Assembly: GCA_002727275.1 (NCBI GenBank)
Contig: PBWO01000019.1
Coordinates: 15,260-79,259, forward strand
Length of the DNA: 64,000 bases
Origin: Methanobacteriota archaeon
Lineage (GTDB): Archaea; Thermoplasmatota; Poseidoniia; Poseidoniales; Thalassarchaeaceae
Reading direction: 5' to 3'
Notes under the pieces: model-generated
Databases searched by the model: none
What the model saw: the letters and a program-made list of their open reading frames with translations, nothing else
Told to the model about the DNA's origin: nothing
Shown here: in pieces, positions 1 to 64,000 of the stretch
Position numbering within the stretch: position 1 is the first letter of the stretch
Layout of the letters: each line of letters opens with the position of its first letter
Program-made: the position numbers and the translations under genes

Positions 1-2
1 GC

Positions 3-446
3 TATCTGTTAGCAGGCAGGCATCTCCGTTCCGAGAGGAAAATTCCGATTTTCGTATATGCATTTCCAGTGACATTGGGGGCAGGGATATGGCTCGCAAT
101 GGCAGCCATTTCGCAAGAGGGGGCCAGCATATCAGATACTGTTCCAGAACTCTCTCTGTTTGGTTGGAGTGACGCTGTCTGGCTTTCTTGGATTGTATAC
201 CTATCAATCGGACCGGGATTGATGGGACACACTGGAATCAATACTGTTCTGAGATGGATAGCTCCAATCACTGTCTCAATCACTTTACTCTTCGAGCCAG
301 TGGTTGGGGGCATTATAGGCTGGCTTTGGGAGGGAGACATTACTCTGGGCATGTGGACCCTATTGGGAGGTCCACTGATGGTTGCCGGAGCAATCATGGT
401 AACGATGGAGGAGTATTCTTCTGGGACTCAAACAGACACTGATTGA
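3..446 (+). CDS. EamA/DMT-family transporter, C-terminal part (5' end outside window)
   Basis: Frame is open from nt 3 (YLLAGRHLR...); multiple TM helices; 'GHTGINTVLRW..SITLLFEPVVGGIIGWL' is typical of EamA. Confidence 0.85.
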   Translation, partial: YLLAGRHLRSERKIPIFVYAFPVTLGAGIWLAMAAISQEGASISDTVPELSLFGWSDAVWLSWIVYLSIGPGLMGHTGINTVLRWIAPITVSITLLFEPVVGGIIGWLWEGDITLGMWTLLGGPLMVAGAIMVTMEEYSSGTQTDTD

Positions 447-471
447 AGAACCTCCGGCCGGACCCGTATTC

Positions 472-1401
472 ATGGACAAGCCTGGCCTATTCTTGACAAA
501 CGACGATGGCGTCGAAGCAAAGGGGTTACAAGTTCTAATCAAAGAACTACATTCTATAGGATATCCGATTGTAGTACTAGCGCCTGCAAACGAGCAATCT
601 TGCTCAGGTATGAGACTTACACTCGATCATAACCTAGGGCTTCAGGAACGTGAAGACATCGCAGAATCAATCAGAGATTCTGATGGGCCCCCTCTGAGAA
701 TATTTTCTCTAGATGGCACTCCTTGTGATTGTGCCATTGTAGCTATCGATGGTGGTCTTGAATCATGGGCCCCTGAAATCAGGCCTACATTGTGTATTTC
801 TGGAATCAATCAAGGACCAAACTTGTCAGTCGATGTGCTGCACTCTGGGACCGTTTCAGCTGCTCGCGAGGCAGCGCTCTATGGGATGCCATCAATGGCC
901 TTCAGTCTAGCAACCTATGAACACTCAAACTTCGAAGAATCCCTACCTGCGATGATATCTATTATTGAGGCGTGTACCTCCAAACTACCTCGGACTCCCT
1001 GTAACTTGGGGAGGCCAGAAGGATGTAATAGAATTCCAGAAGGAGCAAACAAGAACCAATTTTCGTTTTCTGCCTTTGCTAATGGAGACATGATTCTAAA
1101 TGTTAATTCTCCAAGAATCTGGAATGGAACAATCCAGACTGTTAGTTTGGGTGCAAGGTGGTATAGGAATGCAATAGATATCAGAGATATCAGAAAATTC
1201 GATGTCGGCTTCAAAGTGGGATCAGCAAAAATCGTAGAAGAAGACATACCAGAAACTGATTGCAACGCGATAAATTCAGGTTCAGTTTCTATAACTCCTC
1301 TATCCTCTTGGCCAATCAACCACCCACTCGGCCTCGATGTAGAGGCTATGAGAGCAGCAACCCGGGCCGACCAAACTGGTCTTCCTGAATGGTTACTCTA
1401 G
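472..1401 (+). CDS. surE: 5'/3'-nucleotidase SurE
   Basis: LTNDDG, APANEQS, GTPCDC, SGINQGPN and SGTVSAAREA motifs. Confidence 0.95.
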   Translation: MDKPGLFLTNDDGVEAKGLQVLIKELHSIGYPIVVLAPANEQSCSGMRLTLDHNLGLQEREDIAESIRDSDGPPLRIFSLDGTPCDCAIVAIDGGLESWAPEIRPTLCISGINQGPNLSVDVLHSGTVSAAREAALYGMPSMAFSLATYEHSNFEESLPAMISIIEACTSKLPRTPCNLGRPEGCNRIPEGANKNQFSFSAFANGDMILNVNSPRIWNGTIQTVSLGARWYRNAIDIRDIRKFDVGFKVGSAKIVEEDIPETDCNAINSGSVSITPLSSWPINHPLGLDVEAMRAATRADQTGLPEWLL

Positions 1402-1982
1402 GAATTGTCTAGATGATGGTGCACTATGGCTACGCAAGAGTGTCCCTGCAGCCACTTTTGACCCACTGAAACTTTGTCAAAATCATCCAGCAATTCTAAC
1501 TCTGATGTGGTGAAAGTCTTGTGATCTGAGAGAACAAATCCAACTTCTTCATCTATAGTTGAAACCTCAATCGGAATCCCTTTAGCATCCATTACTAGTA
1601 TTCTACATCCTTCATCAGACCATTCTTTGAGAGTCTGGTCTAAACTTCCTCCTGAGTGACTAATCCCTCCGGAGTACTCTTCCCAGACTCCCACAGGAGG
1701 CATCCGACTTCTGACGACTGCACGTACATGTCCGGCAATTGATCTCTCGTCTGGATGCACACCTCTGAGTTTGCTACCGTCGAACTTGATTCTTCGGGAA
1801 CCGCTTCCCTCTAGGTGTAGAACAATTTGGGTTTCCTCTCTGATTCCATGCGATATGAACAGAGCAGTGTTTACAGCGCGTAGAAGTACATCCAGTCTAC
1901 CTGCGGCCCCTGCTAGATCATTGAGGGAGAAATCCCCCTTTGCAGGTACATCATGTCCAATTATCGCAAATCTGCGGCCCAG
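1398..1982 (-). CDS. trmY: tRNA (pseudouridine54-N1)-methyltransferase (SPOUT)
   Basis: FSLNDLAGAAGRLDVLLR, SHGIR, PDERS, FVLSDH motifs; probable CTG start at 1982 after GGTGA (ORF track extends to 2018). Confidence 0.88.
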   Translation of the reverse strand: MGRRFAIIGHDVPAKGDFSLNDLAGAAGRLDVLLRAVNTALFISHGIREETQIVLHLEGSGSRRIKFDGSKLRGVHPDERSIAGHVRAVVRSRMPPVGVWEEYSGGISHSGGSLDQTLKEWSDEGCRILVMDAKGIPIEVSTIDEEVGFVLSDHKTFTTSELELLDDFDKVSVGQKWLQGHSCVAIVHHHLDNS

Positions 1983-1986
1983 GATC

Positions 1987-3345
1987 TCACCCCAGGTCCA
2001 GATCCATATCGTCGACATCCATCATCGACTTCATCTTACGGCGGAAACTTCTGTCGCCCTTCATTCCACGCATCATCTTCCGACTGCGATTCCATTGAGC
2101 CAGCAACTCTTTGACATCCTTCTCATCTACTCCCGAACCTCTTGCAATTCTTCTGATTCGACTCGATTTCAACAGAATAGGGGTGTCTTTTTCCTCTTGA
2201 GTCATTGAGTCCATGATGACCCTATACTTCTCGAGATTACCTTGCATCTGCCTCTTTTGCGCTGTACTCATACTGCCCATGCCTCCGAACATAGCATCAG
2301 GCAAGTGAGACAACATCTTCTCGACACTACCAATCTTACTCATCATTTCCATTTGACTGTACATATCAGTCAATGTAAATCTACCAGACATCAGTCGCTG
2401 AGCAAGCCTATTGGCTTCTTCTTGATCTAAATCACCGGGAGCCAAATCAATCAGGCCCTTGATATCTCCAAGTCCAAGTAGTCTTGAGATGAATCTGTCC
2501 GACTCAAACTTCTCCAAATCCTGAACCCTTTCTCCCTCTCCGATGAAAACTATCGGTGCACCTGTGGTAGATACGGCACTGAGTGCCCCTCCACCACGGG
2601 CTGTACCGTCGAGTTTGGTGACAATCGTTCCTGTAACTCCCACAAGCTCGTGAAAGGTTTCAGCAACAGGGCCCGCTGCCTGTCCGACTTGAGCATCAAT
2701 AACTAGGAAACGTTCGGTTGCATTTGCAATCTTTGCAATATCAGCAAGCTCATCTCGTAACTCTTCATCCAGACTGTCGCGTCCGGCAGTATCGATGATT
2801 ACAACCTCGGCATTGCCAACTTCCTTGATTCCATTCCGAACTATTGTAGCGGCATCATTCTGGTCGGGATCTCCATAGACATCTACGTTGGTGTCCTCTA
2901 GAAGTTGCTTGAGTTGTTCATAGGCACCGGGACGGTGCACATCGGCCTCAATTACTGCTACCTTGACTCCGTGCCTACGCCTCCACCAGTCTGCTAATTT
3001 GGCAGTAGTGGTTGTCTTACCCTGCCCGTAAAGTCCGACCATAAGAATTGTCTGATTATGAGGCATAATCTCTCGAGGGGTGCCCAAGAGCCGAACCAGC
3101 TCTAGATAGACTAGGTTCATCGCGTGAGTTTCGAGTTTGACGCCAGGGCGAGGCTCTTCTTCGAGAAGTCGCCTTTCTATCCTCTCTGTGAGCTCTTTAG
3201 ACTGTCTGACGTTAAAATCGGCTTCCAATAGGGCCTTGCGAAGAGTTCTGCTTAACTCCTTAGCAGTCTCCTCATCCACCTTGCGCTTACCCCTCAATAG
3301 ACCGACGGAACCCATTATGCGTCGCTTTAGCCCATCCAGCGCCAT
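1987..3345 (-). CDS. srp54: Signal recognition particle protein SRP54
   Basis: ALLEAD, GLYGQGKTTT, DTAGR, TKLDGTARGGGALS, Met-rich M domain with SRIRRIARGSG. Confidence 0.97.
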   Translation of the reverse strand: MALDGLKRRIMGSVGLLRGKRKVDEETAKELSRTLRKALLEADFNVRQSKELTERIERRLLEEEPRPGVKLETHAMNLVYLELVRLLGTPREIMPHNQTILMVGLYGQGKTTTTAKLADWWRRRHGVKVAVIEADVHRPGAYEQLKQLLEDTNVDVYGDPDQNDAATIVRNGIKEVGNAEVVIIDTAGRDSLDEELRDELADIAKIANATERFLVIDAQVGQAAGPVAETFHELVGVTGTIVTKLDGTARGGGALSAVSTTGAPIVFIGEGERVQDLEKFESDRFISRLLGLGDIKGLIDLAPGDLDQEEANRLAQRLMSGRFTLTDMYSQMEMMSKIGSVEKMLSHLPDAMFGGMGSMSTAQKRQMQGNLEKYRVIMDSMTQEEKDTPILLKSSRIRRIARGSGVDEKDVKELLAQWNRSRKMMRGMKGDRSFRRKMKSMMDVDDMDLDLG

Positions 3346-3387
3346 ACTCGCGGGTCCTGATTGTGTGGTTTGAACATTATCTGAGGC

Positions 3388-4209
3388 GTGGGCCTCAAAG
3401 CCGATGTGCTATGGCCAATCGTGGCAGTCGAGTTGTGGCAGACACAAGTTGCCTTCGCAATCGGGTTACTGGGCATCTATGGTGGTTGGAAGGGCACAAT
3501 CTCGAAGATGACCGGATTTTACGACTTAGCAGGGGCGGTGAAACATCTAATCTATGGCATAGTCGTAGGTATGATACTAGCAGTATTCGTAGACAGAATG
3601 ATACTATCTTCAGTCATTCTATCATATCTCAATATCTTCGGAGCTTTCACAGTCGCCATACTGATCGCTGCGGGAGAGTCGGCCTTCGTTTTATTCATCC
3701 TTTCACGTCCACGAACCGCCTCACTGCGAGCCTCTCCTCCATTTGGATGGACACTGGGTCTTGGAATCGGCTCGATGCAGGCATGCGTCTTAATTTTCCG
3801 ATTATTTGACGAGGAATTAGCATATTCTGGATACTCTGGAGTCAATTTGATCAGCCTATCTTTGGCAACATCAATCGCTTTGTGCTCTTGTTTAGGGCAT
3901 GCCCTCCTTGGTTGTTGGCAAGGAGCACAATTACTGGAATCCAATAGACTGCGACCATTTGTGATGTCAACAGTTTACCGTGGTGCACTGACCGTTTGCA
4001 TCGTACTTGCCTTGTTTACTCCTTTTACTCTGATAGCCGTACTCCCTGGATTGGCTCTTGCATGGAGCAAAGCCCAGTCAAGTTGGCTACTTTCGGGCAT
4101 GACTCCTGCGGCAAAACAGGCATATAGGCGCACAACTAGACAATCAATGCGCCATAAAGCGGCCTCAGATAGTAGAATCAAGGGTGAGTACGTAGATTCC
4201 GACGAATAA
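3388..4209 (+). CDS. Multi-pass membrane protein, possibly degenerate PrsW-like
   Basis: About 7-8 hydrophobic segments and a basic C-terminal tail; start may be GTG 3421. Confidence 0.6.
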   Translation: MGLKADVLWPIVAVELWQTQVAFAIGLLGIYGGWKGTISKMTGFYDLAGAVKHLIYGIVVGMILAVFVDRMILSSVILSYLNIFGAFTVAILIAAGESAFVLFILSRPRTASLRASPPFGWTLGLGIGSMQACVLIFRLFDEELAYSGYSGVNLISLSLATSIALCSCLGHALLGCWQGAQLLESNRLRPFVMSTVYRGALTVCIVLALFTPFTLIAVLPGLALAWSKAQSSWLLSGMTPAAKQAYRRTTRQSMRHKAASDSRIKGEYVDSDE

Positions 4210-4289
4210 ACAATCATTGTTGGCTTTAAGTCGCTTTCAGGCATACGAATGGCGCAGTATTATATTCGCACCGCCGAGGGTTTCACCGC

Positions 4290-5708
4290 ATGCGAGTTAT
4301 CATTGCAGGGGCTGGAGAGATTGGGCGAGGTGTCGCAGAAGCTCTTAGACAAGAGAGCAGAAGCGTTGCTCTAATCGATCCAGATCCTACTGCAATCATT
4401 GAATCTCAGAGTCTCGACTGTCTCCTTATTACTGGCAGTGCATTGTCTCGTGAATCATTACTAAGGGCTGGAATAAGCGATGCTGAGATAGTAGTTTTAG
4501 CGACAAATAATGATGAGACCAATCTTCTAGGGTGCGCCTTTGCAAAGAAGGTCTTTGGTGAACAGGTTGGAGATCGAAGAAGTAGTGGCTTGACCACTAT
4601 TGCCAAGATAAGAGACCCAACCCTTCTAGATCACTCAAAGGGTGCCGGACCTCTGGAAAATTGGTCTAGGGCCGACCATGTAGTCTGTGCCTCCGACGAG
4701 ATCGTAGAACAACTTGCTGCAGGCCTGTTAGCGCCTTCAATAGATGAGATTCTACCTCTAGGTGGGACTTCTTGGATCGCTGTTTCAGAAGTAATGTCTA
4801 ATTCACCTTTGATCGGAACAAAGACGGGCCAAGTTGGTGATATTTTTGTCGGAATTCCTTCAATTTATGCCATCAGGAATCCCGGAGAAATAGGAAGCAT
4901 AGCCACAGGAGATGAGATTATTCAGGAAGGGCAGATTTTAGCATTCGTTTCTCGTTCAACAGACCAATTCCCTCAGATTACTAGGGCCGTAGGGAGGAAG
5001 GATGAGGATTTCCCTGAGAATGCACAAGTTGCAATTTTCGGAGCCAGTAACTTCGGCTCTAGGCTTGCAAAGCATTACCTGAAAAAAGGCTCCAGTGTTA
5101 TTGTAATTGAGCCCGACTTGGACTTGGCCAACGAACTAGTAGGTTCGCCCGTAGGCAACAGCAAGAGACTCGATGTTATCCATGGAGATCCTCAAGATGA
5201 GGAGTTGCTTAGCGAGCTTGGAATTGACAGTCATGACATTGCCGTGGCTGCGTTGGATGACGACAATCTGAACATTGCAATTTCTATGCGTGCCAAGGAC
5301 AAGGGCGTTCCAAGGACCGGGTTATTACTCAAGGATAGGGCCCTTGTGGAAGCAGTTCATAGAATAGGTCTGACCCGACCTGTGAGTCGCAGATTGGTAT
5401 CTGTCACATCTCTTCTTAAGTCAATTCACATGAATGTTCCAGGTGCATATCAGGTGATTCCACCAATGCCTTCGATTATCTCTATCTCCGCTGAGGTCAG
5501 CCCAAATCATTCCTTCGCTGGAAAGTCTGTGAAGGAAGTTGAGAAGGCCATAGGGGCAAGAGTTGTTCTAGTTGATAGGCAAAACGAAAATGGAGAAGTT
5601 GAAGTTCTAAAGCCCTTCATGGTCGAGACAATTGATGTCGATGATAGGATCTACCTGTTCCTCTCTAAGAGTGATCTGAAGAAGGTCGAGAGGGCATTGG
5701 AGAACTGA
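4290..5708 (+). CDS. trkA: Trk K+ uptake NAD-binding subunit TrkA
   Basis: Two RCK-N Rossmann motifs (IIAGAGEIG; IFGASNFG) plus RCK-C domains; adjacent to trkH. Confidence 0.92.
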   Translation: MRVIIAGAGEIGRGVAEALRQESRSVALIDPDPTAIIESQSLDCLLITGSALSRESLLRAGISDAEIVVLATNNDETNLLGCAFAKKVFGEQVGDRRSSGLTTIAKIRDPTLLDHSKGAGPLENWSRADHVVCASDEIVEQLAAGLLAPSIDEILPLGGTSWIAVSEVMSNSPLIGTKTGQVGDIFVGIPSIYAIRNPGEIGSIATGDEIIQEGQILAFVSRSTDQFPQITRAVGRKDEDFPENAQVAIFGASNFGSRLAKHYLKKGSSVIVIEPDLDLANELVGSPVGNSKRLDVIHGDPQDEELLSELGIDSHDIAVAALDDDNLNIAISMRAKDKGVPRTGLLLKDRALVEAVHRIGLTRPVSRRLVSVTSLLKSIHMNVPGAYQVIPPMPSIISISAEVSPNHSFAGKSVKEVEKAIGARVVLVDRQNENGEVEVLKPFMVETIDVDDRIYLFLSKSDLKKVERALEN

Positions 5709-5710
5709 AG

Positions 5711-7285
5711 ATGCGTTGGGATGTCGTAGGACTCGTATTAGGTTGGACAATCCGTCTGATTTCGATTCCACTACTGGTGGTCTTTCTCTATAGTGGATTC
5801 GTAGAAAACGAAGGCATAGAATATGCAGCGATTACCTATTTGCCATCATTTTTCCTTTCACTCATTATAGGGCAGTCTTTGGTCTCTCTAGCTGAAAACT
5901 CTGATGCATCATCTAGAGTAAGAGATAGGGAAGCATTTGCTTCAGTGGCTCTAGGTTGGATTCCTGTAGTCGCAGTTGGCTCACTACCATTTTGGCTTGG
6001 GGGTGTATTCTACGGTCCTAACGAATTCATCGCAGGAGATACTAATGGTTGGGGCATGATGGGTGGTCTCTTACATTCGTGGTTTGAGTCTATGTCTGGA
6101 TTCACAACAACTGGTGCTACAGTGATTGATATTCCGACAAGTCCCGTTTGTGCAGAAATGACGGTTTCCGACGACTGCATTGGTAGTCAGAACAGAAGTA
6201 TACTAGTTTGGAGATCTGTATCTCAATGGCTTGGTGGAATGGGAGTTATAATGCTCGGTTTGCTCATTCTATCAAGAGTTCTTGGGGGAGGAATGTCATT
6301 AGCTAGGGCCGAGTTAACTGGGCCAACTATGTCCAGGCTCGGACCTACCATTCAGTGGACAGCTAGGCGATTGTGGCTGATTTATGTCGTGCTAACTTTC
6401 CTTGAATTCGGAATGCTGTATTTCCTCGGTGGCATCGGAATCTTTGACGCTGCAAACTATGCCCTCACTACTCTCCCTTCAGGTGGCTTCGGAACATCAG
6501 ACAGTGGAATCATGGCCTTCGATTCTGCCAAAGTTGAGAGTATTATTATGATATTCATGCTTCTGACATGTATAAATTTCAGCCTACTTCATTTGATACT
6601 TGCAGGGCGCTCTACGGAGGTCTGGAAGGACGAAGAACTTCGTAGCTATATGGCTATTCTGGTAGTTGCTTGGTTGGCCATGGCTCTGAACCTCTATCGC
6701 TCAGCAGGAGATCTAGGGGCTCTTGAATCTCTCAGACACTCCCTTTTTCAGGCAATTTCAATCTCCAGTACAGGTTATTCTTCCGCTGACTTCGCTACAT
6801 GGCCTGTATTCAGTCAGTTCGTGTTGCTTCTACTGATGGTCGTTGGCGCTTCTGCTGGCTCAACTGGTGGAGGATTAAAGGTCCTTAGAATACGAATCGC
6901 ATTCGAGCTTGCAAAAAGGGAGATTGTGAAAATCATCCAACCTCGACAAGTGGTCGCTATTAGGTTCAATGACCAAGTAATCGAGGAACGTAAAGTCTGG
7001 ATCGTACTCGGGATGATTAGTTCATGGATGGTTTTGGTTACATTATCCATACTCGCCATTTCTCTTCTAGAACCATCTCTGACAATGACTGACGTCCTTT
7101 CAATCTCAGTTTCACTTCTTGGAAATACCGGGCCTGCATTGGGGGCATTCGGACCTACTGCAACTTGGGCCGCTCTAAGTGAACCTTCAATGATGATAGC
7201 GACACTACTAATGTGGCTTGGTAGGCTAGAATTGCTGACAGTTTTGGTCTTATTACATCCAAGAACTTGGTCAGGCAGCGACTAA
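5711..7285 (+). CDS. trkH: Trk K+ uptake membrane subunit TrkH
   Basis: FESMSGFTTTGAT, QWLGGMG, GSTGGGLK, GNTGP, MWLGRLE motifs. Confidence 0.95.
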   Translation: MRWDVVGLVLGWTIRLISIPLLVVFLYSGFVENEGIEYAAITYLPSFFLSLIIGQSLVSLAENSDASSRVRDREAFASVALGWIPVVAVGSLPFWLGGVFYGPNEFIAGDTNGWGMMGGLLHSWFESMSGFTTTGATVIDIPTSPVCAEMTVSDDCIGSQNRSILVWRSVSQWLGGMGVIMLGLLILSRVLGGGMSLARAELTGPTMSRLGPTIQWTARRLWLIYVVLTFLEFGMLYFLGGIGIFDAANYALTTLPSGGFGTSDSGIMAFDSAKVESIIMIFMLLTCINFSLLHLILAGRSTEVWKDEELRSYMAILVVAWLAMALNLYRSAGDLGALESLRHSLFQAISISSTGYSSADFATWPVFSQFVLLLLMVVGASAGSTGGGLKVLRIRIAFELAKREIVKIIQPRQVVAIRFNDQVIEERKVWIVLGMISSWMVLVTLSILAISLLEPSLTMTDVLSISVSLLGNTGPALGAFGPTATWAALSEPSMMIATLLMWLGRLELLTVLVLLHPRTWSGSD

Positions 7286-8791
7286 TTAGAAAGAGTCCAG
7301 TGAGAACTGGGTACTATCACTTTCATCATCAGAAGTAGGTTTTGGAACTTCGACCTGGATACCTTCGTCAAACTCTTCTTCAAGGTCTGAATCGTACATT
7401 TCTATAAGTTTGGCAGCCTTCTTGCGACTTCTAGGTATGCCATGAAGAGCGAGATGTCCTACCGCCTCGAGTCCTAGATGTTTTGAGACTGTGAAGTCTT
7501 GAGGGTCTGCACCCAGATTTTCCTCATGGATGGCCAGAAGACTGGGCCATAGGTCCTCGCGGACAGATGCTTTGCTAGTCCCTAGTTCTTCGGACATTTG
7601 ACTAACAACGGTGCTGGTACGCCAAGACTCAGAGCCCCTACGAAGGAAGTTCGGATATCCTATGAATGGGTCCGAATCGGGATCTCTGGCCCTGTAAGAA
7701 ACCGCCGCTTGGGAGGTCAGTACCGAGCCCCAGTACCATGAACGGAATGCTCTATTGACAAATTTAGTCGCTAAAGCCCTATCAGCCATGCACATAGCAT
7801 CGCTGATTTGTGAAAGGGTATCTGAGTCGAAGACGGTTTGATTATTCCAAGCAAACCAAGCCAACATGTCATCTGGGTCCTTGTCGGAAGACATCAGCAC
7901 CAATCCAGCTTCTTTCCCTGAGTTCGATTTGTATACCTCCCGCATCGCCCTGAAAATATCAATCTGAGAATCCCTAACTGAGATATCAGTCAACGAGGTC
8001 ACAGCCTCAAGATCGATGTGGCCTTCTTCTATAGCGCAAATCGCCTCTAAATCTCTGACTAAAGCTCTGAGATCTCCCGGGTTATCTTCGATTAGTGACT
8101 CCAATGCGCCCGGATCAATACTCCTGTTCTCGGCGTCTAGTACTCTATGGGCGACCCTTCTGAGGTGAACTTTACCCACCCGATTGAAACCAATCATTTC
8201 GGTTTTGGAAAGCAACCTGTCACGATTTCTTTTCCAACTACTGTTCCTTCCCCAGAGTTTCATCGGTTCGTTACAAGTCATAATCACAGGCTGCTGAGTA
8301 TTTTCCAGTAGATTTAGCAATTCAGCCTTGCCTCCTGTGTCACCTTTGAGCACAACTGCCTCCTCAGAAGGCACTAGAGAAGACTCAATCCTATCGTCCG
8401 ATATTCTGGCGAAACCTCCGCTGAGATGATCAACCTCATCTAGGAGGATGAGAGTCTTTGAATTTGAACCTCCTCCATTGACAAAACTATCCAATGAGAT
8501 ATGCTGAGAACTTTGAGTCGCTGCACTTCTAATTGATGCAGCGTTACGGTCAGCGGAGGCGTTGAGTTCTACTACAGTCCAGCCTCGTTCACTTGCTACT
8601 GCACGAGCCAGTGTGGTTTTCCCAACTCCGGGTGGGCCGGAAAGCAACAGACCTCGCTTGGAAGGATACCCATTATCCCAACGATCTAGCCATAGCCGAA
8701 TCTTCCTCATTGGGGTCTCATTTCCTTCCATTTGGTCCAAAGAATCTGGCCGATATCTCTCAGTCCAATCGTCGACGGTCTGCGCCACCAC
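7286..8791 (-). CDS. rfcL: Replication factor C large subunit
   Basis: WTERYRP, GPPGVGKTT, ELNASADR, LLDEVD, GDLRA; C-terminal PIP box QFSLDSF. Confidence 0.93.
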   Translation of the reverse strand: MVAQTVDDWTERYRPDSLDQMEGNETPMRKIRLWLDRWDNGYPSKRGLLLSGPPGVGKTTLARAVASERGWTVVELNASADRNAASIRSAATQSSQHISLDSFVNGGGSNSKTLILLDEVDHLSGGFARISDDRIESSLVPSEEAVVLKGDTGGKAELLNLLENTQQPVIMTCNEPMKLWGRNSSWKRNRDRLLSKTEMIGFNRVGKVHLRRVAHRVLDAENRSIDPGALESLIEDNPGDLRALVRDLEAICAIEEGHIDLEAVTSLTDISVRDSQIDIFRAMREVYKSNSGKEAGLVLMSSDKDPDDMLAWFAWNNQTVFDSDTLSQISDAMCMADRALATKFVNRAFRSWYWGSVLTSQAAVSYRARDPDSDPFIGYPNFLRRGSESWRTSTVVSQMSEELGTSKASVREDLWPSLLAIHEENLGADPQDFTVSKHLGLEAVGHLALHGIPRSRKKAAKLIEMYDSDLEEEFDEGIQVEVPKPTSDDESDSTQFSLDSF

Positions 8792-8827
8792 GCTGCGATG
8801 TGGAACCGGGACCCCATAAGATTCGCG

Positions 8828-10540
8828 TCAGAACATTGTGCTAAGATCGCCATTGGAGAGAGTGTCTATCAATTCGTCAACAGAGCATCTAATCTGCTTC
8901 TGGTCATCTCTGCGCCTGACGGTTACAGTACCATCTTCCATTGAATCGTGGTCTATTGTAACTGCCCATGGTACACCTATCTCATCCACTCGGGCATATC
9001 TCCGACCTATTGATTTGGATGAGTCCATCTCACCTTTGCGTCCAGGGACCGAATTAACTCGAGTAATTACATCGTGTGCAATTTTCAACATCCCGGGCTT
9101 GTCAAATAAAGGTAGTACAGCGACGTCGTAGGGAGCTACTCTGGAGTTTAATCTCATTACTGAGTATGGCTCGCCTTCCTTCTCCGTTTCCGTGAAGGCA
9201 TGGTCTAGGATGTGCCATACAATCCTGTCAATTCCGAAAGCTGGTTCGATAACATGAGGTGTGAACCACTCTCCATGTACTGTTACTTCGTCAGTTCTTC
9301 GAGTGACCATCTCTTCTGTTATCCGAACCGATGAACCATCTGTGAGTTCCAAATCGAATGGTATATTTTCAGGTAACTCAGTCAATTGTGAAAGAGATTC
9401 AACCACTGCTCCAGCTTGACCTTTGAATGCCGGCCCAATAACTGCAGAGATTGGAGCTAGGAAATCTTTGACTTCGTTTTTAGGCTCATCGTATTGTCTC
9501 CAAGCCCGTAATAATTTGGAACCACTTGCTCGTTCGTGTGATTCAAGATCATGACAAGTTCGGTTGGCGATACCCACACATTCCACCCAGCCATGTTCTC
9601 CGTGCAACTCACAATCCCAGCAGTCTTCAGCATAGTGAGCCATCTCTGAGCCAGAATGCTGGCGAAAACGGATCTTTGACGGTTCTACGCCTACATTAAC
9701 TAGAAAATCCATAGTCCTAGCAAGGAACCAAGCGACGGTTGGATGGCGAATAATGCCCTTCGACAAAGCATCTTCGTAAGTCATTTCACATTCACCAGCA
9801 TGATGACCTTCCGGGTCTGGGACCATCATCACCGGAGTTGACCAGATGGACAATTCTGGGCACGGAGGAGATTCTGGATCGATGAAGTACTCTAATTCGG
9901 CCATATCGAATTCACGAAGTCTAATCATACCCTGTCGAGGACTTATTTCGTTTCGATACCCCTTCCCTGTTTGAACTGCTCCGAAAGGTAGTTTTTGCTT
10001 GAAATGTCGGAAGAGTGCAGGATATAACATGAACATACCTTGAGCTGTCTCCGGCCTCATGTAGGCAGACCTGCCTCTACTCATGGCACCAATCCTAGTC
10101 GAGAACATCAGATTCATTGGCCTTACATCAGACCACTTTGCTTCAGAACAAGCGGGACATGATATTCCTTGTGAGAGTAATGATGAGACCTCATCAACTG
10201 ACAGTGAATCTGGGTTTTGGTGAACATTTTCAAGTAAATGGTCAGCCCTGAATGCAGACTCGCAACTATTGCAAGAAACCATTAGATCATTGAATTCACC
10301 AACGTGTCCACTAGCAACGAGAACGGACTCTGGAGTCAGTGTAGGCGAGTCAACTTCGACTATGTCTCCCTGACTGGTCCAATGATCAATCCATGAGTCA
10401 ACAACCTTTCTTTTGATTCTAGCACCTACGGGTCCGTAGTCTACCAACCCAGACACGCCTCCATATATCTCGAAGGAAGGAAGCACAACCCCTCTCCTTC
10501 TGAGCAGAGAGGTCAGCCTGTCTATTCTCCTCTCGCTCAT
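8828..10540 (-). CDS. glyS: Glycine--tRNA ligase (archaeal/eukaryotic dimeric type)
   Basis: FEIYGG, MRPETAQG, RNEISPRQGMIRLREF, EMAHYA, VIEPAFGIDR, SIGRRYAR. Confidence 0.96.
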   Translation of the reverse strand: MSERRIDRLTSLLRRRGVVLPSFEIYGGVSGLVDYGPVGARIKRKVVDSWIDHWTSQGDIVEVDSPTLTPESVLVASGHVGEFNDLMVSCNSCESAFRADHLLENVHQNPDSLSVDEVSSLLSQGISCPACSEAKWSDVRPMNLMFSTRIGAMSRGRSAYMRPETAQGMFMLYPALFRHFKQKLPFGAVQTGKGYRNEISPRQGMIRLREFDMAELEYFIDPESPPCPELSIWSTPVMMVPDPEGHHAGECEMTYEDALSKGIIRHPTVAWFLARTMDFLVNVGVEPSKIRFRQHSGSEMAHYAEDCWDCELHGEHGWVECVGIANRTCHDLESHERASGSKLLRAWRQYDEPKNEVKDFLAPISAVIGPAFKGQAGAVVESLSQLTELPENIPFDLELTDGSSVRITEEMVTRRTDEVTVHGEWFTPHVIEPAFGIDRIVWHILDHAFTETEKEGEPYSVMRLNSRVAPYDVAVLPLFDKPGMLKIAHDVITRVNSVPGRKGEMDSSKSIGRRYARVDEIGVPWAVTIDHDSMEDGTVTVRRRDDQKQIRCSVDELIDTLSNGDLSTMF

Positions 10541-10724
10541 ACTCTTCGAGCCCGAGTGGAGACTTTCAAGCCATCCTTGACGAGTAGTCTTGGGAGGCGA
10601 TTGTACAATGACAACTGAATTGCGAGTATTGTTTCAATCAATTGGGTTCTGACTCCTTCGGTGCATGATATTCAGAAGCATTCATTTATTCAATCGAGGC
10701 CCTGACAACCGTAGGTGAGAGAAA

Positions 10725-13700
10725 TTGCCAGAAATTCAGTACATACAGGATAGTATGGACACCGAGGAACTCCTCGAAAGCCTCTCTCCCCCTGTTAGGA
10801 ACTGGTTCCAGGAAAAATTTCCCGATTTCACAGATCCTCAGAAAATTGCAATACCTAGAATTTTGAATGGAGAACATCTTCTACTTTGTTCTCCAACAGG
10901 TTCAGGTAAGACTCTGACGGCCTTCCTAACGATCATTGATGATTTAGTTAGAAAGTCATTAGACGGAACACTCAGTGACTCAGTTCAATGCATTTACATC
11001 TCTCCAATCAAAGCTCTTGCTAATGATATCCAGAAGAATCTCATTGGCCCTCTCACTGAGATTAAGGAGAGATTTCTACCTAGTAGGGCGAAGGACATTA
11101 AGGTCGGACTGAGAACTGGAGATACTCCTCAAAAGGAAAGAGAGAGGATGCTAAAAAAACCCCCTCACATCCTGATTACCACTCCTGAATCACTGGGGTT
11201 GGCGCTGGCTTCTAAGCGATTCAGACCTCTATTGCAGGAGTTGCGCTGGATCATTATTGACGAGATGCATTCATTGGTCCCCACAAAGAGAGGGACACAC
11301 CTATCTCTATCGATGGCTCTAATGGACACAGTTGTCCCAACTAACGTTCAGAGAATAGGCATTAGTGCCACCATGGAACCCCTAGAGTCTGTTGCCGAAT
11401 ACCTAGTTGCTAGCGATTCTCAAGAAAGTGAATTAGGGACCCAGAGAGTCTCCATAGCGAAGATTTCTGGTTCACGAGAACTCGACATGGATATCATTCT
11501 GCCAACGGCCAGATTCTCTTCGACACCGGTCAAAGAAGTACTCGACCACAATATAGACCGAATCAAGGAACTTGTTGAGGCACATACGACGACTCTTGTC
11601 TTCGTGAATACTAGGAACATGACTGAGACGGTCGTGCAGAGGCTCAAGATTGCTGGTTTGGAAGGAGTTGAGGGGCATCACGGCTCTATGGACAAGGCAA
11701 TCCGACTTGATGTCGAAAATCGACTCAAAAACGGCCTCCTTAGGGCTGTAGTATCCTCTTCCAGTCTTGAGATGGGGATTGACATCGGTTCCGTGGATCT
11801 TGTCATACAGGTTGGGTCTCCGGGCTCAATATCCACAGCACTACAGAGGATAGGAAGAGCAGGTCATCATGTGGGGGGAGTTCCTAGGGCCCGGTTTCTG
11901 CCAACTTCGCCCCATGATTTGTTGGAATTAGTCTCACTGCAGAACGCCATCCTACAGGGATCAATGGACATGTTGAAGTTCCCTGAAAACTGTCTTGACG
12001 TACTCGCGCAGTTTACAATTGGTCTTTCCATAATCAGAGAGTGGGATATCGATGAGGGCTACGAACTTGTGACTTCATCGTGGCCCTATAGATCACTTCC
12101 TTACGACGATTACATTGAGGTTCTAGATTTGCTTGACGAAGAGCGTAGAATTTGGATTGATTGGGAGGAAAATCGGTTTGGGAAGCGTGGTTTCGCCCAG
12201 ATGATTTACTACACCAACATTGGTACAATAGCACCAGACAATAATTACCTAGTATTCACATCAGATGGAACTCTAGTCGGACAGCTGTCATCATCATTTG
12301 TATCTAGTCTCAGGAACGGAGATGTATTCCTTTTGGGAGGTTCAACTTACAGAGTCTCTAGCGTAATCGGAACTAGGGTGAACGTTTCTTCTGCAACCGG
12401 TTATAGGCCAACAATTCCGTCTTGGACGGGTGAGGCCAACAGCAGAACTTTCGAACTCAGTCAGGAGGTACTTTCGCTACTGGGACATGTTTCGATCAGA
12501 CAGCGCTTGGAGGACGACTCTAGGAAGATACTGACCGAAGCAATCGGTTTGAATGCGCCCGTAGCAAGCGCTCTTTCCGAATTCTTTGAAGAGCAGGGTG
12601 CAATGACATTCCAAGTCCCTTCACTTGACAGAATTCTGGTTGAGCAAATCGAAGGGCCACTCCCCACTTACATTGTAACCACGTGCAGAGGCCGTGCGTT
12701 CAATATGGCACTTGGCTATCTATTCGCAGGGATTGCCGCAGAAGATAATGTACTCGTACATGAGATATCATTCGACGAGAATGGATTCATGATCAAACTT
12801 AGTCACGAAGTGGAGATTTCTCGAATTCCACAAGTTTTCCGAGCAGGAGATAGCATTGAGACACTGAAGAGGTATCTCCTAGACTCTCAGTTGTTTGCCA
12901 AGAGATTCCGAGAAGTTTCTTCGAGAAGCATGCTCAATCCTCGTAGAGTGGGTGGCGATGAGGTTAGCCCTAAACAATTCCAACAGAAGGCGGAACGCAT
13001 CATGCAGAAGCATCGGAAGATGGAAGATTCCGTTATTGTGCGTGAAGTAGTAAGTGAAATTCTCCATAACGACTTGGATATGAGGCAATTGGAAGATTTC
13101 ATGTCTAGAATGGACTCAGAGGATGTACGTATTGTACATCGCAGAGTAAAGATGCCATCGCCTTTGGGTATGACCCTGTTCATGTCCTCGTTCGAGGACT
13201 TACTTTCTCTGAGAACTCGCGCCTATCTGATTAAGGATGTAGATCCAGAGATTCTACGTCGATTGCTAGGGGCCAGATCTCTTGCTACGGAGTTGGACGA
13301 AGGCAAACTAGCCGAGTACTATCAGTCCAAAGTCTCAGTACCTACCAATGCAAATGGTCTGCTGAGATTGATGGATATGGGTGGGGGGCTAGAGCCGGGA
13401 TTAACAAATCCGTTATACAACGATAAATTAAGCGGCATTGACCAAGAGGATATCCGTGCTTGGGTTTACGAGTTGGCGGAACGCGGACTAGTTACCAAAA
13501 TCAGAAACACTGGGCACGAGCAAATTGACGGTAAGTGGTTCTCTAGCCGTATGGCTGACGTTCACGGCACCCTAGGCTGTTTAGCTATTGCCGGTGCAGC
13601 AGATATGGATGATCTCCAAGATCTGTATACCGGCGGACTAAACTTCGAAAAGGGTGTAAATTTCACCGAAGGAACGCCCGATAAATGGAAGCAGACTAGC

Positions 13701-16016
13701 CTTTCTGATCCCCTCGACTGTCTGAGACTAAAACTCTTGGACATGCTAGGCTCAGAGGGCCCTCAGACTTCTGACACAATCTGCGCCCGCTTACCATTCC
13801 CTCAATCTCAGGTAGAATCCGTTCTACAAGAATTGGAGATGCGCAATCTCGTTTCTATAGGCTTCTTCAAGCAGACTGAAGAAGGAGAGTATATCCTCAG
13901 GATGGACGAGTATAGGATCACCGGAGGCAGTATTGATGTTGTTGACTACAGAACTCTACAGACACTCCTTCTAAACAAATCATTCACTACTCATGACGAG
14001 CCTGCTGATGCCATCCGCTCATCAATATTGATTCAGAGGAGAGATGAGTTATTCCATAGGGTTAGCAACTACCGATTCAGAGACTGGAAGGACATCAAGC
14101 ACGATTCCGATGTGGTCAATGGAAGACTACTCCATAATAGGGTTGGATATACGCTAAAGAGCATGATACCCATACTTACCGGCCTCCGTAGCGAACCATG
14201 GCTGGGTGATTTAGAGCAAGAGCTACTTGACAAGATTCCCCCCGGGGGAGTCACTAGGGCCGAATTGCTTGCGGACTATCCGAAGGGCAAGGAGCATGCA
14301 CATCTTCAACGGAGCCTCAAGCGTGCAATTGGCAACATAGAGAGGCAGTTGGTGGTCTACAAGCAGTATCAAGAAGTCCCTAACAGGAAACGGTCACTAG
14401 CGATTTTCCACAAGGTGCACGGAGTCATAGATCCTCTGCCTTTTGAAGATGCATTGGTCGAACTGATCAATAGAATCGGTCCAATTAGACTCCATACGCT
14501 GCGATTCTTCGTCAGCCGACCCGTGGAAGAATTAGCCGATACACTCCGATATCTAGAGGATTCCGACAGGATACAAAGAGTCGTCGCACTGCAGCCAGAT
14601 CCGACAGATTACTATGCTTCTCAAGAGGATGCGGAGGCACTAATCTCGCCCCTTCCGGAGGACCGGAAAATGAGAATTCTATCTCAATCGGATCCATTCT
14701 GCAGCCGTTTCATCAATGAGATCCGGCTAATACTCAAGCAGGGCTGGTACCATCCAGTCTTCAAAGGCGTCGATCCTATTGGCAGAATCCTGATGTTCGT
14801 AGTAAATGACTATCTAGAAATCAAGGACATCAATATCCCCCATTCATACTTAGATGAGTTCAAGTACGCATTTTCTCAGTTACTGGAGAATTATAGGGAT
14901 CGTTTAGTAGATGTTTCAGTCCTTCATGCATTCAACGGTGTACCTGTACACGACTGTGATGAAAATATCCAGGGCATACTTAGCGAACTTGGATTTTCAT
15001 CTATGGGCGATGGAGAGCGTTACATTAGAGGAGGAGTTGTTGAACCTCGCTCCAGAAAGGAGGTCTACAGGATGCTCTTCAATCAGCACAGGATGCATCA
15101 AGATAGCAGGTTCGAGAACGAAACCATGGCTCTTGAGCATTTGAGAGAGGTCAGAGACGACTTTGCTCTACGTGGTCGCTGCGAGATGTTCAGAGTCGAT
15201 TTGCACTCCATGGCAGCAGCTCATCAATTGCATCAGGGAACGAGTTTGAGAGGACATCAGGTCTGGGCCAAGTTTGCTCACTTTCAACGCTTACTAACCA
15301 TCCGAAATGTGGTAGCTTCTGAGGAAGACGAAGATATCTTACAGTTCTTCAGCGAGCATAACGACCCTACGGTCTACATGGATAGGCATGCAATGAAGAG
15401 ATCAGAATTCAGAAAATTGATTTCTCCGCTGGTAAGAAGCGGCCATCTAGTTCAGGACTACAGAGGCGGATTCAAGACCGTGACACCACTCCCAGAAGCC
15501 GACTTATGGGAGGTCAAAAGAGACTATCTCAAAGAGTTGGTGAGTCAATATCCTGTAGTTTCACTAAAACAGGTCGAGAGGCTTGCAGGCTCTCCATTTT
15601 CTGCTGAAGAGATTAGCGATGTGATGCATGAATTCGAAGAGGATGGTACACTGATTAAAGGATTCTTAGTGGATGATCTCCAAGACATCTGTTGGGGCAG
15701 ACAAGAAATACTCGAAGTCTCTTCTTCGCTACGCAAGACCAGAGATCTGGTCGTCCCCCCATCCGATAACCTGATTCACTACTTTGGCGGTATTCTGAGG
15801 GAAAGATTTGCGTTTGGTTCGGCCTACATGGTTTTCCACAATGAAGAGCCCATTGCAGCTTTCAAGGCCAATACTAGGGATGGCACAATTGAAATCACTG
15901 ATTTCGTCGGCGATTCAGACTTAGAGAAGGAAGCTCTCAGGGTAATGAAAGAATTCGCTTGGGAGCATGATACTAGGCTGACTGGTAAGTTATACGAGAA
16001 ATTGCGTACTCGGTAG
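10725..16016 (+). CDS. lhr: Large Lhr-family SF2 helicase with extended winged-helix/AlkZ-like C-terminus (1763 aa)
   Basis: PTGSGKT, TTPESL, DEMH, SAT, HHGS, SLEMGIDIG, QRIGRAGH, IPSW motifs; about 900 aa C-terminal extension; TTG start after GGTGA. Confidence 0.92.
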   Translation: MPEIQYIQDSMDTEELLESLSPPVRNWFQEKFPDFTDPQKIAIPRILNGEHLLLCSPTGSGKTLTAFLTIIDDLVRKSLDGTLSDSVQCIYISPIKALANDIQKNLIGPLTEIKERFLPSRAKDIKVGLRTGDTPQKERERMLKKPPHILITTPESLGLALASKRFRPLLQELRWIIIDEMHSLVPTKRGTHLSLSMALMDTVVPTNVQRIGISATMEPLESVAEYLVASDSQESELGTQRVSIAKISGSRELDMDIILPTARFSSTPVKEVLDHNIDRIKELVEAHTTTLVFVNTRNMTETVVQRLKIAGLEGVEGHHGSMDKAIRLDVENRLKNGLLRAVVSSSSLEMGIDIGSVDLVIQVGSPGSISTALQRIGRAGHHVGGVPRARFLPTSPHDLLELVSLQNAILQGSMDMLKFPENCLDVLAQFTIGLSIIREWDIDEGYELVTSSWPYRSLPYDDYIEVLDLLDEERRIWIDWEENRFGKRGFAQMIYYTNIGTIAPDNNYLVFTSDGTLVGQLSSSFVSSLRNGDVFLLGGSTYRVSSVIGTRVNVSSATGYRPTIPSWTGEANSRTFELSQEVLSLLGHVSIRQRLEDDSRKILTEAIGLNAPVASALSEFFEEQGAMTFQVPSLDRILVEQIEGPLPTYIVTTCRGRAFNMALGYLFAGIAAEDNVLVHEISFDENGFMIKLSHEVEISRIPQVFRAGDSIETLKRYLLDSQLFAKRFREVSSRSMLNPRRVGGDEVSPKQFQQKAERIMQKHRKMEDSVIVREVVSEILHNDLDMRQLEDFMSRMDSEDVRIVHRRVKMPSPLGMTLFMSSFEDLLSLRTRAYLIKDVDPEILRRLLGARSLATELDEGKLAEYYQSKVSVPTNANGLLRLMDMGGGLEPGLTNPLYNDKLSGIDQEDIRAWVYELAERGLVTKIRNTGHEQIDGKWFSSRMADVHGTLGCLAIAGAADMDDLQDLYTGGLNFEKGVNFTEGTPDKWKQTSLSDPLDCLRLKLLDMLGSEGPQTSDTICARLPFPQSQVESVLQELEMRNLVSIGFFKQTEEGEYILRMDEYRITGGSIDVVDYRTLQTLLLNKSFTTHDEPADAIRSSILIQRRDELFHRVSNYRFRDWKDIKHDSDVVNGRLLHNRVGYTLKSMIPILTGLRSEPWLGDLEQELLDKIPPGGVTRAELLADYPKGKEHAHLQRSLKRAIGNIERQLVVYKQYQEVPNRKRSLAIFHKVHGVIDPLPFEDALVELINRIGPIRLHTLRFFVSRPVEELADTLRYLEDSDRIQRVVALQPDPTDYYASQEDAEALISPLPEDRKMRILSQSDPFCSRFINEIRLILKQGWYHPVFKGVDPIGRILMFVVNDYLEIKDINIPHSYLDEFKYAFSQLLENYRDRLVDVSVLHAFNGVPVHDCDENIQGILSELGFSSMGDGERYIRGGVVEPRSRKEVYRMLFNQHRMHQDSRFENETMALEHLREVRDDFALRGRCEMFRVDLHSMAAAHQLHQGTSLRGHQVWAKFAHFQRLLTIRNVVASEEDEDILQFFSEHNDPTVYMDRHAMKRSEFRKLISPLVRSGHLVQDYRGGFKTVTPLPEADLWEVKRDYLKELVSQYPVVSLKQVERLAGSPFSAEEISDVMHEFEEDGTLIKGFLVDDLQDICWGRQEILEVSSSLRKTRDLVVPPSDNLIHYFGGILRERFAFGSAYMVFHNEEPIAAFKANTRDGTIEITDFVGDSDLEKEALRVMKEFAWEHDTRLTGKLYEKLRTR

Positions 16017-16985
16017 TCATCCACTAGATTTGCTAGGCACCAATCCCTTTGGTAATAGTCGCATGATATGCCTATGCAACTCTGGCAACAGGTCAAACAG
16101 AGCCAGAGCCATCAGGAACATTGCGAACAGACTGGCTGCCTTGGCAGCATAACTGTGAGCGAAATCAAACATCTCGATACCCATGAATTTCCAATCGGGA
16201 TATGAGTCTGTGAGCCATACTATGCCTGCATTGCGAAATGTGTTCAGAACATGTATTGTCGGGACAGCGATCAGTAGCGCTCTCGCCTTACGATTCCAAT
16301 CGACGCTTTGCAAGGCCACTATTGCCCCAACGAAGACTATCATTGATTGTAAACCAGAGCAAGCCAGAATGAAACTCACACTTACTAGAGTTCCATCGGA
16401 ATGCTCCAGTGGAACGAAGAATCCATTATCACCGAGAGGCTCAGTCAGAATCCATCTATTACCATCCCATTCTGACAAAGGAATTTCCCCTCCTCCATGC
16501 AAATCTACCATCATTGGCCCCATCTGGTAACTACCTAGCCCTGCGAATTCCAACATTACTTCGGTATTCCATGCAGTTGCGTATACTAATGCCATGTTCA
16601 GGTTGGGGACACTGTACGCAACAAAGTAAGGAATTACAGCCCAAACAACACAGCCACGGAACCAAACTAAAGACTCAGGAACATTGTCCCAATTCTTAAT
16701 CTCCCAAACTCCCAAAGAAATTCCTAAAGGCAATGCAGCAGCAGTCATTAAGACCAGAACAGGATCTTGAATTTCGACATAGTAAGATGAGTGTAAATAT
16801 AGGAACAAGCCAATTGCAATCCATCCAAACGCAGAGAAGTACGGTGCATGATACAATTTTTGACGATGAAAGCCCACTGCCAGCGACAGTGCACCTAATC
16901 CGCAAATCAGCAGCTTGAGGGCCGAATCCGTAACTCCTAGAGACTCAGCCAGATGTTTGACCAACAACCCTATTGGCTCCTCCAT
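16017..16985 (-). CDS. artA: Archaeosortase (exosortase family transpeptidase)
   Basis: Multi-TM; Cys in ILACSGLQS, Arg in LNTFRNAGI, His in FAHSY; likely ATG 16985. Confidence 0.85.
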   Translation of the reverse strand: MEEPIGLLVKHLAESLGVTDSALKLLICGLGALSLAVGFHRQKLYHAPYFSAFGWIAIGLFLYLHSSYYVEIQDPVLVLMTAAALPLGISLGVWEIKNWDNVPESLVWFRGCVVWAVIPYFVAYSVPNLNMALVYATAWNTEVMLEFAGLGSYQMGPMMVDLHGGGEIPLSEWDGNRWILTEPLGDNGFFVPLEHSDGTLVSVSFILACSGLQSMIVFVGAIVALQSVDWNRKARALLIAVPTIHVLNTFRNAGIVWLTDSYPDWKFMGIEMFDFAHSYAAKAASLFAMFLMALALFDLLPELHRHIMRLLPKGLVPSKSSG

Positions 16986-17046
16986 GACCTGTTTCGAGTC
17001 ATTAACCCGTAAATATGATGCCCTCCCCGGGGCACTTGTGGGCGAT

Positions 17047-17616
17047 ATGGGGTTTGACTTCGAAGAGTTCGCAGATTCATACATCTCGGAACTCAAAATG
17101 GCTCTCGATTCACTACCTCGAGGCCCCCTAGAACAATTCTGGCAGATGGTAAAACAAGCTCAGGAATCGAACTCATGCATCCATTTCATCGGTAATGGAG
17201 GAAGCGCGGCAACTCCATCACATAGTGCAGGAGATTGGTCTAAAGAACTCTCAATCAAGACAATCTCCCACACGGATAACGTCGCATCAATGACTGCATG
17301 GGCTAATGACACGGATTACAGCAATGTATTCGTTGGCCAACTCTCAACTTTCCTTTCCAAAGGAGACTTGGTGGTCGCATACAGCGGCTCAGGAACATCA
17401 TCCAATGTCGTCAACGGACTTGAATTCGCTAGCCAGAACGGCTGTGCAACTGTAGCCGTGACAGGTAACATCGATGGCTCGCAGGGAGGCAAAATCGCTG
17501 AAATTGCCGATGTGGCAATCGTCGCCCCTACTGGGTCGATGGAAAGAATCGAAGACATTCAGTTAGTCATCAACCACATCGTGAAGGAGGCCATCAAGGC
17601 TCACAAAGGGTTGTGA
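17047..17616 (+). CDS. gmhA: SIS-domain phosphoheptose isomerase
   Basis: GNGGSAATPSH, TAWAND, SGSGTSSNV, IEDIQL; likely ATG 17047. Confidence 0.85.
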   Translation: MGFDFEEFADSYISELKMALDSLPRGPLEQFWQMVKQAQESNSCIHFIGNGGSAATPSHSAGDWSKELSIKTISHTDNVASMTAWANDTDYSNVFVGQLSTFLSKGDLVVAYSGSGTSSNVVNGLEFASQNGCATVAVTGNIDGSQGGKIAEIADVAIVAPTGSMERIEDIQLVINHIVKEAIKAHKGL

Positions 17617-17677
17617 TAGCCTGCTAGCCCCTTGTAGAGATGAGGTAGAACTCAAAGCGCCTCTTTTCCTGCCAAAC

Positions 17678-18250
17678 ATGCCTGAAGGGGTTTCATGGAA
17701 CGGAAGCATAGCTTTTCTGGATCGAGACGGAGTCATCAATATCGGCTCTGAGAATTACATCAACAACCCCGATGAAGTCGAACTATTGCCTAATTCGCCT
17801 AAATCAATTGGAACCATCAGAAGAATGGGTTACCGTGTATGCGTAGTAACAAATCAATCGCCTATCGGCAGAGGTCTTTGGACCAGTAAGAATCTAGCGG
17901 AAATCCACGAGCGGCTGCAGCAGATGGTATTGGAAGAGGACTCAGATGCACATTTCGATCTCGTCTTGCATAGTCCCTACGCACCATGGGAAGGGGCCTG
18001 GGCACGCAAACCATTCCCTGGAATGCTGGAGGCAGGGAGACAATTAATCGACAAAGCGTCAATAGATCCTAATCTTCCCGATTTCGAATTGCTCTATGGT
18101 GATGATTGGCTAGATAGGCCCGATGACTCAAACTCCTTCATGGTAGGCGACAGACAAGTGGACATAATCGCTGCAAGCAGATATGGAATTAAGAGCTATC
18201 AGTGCAAACCTGAGGAGGGAATCAGTGGTGTTTTGGAGGAGATACTCTGA
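17678..18250 (+). CDS. gmhB: HAD-IIIA phosphatase, GmhB/HisB-like
   Basis: FLDRDGVIN, VTNQS, RKPFPGML, MVGDR..D; follows gmhA. Confidence 0.82.
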   Translation: MPEGVSWNGSIAFLDRDGVINIGSENYINNPDEVELLPNSPKSIGTIRRMGYRVCVVTNQSPIGRGLWTSKNLAEIHERLQQMVLEEDSDAHFDLVLHSPYAPWEGAWARKPFPGMLEAGRQLIDKASIDPNLPDFELLYGDDWLDRPDDSNSFMVGDRQVDIIAASRYGIKSYQCKPEEGISGVLEEIL

Positions 18251-19503
18251 TGTCGCGAGACACGGTTGTAATTGGCCTAGATGACACCGACCATCCTACC
18301 GCCGGTTGCACTACAGATTGCTTCGATGATCTGTTGAATCACTTGTCTAATGGCAAGCATGGATTCACAGTAGTCAGTAGAAGATTGGTTCGACTGTGGC
18401 CATTCGCACCGAGAAGGACTAGAGGCAACGGCGCACTGTCGGCTGTAATCGAATTAGATTCGGGTACCCAACAAATTCTGAGAGAGGAGTGTGGCAGGTG
18501 GTTCGATGAGTTGCTGGAAAAATCCGAACCATTCGATTCCGAATCAACTCCTTCTTCTCCGGTTTTGATTATCTGCGATTCAGACCCTCCTCTAAACTGG
18601 TATACTGAGGCAGTAATGAGTTACGTTGAGTTGAATTCACGAATACACGAGATTGAGGAATTGGGAATTACCATGTATTCCGGTGAGAGGAAGTGGGGAG
18701 CCATCGGAGCCAGTGCAGCTGTGGCATGGTCTCCTGTTAGAGACTCGACATGGGAATTGATCGCGTGGAGGGATGACGAAAATATCGGTACTGAGCGTGT
18801 GATCACATCGCAAGCTGTAAAAGAAATGGAAGAATTACATCCACGCACATTCGTGAATCGAGATCCAACGAAAGGAAAAGGCCTGATTGCACCTAGGACG
18901 CCCTGCCCCGTACTCTATGGAATTCGTGGCGACTCCTCTGAATCGGTAGAGCAAGCACACTTCTGGCTACAGTTGCGAAGTGATGTGGAGAATTCGATGA
19001 GGTATGCCATCCATGTAACAAATCAACTCTCCGATGATCATGTCAACGGCTCCTCTTCAGGGACTGTGTTGACTCATCCCGAACACACCAAGGGGGCCCA
19101 TTCCAACGTCACTGTTTCTGTACGTGGTATTGCGACTAAACTGGTGGCATTCAGTGAAGGCGGTCCCGTCAACAGGTTACTGAGAACTCTGCATCCTGGG
19201 GACAGGATTTCTTGGGTTGGACTTACAGCTCCAGATGACTCGATCCATTTGGAGAGACTTTCACTTCAAGACTCAGTACCAAGAATTACATCACGCCCCT
19301 TGTGCTGCGGCAAGACGATGCGCAGTTCCGGCTCAGGATTGCCCATCAGATGCCTAGAATGCGGAAACACGTCCCAGAGATTTTGGCTTAGTCAGAATCA
19401 TGACCCAGATTCGTTTGGCTCTATCGAAGATTGGGTAGAACCCACTCCCTCAAACAGACGCCATCTGGCTAGGCCACTGAAAATGGGAATTCCAAGAGAT
19501 TGA
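18250..19503 (+). CDS. tiaS: tRNA(Ile2) agmatinylcytidine synthase
   Basis: GLDDTD, GCTT, RTRGNGA, PCPVLYGIRG, TNQ motifs; OB fold and C-terminal Zn ribbon. Confidence 0.9.
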   Translation: MSRDTVVIGLDDTDHPTAGCTTDCFDDLLNHLSNGKHGFTVVSRRLVRLWPFAPRRTRGNGALSAVIELDSGTQQILREECGRWFDELLEKSEPFDSESTPSSPVLIICDSDPPLNWYTEAVMSYVELNSRIHEIEELGITMYSGERKWGAIGASAAVAWSPVRDSTWELIAWRDDENIGTERVITSQAVKEMEELHPRTFVNRDPTKGKGLIAPRTPCPVLYGIRGDSSESVEQAHFWLQLRSDVENSMRYAIHVTNQLSDDHVNGSSSGTVLTHPEHTKGAHSNVTVSVRGIATKLVAFSEGGPVNRLLRTLHPGDRISWVGLTAPDDSIHLERLSLQDSVPRITSRPLCCGKTMRSSGSGLPIRCLECGNTSQRFWLSQNHDPDSFGSIEDWVEPTPSNRRHLARPLKMGIPRD

Positions 19504-19507
19504 TCCA

Positions 19508-19723
19508 ATGAATTACACCGATTTGGTCACAATAGTACTTTCATTCACAGCACTTCTTCTCATCCGTCAGATTCTGTTAGCACCGCGGAGAACCAATGAG
19601 GGTTCGGAAGAGGATGAATACACTGGCAGAGCCCTAGACCCAGAGTCTCTATCGAGAGTGGATGAGCAATCGATGCGTGATTTCAATAGATTGCTCGGGG
19701 ATAGTTTCCCCGAAGAAGAATAG
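19508..19723 (+). CDS. Small N-anchored membrane protein (71 aa)
   Basis: N-terminal TM helix followed by an acidic domain; 4 nt after tiaS. Confidence 0.6.
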   Translation: MNYTDLVTIVLSFTALLLIRQILLAPRRTNEGSEEDEYTGRALDPESLSRVDEQSMRDFNRLLGDSFPEEE

Positions 19724-19776
19724 TTTCTATTTACTTCAATCGAGAATGCTATACAATGAGACCACTTCGCAGTAGC

Positions 19777-19986
19777 ATGGCCTCTAAGGAGAGAATTCCT
19801 AGAAGACCTCCGCCAGACTTTGAGGAATCTGAGGCAGGTCTGATGGGCGCGATATCCGAAGACGGTTTCCTCAATGTCGCATTGAACGACTCAAACCAAT
19901 ATGGCCCCCATTCGATGATTATGCTTCTCGGTATATTCGCTTCAATCACAGGAATCGTTTTGCTGCTGTTGATGGCTCTGACTTAA
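19777..19986 (+). CDS. Small C-anchored membrane protein (69 aa)
   Basis: C-terminal TM helix; fills the gap before convergent purB. Confidence 0.6.
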   Translation: MASKERIPRRPPPDFEESEAGLMGAISEDGFLNVALNDSNQYGPHSMIMLLGIFASITGIVLLLLMALT

Positions 19987-21332
19987 CCAATCATAGAACT
20001 GGCTCTAGCAACAGCTTCGTCCACGATTCTACCACTGTGGCCTATATGTCCATCAGGAATGAATAATTCTGCCAATTCAGTCTCATTGAATACTGAAGAA
20101 ACAGTTTCATGATCTGAGCAAGCAGCATGCAAACCATTGCCATCTGAGATTGCCTGCATGGATGCTGAACGCAGAATCTCATGGGCATCTTCTCTGGAAA
20201 CACCCTTGTCCACTAGGGCCAGCATGACTTTTTCAGCCATGACCATGCCATTTTGAGATTCAATATTCTCGCGCATTCTCTCGGCATCTACAGACAGATT
20301 GCGCATGACTCGATCGGTTTTCATCATGATATCATCGAGCAAAACCATGGAATGCGAGAGCGTGAACCGCTCTGCAGATGAGTTCGCTAGGTCTCTCTCA
20401 TGCCACAGTAGGGCATTTTCATATGACGGGACAATCATTGAGCGCACGATTCTAGCTAATCCACATGCGTTCTCTGCAGTTATCGGATTGCGCTTATGAG
20501 CCATAGTGGAAGATCCAACCTGCTTCTTGCTGTCGAACGCTTCTGCAACTTCAGCAATTTCACTCCTCTGTAGATTTCGAACCTCTTGCAATATCTTCTC
20601 GACGGTTGTGGCAACATTCGCCATCCAGCCGACCCACTCGATGTAACGATCTCTTCCGACGACTTGAGTGGTCGCAACAGGAGTGCCAAGCCCCAGTTCT
20701 TGCATTATCAAACTCTGTAACTCAAAAGCATTCTCGCCTTGAGCCGCCCCTGTACCAACAGCCCCCATGAACTTGCCAGTAGTGGCACGGGCTTCTAGTT
20801 CTGACAACCTCTCATAATGGCGAGCGAACTCGTCTACCCAAACAGCGACTTTCAGGCCGAAAGTAATCGGCACTGCAGCCTGTCCGTGAGTGCGCCCCAG
20901 CATTACAGTGTCACGCTCTCTCTTCGCAATTTCACATAGTGTGGAAATCAATCGATTCAGGACCTCTCTTTGCAATATTATACTGTCTTTGATTTGCAGT
21001 GCAACTGCGGAATCGACTATATCGTTACTCGTCGCACCCAGATGTATGCACCATCCGGCTTCTCCGGCAACCTCTGTCATTGCTTTGGTCAGTGCCATGA
21101 TATCGTGCTTTGTCTCAGCCTCAATCTCATCTACCCTGTCTGCTGTGACTATGCCCGGATCGGAAATATCAGCAATTATATCGTAATCCTCAACACTAAC
21201 TCTGCCAAGTTGGCAATGAGCCCAAACAAGGGCCCTTTCGACTTCCAATTGGCGGCTGTGCCGACCCTCTCTGGACCAGATGTGTTTTGCCTCGTCGCGT
21301 CCGTATCTGTAGTCAAGAGGCGATATTGTCAC
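19983..21332 (-). CDS. purB: Adenylosuccinate lyase
   Basis: SPLDYRYG, HLGATSNDI, GRTHGQ, GSSTMAHKRNP, HERDLANS. Confidence 0.96.
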   Translation of the reverse strand: MTISPLDYRYGRDEAKHIWSREGRHSRQLEVERALVWAHCQLGRVSVEDYDIIADISDPGIVTADRVDEIEAETKHDIMALTKAMTEVAGEAGWCIHLGATSNDIVDSAVALQIKDSIILQREVLNRLISTLCEIAKRERDTVMLGRTHGQAAVPITFGLKVAVWVDEFARHYERLSELEARATTGKFMGAVGTGAAQGENAFELQSLIMQELGLGTPVATTQVVGRDRYIEWVGWMANVATTVEKILQEVRNLQRSEIAEVAEAFDSKKQVGSSTMAHKRNPITAENACGLARIVRSMIVPSYENALLWHERDLANSSAERFTLSHSMVLLDDIMMKTDRVMRNLSVDAERMRENIESQNGMVMAEKVMLALVDKGVSREDAHEILRSASMQAISDGNGLHAACSDHETVSSVFNETELAELFIPDGHIGHSGRIVDEAVARASSMIG

Positions 21333-21374
21333 GGCCTTCCCCGTGGTTTGCGGACCCTAGACCCCTGTTTGAGT

Positions 21375-22130
21375 CTAGCGCATGTTCGCTAGTCTGGCTT
21401 CTTGTATAATCAAAGTACCCCTGACCCCTTTCCACAGGCTCTCAGTACTGCATTCTATGTTCCCATTCATGCATGGTGAAGAAAGCACTACAGTCTCAAA
21501 CTCTCCTCCCTATCCGTCTATGTTGAATCTGTGTCTTTGCGACAGTGCATCTAGTCTTATCAGAGACTTTTCATCTAGTATTTCCCCCAACCACTCTTCT
21601 CCTAATCCATCAGCAGATACTGATACGAACATCACTTCGAAACCGTGCTCTATTAGTGCATGCATATGAGAGACAGGGTCATGATGCCAAAGTGGGCTGT
21701 ATGAGATGATCCCTAGGCGTTCACACATCCTATCTATCCTAGTCTTCTGGTAGTCTGATCGTAAAGCACCTACTACCAATGCATCCACATCCAATTCACC
21801 TTCATGAAGAACTAGATCCTTTGGCCGAACCCAGCCATCAGGCCACATCTCTTCGAAGTTTGATGCCGAGTTAGCATTCCCAGATAGTGCGAATTCAAGA
21901 TCTGAGATTTCGAACTCTTCCTCCCCATCACTCAATAACGGCAACCATGGAACTTCCATTGCTGCACTTTGCAGAGCGGCTATGGCGACACCTTGCGTCT
22001 GAAACATCATTGAATCATCTGACTTGATGCCGACCGATACTATGCATTTGACATCCCATCCTCGCATCTTGGCCCACCAAGAACAGTATGAGGAATCCTT
22101 GCCTGCAGATGCCAATACGGCGACTTTCAC
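21375..22130 (-). pseudogene. dph6: Diphthine--ammonia ligase with in-frame TAG at 21510-21512 (error, pseudogene or read-through)
   Basis: SAGKDS PP-loop, SMMF, SDYQ..R, SPLW; NIDG*GGEFETVV continues in frame for 44 codons to TAG at 21375. Confidence 0.88.
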
Positions 22131-22227
22131 GCTTCTCCGAGTCGGGACACATCAATGAATGACGCGATTAACTAGACTGGTTTCGACCAAGATTGATAAG
22201 AGTGCGTATAGGCAACGACATGATATC

Positions 22228-22938
22228 ATGCAGCCAAGCGGACGAGGATATGACCATGGAGTTTCGACCTTTTCACCTGATGGTAGACTGTATCAGGTGG
22301 AGTATGCCCGCGAATCTGTCAAGCGTGGAACGACCACTGTCGGTCTGAAGTATAAGGATGGAGTGGTTCTGATTGTCGATAAGAGAATCTCTAGCAAACT
22401 GGTGATTGCAGACTCAATCGAGAAGATGTATCAGATAGATGATCACATTGGAATTACCACTTCTGGGCTGGTTGCAGACGCAAGACAGTTGGTCGATAGG
22501 GCTAGAGTTCAGTGTCAAATTAACAAGATGACTTACGGCGACGCCATTGGAGTAACTTCACTCGTCAAGAAGATGTGCGACCATCTACAATCATTCACCC
22601 AGTATGGCGGAGCTAGGCCTTTCGGTACTGCATTGCTGATTGCTGGCCTTGACAATGATGGAATCCATCTTTTTGAGACAGACCCCTCGGGGGCTTACCA
22701 ATCATATCAGGCTGGAGCAATCGGTAGAGGCAAATCTACCGTGATGGACTACTTTGAGGCCAAATGGAAGGACAATATGACGCAAAACGCTGCTATTAAA
22801 TTGGGACTAGAGGCTCTCAGGGAGTCAATGGACGATGATTTGAATTCCGATACGGTAGAAATCGCTGTCGTAGACACCGACGGCTATCGAAAGATGGCCC
22901 ATGAGGATGCTCTCAAACACCTTGAGAAGATTTCCTGA
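22228..22938 (+). CDS. psmA: Proteasome alpha subunit
   Basis: GYD..STFSPDGRLYQVEYA, SGLVADAR, RPFG, TDPSG. Confidence 0.97.
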   Translation: MQPSGRGYDHGVSTFSPDGRLYQVEYARESVKRGTTTVGLKYKDGVVLIVDKRISSKLVIADSIEKMYQIDDHIGITTSGLVADARQLVDRARVQCQINKMTYGDAIGVTSLVKKMCDHLQSFTQYGGARPFGTALLIAGLDNDGIHLFETDPSGAYQSYQAGAIGRGKSTVMDYFEAKWKDNMTQNAAIKLGLEALRESMDDDLNSDTVEIAVVDTDGYRKMAHEDALKHLEKIS

Positions 22939-22978
22939 GCATCCATGCCTCTAAGTCAGCCTTCGCTCTGGATGTACC

Positions 22979-23668
22979 ATGGTGAGCCTAGACGATGCTG
23001 TTACAGCCCGTCTTGAGAGGGGTGGCGCCAGATACGAGATTCTGGTTGACCCAGAACTTGTTCAAATCTGGAAGGATGATCCGGAATCAGTTGAATTGAG
23101 TGACCTACTCGCGGCAGAGGAGATATGGTCTGACGCCAAGTCCGGTGACAGACCCACATCCGAGGCTCTTGAAGGGGCCTTTGGTACCACAGATCTGGCA
23201 GCATGTGTAGAACGAATTCTCAATCAAGGTTCTATTCAGTTGACAACTGCGCAGAGGAAGCAGATGGTCGAAGAAAAGACGAAGCAAATTATCAATGAAA
23301 TATCACTGACTGCCACCGATCCCAAGACCCGTCTCCCCCACCCTCAAACCAGAATTGAAAACGCCTTGGCTGAGGCCCGTTTCAAGGCCGATCCATTCCT
23401 TTCCGTAGACCGCCAAGTTCAGGATGCTGTTAGTATCTTGAAGCCTATCATTCCACTCCAATTCATCACTGTGAAACTTGCATTCAAAATTCCAGGCAAG
23501 GATTACGGTGGAGTAATGCAATTACTCCGAGACTCGATGCAGAGGGAACAATGGCTCGATGACGGGTCTTGGGCTTGCGTAGTAGAAGTGCCTGGAGGAA
23601 TGAGAAACGAGATAATAAGCAGAGTCGCAAATCGTTCTTCGGGTGTAGAGGTAAAGGAACTCGACTGA
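22979..23668 (+). CDS. Ribosome maturation factor SBDS/Sdo1
   Basis: ARL..GG.RYEILVDP, GSIQLT..QR, DPKTRLPHP..RIE; canonical position after psmA. Confidence 0.95.
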   Translation: MVSLDDAVTARLERGGARYEILVDPELVQIWKDDPESVELSDLLAAEEIWSDAKSGDRPTSEALEGAFGTTDLAACVERILNQGSIQLTTAQRKQMVEEKTKQIINEISLTATDPKTRLPHPQTRIENALAEARFKADPFLSVDRQVQDAVSILKPIIPLQFITVKLAFKIPGKDYGGVMQLLRDSMQREQWLDDGSWACVVEVPGGMRNEIISRVANRSSGVEVKELD

Positions 23669-23731
23669 ATTGCACCGTAGGTGCATACATCAACGGTTAT
23701 GAAGGAGGGGCGGGTCGCGCGGCCCGATAAC

Positions 23732-24403
23732 ATGAGTGTTAGCGATACAGCGGACGGTCCGCGTAATGGTAGACGAGCATCCCCCCTCGTCACCCCCGGG
23801 GAGGATCTCGGGAAATCAGAGGGAAGAGAAGCCGGCCATGGCGTCCTAGTGATGGATGGCCGCTTAACAGCGACCAAGCACGGCAGAATTAACGAAAAAG
23901 GCAACGAGGTTTCTATTCAACCTCTAAGGACAGCATACATCCCAAGGCCAGGTGATCTTGTGATAGGCTATGTTGAAGGATGTACCAACAACATCTGGTT
24001 TGTCGACATAGGAGCTCCATTCAATGCCATTCTTCCAATGAGTCTTGGTCCAGGAAACACCTCTTTCGGTGGGACCAGACAGGTCATAGACATCGGTGAG
24101 GCAATACTTTGCAGAATTCAAGAGGTCGAAGAGACCCATTCAAGCGTAGTTACGATTAAGGGACTCGGACTAAGAAAAATCAGATCAGGTACAATCGAGG
24201 ACGTAGAGCCTCATCTACTAGGACTTCTAATTGGTAAGAAAGGCAATTCTTTGAGGGATTTGAAGAATGAGTCTGATTGCAGGATAGTGGTCTGTGATAA
24301 TGGTAGAATTTGGGTCGATGGAGAATTTGAGGGGGTAGTCTCTGTGAAGACTAAACTCAAAGAAATGACTCTTGAATCAAAGGCTGTTGGGGGTGTTGCT
24401 TGA
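23732..24403 (+). CDS. rrp4: Exosome RNA-binding subunit Rrp4
   Basis: LVTPGE, YIPRPGDLVIG (S1), LIGKKG (KH), NGRIW. Confidence 0.93.
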   Translation: MSVSDTADGPRNGRRASPLVTPGEDLGKSEGREAGHGVLVMDGRLTATKHGRINEKGNEVSIQPLRTAYIPRPGDLVIGYVEGCTNNIWFVDIGAPFNAILPMSLGPGNTSFGGTRQVIDIGEAILCRIQEVEETHSSVVTIKGLGLRKIRSGTIEDVEPHLLGLLIGKKGNSLRDLKNESDCRIVVCDNGRIWVDGEFEGVVSVKTKLKEMTLESKAVGGVA

Positions 24404-25119
24404 TGGGAGGATACGGTGACATCCAGATGATCGATGAGAATGGAATCAGGATGGACGGTCGTAAGGCCGGAGATCTCAGGCCCATTGAGATTGAGACTGG
24501 AGTAATCCCGGTTGCAGATGGCTCAGCCAGAGTCATCTGGGGCAACAATCACGCGGTCGCAGCCATTTATGGTCCAATGGAAGCTCATCCGAGAAAGATA
24601 CAGCGCCAAGATCGAGCGGTTCTAGATGTGCGATACAATATGGCACCATTCTCAACCAGTGACCGGATTCGTCCTGGTTTTAACCGACGTAGTCGAGAGA
24701 TTAGCAAGGTAACTGCTGAGGCCCTTGAGAGTGTGGTACTAGTTGAGATGTATCCTCGCTCGAAGATCCGCGTTGAGATTGAAATTCTAGCAGCCGAGGC
24801 CGGAACTCGATGCGTTGGCATCACTGCAGCATCGGTTGCTCTAGCTCATGCAGGAATCCCAATGACAGACATGGTCGTTTCTGTGGCTTCTGGTAAGATC
24901 AACGATGTAGTGGTTTGTGACCTAAACAAAGAGGAGGATAACTACGGTGAAGCCGACTTGCCTATGGGGATACTCCCCAACTCAGGAGAACTAGTCTTCT
25001 TGCAGATGGACGGCGATCTTTCCCAAGATGAATTCCAGAAGGCCTGGGACTACAACATGGACGCTGCTCAAGGTATTCATGAGATAATGGTCGACGCTCT
25101 CAAAGGGGGTGAATCCTGA
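24403..25119 (+). CDS. rrp41: Exosome subunit Rrp41
   Basis: RMDGR..DLRP, ADGSA, YNMAPFS, RSREIS, AGTR, EED..GEADLP, LQMDG. Confidence 0.96.
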   Translation: MGGYGDIQMIDENGIRMDGRKAGDLRPIEIETGVIPVADGSARVIWGNNHAVAAIYGPMEAHPRKIQRQDRAVLDVRYNMAPFSTSDRIRPGFNRRSREISKVTAEALESVVLVEMYPRSKIRVEIEILAAEAGTRCVGITAASVALAHAGIPMTDMVVSVASGKINDVVVCDLNKEEDNYGEADLPMGILPNSGELVFLQMDGDLSQDEFQKAWDYNMDAAQGIHEIMVDALKGGES

Positions 25120-25904
25120 TGGCTATTCCACTAGTACCACAATTGCTTCGCGCCCATCTAGCAGAACTAGCTGAGCAGAATCATAGGATGGATGGCCGAG
25201 GACAATGGGAATCTCGAGAAATCGAACTTCAGACAAACGTCTTGCCCAACGCTGAAGGTTCTGCGATGGTCACAATGGGGGATACCATCGTATACGCCGG
25301 AGTTAAATTCCAGATTATGACACCTTATCCAGATAGGCCCAACCAAGGCGGATTGATGTGCAGCGCTGAAGTCAGGCCCGTAGCCGGCCGTAATTGGGAG
25401 GCAGGCCCCCCAAGTCCTGAATCAATTGAGCTGGGAAGAGTTGTGGATAGGGGAATTAGGGAGTCCGGATGTATAGATGTGGACGGCCTCTGCATCATCC
25501 CGGGTGAGAAGGCATGGCAAGTTATTCTTGACTTGTTTGCCGTTTCTGATGATGGTAATTTATTCGACGCCTTTGCCCTAGCGGGTATTGCGGCTCTGAG
25601 GACTGCAATCGTTCCTGAAGTTAAGTTTGAAGTAAGTGATTCGGACAGGCCCCTACCTATTTCTAAGACTCCAATAATGTGCTCTTATCACAAGGTCGGA
25701 GGTCGATTTGTCTACGATGCCGACGGTAAGGAAGAACTTGGAGGAGATGAGAGAATCCACATTACTTTGGGTGATGATGACAATGTCCATTCACTTCAGA
25801 AGGGTCTAAAGGGAATCTTCACGGCGAACGAATTCGCTGAAATCATGGAGCATGCTAAGTCCAGATGCGGTGAACTCAGAGATTTGGTGCACGGAGGAGA
25901 GTAG
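25119..25904 (+). CDS. rrp42: Exosome subunit Rrp42
   Basis: RMDGR, AEGSA, PYPDRPNQG, ELGRVVDRGIRES, DDGNLFDA. Confidence 0.96.
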   Translation: MAIPLVPQLLRAHLAELAEQNHRMDGRGQWESREIELQTNVLPNAEGSAMVTMGDTIVYAGVKFQIMTPYPDRPNQGGLMCSAEVRPVAGRNWEAGPPSPESIELGRVVDRGIRESGCIDVDGLCIIPGEKAWQVILDLFAVSDDGNLFDAFALAGIAALRTAIVPEVKFEVSDSDRPLPISKTPIMCSYHKVGGRFVYDADGKEELGGDERIHITLGDDDNVHSLQKGLKGIFTANEFAEIMEHAKSRCGELRDLVHGGE

Positions 25905-26270
25905 ATGGCAGAGAGAACTCAGAAGTCCGGTGCCACTGCTCGATTCGGCTCTCGCTATGGAGTGAGTGTGAGGCGTAGGGCCGGTGCAGTGCTGAAGAAG
26001 AAGTCACGTCACTACACATGCCCATCTTGCAATTACCAGAAGGTTCGTAGGAAGGCTGCTGGAATTTGGGAGTGTCGCAAGTGTGATCACACATTCACGG
26101 GAGGTGTATGGGAACCATTCACCAGAGCAACAGATTCCAATAACAGAATCATCCGCAGATCGATGGAAGGGGCAACTGCTACCGATATGGCAGTTATTGC
26201 TCAACAGGCAGCATTGGACTACGAGAGGAATCTGTCTGAGAGTGAGGCCGATGACTCAGAAGAAGAGTGA
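25905..26270 (+). CDS. rpl37ae: 50S ribosomal protein L37Ae (eL43) with C-terminal extension
   Basis: RFGSRYG, CPSC..VRR.AAGIWECRKC..FTGG. Confidence 0.95.
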   Translation: MAERTQKSGATARFGSRYGVSVRRRAGAVLKKKSRHYTCPSCNYQKVRRKAAGIWECRKCDHTFTGGVWEPFTRATDSNNRIIRRSMEGATATDMAVIAQQAALDYERNLSESEADDSEEE

Positions 26271-26490
26271 GTCAGCACGACTCAATCTACGCTTAAACCA
26301 TACAAAAGCGGCAGCTCTAGCCGCCTCGTTAACTACAGAGGCGAGTTTCCAACTCACCGATAGCTCAACCTTGTTTGTAGGTGAGGTTGCCGACTCAATT
26401 GTTGACCTAAGAGCAAGGTGGAATACACTGATGCGTGGGTTAATTGCATCGGAACATGTCCTAGGCCTTGGAGGAGAAGTCAATGAGTGA
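26251..26490 (+). CDS. pcc1: Probable KEOPS subunit Pcc1 (79 aa)
   Basis: ATG 26251 after GTGAGG; 'ADSIVDLRARWNTLMRGL' resembles the Pcc1 C-terminal helix; usual position before pfdB. Confidence 0.65.
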   Translation: MTQKKSESARLNLRLNHTKAAALAASLTTEASFQLTDSSTLFVGEVADSIVDLRARWNTLMRGLIASEHVLGLGGEVNE

Positions 26491-26806
26491 TTCCGAAGTT
26501 GCTGCTCAGGAGCTTCAAACGGTCGCTCAGGAGCTTCAGATGGTACGCTCCCAAATGCAGGCACTATCATCTCAAATATCTGAGATTTCAATCACATTGG
26601 AGTCTCTTGATTCTCAAGACCCTGACAGACCTGTTTACAGAGCGGTTGGAAATCTGTTACTGGAGGTCTCTGATAGGGATGCTCTGAGGTCCGAGTTGGA
26701 TCAGTCTAGAATTGCTTTTCTAGAACATTCATCCATGTTGGAAGAGAGGGAAACCAATCTTGTTTCTCAATATGAAGAACTAGTAAAGTCCTTTGAGAGC
26801 CGGTGA
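26483..26806 (+). CDS. pfdB: Prefoldin beta subunit
   Basis: Coiled coils flanking the VYRAVGNLLLE beta hairpin. Confidence 0.93.
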   Translation: MSDSEVAAQELQTVAQELQMVRSQMQALSSQISEISITLESLDSQDPDRPVYRAVGNLLLEVSDRDALRSELDQSRIAFLEHSSMLEERETNLVSQYEELVKSFESR

Positions 26807-26810
26807 GGAC

Positions 26811-27635
26811 ATGGGAGATTCGGAATCTTCGCCCCTTATGTCCGAGTTTCAAAATCTAATGATTCAGGTCAGGCAAGGGGGGACAGCAGAGTTCGCTGTG
26901 AAATCTAATGATATTCTTCTCCGCTCAAGAACTGGTGAAGGAAAAGATCCTGAAGTGGAGGCACTGATTAGGATGGAAAGGGTGTTATTTGGCATCGGCG
27001 ACGAAGAAAAAATTGGTCCAGAGTTGAAGTGGTGTATGGATAGACTAAATGCGATTAGTCCCGGATCTATTAATCACGGCGTCTCAATTCTAAACATGGC
27101 TGCTTGGCATCGAAACAAGGGAGAGACGATGATGGCATTAGCAACGCATTCAGCCATATCGCCATCAAGTGGCCATCCCAAACAACTTCTTGGGCTATCT
27201 CGTCTTGAAGTGGGCAGGATGCTAGCATCTCTGGATGATTTGTCTTCAGCAATGAGGCATCTGTGGGCTGCAAGAGGATATCTGTCCGACTCAGAAATGA
27301 TACCGGAGACACTAGCGGCATCACTGGAATGGCTTGACATCGCTCTTGATGAAGTAAACGATGTCTCGCCTAGGATGCAACATAGAATCGAGAATTCCAA
27401 GCCTCGAAATGAGCCCGGAACAACCTGGATTCCTGCCAATTCGCAAGATGTCAGGGAGGTTGTGGACATGCTACTACCAGTTCTTCTAGCTGATGTCAGC
27501 GGAACCGATAGAGCAGACTTAGGCCTTGTAATTGATGCAGCCGAAATGCTAAATGAGGAAGGGTGGATTGTCAGCCTTGAAGAGAGGATTGAGGATATTC
27601 AGGATCCTAGACTTCTAGAATTACTCCAATCATGA
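26811..27635 (+). CDS. Hypothetical helical (TPR-like) protein
   Basis: ATG after GGTGAGG; alpha-helical pattern; last gene of the exosome operon. Confidence 0.6.
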   Translation: MGDSESSPLMSEFQNLMIQVRQGGTAEFAVKSNDILLRSRTGEGKDPEVEALIRMERVLFGIGDEEKIGPELKWCMDRLNAISPGSINHGVSILNMAAWHRNKGETMMALATHSAISPSSGHPKQLLGLSRLEVGRMLASLDDLSSAMRHLWAARGYLSDSEMIPETLAASLEWLDIALDEVNDVSPRMQHRIENSKPRNEPGTTWIPANSQDVREVVDMLLPVLLADVSGTDRADLGLVIDAAEMLNEEGWIVSLEERIEDIQDPRLLELLQS

Positions 27636-27994
27636 GATATGATTGACTGGATTTCTTCTGCCCCCCATCCAAGGTTATCTGGGACATCGATGCACCAGCC
27701 CACTTCATCGATGTTAGAATCTACCGAGCCCCAAGACAAAGGCCCGGGCTCTTCCTCGACTTGTACCCAAACAACATGTCCGCCTACTACCAATGTGGAA
27801 TCGACAGCTACGGCGGTTCCCAATAGGCCAGTCTCCTCGAATAACTCCCGTAACGCAGCTTGCTCAATCTCTTCTTCCTTACCTATTGTACCTCCGGGCA
27901 ACTCCCATCCTCTTTCAGAATGTAGGACCATCACCCAGCATATATCTGGTGAATTCTTTGATGTGGTCCAAGCCAAAACAAACTCTTCTTTCAT
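27599..27994 (-). CDS. NUDIX hydrolase
   Basis: WELPGG..EEIEQAALRELFEETG Nudix box. Confidence 0.92.
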   Translation of the reverse strand: MKEEFVLAWTTSKNSPDICWVMVLHSERGWELPGGTIGKEEEIEQAALRELFEETGLLGTAVAVDSTLVVGGHVVWVQVEEEPGPLSWGSVDSNIDEVGWCIDVPDNLGWGAEEIQSIISHDWSNSRSLGS

Positions 27995-28956
27995 AACATA
28001 CTCCGGATTTCTTCGACTTTTTCGATTGCCCCTTCAATTCCTTCTGCTGCCATCCTCCTTGCTAGGAAGAATGCTTCAGTCAACCTTTCTTCTCTCAATA
28101 AGACATCAACTTCATTCAAGGGAAGGACTCCTTCATCTTCTGCATGTGTTTCTTGAACAGAAGAAATGGGATGGCCTGCGAGAGACTGCATTCTACTCAA
28201 GAACTCGACTCTAGAGTCAATTGCAGGAGTATTCCAGGATGCCGAAGTATTGTCATCCATCTTGGATTCCATACGTTCGATGAATCGGTCTCTAGCGGGA
28301 ATCTCTGGAAAGTGCAGTTGTGCTTGATCGTAGCACATCCATGCATTGTCAAACTCCCCTCTTCTCTCATGCATCCGGCCTAATTCTCCCCAAGTCTCGT
28401 GATTGTTCGGCCTATGGGCCAGAACCAATTTTGATAGTTCCAAAAACTCATCCTCGTAACCCGAGTCTCTCAAACGCTCCAATCTTCGTGAAAATAGGAC
28501 ATTTGCTCGAATATCTCTCAAATCAAGAATCCTCAATCTACTGCAAAATCCATCAACACCGCCATCAGAACCATTGGTAATTTCCCACCATGCATCTGGA
28601 TCTAGAGGATCTGCTCCTAGACTAGCCTCAAGTATCTCAGAACCCATCTCACTCATGTCAACTCCTTCCAATTGGTTCAATGAATCCGGGTCTCTACCTA
28701 GTACAGAAAATAACTCGACAAGTACGGCTCTAATTCCAGAATCATCACCTGCCAACAACTTAGTTTCAACCAGTACCCTCCAGTTATCGGGATGAGTAAA
28801 GTCGTGGAGAACAGCTTGCCTAGCACTTTGTTCCGCCCAACCAATGTAATCCGAATCATTTTGCGACATATTGAGAAATTTTTGGGCCTGACTACGGTGT
28901 CTATTACCTAGGCTTCGCCGCGGGTGTTGCAGGCTCGCGCCGATGTCAGTTGCCAT
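27991..28956 (-). CDS. TPR-containing protein
   Basis: PNNHETWGELGRMHERRGEFDNAWMCYDQA TPR repeat; ATGA-type overlap with the NUDIX gene. Confidence 0.75.
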   Translation of the reverse strand: MATDIGASLQHPRRSLGNRHRSQAQKFLNMSQNDSDYIGWAEQSARQAVLHDFTHPDNWRVLVETKLLAGDDSGIRAVLVELFSVLGRDPDSLNQLEGVDMSEMGSEILEASLGADPLDPDAWWEITNGSDGGVDGFCSRLRILDLRDIRANVLFSRRLERLRDSGYEDEFLELSKLVLAHRPNNHETWGELGRMHERRGEFDNAWMCYDQAQLHFPEIPARDRFIERMESKMDDNTSASWNTPAIDSRVEFLSRMQSLAGHPISSVQETHAEDEGVLPLNEVDVLLREERLTEAFFLARRMAAEGIEGAIEKVEEIRSML

Positions 28957-28964
28957 CTAAAACC

Positions 28965-30236
28965 TCACAACACGCTCTCATAGGGGGAACGATCGACTCC
29001 AGGTGGCAAGGTAGCATCAATCCCTATCTTGCTAGTCAAACCATCAACTCCTCTCGATGGATCTAAACTAGATCCCTTTTGATCAGAGAGGATGACAGTA
29101 TTTCTGTCAGGTTGCCAACGAGTCATCAATGCCCATTCAACACGCACAGGGTTGGAACAGTCTATGTCTGTGTCGACTATGGTGACTTGTTTCATCGAAC
29201 GATGCCCATTCAAAGCCGCATGAATCGCTTTGATACCATCTCCTTCATTTTGTGGCTCTATTGAAACAACTGCAGACAGCCAGCCGCTACCTCCGTCAGT
29301 CAGGTAGACATCAGTACAAGGTACGACTTCGTTCACAGCAGATTTGATGGTCGGTGCTCTAGGCAGCCCCATGAGTGTCCTATGTTCTACTTCAGCTGGA
29401 ATTAGTGCATGAAAGATGGCTGCATCCCTGTGATGAACTGCATGATATTCAATTACAGGCTCTTGCCTGACATCATCTACAGTACCGGTAATGTCGACAT
29501 AGGGCCCTTCATCATCGTCTCTGAGAGTGATCCTAGCCTCCATTGCATATTCAGAGTCCGCAGGCACTTGGACTCCGTTCGATAAAGTCACTAGCTCTAG
29601 TGGCTTACCATGTAGTCGCTGATGGAGGGCTGCTGCAACAGTCAATTCATCCAAGTCGTGAGTGAAGGACATAGCAGCAGCCAGAAGTACAGTTGCATCG
29701 GGCCCATTGACTACCGCGATATCTATCTCGTCACCATTAGCTCGAGCATTATCTGTCATAGTCCTGAGATGCCTGGGTACAAATCGAGAAACACAGTTAT
29801 TTGCATCGCGTAGGAATTGACGGTGAAATGACATGTTCCTCACGCCTCCATATTGAGCAATTATGACTGAGGCAGATTGGTATCGCCCTCTGTCTTCAGG
29901 GTAATGCCAAGGGATGGGAATAGAAGTAAGATCAACAGTTTTTTGTGTGTTCTCGAAAACTGGAGCATCTTCCTTCTCAATTACCACGGGCTCTTCAGGA
30001 TTATCCATAGCCCAAGCCAGGATGTCAATTAACTCTCCAGGGGTAATTTCGAATATCGAGCACAACCTGTCTCTGGCAAGAACATTCAGGGCGGAACGTA
30101 ATTCCCCAGTTCCTTCGATTTGATTGAACATTACAGCTTTGTGTCCTATGGATTTGGAATGCTCCAACATGTCATGGTTGACACTAATTTGCTCATCAAC
30201 TTCTTCAACTCCCGCCAACAAGTCCCTGAATGCCAT
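28965..30236 (-). CDS. UbiD-family prFMN decarboxylase, likely anhydromevalonate phosphate decarboxylase type
   Basis: NMSFHR, VPRHL, EGPYVDITGT, VDTDID, GSSLDPS, KIGIDAT. Confidence 0.85.
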   Translation of the reverse strand: MAFRDLLAGVEEVDEQISVNHDMLEHSKSIGHKAVMFNQIEGTGELRSALNVLARDRLCSIFEITPGELIDILAWAMDNPEEPVVIEKEDAPVFENTQKTVDLTSIPIPWHYPEDRGRYQSASVIIAQYGGVRNMSFHRQFLRDANNCVSRFVPRHLRTMTDNARANGDEIDIAVVNGPDATVLLAAAMSFTHDLDELTVAAALHQRLHGKPLELVTLSNGVQVPADSEYAMEARITLRDDDEGPYVDITGTVDDVRQEPVIEYHAVHHRDAAIFHALIPAEVEHRTLMGLPRAPTIKSAVNEVVPCTDVYLTDGGSGWLSAVVSIEPQNEGDGIKAIHAALNGHRSMKQVTIVDTDIDCSNPVRVEWALMTRWQPDRNTVILSDQKGSSLDPSRGVDGLTSKIGIDATLPPGVDRSPYESVL

Positions 30237-30365
30237 AATTAGGGCCCGACGAGTCTTCTGCTTCAATGTTGGCGAGGTTGGGCTCTGAATGAGCTCACCT
30301 ACGGTGAGTCCGTCACGCTCTTATATGGGGGGTAGGTCGGCGAGGCGTCATTCTGAGGTGTACAC

Positions 30366-30806
30366 TTGGGTCGTGGATTATTCTCCGGATCAAAGATGAA
30401 GAATGATCGTAAGAAATATCGCTGGAAGGAGCGCAAGTTCAGAGACCGTGAGATCAAGCGCCGCCAAGGTGGAGTACTCAAGCACGACCCACTCAAGGGC
30501 AGTACACAAGCAAAAGGCATCGTAATAGAAAAGGTAGGTTTCGAGGCTAAGCAACCTAATTCAGGAATCAGAAAGGCAGTCAAGATTAGCCTGATTAGGA
30601 CCGGAAACAAACTCACAGCATTCGCACCTGGGGATGGTGCGATTTCCTTCATCGACGAGCACGATGAGGTCCTAGTAGAGGGAATAGGGGGTAGAATGGG
30701 TAGATCGTACGGTGACCTTCCCGGTGTTCGTTACAAAGTCATCAAGGTCAATGGAGTTTCTTTGGATGAGATGGTCCGGGGCCGCAAGGAGAAGCCAGTA
30801 AGGTGA
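30366..30806 (+). CDS. rps12: 30S ribosomal protein S12 (uS12)
   Basis: [28 protein letters not shown]; TTG start after GAGGTG. Confidence 0.97.
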
Positions 30807-30810
30807 TTCA

Positions 30811-31419
30811 ATGTCGGATGAAGCAAGCGTCGAGACAGAGAAGCCTATTGCAGGCATTGGCACCATGGTCTTCGGAAAATGGGATGCCGCTGAAGTTACC
30901 TGTTCAGACCCAGGCCTAGCACCATACATCAATCTCACAACAATCGGAACTCCTCATTCAGGCGGGAGACATGCAAACGCTTGGTTCGGCAAATCGAAGC
31001 TGTCTGTAGTCGAGCGATTCATCAACAACATGATGCGAACCGGCAAGTTCTCCGGAAAAAAGCAGCACTGTGCGAGAGCCTTTGAGAACGCTCTTGATAG
31101 AATCGCTCAGAAGACTGGTGAGAATCCTCTGCAGAAGTTCATCGATGCAATCATTGAAGCTGCCCCCTGTGAGGAGATTACTAGAATTAAGGTCGGAGCA
31201 GTCAGTCAGCCAAAGGCAGTCGACTCATCTCCGAATCGTAGACTTGACATTGCTCTGAGAAATATTGCACTCGGCTCTACTTCTGCCACCGCAAAAAGTC
31301 GCAGAACTTTGACGGAAGGCATTCTGGCAGAGTTATCTAAGGCGGCTGAAGGGGACATTACATCCTTCTCCGTAGGCAAGCGAGAGGAGATCGAGAGAAT
31401 AGCTGCATCTGCCCGATGA
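30811..31419 (+). CDS. rps7: 30S ribosomal protein S7 (uS7)
   Basis: FGKW, VERFIN, ENPLQ, AVDSSPNRRLDIALR, EIERIAASAR. Confidence 0.96.
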   Translation: MSDEASVETEKPIAGIGTMVFGKWDAAEVTCSDPGLAPYINLTTIGTPHSGGRHANAWFGKSKLSVVERFINNMMRTGKFSGKKQHCARAFENALDRIAQKTGENPLQKFIDAIIEAAPCEEITRIKVGAVSQPKAVDSSPNRRLDIALRNIALGSTSATAKSRRTLTEGILAELSKAAEGDITSFSVGKREEIERIAASAR

Positions 31420-31518
31420 TGGCAATTACTTACAACAAGACTACTGAGAGTCGTTTCAGTTGTCTCACAATCGGATTTATGAACCGTAGTCAGGTCGCCG
31501 CGACAACAGGTGTTAGCA

Positions 31519-33726
31519 ATGGGTAGGAAAGAGGACAACATCAATCGTGCAACAGAAGTAATGCACCAAAGGGATAGGATACGAAATCTAGCTATTGCTG
31601 CCCACATCGATCACGGTAAGACAACACTATCAGACAACCTGATTGCGGGTGCTGGAATGATGTCGGAAGATCTAGCTGGAAAATCTAGGGTTCTCGATTT
31701 TGACGACCAAGAAAGCGCGCGTGGAATTACTATCAATGCAGCCAGTGCGTCTATGGTGCACAGTGTGGGCGGGGATGACTACCTGATCAATCTCATCGAT
31801 ACTCCCGGACACGTTGACTTCGGAGGAGATGTTACGAGGGCAATGCGCGCTGTTGATGGGTGCATCATTCTGACCTGTGCAGTCGAAGGGGCCATGCCTC
31901 AGACGGAGACTGTAGTTAGACAGGCGCTCAAGGAGAAGGTGAGACCAGTTTTGTTCATCAATAAGGTGGACAGGCTAATCAATGAGTTGCAAGTTACTCC
32001 AGAAGACATGATGAGTAGATTCGAAGAGCAAATTACCAGAGTCAATACTCTGATTCGGCAATTCGCTCCTGAAGAGCATCGTAAGGATTGGCAGGTCAGT
32101 GTCCAAGGAGGTACTGTAGCATTTGGTTCTGCATACCATAATTGGGGCATCACACTCCCCTACATGCAGAAGTCAGGAGTAAATTTCACTCAAATCTTTG
32201 AGTTCTGCCACAATGAACAACAGAAAGAACTCGCTAAGAAGGCCCCAGTGCACGAAGTACTTCTTGATATGGCGGTTGAAGAACTGCCATCACCTGTCGT
32301 GGCTCAGAAGTATAGGATCCCAAATATATGGCAAGGTGACTTAGAGTCAGAAACTGGAACTGCCATGATTGAATGCGATGCAAAAGGCCCCCTATCTTTG
32401 ATGATCACAAAAATTTGGATGGATCCCCATGCAGGAGAGGTCGCAGTAGGTAGAATCTACTCCGGAACTATTTCTCACGGAGAAACTGTCTGGGCACTAG
32501 GTGCTGCCAAATCTGAAAGAGTTCAACAAGTCAGTATGATGGTTGGAGGAGATAGGATTCAGGTCCCAGAAGTCTCATCGGGAAATATTGTAGCATTGAC
32601 TGGAGTTAGAAGTGCTGCTGCTGGTGTTACCATTACAAGGGAAGAGGATGCAACTCCATTCGAAGCAATCAGGCATTACTCAGAACCTGTTGTTACTGTA
32701 GCAGTCGAGCCAAAATCCATGAAGGATTTGCCGAAATTCATTGGAGCTCTAAATGGATTGGCAAAGGCAGATGCTTCACTTTCAGTCTCTACCAATCATG
32801 AGACTGGAGAGGCATTACTAGCAGGTATGGGAGAGTTGCATCTTGAGATTACAGTCTATAGATTGGAGGAAGAGCAGAATATCAAAGTCTCTGTCAGTGA
32901 ACCCATCGTAGTCTATCGGGAATCAATTTCCTCCGACAACAAAGGGCGTTCATTTGAGGGTAAGTCTCCAAACAGGCACAATAGATTTTACATTGAAACT
33001 GAACCGCTACCAGATGACGTAGTAAATGCACTTCGAGAAGGGGCCTTCGGTGATGGTTCAGTACGAAATAAAGATGCAAAGCAAGTCGGGGACCAATTCG
33101 CCGAATTTGGCATGGACAAGGACATGATGAGAAAAATCTACGCAATAAATGGTACAAACGTGTTAGTCAATGACACCAAGGGAATCCAGAATTTGCACGA
33201 GACCAGAGAACTAATTATTGAGGGATTCAACGATGTTTGCAACAAGGGTCCTGTTGCTGATGAGCCATTGATGGGCGTCCTCGTAAGATTAGTTGATGCA
33301 AAGCTCCACGAAGATGCAATTCACCGTGGACCTGCGCAAACTATCCCAGCAGTAAGGAACGCAGTAAAGGGTGCTCTAATCAGATCCAAGTCTGTAATCT
33401 TCGAGCCAATTCAGAAGATTCGTATCGATGCACCTAACGATGTAATCGGTGGCGTTACTAGAGAGGTCACTACACGGCGCGGAATCATTGAAGATATGCC
33501 GGTCGATGGAAGTACTGCTAGTGTAATTGGGACCATGCCTGTAGCAGAGACCTTCGGATTCTCAAACGATATCAGGGCTGCCAGTCAATGCAGAGCAGTT
33601 TGGAATACCGAGAATGCAGGATATGTTCACTTACCTCCAAACCTGTTTGGTGATGTGACAGCAGAGATTCGTGAGAGGAAGGGACTCAAGCCCGAGATTC
33701 CAGGCGAAGCCCACTATATGGACTGA
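31519..33726 (+). CDS. fusA: Elongation factor aEF-2
   Basis: AHIDHGKTT, RGITI, DTPGHVDF, NKVD, GMGELHLE; diphthamide loop HEDAIHRGPAQ. Confidence 0.98.
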   Translation: MGRKEDNINRATEVMHQRDRIRNLAIAAHIDHGKTTLSDNLIAGAGMMSEDLAGKSRVLDFDDQESARGITINAASASMVHSVGGDDYLINLIDTPGHVDFGGDVTRAMRAVDGCIILTCAVEGAMPQTETVVRQALKEKVRPVLFINKVDRLINELQVTPEDMMSRFEEQITRVNTLIRQFAPEEHRKDWQVSVQGGTVAFGSAYHNWGITLPYMQKSGVNFTQIFEFCHNEQQKELAKKAPVHEVLLDMAVEELPSPVVAQKYRIPNIWQGDLESETGTAMIECDAKGPLSLMITKIWMDPHAGEVAVGRIYSGTISHGETVWALGAAKSERVQQVSMMVGGDRIQVPEVSSGNIVALTGVRSAAAGVTITREEDATPFEAIRHYSEPVVTVAVEPKSMKDLPKFIGALNGLAKADASLSVSTNHETGEALLAGMGELHLEITVYRLEEEQNIKVSVSEPIVVYRESISSDNKGRSFEGKSPNRHNRFYIETEPLPDDVVNALREGAFGDGSVRNKDAKQVGDQFAEFGMDKDMMRKIYAINGTNVLVNDTKGIQNLHETRELIIEGFNDVCNKGPVADEPLMGVLVRLVDAKLHEDAIHRGPAQTIPAVRNAVKGALIRSKSVIFEPIQKIRIDAPNDVIGGVTREVTTRRGIIEDMPVDGSTASVIGTMPVAETFGFSNDIRAASQCRAVWNTENAGYVHLPPNLFGDVTAEIRERKGLKPEIPGEAHYMD

Positions 33727-33728
33727 AA

Positions 33729-35423
33729 CTAGTTGATTCGTATCAATTGAAAATCAGTTAATTCCCTAAGTACCGAGACAGCTGGACTGTCAGGTAATTT
33801 ATCTAGACACTCATGTGCTAGGGAATGATGATGCATAGCCCTGTCCTTGGCATATTGTATAGAGCCGCTATCATGTAATTCTTGTACCGCAGACAACAAT
33901 TCGTCATCCGTACACTTTCCTGCGCCATACGCCATTCTGAAGGCCGGCATATCTTCATCGCATTGTAATGCATGTATGGCAATCAACGTTTTCTTACCCT
34001 GCACTATGTCGGATCCGGCTGGTTTCCCGAGAGTCGCTGTATCCCCAGTAATGTCAATCAGATCATCCATCAACTGGAAACAAAGACCGAGATTCAGACC
34101 CCATTTTTCCATATTATCAACGATTTCAGGAGATGCCCCTGCGAGAATGGACCCAGTGCCTGCACATGTTTCGAACATTACACTGGTCTTGCCAGTAATC
34201 ATAGCGATATATTCGTCTTCACTAACTTCGTCTCTAGATTCAAAGGAAATATCTTCTTGTTGACCATCTGCGACATTCCTGACCATCTCACCAATCGCTC
34301 TGACAAGAAATGCCAATTTATCAGAGTCTATATCTCTCGATTCGGCAAGAATCTCAAATGCTACGGCCAACATTGCATCGCCTGCATTGATCGCTGTGGA
34401 GTCATCATATGCGACGTGAACAGCTTCCAATCCTCTTCTGATGGGGTCTTGATCCATCAAATCATCATGAACTAAAGTAAAGTTGTGAATAATTTCTATT
34501 GAAGCTCCGAGAGTATAATGTCCCTCATGTGCCTCGCCCACAGCCTCGCCCACTAGTCTAGGAAGTGTGGCCCTCAATCGCTTTCCTCCACCCGAGAATA
34601 GATGCGTCATTGCACCGTGTAAACGCTGTTGCTTCATTTTGCCAAGACTTTGCATGATTACTTCCTCGACGTGCTCTCTATGGAATGCTATAGCATCTAA
34701 CAGGTTCTGCCCAGGAGCTACAGAATTGCCTCCCATGTCAACTTCTCCGAATTGTATTACACCCTCTCTAGCAGGTATTTTATGCATATCTGGATAGTAC
34801 TCTTCGAAAAATTCACTCCACAATAATCTGAACCATGGAGCAACAATTTGATCTTCCCAGAACCCATCCCCTCTCATCATCTCGGCAATCTCGGGACCAG
34901 CTACCCATTTAGTGGAAGAAATCTCATTAGGGTTAGGATCAACTTCAATTCCATCTGCAATGGCTACTAGGACATGGTCAACTTCGCGTTCAATCCAATC
35001 TGCATCCCATCTGCATTCGTATAGGAATGATCCAAGGTGCCTGAGTTCAATCTCAGACAATTGACCCTCAGAGATTCCAAGCTCTTGATGCAGTTTTCTC
35101 TTGGCCGCATTAACAACTCCAGTTACTACATCTCCATTTTCACCTGGAATATCCAAAGGATGGCTACAGCAAGTATTTGCCCATACAGAAGGGAAGGTGA
35201 TCTTGTCATCAGAACGCTTCTGGACCAGCAATCCACCTTCACTGTTGAATATTAGCACACTGAATGCGCGGTGCAGTAAACCCTCTCTAAAGTGGCAGTT
35301 AAGTTTGGTTTCTGAACCTATACTATTGCCATCATAGTCGACTAATATACAGCGTTCTGACATCATCTCTGCTTGTGAGTCATCGTGACCCTGCAATGCA
35401 GAGATGTCTGAATCCGCTGCCAT
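33729..35423 (-). CDS. Fusion of type-1 IPP isomerase and GGPP/polyprenyl diphosphate synthase
   Basis: N-terminal LLHRAFSV, WANTCCSHP, EREVDHV, APWF (IDI1); C-terminal GGKRLR, HDDLMD, NAGD, GKT, FQLMDDLID. Confidence 0.93.
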   Translation of the reverse strand: MAADSDISALQGHDDSQAEMMSERCILVDYDGNSIGSETKLNCHFREGLLHRAFSVLIFNSEGGLLVQKRSDDKITFPSVWANTCCSHPLDIPGENGDVVTGVVNAAKRKLHQELGISEGQLSEIELRHLGSFLYECRWDADWIEREVDHVLVAIADGIEVDPNPNEISSTKWVAGPEIAEMMRGDGFWEDQIVAPWFRLLWSEFFEEYYPDMHKIPAREGVIQFGEVDMGGNSVAPGQNLLDAIAFHREHVEEVIMQSLGKMKQQRLHGAMTHLFSGGGKRLRATLPRLVGEAVGEAHEGHYTLGASIEIIHNFTLVHDDLMDQDPIRRGLEAVHVAYDDSTAINAGDAMLAVAFEILAESRDIDSDKLAFLVRAIGEMVRNVADGQQEDISFESRDEVSEDEYIAMITGKTSVMFETCAGTGSILAGASPEIVDNMEKWGLNLGLCFQLMDDLIDITGDTATLGKPAGSDIVQGKKTLIAIHALQCDEDMPAFRMAYGAGKCTDDELLSAVQELHDSGSIQYAKDRAMHHHSLAHECLDKLPDSPAVSVLRELTDFQLIRIN

Positions 35424-35469
35424 GATGGTGCGACAATACGGTTGCATATAACCCAATACGGGAATTTGA

Positions 35470-36267
35470 CTAATCGTCTACAACTATTCTGGTACCGACG
35501 GTTTGACCATCAGAAAGAATCTCTAACATCCTTGAAGGGACTCTGCCGTCAATGAACCATACATGCTCTGCAAAGCCGGCGATTTCTGACGCACACTGAG
35601 CTTTCAATAAGATTCCACCAGTTACATCGATACTGGAATCATGCTCACCGAAGAACTCCTGTGAATGTGACCAACGTTCAATCAATAACGAACCCTCGGC
35701 ACCAGGGGGCCCACTGAGAAGTCCTTCCGCATCTCCAAGCAGGAATGCGCATAGCAGAACATCAGGCAATTCTTTAGCCAATCGAACCATTAGATGGTCG
35801 CCAGATAGTATTCCAAACATACTGTCTCCTTGAACATCTACAACATCACCGAAACTAACCGGAACATCCGATTCCGGACTGCGCTTGAAAATATTCACGT
35901 CTCCTGAGAATTCGGTCCCGACTCCAATAACCCATTCTCTCGGTGGTAGAGGTTCGCTTTGAATGCCAACTGCAGTTAATGATTCTATTAGTATCGAATT
36001 CAACTCATCCATATCTGAACGAATAGTGTCTATGGCTGAATATTGCTGTTCAGATATTTCCGGATTCAAACCCTCACTGATGTGCCATTTCTTAGCTTCA
36101 ATATGGCCATATGATCCAGCTCCATGAATGACAATCACAGAGTGTCCCATTTCGATAATATGGGAAATGACCTTTGATACAGCATCAATACGATTCCTCA
36201 GTACAACCTTGTATTGTGTTTTGTCAGTAATCAGGCCACCACCAAGTTTGATGATAACCCGGGCCAT
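35470..36267 (-). CDS. ipk: Isopentenyl phosphate kinase
   Basis: IKLGGGLITDK, HGAGSYGH, FGDVV, SGD, DVTGG. Confidence 0.92.
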   Translation of the reverse strand: MARVIIKLGGGLITDKTQYKVVLRNRIDAVSKVISHIIEMGHSVIVIHGAGSYGHIEAKKWHISEGLNPEISEQQYSAIDTIRSDMDELNSILIESLTAVGIQSEPLPPREWVIGVGTEFSGDVNIFKRSPESDVPVSFGDVVDVQGDSMFGILSGDHLMVRLAKELPDVLLCAFLLGDAEGLLSGPPGAEGSLLIERWSHSQEFFGEHDSSIDVTGGILLKAQCASEIAGFAEHVWFIDGRVPSRMLEILSDGQTVGTRIVVDD

Positions 36268-36336
36268 GATTTGGCCACGGGGTATACGACTTAGCATATA
36301 CCGTAGATTCATGACTGATGGATGCATGAGGCTACT

Positions 36337-36666
36337 ATGGGCGGAGTCTCAGATATTGAGCAGTTCCAAAGATGGTTACAGGCTCAATTGGCAATGTCGG
36401 AGAATATAGAAGACCCTTCTGAACGAGAACGAGTGGAGATTCAGATAGAATCTGCTATTCAATTGACCATCCAATACCGCCAGATTATTGATGAACAGTC
36501 TGAATCGATTCCTTCACCATTCTCTGAAATGCCTTCTCCTGTCAGAGTAATTGATGACACAGGTCTAGAAAAGACCGAGGTTTCTGATTCATCACTTTGC
36601 GCTGGTTGCCAAGAACCAGTAAGTGGCGATCTCGACTTCTGCCCAGCTTGTGGTAAATATCGTTGA
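36337..36666 (+). CDS. Hypothetical protein with C-terminal zinc ribbon
   Basis: CAGC..FCPACG. Confidence 0.7.
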   Translation: MGGVSDIEQFQRWLQAQLAMSENIEDPSERERVEIQIESAIQLTIQYRQIIDEQSESIPSPFSEMPSPVRVIDDTGLEKTEVSDSSLCAGCQEPVSGDLDFCPACGKYR

Positions 36667-37356
36667 TTACTCTTCTTCGTCCCAATGTACTCTAGCCAAC
36701 TCATATTCAGGATGGTCATTTGGAATCAGAGACAGATATTCAGCAGCAACATCATCGGCTAGGTAAACCGTAACGCCTGCATGCCAAATGGTATCACCCG
36801 AAGCCACCATACGAGCTGTATCTACTTCTAGCAAAGATGGTAGTTTATGGTGAACATGCCCTGCTTCGGCAGCGGATCTAATATTTGCAGATAGATGAAC
36901 ATGCGCTCTACCGCTAGGCCTGAGTCCAACTTCAAGAAGATTCTCTGCCTCATCGGGAGCACAGGGGAAGAAGAGAGATTCCGGGATGTTATCAGTAGGT
37001 AGGTCGAGCTCAATTTCCACTGTGTGGCCATATGTTGCCCTAATCATATTTCCACGAACTTCGTATCTTCCCTTTGGGTCAGTTTCAGAGATAGCACGGA
37101 AGTGATGTGGTCGGAGCCAGTGATATCTCCTCTTGTTTGAACCTTTGAACTGCCTAATGATATCCTTGAGGTCTATCCAACCGTTGATATCCATCTCTAG
37201 ATCGAACTTTTCAGGTGCATGCCTCAAGACAAGAGCCAATCGCCTAGCTAGACTATCTCTCTCTCCAGTACGCATAATGAAACGTCCTTCGGAGTTGCAT
37301 GCAGGACAAAGGTCATCATCTGCGTAGTAACCATGGTTTGTACATTCCCTAATCAT
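36667..37356 (-). CDS. kptA: RNA 2'-phosphotransferase Tpt1/KptA
   Basis: LRHAP, KGRYE, IRATYGHT, HVHLS; N-terminal CxxH..CxxC. Confidence 0.93.
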   Translation of the reverse strand: MIRECTNHGYYADDDLCPACNSEGRFIMRTGERDSLARRLALVLRHAPEKFDLEMDINGWIDLKDIIRQFKGSNKRRYHWLRPHHFRAISETDPKGRYEVRGNMIRATYGHTVEIELDLPTDNIPESLFFPCAPDEAENLLEVGLRPSGRAHVHLSANIRSAAEAGHVHHKLPSLLEVDTARMVASGDTIWHAGVTVYLADDVAAEYLSLIPNDHPEYELARVHWDEEE

Positions 37357-37463
37357 TGTATCAAACCGTCGAGTAGCAAGCCTCTCAAGAACCCCTCGGT
37401 CGGTAACATCTGGTTCACTTCGCCATAGTCAATGGTTATGTGAGGCAACTCACTGGTGATGTC

Positions 37464-38597
37464 ATGGGCGCAGTTATTGTTGATTGGGCTAGATCCCCTT
37501 TTCAACGAGCTCACAAGGGTGAATTACGCTCTGTGAGGCCTGACGACTTAGCAAGTCAAGTCATTAGTGGCTTAATGGACAGGAATGATATCGATAATTC
37601 ACTGTTTGATGATATAATACTTGGATGCGCATATCCAGAAGCGGAACAAGGATACAATCTAGGACGTTTGGTAACTGCTCTTTCCGGTTTTCCCAATACG
37701 GTTCCAGGTGTGACAATCAATCGCCTGTGCGGTTCTTCAATGCATGCCGTTCTATCAGCCGCATCCAGTATCGAGTCTGGATGGGGTGACTGTTTCATGT
37801 GTACAGGAGTTGAATCAATGTCCCGAGTTAAGCGCAGAGGTTTCAATTGGAGTCCAAACCCCACTTTGAACGTAGATTGGCCTCAGGCGTATGTAGAGAT
37901 GGGGGTGACGGCTGAGAACGTTGCAGAGAAATGGGCTATAACAAGGGAAGAGCAAGAGAAATTCGCTCTTAGTTCTCATATGAAGTCAGTATCCGCTCTT
38001 GAACAGGGTAATTTTGTAGATGAATTGATTGAAATCCATTCGAATTCTCAAATCATCAAATCCGATGGGTGTATACGCCCCGAGACAACTATGGAAACGA
38101 TGTCAGGCCTAAGGCCTGTGTTTTCTGACTCCGGTACTGTTACTGCAGCAACATCATCTCCACTGACTGACGGAGCAGCAGCGTTGATTGTTTGTAGTGA
38201 GGATTTCGCTTCTTCTAATAATCTGAGTCCATTAGCCCGCATCGTTTCAGGTGTAGTGACTGGGTGTAAACCCGAGCTTATGGGAATTGGACCAGTTTCT
38301 GCCACTAGGAAGTTGGTTGATAATATTGGTTGGGATTTGGATTCAGTAGATGTTGTAGAACTCAATGAAGCATTCTCTTCCCAGAGTCTTGCTGTAATCT
38401 CAGAACTTAATCTAGATCCAGGCAGAGTAAATATCGATGGTGGAGCGATTTCAGTAGGGCACCCCCTCGGGGCTTCGGGTGCTAGAATTACTGGGAAGGC
38501 AGCTTCTCTACTAAACAGAACAGATGGTACTAGAGCCATAGCAACAATGTGTATAGGTGGAGGCATGGGTATGGCAATCGCTCTTGAGAAAATCTAG
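37464..38597 (+). CDS. Thiolase (acetyl-CoA C-acyltransferase)
   Basis: NRLCGSS, GVESMS, ELNEAF, GHPLGASG, MCIGGGMG. Confidence 0.95.
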   Translation: MGAVIVDWARSPFQRAHKGELRSVRPDDLASQVISGLMDRNDIDNSLFDDIILGCAYPEAEQGYNLGRLVTALSGFPNTVPGVTINRLCGSSMHAVLSAASSIESGWGDCFMCTGVESMSRVKRRGFNWSPNPTLNVDWPQAYVEMGVTAENVAEKWAITREEQEKFALSSHMKSVSALEQGNFVDELIEIHSNSQIIKSDGCIRPETTMETMSGLRPVFSDSGTVTAATSSPLTDGAAALIVCSEDFASSNNLSPLARIVSGVVTGCKPELMGIGPVSATRKLVDNIGWDLDSVDVVELNEAFSSQSLAVISELNLDPGRVNIDGGAISVGHPLGASGARITGKAASLLNRTDGTRAIATMCIGGGMGMAIALEKI

Positions 38598-39139
38598 TCG
38601 GCTAATACCAGTTTACTTCCGCAGTTTGGACATAAATCCTCAGTAGTCAATTTGGATGGAATTACTGCCAGGATGCTCTCGCATCCAGGGCACGTTGATA
38701 GAATCTCAGAATTCTCTCCGGCATCAATAGTAGTGGAATGAGAATTATACCATGTTGTATATGCATCATTTCTCATTGTAGTCACTCTCCTAAGGCTAGA
38801 AACTCCCAGTAAAGTCAGAGCAATTGGGAGCAAGAAGCTGCCTTCTGCTGTACTGACATGCGAATACAATCCCAGTATTCCAATTAGTAGGAGAAGTGAA
38901 CCGGTTAGTGAGAGGTTTGCTATGCCCACATTTAGGCCCCCGGAAGATTTTCGATGTAGCATGACAATAGAGACTGCACTTAGGGGGATGATTAGAAGAA
39001 CGGCGAATAGAGCGAACAGAGTAACTGTACTACCAGCCCCATTAAATCCAGTCATCAATAACAACAGTACCAGAATGGTATCAATAATTGAAAATCGAAT
39101 AATATGCGCATGCAATCTGCTCATCGGATCTCCGCTCAT
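38594..39139 (-). CDS. Four-TM membrane protein with C-terminal zinc ribbon
   Basis: Four hydrophobic segments, then CPGC..CPNC. Confidence 0.7.
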   Translation of the reverse strand: MSGDPMSRLHAHIIRFSIIDTILVLLLLMTGFNGAGSTVTLFALFAVLLIIPLSAVSIVMLHRKSSGGLNVGIANLSLTGSLLLLIGILGLYSHVSTAEGSFLLPIALTLLGVSSLRRVTTMRNDAYTTWYNSHSTTIDAGENSEILSTCPGCESILAVIPSKLTTEDLCPNCGSKLVLAD

Positions 39140-39214
39140 GCACTCGGATTAGGGTCCAGCAGAAGAATTTTCATCTTGCGACGAACTCATGAATAGCGAG
39201 GTAGTCGCAATGCC

Positions 39215-40435
39215 GTGTCGTCCGACCTGGGAGTTGAAACTCATGGTGACTCGCTAGCTGGACGAAATGTCCTATTGGTAGTATCTGGAGGCATTGCAGC
39301 AGTTGAATCTGTGAAACTATCAAGGGAGATTCGGCGTCATGGTGCGAATCTTAGCATTATCATGACTAAGGATGCACACAAAGTCATCACACCTTTGGCC
39401 CTTTCATGGGCATCGTCTTCTCCCATTCTGACTGAATGGGACTCAGAGATGTCCCAATTGTCTCGATTTGACGGGGTTTTAGTTGCTCCAGCAACTCGAA
39501 ACACCATCTCAAAGCATATTCATGGTGTTATGGACTCTCCTGCTTTGATGGCTCTATCCGCAGCTAGAGGTAGCAGAACACCAATACTTTTCGTCCCATC
39601 TATGCATTCTGACTTATTCGATGACCCTGTAACAACTGAATTACTCGACTCATTAATGGATGAGGGTTCTGATATCGTATTGAATGAATTTTCAGAGGGC
39701 CGTTTGAAGCAACCCAATCACATTCAAATCGTAGCCAATCTAGGTCGTTGCATAAACAAACATCTTCCTAATAGGAAGAAGGTTGCAATCACTCTGGGTG
39801 CAAACCGTGCCCCAATTGACTCAGTTAGAGCCATTCAGAATGCATCATCTGGGGCAACCGGGTGGAGAATAGCCGAGCACTTGTATAGAATGGGCCATGA
39901 TGTTGTATGCATTGCCGGAGTAACTTCTTCATCCTCTAACTTCGTTTTACCTTCAGTAATTCGAGCAGGTACTCCTGCAGCCATGCTTACTGCTTGTTTG
40001 GATGTAGCATCAGGCATGGACATTTGGATAGATGATAGTGAGAGCAAACCGGATGCTTGGATCCACGCTGCTGCTGTACTCGATTACTATACCGATCCTA
40101 TCTCGGGTAAGAAGCCCAGCGGAGATTCAGATTGGAGACTTCAATTGGCCCCAGGCCCAAAGCATATCGATGAGATTTCTCACTTATCCAAAGATTGTGT
40201 ACGAATAGGATTCAAACTAGAAGTAGACGTTTCTGTTGATGAACTTCTGAATAGAGCAGCCGCTCAGATAGATCGTCTAGGAACAGATGCTTGTGTTGCC
40301 AATCTGAAGGATGAGGTTCACGATCCTAATACACCAAGGGGGCGAGTTGTTCTTCCTAACGGCGAAGTTCTCGAAATGCTAGATGATGTTGAATTGTGTC
40401 GCACCATTGAGTCGCTATTGCACATTCGCGACTAG
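39215..40435 (+). CDS. coaBC: Phosphopantothenoylcysteine decarboxylase/synthetase
   Basis: SGGIAA, APATRNTISK, PSMH, IDSVRAIQNASSG, AAAVLDY, GFKLE. Confidence 0.92.
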   Translation: MSSDLGVETHGDSLAGRNVLLVVSGGIAAVESVKLSREIRRHGANLSIIMTKDAHKVITPLALSWASSSPILTEWDSEMSQLSRFDGVLVAPATRNTISKHIHGVMDSPALMALSAARGSRTPILFVPSMHSDLFDDPVTTELLDSLMDEGSDIVLNEFSEGRLKQPNHIQIVANLGRCINKHLPNRKKVAITLGANRAPIDSVRAIQNASSGATGWRIAEHLYRMGHDVVCIAGVTSSSSNFVLPSVIRAGTPAAMLTACLDVASGMDIWIDDSESKPDAWIHAAAVLDYYTDPISGKKPSGDSDWRLQLAPGPKHIDEISHLSKDCVRIGFKLEVDVSVDELLNRAAAQIDRLGTDACVANLKDEVHDPNTPRGRVVLPNGEVLEMLDDVELCRTIESLLHIRD

Positions 40436-40479
40436 ACATTGGCATTACATTGAAGCACACTCCACCTTCGCCACCATTC

Positions 40480-42003
40480 GTGAGCGGTCCTAAGAAGGCT
40501 AAGCGGGGTATACCCAACAAGTCTGATTTCAATGCGTGGTATCCAGCTATAGTTGAGATTGCTGACTTAGTTGACAAGAGGTACCCAATAAAGGGTATGG
40601 ACGTCTGGAAGCCATATGGACTCAAGTCGATGAACCTGATTGATGGACTTGCACGAAGGGAAATGGCACGAACGGGTCATGAAGAGCACCGTTTCCCATT
40701 ATTAGTTCCAGAGGATCTACTCGAAAAAGAGAACAGACTCGTTTCTAGACTGAAGGCGGCAAGGGCTGCGGGTGTAGACCCTAATGAGCTCAGGATTGAC
40801 GAAGAAGAATCGGGGTTCAAGAAAGAAGTATACTGGGTAACTAAGGGCGGTGAGAACGAACTGGAAATACCCATGTTCCTGAGGCCAACATCTGAAACAC
40901 CGATGTACACAATGTTCGCTTTATGGGTACGAAGTCACGCTGATCTGCCATTGAAGACATTCCAGATTGTCAACACATTCCGATATGAGACTAAGCAGAC
41001 ACGCTCTTTCATACGGGTCAGGGAAATTCATTTCTTCGAGGCTCATACAGTGCACGCAAATAAGGAAGGAGCAGATGCCCAAATAGAAGAAGATGCAGAT
41101 ATGGTCCAATCCATAATGCATGACCTATGCCTACCTAGCCTAGTTTCAAAGAGGCCAGTATGGGATACTTTTCCAGGGGCTTGGTACACTAAGGCCGCCG
41201 ATGTCATTATGCCGAATGGCAGAACATTACAAGTCGCTACATATCACCACTACAAGGATCAGTGGGCTGGTGCATTTGACTTGACATACGAAGACTCAGA
41301 CGGCTCAACTAAACCATGCCATCAGACCACATTTGGAATGTCAGAGAGGCTCTTGGGTGCAGTTGTTGGAATGCACGGTGATGACAATGGACTAATCATG
41401 CCTCCTGCGGTTGCCCCAATTCAAATTGTAATTATGCCCATTGCTCAGCATGTAGATCCTAATGTCATGAAAGCTGTTCATGCTTTGAGTGATGAGTTGA
41501 ATACTGCAGGATTCAGAGTACATGTAGATGAACGTGACTTGAGGCCCGGTGCTAAGCACTTCGACTGGGAGATTAAAGGAGTCCCCCTAAGGGTCGAGAT
41601 CGGACCAAGAGATTTGGCATCTAGCTCATGCTTAGTCTCGATTAGGACCGGAGGAAAGGAACAATTGCCATTGGATGGTTTCAATAATTCCGCACGGAAA
41701 CTACTCGACTCCATGGCTTCCACTTTACGCTCCAATGCGCAAACTATTGCTGACGGGTTGGTACATACATTCCCTGGATTCGTTAAAGGCGATGATGACA
41801 CTCTAATTGTTAATGAGCCAATTGTGGACGGATTTGTATACGAGTTGGCATTTGATGGCTCTGACTCTGATGCAGAAATTCTTGAGAAGTCTACAGGACT
41901 AACTTTGTTGGGCGAGTCGGATACTCCTTTCCCTGAGCCTACTCCCTGCGCTGTAACTGGTAAACTCACAACTCGTAGGCAACACATCGCTAGGATGTAT
42001 TAA
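40480..42003 (+). CDS. proS: Proline--tRNA ligase (archaeal/eukaryotic type)
   Basis: FNAWY, RPTSET, FRYE..FIRVREI, QTTFGMSER, HGDDNG, KGVPLRVEIGPRD, C-terminal ARMY; start is GTG 40480 or TTG 40450. Confidence 0.96.
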   Translation: MSGPKKAKRGIPNKSDFNAWYPAIVEIADLVDKRYPIKGMDVWKPYGLKSMNLIDGLARREMARTGHEEHRFPLLVPEDLLEKENRLVSRLKAARAAGVDPNELRIDEEESGFKKEVYWVTKGGENELEIPMFLRPTSETPMYTMFALWVRSHADLPLKTFQIVNTFRYETKQTRSFIRVREIHFFEAHTVHANKEGADAQIEEDADMVQSIMHDLCLPSLVSKRPVWDTFPGAWYTKAADVIMPNGRTLQVATYHHYKDQWAGAFDLTYEDSDGSTKPCHQTTFGMSERLLGAVVGMHGDDNGLIMPPAVAPIQIVIMPIAQHVDPNVMKAVHALSDELNTAGFRVHVDERDLRPGAKHFDWEIKGVPLRVEIGPRDLASSSCLVSIRTGGKEQLPLDGFNNSARKLLDSMASTLRSNAQTIADGLVHTFPGFVKGDDDTLIVNEPIVDGFVYELAFDGSDSDAEILEKSTGLTLLGESDTPFPEPTPCAVTGKLTTRRQHIARMY

Positions 42004-42876
42004 TCATCCAGACTTTCGCCTAAATCCTGTTAACGAAAATATTGCAAATAGCATCAATAGTGCCCCATCCAACAAATCACCAGAGCCAGAAGGAGCCCAA
42101 GAAGCTAATTCCTCATATTCTGCAATTTCACTCCAAATTAGACGAGGGTTTTCTTCGCAATTTGATGAATCTTCAATGGTAGACATAGTCTCAATTGTCA
42201 ATTCATCTTCACAAGCATTAGAACTGTCAATTACGGTCTGATTTTCATATAATGTAGAAATGTAACACCAAGGTGACTGCTGAATAGTCCTACTTTCGGA
42301 GTGAATGTAGGTGCTTTGAGAGGACCAATTAAACCAATTTGAATCAACAATTGTATGAGAGCCATTCTCAGAAATAGTCCATTCTACAGAATATTGTGCA
42401 GTTTCCTCTAGATTAGTGGCAGTCCAAGTGACATGCAGAACATCTCCTTGAAGGTTTGATTGAGTGTTGAATTCTAGAGGCAGATCTGTCGGAGGATCTT
42501 CGCAAAGGTCAACGATCGAGCCGATTCCGACTAGTAAATTGAAACTCACAATTGCTAGACCCAGGAGGCCTACAAAGAATGGAAACCTAGAGCTATTTTT
42601 CTGAGGCAATACTACGGTTTCAGAGTTTTCTGGCTCATCTGGTAACTCAACTTCGAGATTATTTCCATTTACGTAGTCAGGATTTTCAAAAGTTGCAGTA
42701 GGGACTACAGGGGCGGCTATACCCATCTCATCCAATGCTTCTCTGCCATAGATCCTCTCTGCGAGCGAATACAACTCAGGATCTTCTTCTACCTCGGAAG
42801 GTTCAACAGTTCCATCGAGCAATCCTTTGACCTTATCCGCGTCATTCACGGTTGAGTGCCGATGCATATCATTCAT
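42004..42876 (-). CDS. Membrane protein with acidic extracellular beta-rich domain between two TM helices
   Basis: TM near aa 97-120, Ser/Thr/Asn-rich domain with Cys, C-terminal TM followed by RRK. Confidence 0.65.
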   Translation of the reverse strand: MNDMHRHSTVNDADKVKGLLDGTVEPSEVEEDPELYSLAERIYGREALDEMGIAAPVVPTATFENPDYVNGNNLEVELPDEPENSETVVLPQKNSSRFPFFVGLLGLAIVSFNLLVGIGSIVDLCEDPPTDLPLEFNTQSNLQGDVLHVTWTATNLEETAQYSVEWTISENGSHTIVDSNWFNWSSQSTYIHSESRTIQQSPWCYISTLYENQTVIDSSNACEDELTIETMSTIEDSSNCEENPRLIWSEIAEYEELASWAPSGSGDLLDGALLMLFAIFSLTGFRRKSG

Positions 42877-42906
42877 GAATCAAACGCTAAGAAAATATTC
42901 TAGAGG

Positions 42907-43854
42907 CTATTTCCTAGATATTGAGCGACGTGCGGCCTGCACGATATCATCAACAGTCAATCCCATAGTACGCATAAGGTCCGATGTAGAGCCACTTTGT
43001 CCGAATGTATCCCTGACTCCAACCATTTCTAGCGGAGCAGATACATTAGTCGCGAGGTATTCTGACACTGCCCCACCCAACCCTCCAATAACAGAGTGAT
43101 CTTCCGCGGTAACTAAACATCCACAAGATTCAATCTGTTTCTGAATTAATTTAGAATCTAAAGGCTTCAAAGTATGCATATCTACGACTGAAGCACTAAT
43201 TCCTTCAGCAGCAAGTATTTCGGCAGCATTCATTGCTTCAATTACCATTACTCCGCAAGAAATGATGCATACATCTTCTCCATTCTTAATCAGTGAACCC
43301 TTTCCTATCCTTAATTGGGCTACAGATTCTTCATTGTATATCCGAGGAGTTTTGTTCCTAGCCGTTCTCATATATGTGGCTCCATCATGATCAACCAATT
43401 GTACGGTTAATTCTTCTGCAGATAAATCGTCAGATGGAGTTATGACTGACATTCCCGGTATAGTTCTGTAGATGGCTAAGTCTTCAATTGATTGAGCACT
43501 GCTACCATCGGTACCGGTGTGAATTCCTCCGTGGCTACCACAGATATGGACCGTGATTTCAGGCCTAGCTATCCCATTCCTAACTTGTTCAAATGCTCGC
43601 TCTGTAAAAATAGCAAAGGTACTGGCAAACGGGATCTTGCCAGATGATGCCATACCGGCAGCAACCAGCATCATGTTTTGTTCTGCAATTCCCATTGAGA
43701 ATGTCCTATCGGGAAATTCTGTTCTAAAATGACATGATTTGGTGGATTTTCCTAAATCCGCTTCTAGTACTACGACTCTTGGATCTGATGCCAGTCGGAG
43801 TAGACCCTTTCCATATCCATCTCTGGATGCACCTCCCGATGACGGAGCACTCAT
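42907..43854 (-). CDS. Transketolase, C-terminal subunit
   Basis: ADLGKST, GIAEQN, RAFEQVR, TLKPLD, EDHS..GGLG. Confidence 0.94.
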   Translation of the reverse strand: MSAPSSGGASRDGYGKGLLRLASDPRVVVLEADLGKSTKSCHFRTEFPDRTFSMGIAEQNMMLVAAGMASSGKIPFASTFAIFTERAFEQVRNGIARPEITVHICGSHGGIHTGTDGSSAQSIEDLAIYRTIPGMSVITPSDDLSAEELTVQLVDHDGATYMRTARNKTPRIYNEESVAQLRIGKGSLIKNGEDVCIISCGVMVIEAMNAAEILAAEGISASVVDMHTLKPLDSKLIQKQIESCGCLVTAEDHSVIGGLGGAVSEYLATNVSAPLEMVGVRDTFGQSGSTSDLMRTMGLTVDDIVQAARRSISRK

Positions 43855-44681
43855 TTTAACTCCTCCAGTGCTAATGCTAACTCCTGATCATTTGGTGCTT
43901 TACCATGAAATGAGGGATTATTTTCCATGAATGATACTACCTTTCCTTTGACAGTATTTGCTACAATAGCAGCGGGGCCGGAATTATGTGATTCGGCCCA
44001 TTGTAAAGCATCAACAATTTCTTTCATTGAATGACCATCAATCTCTTTGACAGTCCAACCAAAGGAAGATAATTTAGCAGCCACATCTCCTACCTCCATC
44101 TGTAGGTGGACGAAATCATCATTCTGGATTCTATTCCTATCAATAATCACATTCAAATTACCAAGAGCATGGAAATCGGCAGCCATGAAGGCTTCCCAAA
44201 CCTCTCCTTCTTGAATCTCCCCATCACCAAGCATGACCCATATATTTCTCTCACTGTCATCCATTCTAGCGGCGAGGGCACAACCTAGGCCAAAAGACAG
44301 TCCCATTCCGAGACTACCGGCAGAGAAATCCACACCATCAGTCCATTTCATGTCGACATGACCCTGACAAACCGAGCCTAGTTCTCTAAATGACATCAAG
44401 TCACTTTCGTCAAGATATCCTATCTCATGCAATATAGAATAAACAGCGGGACTAGCATGACCTTTACTCATGATGAATCGGTCTCGATCGAACCAATTCG
44501 AATCATTGAGATCAATTTTCATCCTAGTTCCATACAAAGCGGCGAGTAAATCTATTGCAGACAATGAACCGCCAGGGTGGCCCGAATTAGCAGCATGCGT
44601 CATTTTAACAATACTTACTCTACATCGCCGGGCCATATCATCCAATGCTTGCAAATCTAGCCCCATCCCCCCATTGCGCAT
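43851..44681 (-). CDS. Transketolase, N-terminal subunit
   Basis: SGHPGGSLS, DRFIMSKGH, GSLGMG, GDGEIQEG, IDGH, TVKGK. Confidence 0.94.
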   Translation of the reverse strand: MRNGGMGLDLQALDDMARRCRVSIVKMTHAANSGHPGGSLSAIDLLAALYGTRMKIDLNDSNWFDRDRFIMSKGHASPAVYSILHEIGYLDESDLMSFRELGSVCQGHVDMKWTDGVDFSAGSLGMGLSFGLGCALAARMDDSERNIWVMLGDGEIQEGEVWEAFMAADFHALGNLNVIIDRNRIQNDDFVHLQMEVGDVAAKLSSFGWTVKEIDGHSMKEIVDALQWAESHNSGPAAIVANTVKGKVVSFMENNPSFHGKAPNDQELALALEELK

Positions 44682-44798
44682 GATACCAAACAGGTAGTTT
44701 GGCTATTGATGGTTTCCAGCATGAACATACATTCAAGAAGAGTCATAGTTGAATTAAAATTGCATGGCATGTACCAAGTAATGAGGGGGAGTAAACGG

Positions 44799-45983
44799 AT
44801 GTCAGATGACGATTGGAGGCAACGCCTATCTAGAATTGAAATACCAATTTCTGTTTCCTCTAATCAATTCGTAAAATCATGTCTTGACAAGTTAATCAAG
44901 ACTGGTAGACTTTCCAAAAATGACGGGATCAATTTGATGCTTGAACCATCTCTTGTTAGTGTCACTTCGTTAGCAAACATGGTCAAACTAGCTAGACATT
45001 CTGATAATGTATTCTACAATCGAAATCTGCATATCAATACTACAAATATCTGTACACTTGCATGTAGATTCTGTGCATTCCGTAAAGGACCTAAACACGA
45101 TGATGCTTACGAGATGATGCCGAATGAATACATTGAAAGAATCTCTCCTGTTGCTTCTGAAATTGATGAAGTCCATTCTGTAGGTGGTTTACATCCTGAT
45201 TGGAAAGTCGAGCATTATGCTAAGATATACTCTACTATCAAGAATGAATTTCCTCATATACATATCAAGTCATTAACAGCGATAGAGATAATACACATTT
45301 CAAAAAGATCCGGGATTTCTATTGCCAAGACATTAGAGATTCTAAATGAATCAGGACTAGATTCCATACCGGGCGGAGGAGCAGAAATTCTAGTCGATTC
45401 TGTGAGAGATAGGATTTGTCGTGGTAAAGAGTCATCTAATGAGTATCTGGAGGTTCATGCAACAGCGCACAAACTTGGTATCCCTACAAATTGTACAATG
45501 CTCTTTGGTACTGTTGAATCCACCGAAGAACGCATTCAGCATTTGATTCGTTTGCGTAATCAACAAGACACAACCAGTGGTTTCCAATGCTTTGTACCAT
45601 ACCCCTACTTACCAGATTTTTCTCGCCTTCCAGAAGCGCAATTAGCAACTTCGAGTGAAGTAGTAAGAATGATTGCAGTATCTCGTCTCATGTTGGACAA
45701 TATTCCCCATATCAAGGCGTATAGGATGAATTTGGGCGATCATCTCTCTGCAATCTGTCTTAATGCTGGTGCCGATGATATCGACGGAACCGTAGGCCAT
45801 GAGGAAATCATGCACGATGCTGGTAGCACGACTAGACTTGATACATCTGAGGCAGAGTTGGTCAGATTGATTATGTCATCGAACTCAACACCGATTAGAC
45901 GAAACTCTACTTATGATCATTTCATCGAGGTTGAATCCGATTTTAATGGACTAAGAATAAATCTTCCAGTAAATAGTTGGTGA
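44799..45983 (+). CDS. mqnE: Radical SAM aminofutalosine synthase (MqnE; CofH/MqnC family)
   Basis: TNICTLACRFCAF, VGGLHP (MqnE-like rather than the QGG of MqnC), PGGGAEI, HIKAY; next to mqnA. Confidence 0.8.
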   Translation: MSDDDWRQRLSRIEIPISVSSNQFVKSCLDKLIKTGRLSKNDGINLMLEPSLVSVTSLANMVKLARHSDNVFYNRNLHINTTNICTLACRFCAFRKGPKHDDAYEMMPNEYIERISPVASEIDEVHSVGGLHPDWKVEHYAKIYSTIKNEFPHIHIKSLTAIEIIHISKRSGISIAKTLEILNESGLDSIPGGGAEILVDSVRDRICRGKESSNEYLEVHATAHKLGIPTNCTMLFGTVESTEERIQHLIRLRNQQDTTSGFQCFVPYPYLPDFSRLPEAQLATSSEVVRMIAVSRLMLDNIPHIKAYRMNLGDHLSAICLNAGADDIDGTVGHEEIMHDAGSTTRLDTSEAELVRLIMSSNSTPIRRNSTYDHFIEVESDFNGLRINLPVNSW

Positions 45984-45987
45984 AATT

Positions 45988-46785
45988 ATGAGTTGGACAG
46001 ATGTTCTTGGACGGGTTTCTTTCAGTAACTGCGATCCAGTTTTCTATGGCATTTCTGAACGCTGGAAAGTTTTCTCTGCCCCACCTTCTTGGCTATGTGG
46101 TCACGTACTTAGGAGAGACTGTATTGCAGCTCCAATTCCAACTGCAGATTATGCCAAAAACAAAGACGAACTAATGTTACTTCCGGATCTAGCAATAGTG
46201 AGTAGAGAGAGTACAGGTTCCGTACTAATCTTTGGAAATAGACCATTAGAAAATATGCGCGATATCGCAGTTCCTACAGATTCTTCTTCATCAAGACAAT
46301 TACTAGATTGGATTCTAAATGAAAAGGGCCTAGACCCCAGGAGGGTAGAGATGGCACCCGATTTAGGGCAGATGCTCGAAGAGTGTGATGGCGCCTTAAT
46401 CATAGGTGATAGGGCCTTAATCGAGTCCAAATCAAATCCCAAACTAATCGTAATGGATTTGGGTGCAGAATGGACAAAAATTACAGGATTACCAATGGTT
46501 TTTGGCGTATTTGCCGCTAGAAAAGATACTGATATGATATCTTTGTCTGAGGCCCATTCAGACATGATTGAGCAACTAGACAAATTCTACAATGATCTAT
46601 CATGGAGAGCCGAGGTGATTAAGCAAGCATCAGCATCTACTGGACTAACTGAGACCAGATTAGACAACTATTACTCAACAGAGGTTTGGAACCTATTAGA
46701 TCCAGAAGCAGTAAAGGGTCTTGATTTGTACCTTGATCTGGTTTGCGGTGTTAGTGAAGGAGCGATTTGGGCTAAATTTGACTAG
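45988..46785 (+). CDS. mqnA: Chorismate dehydratase
   Basis: LGRVSFSNCDP, SVLIF, ALIIGDRAL, DLGAEW..TGLPMVFGV. Confidence 0.9.
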   Translation: MSWTDVLGRVSFSNCDPVFYGISERWKVFSAPPSWLCGHVLRRDCIAAPIPTADYAKNKDELMLLPDLAIVSRESTGSVLIFGNRPLENMRDIAVPTDSSSSRQLLDWILNEKGLDPRRVEMAPDLGQMLEECDGALIIGDRALIESKSNPKLIVMDLGAEWTKITGLPMVFGVFAARKDTDMISLSEAHSDMIEQLDKFYNDLSWRAEVIKQASASTGLTETRLDNYYSTEVWNLLDPEAVKGLDLYLDLVCGVSEGAIWAKFD

Positions 46786-47258
46786 TTATCATAATTCAGT
46801 CTCTTACTCTCAACCCATTCGAGCAAATCAATTGCTACCTCACAAGACTCAGAAATTACTGGCTCAGGATCATCTCTATACTGCATCAACGTGTCGATAG
46901 CAGTTCTATCACCTATTGCCCCTAAAGCTTCGGCAGCCTCATGTCTAACCATAAGGTCCTCATGATCGTCGCTCAAGCGCTCAATAAGACAAGGAACAGC
47001 ATACGAGTCTTGCATCTGCCCCATCACATACGCTATTTCGTGCTTTAGAAGAGCAGATTGAGATGAAAATGCTGCGGCCAATGCATCAAGAGCTTCAGGT
47101 CCCCCTTGATTCCTAAGTGCAAATAATGCCCTCATTCTCAAGAACATTTTCTCATTTTCATTACAAATTGTACTTCTCAATTCTGCGATTTTTCCACTAT
47201 CTGATGCTGGCGCTGGATCAACAGAACCAAATTCACTAACTTCGGGCTTATCTGACAT
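46782..47258 (-). CDS. Half-length deoxyhypusine hydroxylase-like HEAT-repeat protein (158 aa)
   Basis: SVDPAP, RALFALRN.GG, SALLKHEIAYVMGQMQD, MVRHEAAEALGAIG, ESCEVA: hallmarks of one DOHH dyad half. Confidence 0.88.
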   Translation of the reverse strand: MSDKPEVSEFGSVDPAPASDSGKIAELRSTICNENEKMFLRMRALFALRNQGGPEALDALAAAFSSQSALLKHEIAYVMGQMQDSYAVPCLIERLSDDHEDLMVRHEAAEALGAIGDRTAIDTLMQYRDDPEPVISESCEVAIDLLEWVESKRLNYDN

Positions 47259-48101
47259 TCATTCACCTATGAATTCCATGCTCTGAATATCGAATCTTTC
47301 ATCGACGAGGCCAATCTTCTGCCCTTCCGCCAGAAACCTCCTAACAGCTTCTCTACCATCTGGGCCATAATCAATTGTCCTAGGATTGACGTACATTCCT
47401 ACGAATCTTCGATTGGTATCATCGTCAATGCCTCGACCCCATTGCTTAGCAAATTCAAGTGCTGAATCTGGATTCTCCAGTGCATATTCGATACTATGAC
47501 GAATATCTTCAGCTATCGAACTGCACAATTCAGACCCCAGATCTTTACGTATGATATTGCCGCCAAGTGGCAAGGGCAGTCCATCAGTTCTATCTTGCCA
47601 CCATTGTCCGAAGTCAAGGATGTGATACATTCCTTCGTCCCTCCAAGTTAGTTGGCCCTCGTGAATAATTACTCCGAAATCATAGTCACCACGCTGTAGT
47701 GATGGAATGATATCATCAAATGGTACAATTGCAGTCTGCACATCGCCCAACGCTAGTCGGAGCGCTAGATAAGCACTAGTCCCAAGACCCGGAATCGCAA
47801 TGACTGATTCCTTCGCCTCGCCGATGTTGGATTCACTATTAGAAATTAGAATTGGTCCATATCCCTCACCCATGGATGCGCCGCAATTAGTCAATGAATA
47901 ATGATGTGAAATTTTTGGGAATGAATGAATGCTTACGGCAGATACTTCAAACTCTCCTTGAGCCGATTTTTGGTTTAGAGATTCGATGTCCAATAGTCGA
48001 TGTTCATACACTCTATCTGCGGTGTCGATTAGGCCGTTTGTCATTGCATGGAACATGAAAGCATCATCAGGGTCCGGGGAGTGTCCTATGCGTATGAGCA
48101 T
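47259..48101 (-). CDS. mqnD: 1,4-dihydroxy-6-naphthoate synthase
   Basis: GHSPDPDDAFMF, DIESLN, GEGYGP, IIHEGQ, LPLPLGG, MYVN. Confidence 0.94.
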   Translation of the reverse strand: MLIRIGHSPDPDDAFMFHAMTNGLIDTADRVYEHRLLDIESLNQKSAQGEFEVSAVSIHSFPKISHHYSLTNCGASMGEGYGPILISNSESNIGEAKESVIAIPGLGTSAYLALRLALGDVQTAIVPFDDIIPSLQRGDYDFGVIIHEGQLTWRDEGMYHILDFGQWWQDRTDGLPLPLGGNIIRKDLGSELCSSIAEDIRHSIEYALENPDSALEFAKQWGRGIDDDTNRRFVGMYVNPRTIDYGPDGREAVRRFLAEGQKIGLVDERFDIQSMEFIGE

Positions 48102-48197
48102 GCTATATTACGGTCGTGCGATTGCTAGTACTAAACGACTACTAATTACATACTTCGTGAAAGTAAGAGTCAATAGCCATGCTTCTGTCGAAAGTAC

Positions 48198-48392
48198 ATG
48201 CCAGACCCTTCCAAGTTGTCGACGGCTACAGGACAATTAGGTCCTGTTTGCTCCCATACTGGAAAGGCGATGACTTTTGCAGAAGCTATAGTATTGGATG
48301 ACAAATACGTCTGTTGGGAGGCATACATCGAACTCACAGGGGCTGAGCCTTCTACTGAAGGTAGAGAGATTGTCAATCTGAATTTGGATTAG
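48198..48392 (+). CDS. Small hypothetical protein (64 aa)
   Basis: Fills the gap upstream of priS; CxxxG...VC motif. Confidence 0.6.
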   Translation: MPDPSKLSTATGQLGPVCSHTGKAMTFAEAIVLDDKYVCWEAYIELTGAEPSTEGREIVNLNLD

Positions 48393-48426
48393 CCAAGTTC
48401 ATTTGCCTAGACTTCTGAATCACATC

Positions 48427-49638
48427 ATGGCAGAGGGCTGGAGTCGTTTCGCTGTCAGGTTTTCAGACTATTACAACTCAATATCTACCGATTCCATTTG
48501 GATGCCTCCTAGGTTTAGATCTAGAGAATGGATGTTCATACCTTGGGGGAATCTGCCACCGGCTCGTCATGTTGGATTTGGTACTAAACCAGAATTACAT
48601 AATTACCTGAAGATGAATTCGCCTCATTCATGTTTCCACAGTACTGCATACTATACAGACCCATTCCAAACAAAAATGGTCGATAAAGGCTGGAAGGGTG
48701 CTGACTTGATTTTTGATTTGGATGGAGACCACCTTCCTGGAGTTTCCGATCGCGATTTCCCAAGTATGTTGGAATTAATTCAAGAACAAGCATGGACACT
48801 TTGGTCGGATTTCTTATCTCCTGAGTTTGGTTTCGAAGAGAAGTATTTGCAGGTTTCATTTTCTGGGCACCGAGGATTCCATATCCACATTCGTGATCCC
48901 AAATATTTGCATCTTGACTCAAATGCACGCCGGCAACTAGTGAATCATATCCGCGGAGAAGGAGTTAATGTTCAGGCACTGATGAGTAATGACAGTGGAA
49001 GGTGGAAAGACCGTCTTTCTTCCGGGCAAAAAACTCTAATTGAAAAAATGAGAAACATTGCCTTGAAAAAAGATGAGAATGATATTATCCTAAATGAACT
49101 CGATGAAATCATGAAACAGAGACTTCGTAGTCCAGATTGTAAGATCCAATCGTTTAGCAAGAAGAACATATTTTCACTTTCTGAGCAATGCTTGAATGAT
49201 TCAAAGATTGAAAGATTAACTTCTGATTCATCAAAAACAGTTTTCGGTGAAAAAGGTACAGCCGCATTCTTTGAACTAGTGAAGGGCGACTCAGCAGTAG
49301 TTTTGGGTGAAGCTGGAGAGACTGATGAAAATGTCACAGTTGATGTTAAACGCGTTATTCGTTGGATAGGCAGTCTACATGGGAAATGTGGATTGAGAGT
49401 TACTGAACTACCCCTTAGTAGACTTGACCCTGAAACTTCTGATAGGTTTGATGCACTCAATGAGGCGGTTGTATTCAGTTCTTCAAATTCATTTAATGTT
49501 GAAATTATTCAGGATGATGTCCGCGCAAGGATATTAGATTGTGAAATCGAAGGTTCTACTGGCGATGTGTTCAACGTACCAGAGAGTATGGGGGGATTCT
49601 TAATTCTGAAAGGCTGGGCTAAGGTAATGCCGAATTAA
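48427..49638 (+). CDS. priS: DNA primase catalytic subunit
   Basis: REW, STAYY, GADLIFDLDGDHL, FSGHRGFH, DENVTVDVKRVIR..GSLHGK. Confidence 0.95.
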   Translation: MAEGWSRFAVRFSDYYNSISTDSIWMPPRFRSREWMFIPWGNLPPARHVGFGTKPELHNYLKMNSPHSCFHSTAYYTDPFQTKMVDKGWKGADLIFDLDGDHLPGVSDRDFPSMLELIQEQAWTLWSDFLSPEFGFEEKYLQVSFSGHRGFHIHIRDPKYLHLDSNARRQLVNHIRGEGVNVQALMSNDSGRWKDRLSSGQKTLIEKMRNIALKKDENDIILNELDEIMKQRLRSPDCKIQSFSKKNIFSLSEQCLNDSKIERLTSDSSKTVFGEKGTAAFFELVKGDSAVVLGEAGETDENVTVDVKRVIRWIGSLHGKCGLRVTELPLSRLDPETSDRFDALNEAVVFSSSNSFNVEIIQDDVRARILDCEIEGSTGDVFNVPESMGGFLILKGWAKVMPN

Positions 49639-49707
49639 CTGGGCTTGATACGACTCTCTTTCAGAGAACTTTCAATAATGGCGACTTGCTAACGCATACG
49701 TAGTCCT

Positions 49708-50436
49708 ATGAGCGATGCTGATGAAATCGATGAGTTACCGCTGCCACCACTGCCCCCTGGTATCTCTCTACCACCACCTCCACCTCCGCCACCATTGGAA
49801 GACCCGATAGAAGAAATTGAAGATACTGAAATTGCTAGCAAACTTATCGAAGATAACGATGAAGATTCGAATAATAGTGACTTCAAATCTCAATGGGAGA
49901 GTCGCAAGGCTAATGATCCAGCTTTAGCTTCAGATTCACGCGATAGTATGTACGGGCATATCGATAGAATAGCTACTGGTGAGGTCGGTACCCTGCTAGA
50001 TCGTTTTTCTGATAGATTCGGCTCAGAGCTCGACCGTGAGATCATTGTACTTAGGAAAAAGCAGCAGCAAGAAGTCAGGGCCGTCAAAGCAACTGTCGAG
50101 TTGATTAGTGCACCGGATACTCCCGAATCTGGAGAGGATGAAGGAGAAATTGATGACCACGGTTCTGATGATTTTGCCGAATTCTTCGATGTAGTCAATA
50201 GCCTGTTAGGAGATATGCCAGATGATTTTGTTCAACGTTTCCTAGCATCTGAATCATTCAAGTTATTCGAAAGTGTTGGTGCTGATCCCGATTCCACTGA
50301 TGAAACTACTCGCAAAGAGTTCTTTGCCATGATAAATGCTGAATTAGGGGATTTACCTCAGGATAAGATAAACGAGTTTGTCGAATCACCAGGGTTTGAG
50401 TTATTCACCAAGATGGGTGAGATTTACGGTGGTTGA
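49708..50436 (+). CDS. Acidic hypothetical protein with N-terminal polyproline tract
   Basis: PLPPLPPGISLPPPPPPPP; internal repeat (FFDVVNSLLGDMP / FFAMINAELGDLP). Confidence 0.7.
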   Translation: MSDADEIDELPLPPLPPGISLPPPPPPPPLEDPIEEIEDTEIASKLIEDNDEDSNNSDFKSQWESRKANDPALASDSRDSMYGHIDRIATGEVGTLLDRFSDRFGSELDREIIVLRKKQQQEVRAVKATVELISAPDTPESGEDEGEIDDHGSDDFAEFFDVVNSLLGDMPDDFVQRFLASESFKLFESVGADPDSTDETTRKEFFAMINAELGDLPQDKINEFVESPGFELFTKMGEIYGG

Positions 50437-51215
50437 GTATGGGATTACTAGAAAAAGCTGAGAAAATTCAGACAGATACGCCTGATGACGATCCTGCAAA
50501 GGCAGTTCCTGAACCCGTTGCTCAACCCGAACCCGTTGCCCCTGAACCAAAGAAGGAGAAGAAGTCACGTAGACGTGGTAGAAAGAAGAAGGCAAAGAAG
50601 GCAAAGAAGGAACGAGTTCCAAGAGTGATGCCTGATGGCTTTGAGCCAGCCGGTACTGTACGAGCATCGGGGAGATATCTAGTCGATACTACTGCTAATT
50701 GGGGGATAATGATACTCACAGCAGTAGTAATGAGTCAAGCTGACGCAGATCCTACATTCCCAATTATTGGCGCATTATTAATGGCATTAGGCAACATGTT
50801 CTACTTACCATCTAAGTTTTCAAAATCTACTGGCAATATTATCACCGGTACTCAATTTGTCAATACCAGAGGCGACAATCCAATGTTCCTCTACCATATA
50901 GCAAAGAGTGCCAACATCCCCATAATTCTAGCTGGTCTATTTGGTGCGTTGTTGTTAATCTCTGAAGGTACAGATTGGACTACTGGGACTAAGGTATATG
51001 TGGGCATTTCATTGACATTGCTATTAATTCCAATAATCGACCGATTCCTGCGAACACGTGGCGAGGAAAAATTGGGCTTCTGGGATAGGCTCTTTGGCGG
51101 GGTGTGGCTAGTAACAGCGGAAAAGACCCAATCCGATTCAGGATTTATTCAGAGATTACAATCTATAGGAGACTATGCTGAACAACGCGGAATGTTAGAC
51201 GAGAAAGATAAGTAA
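50433..51215 (+). CDS. RDD-like membrane protein with PEP- and Lys-rich N-terminus
   Basis: R....LVD, STG, GFWDR..G..LV pattern of the RDD family; four TM helices. Confidence 0.65.
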   Translation: MSMGLLEKAEKIQTDTPDDDPAKAVPEPVAQPEPVAPEPKKEKKSRRRGRKKKAKKAKKERVPRVMPDGFEPAGTVRASGRYLVDTTANWGIMILTAVVMSQADADPTFPIIGALLMALGNMFYLPSKFSKSTGNIITGTQFVNTRGDNPMFLYHIAKSANIPIILAGLFGALLLISEGTDWTTGTKVYVGISLTLLLIPIIDRFLRTRGEEKLGFWDRLFGGVWLVTAEKTQSDSGFIQRLQSIGDYAEQRGMLDEKDK

Positions 51216-51217
51216 TT

Positions 51218-52273
51218 CTATTCAGACTCTTCATACCTTTGCTTAGCCAACTCTCGCATGTCTTCGTGATGTACTCCATCATCTATCCCTTCTTGATCAG
51301 ACTCATCAACAATCTCTACACCTAGCAATGTCTCAATCACGTCTTCCATGGTGATTAGTCCGACAGTTCCACCAAAGTCGTCCTTGACCATCAACATCTG
51401 AATCTTATTCTCCAATAGGACATCAAGTGCCTTATCTACAGAATCGTCCTGCTTACATGAGACGATATCTCTGGAAATTTGAGACATATTACTTGAATAA
51501 TCATCAACAGCGGCTCTACGAAGAATCTCACTTCTAAGGGCCATCCCCTTGATGTCATCTATACTATCGCCAGTAACAGGCATCCTGCCGTATATCATAA
51601 TGGGGATCCGATCTAGCACGTCTTTGACCGTCTCGTCTGCCTGTACAGTAGTAATCACTACTCTAGGAGTCATTACTTCGTTTACTGAAATCTCCTTCAA
51701 ACGTAGTACGTTCTGAATTACCGCTTCTTCATCTTCCTCAATCTGATCAGATTCTTCTGCAATGTCGGCAAGAACTGAAAGCTCAGTCCGAGTAACTGTC
51801 TCAGTCTCGACTGCAGGTAGTAACGATCGAGTAATTTCAATTGGCTTGACTATCACCCACAATAGGATCATCAAATAGTGCATTGCATAGTATGAAGGAA
51901 TGGTTAATCTCCTCCAGTAAAGAGCGCCAATGGTCTTAGGTAATATTTCGCTAAGTAATAGAATTGCAATGGTCAGTATTGCCGCAGAACCCGCAATTAC
52001 ATACTCGCCTTCGAATGCTTTCTCAACTTCAGAACCAACACCCAAAGCTCCAACGGTATGTGCTATAGTGTTGAGAGTTAGTATTGCTGTTAATGGACGC
52101 TCGGGATCATCTTTCCAATTATACCATACTGAACTAATTTTTTCATGTTTGTCAGATAATGATTTGATGTGCCCGTGTGATGTTGAAAGTAGTACGGCTT
52201 CTAGTATGCTGCATAGGAAAGACGCTCCCAGCGCAATCAACGCATAGGCAACAATCAACGTATAGTCACTCAA
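51218..52273 (-). CDS. CNNM/DUF21-CBS (CorC/hemolysin-like) protein
   Basis: SFLCSILEAVLLS, ILTLNTIAHTVGA, SEILPKT, VMTPR, GLITMEDVIE. Confidence 0.93.
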   Translation of the reverse strand: MSDYTLIVAYALIALGASFLCSILEAVLLSTSHGHIKSLSDKHEKISSVWYNWKDDPERPLTAILTLNTIAHTVGALGVGSEVEKAFEGEYVIAGSAAILTIAILLLSEILPKTIGALYWRRLTIPSYYAMHYLMILLWVIVKPIEITRSLLPAVETETVTRTELSVLADIAEESDQIEEDEEAVIQNVLRLKEISVNEVMTPRVVITTVQADETVKDVLDRIPIMIYGRMPVTGDSIDDIKGMALRSEILRRAAVDDYSSNMSQISRDIVSCKQDDSVDKALDVLLENKIQMLMVKDDFGGTVGLITMEDVIETLLGVEIVDESDQEGIDDGVHHEDMRELAKQRYEESE

Positions 52274-52380
52274 ATTCGGTGCCTCTCAGTTTTCCCATAT
52301 GTGGAAGAATGGAATTTGTACATCCCTAACCCTGCGGTGGGCGATTATGACATAAACATGTGGCTTCCCCAATCCGTGTT

Positions 52381-54585
52381 ATGGGTGCCAATTCTGACCG
52401 CGTTGCCATATTCATGGCATGGCCTTATGCAAATGGCCCTCTGCACCTTGGGCACGTAGCCGGAAACTGTCTACCGGCTGATATTCAGTACAAGTATGAG
52501 AGGGCCCGCGGTCGTAGAGTTTTGATGTGCAGCGGCTCAGATGAACATGGAACCCCAATCACCCTCACCGCTGAGCAAGAAGAAGTTCCGCCCCAGGAAA
52601 TAGTAGATCGTTTTCACGAAATTAATACTAAATCTCTAGAGGATCTTGGCTGTTCATGGGTGAATAATGTGGATTCGCGGGGCATAGAATACGGGGGGGC
52701 ACTATACAACAGAACAACCGACAAGTTGCACAAAGAAATTGTAAGAGAAGTTTTTCGGGATCTTCTTGAGGCAGGCTATTTAGAACAAACAACAATGCAA
52801 CAATATTGTTCAGTCTCTAATGGTCAAGTCAGATTCCTGCCAGATAGATACGTCGAGGGAACATGCCCTATTTGTGATGCTGATGGTGCTAGAGGAGATC
52901 AGTGTGATTCATGCGGAGCTACTTACGAGGCAAATCAGTTGCTGAATCCAGTATCCAAACTTGATCCGGATGCAGCCGTTGAAATCCGAGATACCGATCA
53001 TATGTTTTTCAGGTTAGATATGTTCCAAGAGCAACTTACTGAGAGATATGGGGTACAATCCAAGGTGTGGAAGCCCAATGTTCGTGCCATGACAAAAAAT
53101 TGGCTAGATATGGGCTTGCGCCCTAGAGCGGTAACTAGGGATATTGACTGGGGCATCACTCTACCCCTAGAGGGTGATGATTGGGATTCCAAGCGAGTTT
53201 ATGTTTGGTTCGAGGCCGTTCAAGGATACTATACATGTGCCCGTATATGGGCACAAAGATACGCAACTAATGCTGGACATCCCAGGGGACTTGATGCTTG
53301 GGAAGATTGGTGGAAGGTTGATTCAGATGGGCAGATTCCCAAACATATCTATTTCATGGGGAAAGACAACATCCCATTCCACACGATAATATGGCCTTCA
53401 ATAATCATGGGTATGAATTCAGCTGCTTCTGGTAATCCCCCAAGTAGTGCACCTAAACCAGGTGAACTAGCACTTGAAACCAATGTTCCAGCTAACGAGT
53501 ACCTGATGTTACAAGGAGGACAATTCAGTAAGAGTAGGAAACATGGAGTTTGGCTCCCTTCGTTTCTTGAAAGGTATGATCCAGATACATTGCGATATTA
53601 CTTGTCAATCAATATGCCAGAAGGGCACGATTCGGATTTCAGATGGGATGAGTATGTTGACCGCGTAAACAACGAGCTAATCGGTACATATGCTAATTTC
53701 GTGCACAGAGTGTTGACTCTAGCCCACAGACTTCCACATGACTCAGTGAATCCACTAGAACAATACTATGATCAATCCCTACATGGGGGCGAGATTTCAC
53801 AAGTTAGAGAATACCTCCAATCAGCTACAGATTCTTTGGAAAAACACCGTTTCAAAGAAGCATTGCGTAGTATCATGTCTATTGCCCAATTAGGTAATTC
53901 AATACTACAAGAAGCCGCGCCATGGAACCATCTCAAATCTCCTGAAAATCCTGATGCTAAGGAATCACTTTCTTCACTAGCGTATAGTTGGCTACTTTGT
54001 CGAGGTCTTGCAGTTACACTGCGTCCATTCATTCCATTCCAATCAGATAGGTTATGGGAGATGTTAGGATATTCTCAAGATATCGATACCGTTAATTGGC
54101 TTGATGCATTTAATTCGGACGAATTTTCTTGGAATAATAAGAGCCCGAATCCACTCTTCGAGCGTCTGGAATTAGAATCAATTCTTGAACATGAGAAATC
54201 ACTAGCAGATAGCAAGGACAATGAATCTTCACCTGATGAGGATGATACAGGAGATGGTCTAATCGACTTCGAGGATTTCGTAAAAGTTGAAATGAGGACT
54301 GGGAAGATTGTCTCAGTTGAGGATCATCCCAATGCAGACAAATTGTTCGTAGTTCAGATTCAGGATGGACCGGATTCAACTAGAACGGTCTGTGCTGGAT
54401 TGAAGGGACACTATACTGCATCTCAACTAGATGGCCTCGATGTTGTCTTCGTAGCTAATCTACGACCTCGTAAATTACGAGGAGTTTTGTCCGAGGGTAT
54501 GTTACTAGCAGCTGATGACGAAGACGGTAATGTTCGTGTGTTAACACCCGAATCTGATATGCCACCGGGCTCTCTAGTCAGATGA
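52381..54585 (+). CDS. metG: Methionine--tRNA ligase with C-terminal tRNA-binding domain
   Basis: PYANGPLHLGH, SGSDEHG, Zn knuckles, YVWFEA, GKDNIPFH, FSKS, SEGMLL. Confidence 0.97.
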   Translation: MGANSDRVAIFMAWPYANGPLHLGHVAGNCLPADIQYKYERARGRRVLMCSGSDEHGTPITLTAEQEEVPPQEIVDRFHEINTKSLEDLGCSWVNNVDSRGIEYGGALYNRTTDKLHKEIVREVFRDLLEAGYLEQTTMQQYCSVSNGQVRFLPDRYVEGTCPICDADGARGDQCDSCGATYEANQLLNPVSKLDPDAAVEIRDTDHMFFRLDMFQEQLTERYGVQSKVWKPNVRAMTKNWLDMGLRPRAVTRDIDWGITLPLEGDDWDSKRVYVWFEAVQGYYTCARIWAQRYATNAGHPRGLDAWEDWWKVDSDGQIPKHIYFMGKDNIPFHTIIWPSIIMGMNSAASGNPPSSAPKPGELALETNVPANEYLMLQGGQFSKSRKHGVWLPSFLERYDPDTLRYYLSINMPEGHDSDFRWDEYVDRVNNELIGTYANFVHRVLTLAHRLPHDSVNPLEQYYDQSLHGGEISQVREYLQSATDSLEKHRFKEALRSIMSIAQLGNSILQEAAPWNHLKSPENPDAKESLSSLAYSWLLCRGLAVTLRPFIPFQSDRLWEMLGYSQDIDTVNWLDAFNSDEFSWNNKSPNPLFERLELESILEHEKSLADSKDNESSPDEDDTGDGLIDFEDFVKVEMRTGKIVSVEDHPNADKLFVVQIQDGPDSTRTVCAGLKGHYTASQLDGLDVVFVANLRPRKLRGVLSEGMLLAADDEDGNVRVLTPESDMPPGSLVR

Positions 54586-55116
54586 TTTTGGTTCATCGAA
54601 GAATTCCCATTGAATTTTCACAAGTTCCTCGGTTGTTCTAGCACGACTATATGCCTCTAGAGGATGTTCATTCAATGACAGAAACTCATTACCATATGGT
54701 AACTCATTCAATATCGATTTAGCTTGACCAACTCTGCCCAATATTATCAGCGATGCTGCAATAGCTTCTGCAGTTGAAAGCCTACCGGGCTTACCCCATG
54801 ATACTGGATTTGCAGCCAACAATACAGGAAGAGTGCGCGGAATCAAACTTGTTGACTTAGTAATCGAGTCGATTGATGGTCTAATCTGCTTCCACGAGCA
54901 GTCTAAGGCGACTACTGAGCCACCCACATCGATTATTCTACTATCTTCGGGGCCTTGTATTGAGCCACTTGTAGGATCCAGTAGTATTCCTCTGGATGGT
55001 GCTCCGGATGTATCTTGATGCAGTGTGGCCAATCCTGCTGCAGAGATTGCCCTAGCAGTACACTTCTTAGGGTCATCTTGGTCGAGATGGATTATATGAA
55101 TTGGAACAATTTCCAT
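54574..55116 (-). CDS. tsr3: rRNA aminocarboxypropyltransferase Tsr3
   Basis: DPKKCT, LDCSW, RTLPVLLAANPVSWG..LSTAEA. Confidence 0.93.
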   Translation of the reverse strand: MEIVPIHIIHLDQDDPKKCTARAISAAGLATLHQDTSGAPSRGILLDPTSGSIQGPEDSRIIDVGGSVVALDCSWKQIRPSIDSITKSTSLIPRTLPVLLAANPVSWGKPGRLSTAEAIAASLIILGRVGQAKSILNELPYGNEFLSLNEHPLEAYSRARTTEELVKIQWEFFDEPKSSD

Positions 55117-55593
55117 TTAATCACCCTGCTGTAGGAATTCATCTAACGCATCAGCAATAGTCATCCCTCTTGATGATGTGCGCGATACCATGGAATCCCT
55201 GCCAGCATCGGATTCTTCTCTTAGATTAACATCGAGTACTTTCTCTAGTTTGTTTATTAGATCATCAGTAGGCCTAGTTCCAGATTCCGCCTTCTGTATC
55301 GAATTTATTCTAACATTCATTCTGTTAGCCAATTCCTTCTGACTCCACCCCATATTCTCACGTGCATTCCTCAATCTAATATGGAAATCATTGGATAGTT
55401 CATGTTCATTATTCTCATGAATAGTACGTGTAGATGTCTTTCGTACTTTTACTGGATTTTGCTCAAAAGGCGACTTATGCAACTCAATACCCATCGAATC
55501 TGTGCATTTTGAGCATACATCCAGTGTAACGTTAGAAACTATTCCTCTATTGGTTGAAACACCCTCGGCACCACACAATTCGCATACAGCCAT
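55117..55593 (-). CDS. Archaeal multiprotein bridging factor aMBF1
   Basis: CELCG..VCSKC Zn ribbon plus Cro-type HTH (ARENMGWSQKELA); divergent from pan. Confidence 0.9.
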   Translation of the reverse strand: MAVCELCGAEGVSTNRGIVSNVTLDVCSKCTDSMGIELHKSPFEQNPVKVRKTSTRTIHENNEHELSNDFHIRLRNARENMGWSQKELANRMNVRINSIQKAESGTRPTDDLINKLEKVLDVNLREESDAGRDSMVSRTSSRGMTIADALDEFLQQGD

Positions 55594-55668
55594 GGGCCTC
55601 ACAGGGGTCATTATCGGATTACTCTTAGGGAAGGAAGCATCAATAATGCAGTGGCCGTAATCACAATC

Positions 55669-56877
55669 ATGGCTGAGGCAGATGATAGCCCCCGCGGAGA
55701 TGATTTGAGCCAGGATTCATTGACTCAGTTACGTAGGGAATTTAAGGACCTGTCAAGTAATGCCCAGCAATTATTGACTGAGAAATTATATCTTGAGAAT
55801 GAATGTTCTAGGCTAAAGAAAAGAGTAAATTCACTAGATGAAGAAATTCGCTCGCTTCGTAAACCACCATTCGTAGTCGGTCATGTTCAAGATAGGGTCG
55901 ATGACAAGGCGGTTGTCAGGAGTTCTAATGGGACAGTATTCTTAGTTACTATAAACAGTAGAATTGACGCAGAAAATATCAAGCCGGGGGCTAGAGTAGC
56001 ACTGAATCAGGATTCACTATCAATAATCGAGGTTTTGAACGACTCTTGGGATCCAATAGTTACCAGTGCAGAAATTCTTGAAAGGCCCGACAGTAGTTTC
56101 GACGATCTAGGAGGTTTAAATGCGCAAATCAAAGAATTACGAGAGTCGATCGAGTTACCATTGAATCGTCCTGAATCTTTCATAGAATTTGGTATCACCC
56201 CACCTAAGGGAGTTTTACTCACAGGCCCTCCGGGTACAGGAAAGACGGTGTTAGCAAAGGCCATTGCTAACTCAACTGATGTCACATTTCTGGGGCTAGT
56301 GGGTTCTGAGTTGGCACAGAAGTACATCGGTGAAGGAGGCCGTATAGTTAGAGAATTATTCGACTTGGCTAGGGAACGCAGTCCTGCAATAATTTTCATT
56401 GATGAAATTGATTCTATTGGCTCCAAGAGATTAGATGTTGCAACGTCCGGAGACCGTGAAGTTCAGAGAACATTGATGCAGTTACTAGCAGAGTTAGATG
56501 GATTTGATGCATTAGATGATGTCAAGATAATCGCTGCTACAAATCGTCCTGAATTACTAGATCCTGCACTCCTGAGGCCAGGTAGATTTGATAGAGTAAT
56601 CAATATTGACTTGCCCAATGTTGAAGCCCGTGAGAGTATATTTGGAGTATATTGTAGAAATCTTCCTATGAAAGATAATATCGATACCAGAAAGCTTGCA
56701 ATTACTTCAGAAGGTTTCAGTGGTGCTGAAATCAAGTCTGTTGTCACAGAAGCTGCAATGACAGCTATTTCGGAAGGCAGAGATTCATGCCAGGAAGACG
56801 ATTTCTCTAGTGCTATGACTAAGGTTAGAGAAAAGCGAGAGTCAGGAGTTGAGTCCCCTGATGAGTTATATGGCTAA
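55669..56877 (+). CDS. pan: Proteasome-activating nucleotidase
   Basis: N-terminal coiled coil/OB, GPPGTGKT, IFIDEID, DREVQRT, RPGRFDR; C-terminal HbYX motif (LYG). Confidence 0.96.
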   Translation: MAEADDSPRGDDLSQDSLTQLRREFKDLSSNAQQLLTEKLYLENECSRLKKRVNSLDEEIRSLRKPPFVVGHVQDRVDDKAVVRSSNGTVFLVTINSRIDAENIKPGARVALNQDSLSIIEVLNDSWDPIVTSAEILERPDSSFDDLGGLNAQIKELRESIELPLNRPESFIEFGITPPKGVLLTGPPGTGKTVLAKAIANSTDVTFLGLVGSELAQKYIGEGGRIVRELFDLARERSPAIIFIDEIDSIGSKRLDVATSGDREVQRTLMQLLAELDGFDALDDVKIIAATNRPELLDPALLRPGRFDRVINIDLPNVEARESIFGVYCRNLPMKDNIDTRKLAITSEGFSGAEIKSVVTEAAMTAISEGRDSCQEDDFSSAMTKVREKRESGVESPDELYG

Positions 56878-56915
56878 TCAGCAATGCTCATCAGCGAGCG
56901 CTACGACCCCCTGTC

Positions 56916-57947
56916 ATGACACAACGCTTGGTAGAGTGTGTTCCTAACTTCAGTGAAGGCAGGGATAGTTCAGTCATCGATTCAATCGTCCAACCGATCA
57001 TGGACAATCACGATGTTTCACTGCTTGACATCGACATGGGTGCAGACTTCAATCGAACAGTCGTCACCATGGTAGGAGAACCAGAAGCAGTATTGCAGAC
57101 AGTCATTGAATGCACTCGAGTTGCATTGGATATGATCGACATGAGTCAACATTCAGGTGAGCATGCAAGAATGGGGGCAGTAGATGTCGTACCATTTATT
57201 CCAATTAGTGGGGTTACTATGGATGAATGTGTTGAGCTTTCTCGCAGATTCGCTAAGGCCGTGTCTCGAGAACATTCTCTACCAGTATACCTCTATGCAA
57301 ATTCAGCTACTACAGAACAGAGAGTACGATTACCCGATATCAGGAAGGGCGAATATGAGGGGCTATCTGAAAAGATTGTCAAAGATGAGTGGCTTCCCGA
57401 TTATGGTCCCGCAGAGTTCAAACCATCTATGGGGGCTACAGCAACAGGCGCAAGGAGTCTTCTAATTGCTTACAATGTAAATCTCAATACTCATGATAAA
57501 TCCAAAGCTAACTCTATCGCATCAAAGATTAGAACTAGTGGTTCAATAATCAAGGATGCAGATGGTGTTACTATGCGTGGAGAAGATGGTAAACCACTCA
57601 GAGATCCTGGAATATTCAAGCACTTACAGGCTGCAGGATGGATGTATGATGAAGATACAGCTCAGGTATCTATGAACTTGCTAGATTACTCAGTAACCGG
57701 ACTGCATGATGTCACAGAAGCCATACGTGTAGAGGCGGAAAAAATTGGGCTTTCTATTGTTGCTAGTGAATTAGTTGGACTAGTTCCACTAAATGCTATG
57801 CTAGATGCGGGGCGTCATTACAATGGCAATATTGTTGCTGATGATGAATCACTAGTACGTATTGCAATAGATGGGCTAATGTTAGAAGTTTTATCTGAGT
57901 TTGAGCCATATAATAGCATCATAGAATGGGCAATACAGGAGAGATAG
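56916..57947 (+). CDS. ftcD: Glutamate formiminotransferase
   Basis: LVECVPNFSEGR, NRTVVT, HARMGAVDVVPF, IRKGEYEG, LIAYN, AQVSMN. Confidence 0.94.
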   Translation: MTQRLVECVPNFSEGRDSSVIDSIVQPIMDNHDVSLLDIDMGADFNRTVVTMVGEPEAVLQTVIECTRVALDMIDMSQHSGEHARMGAVDVVPFIPISGVTMDECVELSRRFAKAVSREHSLPVYLYANSATTEQRVRLPDIRKGEYEGLSEKIVKDEWLPDYGPAEFKPSMGATATGARSLLIAYNVNLNTHDKSKANSIASKIRTSGSIIKDADGVTMRGEDGKPLRDPGIFKHLQAAGWMYDEDTAQVSMNLLDYSVTGLHDVTEAIRVEAEKIGLSIVASELVGLVPLNAMLDAGRHYNGNIVADDESLVRIAIDGLMLEVLSEFEPYNSIIEWAIQER

Positions 57948-57948
57948 T

Positions 57949-58566
57949 ATGAATGATGGATACATATCGATTCTGAATTCAATTGCATCATCTAATCCCA
58001 CACCAGGAGGAGGTTCGGTAGCTGCTTTGAGTCTAGCACACGCGCATTCACTTGCCACTATGGTATCTCATCTCACTCTGAAAAGTGACAAATGGTCTGA
58101 AGGACATGGTATTGCAAATATGATAGTTCAGGATTCCGATGAACGTATTGATGAAGCAATTACACTCGCTGAAAAGGATGCATTAGCATTTGATGCAGTG
58201 ATGGCTGCCTACCGGCTACCTAAGGATGAAGATGACTCCACTAAACGTTCTGATGCTATTAGAGAGGCAACAATTGTAGCTGCACTGGCCCCACTCGAAA
58301 CCGCACAGGCCGCACACTCATTATTGAAACAAATATTGGTTTTATGTCGTGGTTGCAATTCTAATGCCCTGACAGATCTTGCAGCTTCTGCCGAATTGGC
58401 AAGAACTTCTGCAATAATTGCTCAGATGAATGTGAGGATAAACACTCAGTACGTTAGTGGAAATGATGTAGATACCATAGAACATGACATTGACATTGTA
58501 ATCACGGACTGTGAAAAGATAATGTCCGAATTACGCGACACATGCACGGATAGATTAGGTTGGTGA
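57949..58566 (+). CDS. Formiminotetrahydrofolate cyclodeaminase
   Basis: PTPGGGSVAAL, D..AF..VMAAY.LPK, NALTD, NVRIN. Confidence 0.92.
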   Translation: MNDGYISILNSIASSNPTPGGGSVAALSLAHAHSLATMVSHLTLKSDKWSEGHGIANMIVQDSDERIDEAITLAEKDALAFDAVMAAYRLPKDEDDSTKRSDAIREATIVAALAPLETAQAAHSLLKQILVLCRGCNSNALTDLAASAELARTSAIIAQMNVRINTQYVSGNDVDTIEHDIDIVITDCEKIMSELRDTCTDRLGW

Positions 58567-58570
58567 GAAT

Positions 58571-60574
58571 TTGATTGATTATTCGGTTGGTATTCCATCA
58601 GAATTACCTCCTCCCCAACCCTTGGATAATTCTGTTCCACACGCCCCTAGTCGCCCTCAAGTATTGGATGATATTGACAAGAGATTAGCAATAGAGAATT
58701 CACTAAGGTATTTCCCTCCTGAATGGCATCAAGAACTGGCAATTGAATTCTTGAATGAATTAGAACTGTTTGGTCATATCTACATGTATCGATTTAGGCC
58801 AACTTACAGCATGCATGCGAGACATATTTCGGAATATGCCGCAAACAGTAATTCCGCTGCTGCAATAATGCTCATGATTCAGAATAATTTGGATCCCAAT
58901 GTCGCCCAATTTCCTCACGAATTGGTAACATACGGTACGAATGGCTCGGTTTTTCAGAATTGGGCGCAATATCTGCTTACAATGCAATATCTGTCTAAAA
59001 TGAATGATAATCAAACACTCGTCATGTATTCAGGTCATCCATTGGGAGTATTTCCTTCCTCGGCAGAATCACCAATGGCAGTGGTTACTAACGGAATGGT
59101 AATTCCCAATTATTCTAAACAAGAAGATTACGAGAGGATGAATGCACTGGGAGTATCCCAATATGGGCAGATGACAGCTGGCTCGTACATGTATATTGGA
59201 CCCCAAGGTATCGTTCACGGAACTACAATTACTATCCTTAATGCTGCTCGAAAGTACCTTAATCTGCAAGACCGAGATGATTTAGGCGGTGTATTGTATG
59301 TGACTTCAGGACTTGGTGGTATGTCCGGCGCACAAGCAAAAGCCACTGTAATTGCAGGCGCGGTTTGCATAATTGCTGAAATTGATCCAGTTGCTGCAAA
59401 CAAGAGGCATTCTCAGGGATGGTTGACTGAACTTTACGATGATTTGGATGAGTTGACATTCCGCGCAAGAAGTGCAATCGAGAATAAAGAAGCGGTTTCC
59501 ATTGGATATCTAGGTAATATTGTAGACCTATTAGAGCATCTTGTCGAGTCACAAGTTACTCCAGACTTAGCCAGTGACCAAACCAGTCTACATAATCCGT
59601 GGCTAGGTGGATACATGCCCGCTGGTATCGATTTCGAACACGGTAGAAAATTACTCACTGATGATCCAGTCAAATTCAAAAATATGGTTAAGAAAAGTTT
59701 GCGTAGACATGTGGAATGTATCAACAAATTATGTGATAGAGGTACTATATTCTGGGATTATGGTAATGCATTTCTCCTCGAGTCCGGACGTGCTGGTGCC
59801 AATGTAATGAACGAAGATGGTTCATTCAGATACCCTTCTTATGTTGAAGATATAATGGGCCCTATGTGCTTTGATTATGGATTCGGCCCTTTCCGATGGG
59901 TATGTACTTCAGGCAATAGCAAAGATCTCCATGTTACAGACCAAATTGCAATCGAAATATTACGTGAGCTTTCGGATAATTGTACTGCTGAAATACATAC
60001 TCAATATGAAGATAATATTCGTTGGATTGTCGAAGCTGACAAACACGACCTAGTTGTTGGCAGTAAAGCTAGAATTCTTTATGCCGACGAAAAAGGACGT
60101 ACTAGGATTGCAATGGAGTTCAACCGTGCAATTGCGGATGGAAGAATCAGTGCCCCCATTGTCTTGGGCAGGGATCATCATGATGTCGGTGGAACAGATA
60201 GCCCATATCGTGAAACTGCAAACATTCACGATGGTTCAATGTTTACAGCCGATATGGCAGTACACAATTTTGTTGGGGATTCGTTTCGTGGGGCAACTTG
60301 GACCAGCCTTCATAATGGAGGAGGTGTGGGTTGGGGCGAGGTAATAAACGGTGGATTTGGATTATTTATCGATGGTAGTGATGAATCGTCAAGGAGAATT
60401 GAATCAATGATTTCTTGGGATGTAATCAATGGTTTAGCAAGGAGATCGTGGGCACGTAATTCAGGAGCAATGAGTACCGTTTCTCAAGCATCAGAATTGA
60501 ATAATCAGTTAGACGTTACAATGCCAAATATTGTCGATAGTAATGTATTGGATAGTGTGTTTAAGTCTCGATGA
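58571..60574 (+). CDS. hutU: Urocanate hydratase, long (UROC1-like) form
   Basis: HIYMYRFRP, NNLD, QNWAQ, GQMTAGSYMYIGPQGIVHGT, GLGGMSGAQ, GRDHHD, HNGGGVGWG. Confidence 0.96.
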   Translation: MIDYSVGIPSELPPPQPLDNSVPHAPSRPQVLDDIDKRLAIENSLRYFPPEWHQELAIEFLNELELFGHIYMYRFRPTYSMHARHISEYAANSNSAAAIMLMIQNNLDPNVAQFPHELVTYGTNGSVFQNWAQYLLTMQYLSKMNDNQTLVMYSGHPLGVFPSSAESPMAVVTNGMVIPNYSKQEDYERMNALGVSQYGQMTAGSYMYIGPQGIVHGTTITILNAARKYLNLQDRDDLGGVLYVTSGLGGMSGAQAKATVIAGAVCIIAEIDPVAANKRHSQGWLTELYDDLDELTFRARSAIENKEAVSIGYLGNIVDLLEHLVESQVTPDLASDQTSLHNPWLGGYMPAGIDFEHGRKLLTDDPVKFKNMVKKSLRRHVECINKLCDRGTIFWDYGNAFLLESGRAGANVMNEDGSFRYPSYVEDIMGPMCFDYGFGPFRWVCTSGNSKDLHVTDQIAIEILRELSDNCTAEIHTQYEDNIRWIVEADKHDLVVGSKARILYADEKGRTRIAMEFNRAIADGRISAPIVLGRDHHDVGGTDSPYRETANIHDGSMFTADMAVHNFVGDSFRGATWTSLHNGGGVGWGEVINGGFGLFIDGSDESSRRIESMISWDVINGLARRSWARNSGAMSTVSQASELNNQLDVTMPNIVDSNVLDSVFKSR

Positions 60575-60604
60575 CTCTATTTGAGTATCTCTTGTCGCTA
60601 TTTC

Positions 60605-62128
60605 GTGCGCGACGTTGCGATTGATGGTATTACACTGAATCTGGAAGATGCGGTCGCTTTGTCATTCGGAATGGCAAGGGCTAACCTTTCTGACAAGGCA
60701 ATTCACTCAATGTTAGCTTCTCGCTCAGCCATTGAACATATCATTCAATCAGACAAGGTTGTCTATGGAATTAATACTGGATTCGGAGCAATGTCTTCAG
60801 TGCGAATTGATGGAAATGATCTAGAAGATTTGCAGGCCAACCTAATCAGAAGTCATGCCTGTGGAGTAGGCGAGTTAATGGAGCCTGAACATGTCCTTCT
60901 GATGATGATATTTAGAGCGAATTCTCTGGCTAAAGGAGTTTCAGGAATACGTCCCGAAATTGTAAAAATGCTACTTGAAATGGTCAACCAAGGAATTGCA
61001 CCTGTGGTCCCTAGGATTGGCTCACTTGGAGCATCGGGGGACTTAGCACCACTCTCACATATGTCCTTGGCATTATTGGTAGAAGGGGAATGTATGATCA
61101 GGTCCGATTCTGGATGGGAAAAAATTCCTAGTACTGAGGCATTATCTAATGCGGGCCTAAATCCTGTTAAATTGCATGCTAAAGAAGGGCTTTCGTTAAT
61201 CAACGGGACAAGTCAAATGTGTGCCTATCTCGCAATTACGTTGCTCAATATGGAAAAGCTCGTCATGGCTGCTGATGCTAGTGTAGCGTGCTCAGTAGAG
61301 GCAATAAGAGGCTCGCATGCTCCATTTGATGCTAGGATTCACCTAAATAGGCCACAACGCGGACAATCAATATCATCTGCTAGAATAACACAATTTGTTA
61401 TTGATTCGGATATCAACGAATCACATGCTAATTGCGACCGTGTTCAAGATGCATATTGTTTCAGATGTGCGCCTCAAGTACATGGACCAGTAATCGATCT
61501 ATTATCCGAGACGCGCCGGATGTTGGAGATTGAAATTAACAGTGCAACTGACAATCCATTAGTTTTCGTAGATGAAGAGGGAGTAGATATTGTCAGTGGA
61601 GGTAATTTCCATGGTCAGAACCTTGCACTTGCTAGCGACTCAATAGCCATTGCATGTCACGAATTAGCCAGTATCTCTGAAAGACGTATCAATCAAGTCC
61701 TAGATCCCAATTGGAGCGGACAGAAAGCGTTCCTAGCTAAGTCGGAAGGTCTTGAAAGTGGTTACATGATTATCCAATATGTAGCAGCAGCTTGCATAGC
61801 AGAACTGCATTTACTAGCAAATCCTACTACAACTTCGAATATTCCAGTTAGTATGGGTAAAGAAGACCACGTCTCAATGGGCGCAACCGGAACATACCGC
61901 TCACTAAAATCAACTCAGTTACTGTCTCAGGTACTAGCTAACGAACTAATATGTTCAGCCGAAGCAATCGAACGGATATCTGAGTTACCAGGTGTCGGAG
62001 TTTCAAAGATAATTGAATGGGTCAGAAATCATGTTTCGCCATTTGAAGGTGATAGGGTTATGTCTACAGAGTGTGAAAGCCTTTCCAATAATTTGTTGAA
62101 TGGTGGCTTACAAGCCATTTTCGAGTGA
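60605..62128 (+). CDS. hutH: Histidine ammonia-lyase
   Basis: VYGINTGFG, GASGDLAPL (MIO), KEGLSLING, QDAY.FRC.PQVHG, SGGNFHG, EDHVSMG; start is GTG 60605 or TTG 60581. Confidence 0.96.
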   Translation: MRDVAIDGITLNLEDAVALSFGMARANLSDKAIHSMLASRSAIEHIIQSDKVVYGINTGFGAMSSVRIDGNDLEDLQANLIRSHACGVGELMEPEHVLLMMIFRANSLAKGVSGIRPEIVKMLLEMVNQGIAPVVPRIGSLGASGDLAPLSHMSLALLVEGECMIRSDSGWEKIPSTEALSNAGLNPVKLHAKEGLSLINGTSQMCAYLAITLLNMEKLVMAADASVACSVEAIRGSHAPFDARIHLNRPQRGQSISSARITQFVIDSDINESHANCDRVQDAYCFRCAPQVHGPVIDLLSETRRMLEIEINSATDNPLVFVDEEGVDIVSGGNFHGQNLALASDSIAIACHELASISERRINQVLDPNWSGQKAFLAKSEGLESGYMIIQYVAAACIAELHLLANPTTTSNIPVSMGKEDHVSMGATGTYRSLKSTQLLSQVLANELICSAEAIERISELPGVGVSKIIEWVRNHVSPFEGDRVMSTECESLSNNLLNGGLQAIFE

Positions 62129-62150
62129 TATTATGCAAGAGAAACTGCAT

Positions 62151-62852
62151 ATGTCAAGACATCCTGGTACAGATCCACCTGAATTTGAAACAATAATTCA
62201 CGGATTTGAGGGTAACAATGTGCTCTTGGAGTCGACATACTGCTATCCACGCGGAGGAGGACAACCGGGAGATACTGGAGTATTGGTTACTAAATCCACT
62301 CAAATGGACTTGCATGAGGTTTTACCCGGACAAATGATACTACACCCAGTGGAAGATCCTGATGTATTTGGCATCGGCGATTCTGTGACTTGTAAAATCG
62401 ATATAAGTCGTAGAAATGGACATTCATTGATGCATACAGCTCAGCACATAGTATCTGCTCTTGCCGAAGATTTGTGGGGGGCAGAAACAGTCGGGAATCA
62501 ACTATCTGTAGAAAGTTCCCGAGTCGATCTTTTGTTCGAAGATAAGGAAGTATTTGATCCGGACGAACTGGTAAACGCCACCAATGCAGTAATTTCCTCA
62601 AACTTGGATGTCAATATTCACGAATGGGAAAGATCTAGGATTATTTCTCATGAACAGATGAGGCATACAAAATTCATGCACAGAATCCCTTCATCGATTA
62701 CACACCTGAGAGTAGTAGAGATCGACGGGGTTGATTTGTGCCCCTGTGCAGGAACTCATGTGTCAAATACCTCAGTGATACCCCAAATCAAATTCCTAGG
62801 AAAGAAGAACAAGGGCAAGGGTAGGATTAGATTTTCTTATGTCTTTGAATAA
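62151..62852 (+). CDS. alaX: Free-standing alanyl-tRNA editing protein AlaX
   Basis: YPRGGGQPGDTG, HTAQH, CAGTHV. Confidence 0.92.
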   Translation: MSRHPGTDPPEFETIIHGFEGNNVLLESTYCYPRGGGQPGDTGVLVTKSTQMDLHEVLPGQMILHPVEDPDVFGIGDSVTCKIDISRRNGHSLMHTAQHIVSALAEDLWGAETVGNQLSVESSRVDLLFEDKEVFDPDELVNATNAVISSNLDVNIHEWERSRIISHEQMRHTKFMHRIPSSITHLRVVEIDGVDLCPCAGTHVSNTSVIPQIKFLGKKNKGKGRIRFSYVFE

Positions 62853-62876
62853 CTGTAATTATTTATTCAATTCTAT

Positions 62877-62952
62877 TGGTGGGCTCGGCAGGAATTGAAC
62901 CTGCGATCTTCGCCATGTCAAGGCGACGTCATAACCCCTAGACCACGAGCCC
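62877..62952 (-). tRNA. tRNA-Val(GAC), intronless, CCA encoded
   Basis: GGGCTCG/CGAGCCC acceptor stem, TCGCC-TTGACAT-GGCGA anticodon arm, GGTTCAATTCC T-arm, ACCA end. Confidence 0.96.
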
Positions 62953-62991
62953 GCAACGTTAGGACGAGGCGGATACAAATGAAACATTCTG

Positions 62992-63141
62992 TCATGATAC
63001 GATCTTTGAAATTGTGCAATCACACCCAGGATTAGAACAGATACCTCTCAATCTACTCCTTCCATTACTCATAGCTATGATTCTGGAGTCCCTAACTGAC
63101 ACATTTTCCTTGCATCTCATGCAGTATGCAGTATCGCCCAT
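62992..63141 (-). CDS. 49-aa DUF5679-like zinc-ribbon protein (not in ORF track)
   Basis: Manual translation: MGDTAYCMRCKENVSVRDSRIIAMSNGRSRLRGICSNPGCDCTISKIVS*; AYCxxCK..M.NGR...G.C pattern. Confidence 0.8.
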   Translation of the reverse strand: MGDTAYCMRCKENVSVRDSRIIAMSNGRSRLRGICSNPGCDCTISKIVS

Positions 63142-63259
63142 GAAAGTTTGATTGCGCGTATGCTATTGAACCCATTTGGTAGGGCATATTATGCTGAATT
63201 ATCGAATTATTTGGAAAAGGCTACACTGCAAGGCTATTGCATTGTATATTGCAATTTTT

Positions 63260-63287
63260 ATTTCCGATAACTATTGTTATCGGCAAG
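63260..63287. other. Putative dif-like Xer recombination site
   Basis: ATTTCCGATAA-CTATTG-TTATCGGCAAG: inverted arms, ATAA-N6-TTAT core, within an AT-rich intergenic region. Confidence 0.5.
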
Positions 63288-63424
63288 ATATGTTGCGATA
63301 ATTGAGTGACGGATCACAAATATTCTGGATAGTAGAAATTTAAGTGAATATATTTATTGAATTACGATAAAAATTGTTTATTATTGTTTAAAGTGCAATA
63401 ATTGATTACAAACTAATTATAAGA

Positions 63425-64000
63425 TTATACAATAACACCGGAAATGATACTATGCGAGAATGGATTCTCTCCTGGCGTCTGACACCACCCATCTACGTCA
63501 CTTGACCAAACAACATTCAGATTAGCCGAGTCGCCTACAGAGATTCTACCAGTGATTCCTTCATCAGAGAGTGTGGTGGCTGGATTGCATGTGCTAGCAA
63601 TTAGTGCAGCTAATGGATCTAGCCCCATCCTAGTACAACAAATATTGGCAACCAATGGTAATGAAAGAATGCGACAGTTAGGATTGAAGTCTGTTGCCAG
63701 AGAGAAAGCCCAATTGTTTTCTATGCATTCTGTAAATGGTAAATCTAAGGCGCTCCCCAATACGTATGGAGTACCAGGTAGGAAAGTCTGCATTGTGCCT
63801 GCATCTGAAGCCTTCTGTCTCGAATCGGGATTAGACATAGCAACATGGTCGGCACTAACAGAACCTAGTTCTGCAGCAAGTGCCAAACCATCACTATCTA
63901 CAAACTCATCAACATGTAATCTAGAATCGAGGCCATATTCCTTAGCATGATTGGCAATCAATTCAGTTTCTTCATTGGTATACCATCCATCTTCACAGAA
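63425..64000 (-). CDS. hutI: Imidazolonepropionase, C-terminal part (5' end outside window)
   Basis: FCEDGWY, LHVDEF, SADH, LPGT, LATDFNP motifs; near hutU/hutH. Confidence 0.9.
   Translation of the reverse strand, partial: FCEDGWYTNEETELIANHAKEYGLDSRLHVDEFVDSDGLALAAELGSVSADHVAMSNPDSRQKASDAGTMQTFLPGTPYVLGSALDLPFTECIENNWAFSLATDFNPNCRILSLPLVANICCTRMGLDPLAALIASTCNPATTLSDEGITGRISVGDSANLNVVWSSDVDGWCQTPGENPFSHSIISGVIV

What the first reader, a model, noticed from the sequence alone, without database searches (positions are those of the whole stretch)
46782..47258. Stand-alone half-size deoxyhypusine hydroxylase (DOHH) in an archaeon: candidate homodimeric di-iron hydroxylase
Seen: a complete 158-aa gene (SD GGTGA, ATG directly after the mqnD stop) with FGSVDPAPA, RMRALFALRNQGG, SALLKHEIAYVMGQMQD, MVRHEAAEALGAIG and ESCEVAID. 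The HE motifs are H73-E74 and H106-E107, 33 aa apart. Established (recalled): eukaryotic DOHH is an internally duplicated HEAT protein of about 300 aa with four HE motifs (human H56/H89 and H207/H240, each pair 33 apart). It has an SVDPAP linker, and each iron takes ligands from both halves. Archaea have deoxyhypusine synthase and some make hypusine, but no archaeal DOHH is established to my knowledge. Inference: this single unit mixes features of both eukaryotic halves and would need to homodimerise to form the di-iron site. It could be an O2-dependent aIF5A hydroxylase of aerobic marine archaea, and either a pre-duplication form or a reduced gene transferred from eukaryotes.
Basis: partly seen in the sequence, partly recalled or inferred. 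Interest (0 to 1): 0.92.

Follow-up and report, generated by a model that had tools for sequence, protein, structure and literature searches.

The report
Half-size deoxyhypusine hydroxylase in marine archaea
A marine archaeon carries a conserved gene for exactly one half of the eukaryotic enzyme that finishes the hypusine modification of translation factor 5A, and two copies probably pair up to form the working iron enzyme, which the literature says archaea lack.

Summary
The ORF at 46782..47258 (-) is real and encodes 158 aa. It matches human deoxyhypusine hydroxylase (DOHH, 4D4Z) at E 5.7e-71 and aligns to both of its halves. It has four HEAT repeats. Both His-Glu motifs and the glycine tied to substrate binding are invariant in 22 of 22 relatives.

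The gene is single-copy here. It was found in 155 of 201 Poseidoniales genomes and in other Thermoplasmatota families. It occurs almost only where cytochrome oxidase is present. The genome also holds aIF5A and deoxyhypusine synthase.

A homodimer model scores ipSAE 0.88 against 0.00 for controls. That score may partly reflect likeness to the solved human enzyme.

Best reading: an O2-dependent homodimeric di-iron aIF5A deoxyhypusine hydroxylase. This is inferred, not shown.

The archaeal proteins lie outside the eukaryotic N-half and C-half clades. Their deeper position is unresolved (AU p 0.30-0.57).

Four papers I read in passages say no archaeal DOHH homologue is known. JGI and the ESM Atlas already auto-name these proteins DOHH.

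Verdict: a new variant of a known kind, of high interest.

The parts
46782..47258 (-). Gene for the 158-aa half-size DOHH homologue (stop codon included). It has four HEAT repeats and an N-terminal arm.
   Evidence: ORF and translation. Human DOHH at E 5.7e-71, aligned to both halves. Pfam HEAT_2 1.8e-17 and HEAT_PBS 3.1e-15. AlphaFold2 model with mean pLDDT 89.5 and eight helices. Best fold match 4d4z, TM 0.85.
47208..47225 (-). Codons for S12-P17 (SVDPAP) in the N-terminal arm. This is the motif found in the inter-domain linker of eukaryotic DOHH.
   Evidence: D14, P15, A16 and P17 are invariant in 22 of 22 half-size proteins. The arm aligns with human SVDPAP in the stretch aligned to chain residues 143-287. 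Residues 5-17 lie in the predicted dimer interface.
47037..47042 (-). Codons for H73-E74, the first His-Glu motif. It is equivalent to human H56-E57 and H207-E208.
   Evidence: Alignment to 4d4z. Invariant in 22 of 22. Roles of the human residues: passage in PMC9117371.
46938..46943 (-). Codons for H106-E107, the second His-Glu motif. It is equivalent to human H89-E90 and H240-E241.
   Evidence: Alignment. Invariant in 22 of 22. H106 is in the predicted interface.
47263..47267 (-). Shine-Dalgarno-like GGTGA, 4 nt before the ATG and inside the 3' end of the upstream gene.
   Evidence: Read from the sequence. No experimental support.
47259..48101 (-). Upstream co-oriented gene of the MqnA/MqnD family (PF02621). 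Its stop codon abuts the ATG of the DOHH-half gene, so the two are probably one operon.
   Evidence: Pfam VitK2_biosynth 7e-63. The same arrangement (gap 5-56 bp) occurs in 78 of the 80 loci. An in-frame fusion occurs in one genome (L114).
45988..46785 (+). Convergent second PF02621 gene. Its end overlaps the stop of the DOHH-half gene by 4 bp. Context only.
   Evidence: Pfam 3.2e-44. ORF coordinates.

Best explanation
The gene encodes a single four-HEAT-repeat unit of deoxyhypusine hydroxylase. Two identical chains are proposed to pack face to face, as the N- and C-halves of the eukaryotic enzyme do. Each chain would supply one His/His/Glu triad (H73, H106, E107) to one iron, so the di-iron centre sits on the two-fold axis. 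Each N-terminal SVDPAP arm would lie across the partner, in the place of the eukaryotic inter-domain linker.

The dimer would use O2 to hydroxylate the deoxyhypusine that deoxyhypusine synthase places on the PGKHG-loop lysine of aIF5A, giving hypusine.

Shown here: the homology, residue conservation, one copy per genome, phyletic pattern and purifying selection.

Inferred: dimerisation (a model only), iron binding, substrate and activity.
For: Homology
- phmmer gives human DOHH 4d4z at E 5.7e-71. Query 27-150 aligns to chain 15-138 (118.5 bits) and query 4-148 aligns to chain 143-287 (122.9 bits).
- The best 120 longer relatives are 290-330-aa proteins, nearly all named deoxyhypusine hydroxylase where a name is given. 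They are 43-53% identical.
- The monomer model's best fold hit is 4d4z, TM 0.85 and 46% identity. The next hits are alphaRep designs at TM 0.65-0.68.

Catalytic residues
- H73, E74, G80, H106 and E107 are invariant in 22 of 22 half-size proteins from at least 10 GTDB families.
- They are equivalent to human H56/H207, E57/E208, the LGQ glycine, H89/H240 and E90/E241. A review names those residues as iron anchors or deoxyhypusine binders (PMC9117371 passage).
- 25 columns are at least 80% conserved, with the same residue, in archaeal, N-half and C-half units.

Homodimer
- Only one copy was found in this genome. Most genomes also show one match.
- Two chains plus 2 Fe score ipSAE 0.88, 0.88 and 0.89. 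The best of 3 controls scores 0.00. Partner pLDDT is at least 91, and the runs agree in at least 67% of contacts. In the tool's calibration, 20 of 30 solved homo-pairs and 1 of 23 single chains reached the mark.
- 17 of the 29 invariant residues fall in the 45 interface residues, against 8.3 expected (hypergeometric p 1.6e-4).
- Residue 145 of one copy touches residue 16 of the other. This is the geometry needed for the eukaryotic fusion.

Substrate pathway in the same genome
- aIF5A scores 114 bits and carries the loop SKSKPGKHGSAK. It lies on the same contig as the window.
- DHS scores 298 bits.

Link to O2
- By my hand count on the same 401 Thermoplasmatota genomes, 104 of 109 genomes with the gene have COX1. 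Among the 292 genomes without it, 69 have COX1.
- COX1-free families show no match: f5 0/14, f6 0/48, f19 0/24. Family f16 has 1/53, a 32%-identity generic HEAT match.

Selection
- dN/dS is 0.047-0.069 in the 3 computable pairs of 15.
Against: - No experiment of any kind supports the function.
- The gene never lies next to aIF5A or DHS in any of the 112 loci compared.
- In Poseidoniales it is instead coupled to a menaquinone-pathway gene.
- It is dispensable. It was not found in 46 of 201 Poseidoniales genomes or in 8 of 9 other genomes of the same genus. It is cleanly absent or replaced at the same locus in three of them.
- Early amino-acid analyses reported deoxyhypusine rather than hypusine in Euryarchaeota, including 'thermoplasmales' (PMC5178350 passage). 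Those cultured strains may belong to families that lack the gene. I could not map names onto the family codes.
- Several oxidase-bearing families lack the gene: f4 0/10, f22 0/9, f23 0/5.
- The high dimer score may come from the model's memory of the human N/C interface (the tool's own warning). The enrichment of invariant residues at the interface is not independent of the alignment given to the model.
- Kin are not independent, so the COX1 association is descriptive only.
Confidence: 0.68

Rival explanations
1. It is a di-iron (or mono-iron) HEAT oxygenase with another substrate. The candidate is a step tied to menaquinone or respiratory quinone metabolism, because it is co-transcribed with the MqnA/MqnD-family gene.
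For: The gene sits directly downstream of the PF02621 gene on the same strand, with a gap of 5-56 bp, in 78 of 80 Poseidoniales loci. In the window the stop abuts the ATG. One genome (G015, L114) has an in-frame 460-aa fusion of the two.
Against: - The linkage stops at the order boundary. None of the 15 loci from other Thermoplasmatota families has a PF02621 gene within about 1.5 kb.
- Family f29 has the DOHH-half in 18 of 19 genomes but PF02621 in 0 of 19. Family f28 shows 2/6 against 0/6. Family f35 has PF02621 in most genomes and no DOHH-half.
- From my own knowledge, the known futalosine pathway needs no hydroxylase.
- The residues tied to deoxyhypusine binding in the human enzyme are invariant here.
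- Neighbours elsewhere are unrelated: peptidase M28, PurH, SfsA and a Ser/Thr kinase.
Confidence: 0.1
2. It is a non-catalytic HEAT-repeat protein. It could be a scaffold, a metal-binding or sensing protein, or an aIF5A-binding factor that has kept DOHH-like residues without hydroxylating.
For: Pfam sees only generic HEAT_2 and HEAT_PBS. NCBI names the family 'HEAT repeat domain-containing protein'. A single unit holds only half of the ligands of the eukaryotic enzyme.
Against: Both His-Glu motifs and 25 further columns shared with both eukaryotic halves are invariant across proteins only 40-45% identical overall. This is hard to explain without the metal site. The gene is confined to oxidase-bearing lineages. 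Selection is strongly purifying.
Confidence: 0.1
3. On origin only: the gene is a truncated C-terminal half of a full-length DOHH, taken from an early eukaryote or from an archaeal ancestor with a full-length gene. It is not a pre-duplication form.
For: - The SVDPAP arm is shared with the linker that precedes the C-half, and N-halves do not have it.
- 12 columns agree with C but not N, against 3 that agree with N but not C.
- The half-size HMM scores C-halves higher, for example 201 against 161 bits.
- FastTree puts 12 archaeal proteins as sister to the C clade with support 0.97.
Against: - With the site-heterogeneous model, the four groups form a polytomy.
- Trees constrained to N+C, A+C, A+N or A alone differ by at most 3.7 lnL units, and none is rejected (AU p 0.30-0.57).
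- The archaeal proteins are not nested in the C clade (SH-aLRT 98).
- The arm would also be expected at the N-terminus of an ancestral half-size subunit.
Confidence: 0.35

Closest known systems
Eukaryotic deoxyhypusine hydroxylase (human DOHH, PDB 4D4Z/4D50; yeast Lia1; Drosophila nero)
   Same: - 43-53% identical over nearly the whole query.
- The same HEAT fold, TM 0.85 to 4d4z.
- The same His-Glu motifs, 33 residues apart.
- The same LGQ glycine and SVDPAP motif.
- The substrate pathway (aIF5A, DHS) is present.
   Different: - One four-repeat unit of about 158 aa, against eight repeats in about 300 aa.
- Two His-Glu motifs per chain, against four.
- It must pair, and a homodimer is predicted.
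- SVDPAP is an N-terminal arm rather than an internal linker.
- The host is an archaeon.
- The gene is often lost.
PBS-lyase-type HEAT-like repeat proteins (CpcE/CpcF, NblB, MTH187; the alphaRep designs are based on them)
   Same: The repeat type is the same: Pfam HEAT_PBS 3.1e-15 and NCBIfam NblB 1.5e-09 (far below its cut-off of 300 bits). Size is similar to small archaeal HEAT proteins (1te4, E 3.3e-4).
   Different: Similarity is far weaker (CpcE 6.6e-06 against DOHH 5.7e-71). TM is 0.56-0.68 against 0.85. By my own reading of the alignments shown, the alphaRep sequences do not carry H-E at both motif positions. The hosts are heterotrophs without phycobilisomes.
Homodimeric archaeal forms of enzymes that are internally duplicated in eukaryotes (a general pattern; recalled example: archaeal histones against eukaryotic heterodimers)
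   Same: One archaeal gene product is predicted to form, by symmetry, what eukaryotes build from two diverged repeats in one chain.
   Different: The direction of evolution is unresolved here. The comparison is an analogy, not a family.

Membership tests
Deoxyhypusine hydroxylase (DOHH/Lia1) | Specific sequence similarity to DOHH beyond the generic HEAT repeat | tested here: met
   Human DOHH at E 5.7e-71, with both halves aligned. The best 120 longer relatives are about 300-aa DOHH-length proteins at 43-53% identity. The best natural non-DOHH chain scores 6.6e-06.
Deoxyhypusine hydroxylase (DOHH/Lia1) | Eight HEAT repeats in one chain, as a dyad of two four-repeat halves (PMC8153317 and PMC9117371 passages) | tested here: not met
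   158 aa with eight helices, which is four hairpins. There is one hmmsearch unit per protein, against two in 106 of the 113 representatives of 480 aa or fewer that were tallied. No second copy was found in the genome. The dyad could exist only as a homodimer.
Deoxyhypusine hydroxylase (DOHH/Lia1) | [quoted passage not shown] | tested here: not met
   There are two per chain, H73-E74 and H106-E107. Both are invariant in 22 of 22. Four would be present per predicted dimer.
Deoxyhypusine hydroxylase (DOHH/Lia1) | Iron-anchoring residues (human H56, H89, E90 / H207, H240, E241) | tested here: met
   H73, H106 and E107 align to them and are invariant. This is one triad per chain.
Deoxyhypusine hydroxylase (DOHH/Lia1) | [quoted passage not shown] | tested here: met
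   E74, E107 and G80 are invariant in 22 of 22. The review prints 'G65'. By the alignment, the N-half glycine is H56+7, so I take this as G63.
Deoxyhypusine hydroxylase (DOHH/Lia1) | Two Fe per active enzyme, a stable peroxo-diiron(III) species, and O2-dependent hydroxylation of deoxyhypusine-eIF5A | not testable with these tools
   This needs purified protein. There is only indirect support: the gene occurs almost only with COX1.
Deoxyhypusine hydroxylase (DOHH/Lia1) | Substrate present: IF5A with the modifiable lysine, and deoxyhypusine synthase | tested here: met
   aIF5A TIGR00037 at 114 bits, over its cut-off, with loop SKSKPGKHGSAK. DHS PF01916 at 298 bits, plus a paralogue at 144 bits.
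PBS-lyase HEAT-like repeat proteins (CpcE/NblB type) | Reaches the family models' curated scores | tested here: not met
   NblB scores 37.7 bits against a cut-off of 300. CpcE scores 29.2 against 330.

The most novel reading that the evidence does not exclude
The half-size protein preserves the ancestral, pre-duplication state of DOHH. On this reading, an archaeal homodimeric di-iron enzyme already made hypusine in aerobic archaea. The eukaryotic enzyme then arose by joining the C-terminus of one subunit to the SVDPAP arm of the other. The hydroxylation step of hypusination would therefore be an archaeal invention or an early acquisition, not a eukaryotic one.

Supporting hints:
- The archaeal core is closer to each eukaryotic half (42.5% and 43.7%) than the two halves are to each other (38.3%).
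- The archaeal proteins lie outside both eukaryotic clades.
- In the dimer model, the C-terminal helix of one copy touches the arm of the other.

The tree topology does not decide the question.
Probability: 0.35. Interest if true: 0.88.

Novelty: new variant of a known kind. Interest (0 to 1): 0.76.

Why it matters
Papers on hypusine that I read in passages state that archaea have deoxyhypusine synthase but no DOHH homologue (PMC5178350 of 2016, PMC7432094 of 2020, PMC8153317 of 2021). How, and whether, archaea hydroxylate deoxyhypusine is an open question.

Here a clear homologue is present in very abundant marine archaea. It comes in a minimal form that makes three things directly testable:
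- whether some Euryarchaeota-type archaea make true hypusine with O2;
- whether a four-repeat unit can build the unusual HEAT-fold di-iron site by symmetry;
- how the duplicated eukaryotic enzyme arose.

It does not explain hypusine in Crenarchaeota, where I saw no named member. Automatic pipelines already call these proteins DOHH. The new part is the recognition and analysis, not the first sighting of the sequence.

Tried and rejected
- Eukaryotic contamination is rejected. The gene lies on a contig of at least 79 kb that also carries aIF5A. The locus is syntenic in 78 of 80 Poseidoniales records, including records titled as single isolates AG-313-L18, AG-319-P11 and AG-422-I20 and single-contig genomes.
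- A split gene with a second half elsewhere is rejected. There is one match in the genome even at E up to 10. The genome is only 83% complete.
- Adjacency to aIF5A or DHS was not found by tblastn at E 1e-3 in any of the 112 loci held at that time.
- A common neighbour outside Poseidoniales was not found.
- One search is discarded. Its fast constrained searches gave a constrained tree better than the free one, and I had mis-split the two archaeal groups.
One search timed out after three of six trees. One search returned no answer, but its trees were on disk.
- The tree resolves neither origin.
- Metatranscriptomes: one 172-nt contig from run X1 lies inside the gene at 46797-46968 with 0 differences. 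Two 151-nt contigs from run X2 lie in the upstream gene. These are contigs from RNA libraries with small word shares (0.08). They do not show transcription, and parts without cover mean nothing.
- Survey beyond the phylum was not possible. All three homologue searches are used. Named half-size hits are all Thermoplasmatota- or Euryarchaeota-labelled MAGs, plus one 'Halobacteriales archaeon' MAG (P0480). Asgard, Crenarchaeota and bacteria were therefore not tested.
- Literature searches that found nothing on an archaeal or half-size DOHH are. 'Deoxyhypusine hydroxylase' plus 'Asgard' gave 0 papers. 'Deoxyhypusine' plus 'Thermoplasmat' gave 1 irrelevant paper. 'Deoxyhypusine monooxygenase' plus 'archaea' gave 1 irrelevant paper. 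A mention there could exist.
- Park et al. 2006 (PMC1324997) and Kim et al. 2006 (PMC1868894) are not held. Han et al. 2015 was seen only as cited in PMC9117371.
- PMC13602936 says nothing on DOHH (0 occurrences).
Full report
**Observation**

The minus strand carries an ATG ORF at 46782..47258 that encodes 158 residues. H73-E74 and H106-E107 are 33 residues apart. The upstream gene (47259..48101, Pfam PF02621 VitK2_biosynth, 7e-63) ends with TGA directly before the ATG. GGTGA lies 4 nt upstream of the start. Orthologues begin at the same residue. In the 3 of 15 close pairs where synonymous distance could be computed, dN/dS is 0.047-0.069. The other 12 pairs are saturated at dS, with dN about 0.1. 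This is a real gene under selection.

**What it is**

Pfam sees only HEAT_2 (1.8e-17) and HEAT_PBS (3.1e-15). NCBIfam gives only sub-threshold PBS-lyase matches.

Against all PDB chains, the best match is human deoxyhypusine hydroxylase 4d4z at E 5.7e-71. The query aligns twice. Residues 27-150 align to chain 15-138 (118.5 bits). Residues 4-148 align to chain 143-287 (122.9 bits), and this second stretch includes the SVDPAP linker. The next hits are designed alphaRep proteins. The best natural non-DOHH protein is CpcE at 6.6e-06.

The AlphaFold2 model has mean pLDDT 89.5 and pTM 0.82. It has eight helices and a low-confidence N-terminal arm. Its best structural match is 4d4z (TM 0.85, 46% identity), with alphaReps at TM 0.65-0.68. 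The protein is therefore one of the two units of a DOHH.

**Family and distribution**

A search among proteins of similar length found 1900 relatives at E up to 0.001. The best 120 are 151-177 aa. NCBI names them 'HEAT repeat domain-containing protein [Poseidoniales / Thermoplasmatota archaeon]'. JGI names them 'deoxyhypusine monooxygenase'. The ESM Atlas likewise auto-names archaeal 159-162-aa clusters 'Putative deoxyhypusine monooxygenase'.

Among longer proteins, the best 120 are 290-330 aa. Nearly all that carry a name are called deoxyhypusine hydroxylase, and they are 43-53% identical. Look-ups of representatives gave Porphyridium, Geosiphon and Plasmodiophora.

The window's genome has one copy (1.38 Mb, 83% complete, 6.2% contamination). 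In the order, 155 of 201 genomes have a match at E up to 1e-10. By family this is f1 68/99, f2 2/2 and f3 84/99. Only 1 of 9 other genomes of the same genus has it. Record titles place the close relatives in Poseidoniales/Thalassarchaeaceae.

Across the phylum, 110 of 401 genomes match. Besides Poseidoniales these are f29 18/19, f10 7/9, f26 3/3, f28 2/6 and f18 1/1, plus single genomes of f33, f34 and f48. All are half-size once spurious upstream extensions in GC-rich genomes are set aside.

**Residues**

An alignment of 22 half-size proteins from these families has 29 invariant columns. They include D14-P17, H73, E74, G80, Q81, R105, H106, E107, E110, G113 and C139.

According to a review, human H56, H89, E90, H207, H240 and E241 anchor the di-iron centre. 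The same review says E57, E90, E208, E241 and two glycines bind the deoxyhypusine side chain (passage in PMC9117371). The archaeal H73, H106, E107, E74 and G80 are their equivalents. One chain therefore offers one iron triad and half of the substrate pocket.

**Homodimer**

With one copy per genome, a working site needs two identical chains. A prediction of two copies plus two Fe(II) gave ipSAE 0.88, 0.88 and 0.89. The best of three controls scored 0.00. pLDDT was at least 91, and the runs agreed in at least 67% of contacts. In the tool's calibration, 20 of 30 solved homo-pairs and 1 of 23 single chains reached the mark.

The tool warns that a pass can come from memory of a like solved structure. 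Here that structure is the intramolecular N/C interface of human DOHH. So the result shows that the halves can be laid together as in the human enzyme. It does not show that they bind.

The interface is symmetric. It holds the arm (5-17), H106 and the flanking helices. 17 of the 29 invariant residues lie among its 45 residues, against 8.3 expected (p 1.6e-4). This is not independent of the alignment used. Residue 145 of one copy touches residue 16 of the other.

**Context and substrate**

aIF5A (114 bits, loop SKSKPGKHGSAK) lies on the same contig, about 50 kb away. A DHS (298 bits) and a DHS-like paralogue (144 bits) lie on other contigs. No aIF5A or DHS gene lies beside the DOHH-half in any locus compared.

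**Oxygen**

The comparison uses the same 401 genomes. By my hand count, COX1 (PF00115) is present in 104 of the 109 genomes with the gene. The weak generic hit in G383 is left out of that count. COX1 is present in 69 of the 292 genomes without the gene. The large COX1-free families have no match (f5 0/14, f6 0/48, f19 0/24). Some COX1-bearing families also lack the gene (f4, f22, f23, f35). These genomes are kin, so this is a pattern, not a test.

**The menaquinone rival**

In 78 of the 80 loci, the gene follows the PF02621 gene on the same strand. In G015 the two are fused in frame.

Outside the order the link is gone. Family f29 has the DOHH-half in 18 of 19 genomes and PF02621 in 0 of 19. 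I read the linkage as order-specific operon history, perhaps shared regulation with aerobic respiration, and not as shared chemistry.

**Loss**

In the same genus, G045 has the two PF02621 genes abutting with nothing between them. G031 has a 517-aa ORF that keeps the first 20 or so residues (MSEDKPDTDEFGSVDPAPPS) and then continues into unrelated sequence ending in DUF531. The gene is dispensable. This parallels the viability of yeast lia1 mutants (passage in PMC8153317).

**Origin**

I split the two-unit proteins into N and C units with an HMM built from the half-size family. Of the proteins passed a filter. The filter required length 270-420 aa and both units covering HMM positions 35-146. 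From, only 12 chosen proteins were entered. I aligned HMM columns 25-152, which leaves out the arm.

- FastTree on 100 N units, 100 C units, 22 archaeal proteins and 6 outgroup segments gave an N clade (0.84) and a C clade (0.91). Twelve archaeal proteins were sister to C (0.97) and ten lay outside.
- IQ-TREE used LG+C20 PMSF and a quick search. It covered 28 of the 100 two-unit proteins, all 22 archaeal proteins and 6 outgroups. It gave N 89, C 98 and two archaeal clades (86 and 88), all in an unresolved polytomy.
- Constrained trees used 52 rows: 16 two-unit proteins, 16 of the 22 archaeal proteins and 4 outgroups. They differ by at most 3.7 lnL units. AU p values are 0.30-0.57, so none is rejected.

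The archaeal proteins are thus not recent imports from a crown eukaryote. Deeper than that, the data are silent.

Other observations bear on origin. The archaeal core is 42.5% identical to N units and 43.7% to C units, while N and C of one protein share 38.3%. Twelve columns agree with C only, including the arm, and three agree with N only.

**Literature**

Passages in PMC5178350, PMC7432094 and PMC8153317 state that no DOHH orthologue has been found in archaea. PMC5178350 adds that hypusine was reported in Crenarchaea and mostly deoxyhypusine in Euryarchaeota.

**Verdict**

The gene most likely encodes a homodimeric, O2-dependent di-iron aIF5A deoxyhypusine hydroxylase (confidence 0.68). It is a new variant of a known enzyme. 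It is already tagged by automatic annotation but is not, as far as I could search, described in print.

Noticed in passing
L114 (G015:C2:118600-122100); the ORF lies on the minus strand at about 1487..2869: A 460-aa in-frame fusion of the PF02621 (MqnA/MqnD-family) protein with the DOHH-half. The junction reads ...IEFVGETVSPPRSRFDSVDPAPP. Seen in one genome only, so a lost stop or an assembly error cannot be told apart.
   Followed up: partly
L117 602..2155 (-) (G031, same genus): At the place of the DOHH-half there is a 517-aa ORF. It keeps the arm (MSEDKPDTDEFGSVDPAPPS) and then runs into unrelated sequence ending in DUF531 (PF04407, 4.6e-24). This looks like a chimeric replacement that reuses the old start.
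   Followed up: partly
L118 about 2421..2437 (G045, same genus); L116 about 2831..4383 (G013): In G045 the two PF02621 genes abut, and the DOHH-half is cleanly absent. In G013 about 1.55 kb of other sequence lies between them. I did not examine that sequence.
   Followed up: partly
G000:C45:4501-5400 (L014), outside the window: A second, more distant deoxyhypusine-synthase-family gene (PF01916, 143.7 bits) exists beside the main DHS on C11 (298 bits). Its role is unknown.
   Followed up: no
L015 20..1378 (+) (G000:C7, just before the window): A 452-aa ORF made of many Asp-rich repeats (DTDDDNDG-like) with a hydrophobic C-terminal tail lies directly upstream of aIF5A.
   Followed up: no
P0480 (158 aa; NCBI title 'Halobacteriales archaeon' MAG; contig 6670 bp): The only named half-size member outside Thermoplasmatota- or Euryarchaeota-labelled MAGs. 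It is 52% identical to the f18 protein. It may be a binning or labelling issue, or a real second phylum.
   Followed up: no
L032 and L060 (Poseidoniales records); also L023, L024, L039, L044, L049, L065 and L082-L084: In two loci the PF02621 gene upstream is missing, and the 411-aa ORF homologous to window 48403..49638 lies about 350 bp upstream instead. In nine loci about 2.3-2.7 kb is inserted between the DOHH-half and the convergent PF02621 gene.
   Followed up: no
window 44706..45983 (+) and 43851..44681 (-): A radical-SAM MqnE/MqnC-like gene (TIGR03700, 388 bits, below its cut-off of 434.55) completes a small futalosine-pathway cluster. I read the 276-aa ORF at 43851..44681 as the N-terminal part of a split transketolase. 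That reading comes from its sequence only and was not tested.
   Followed up: no
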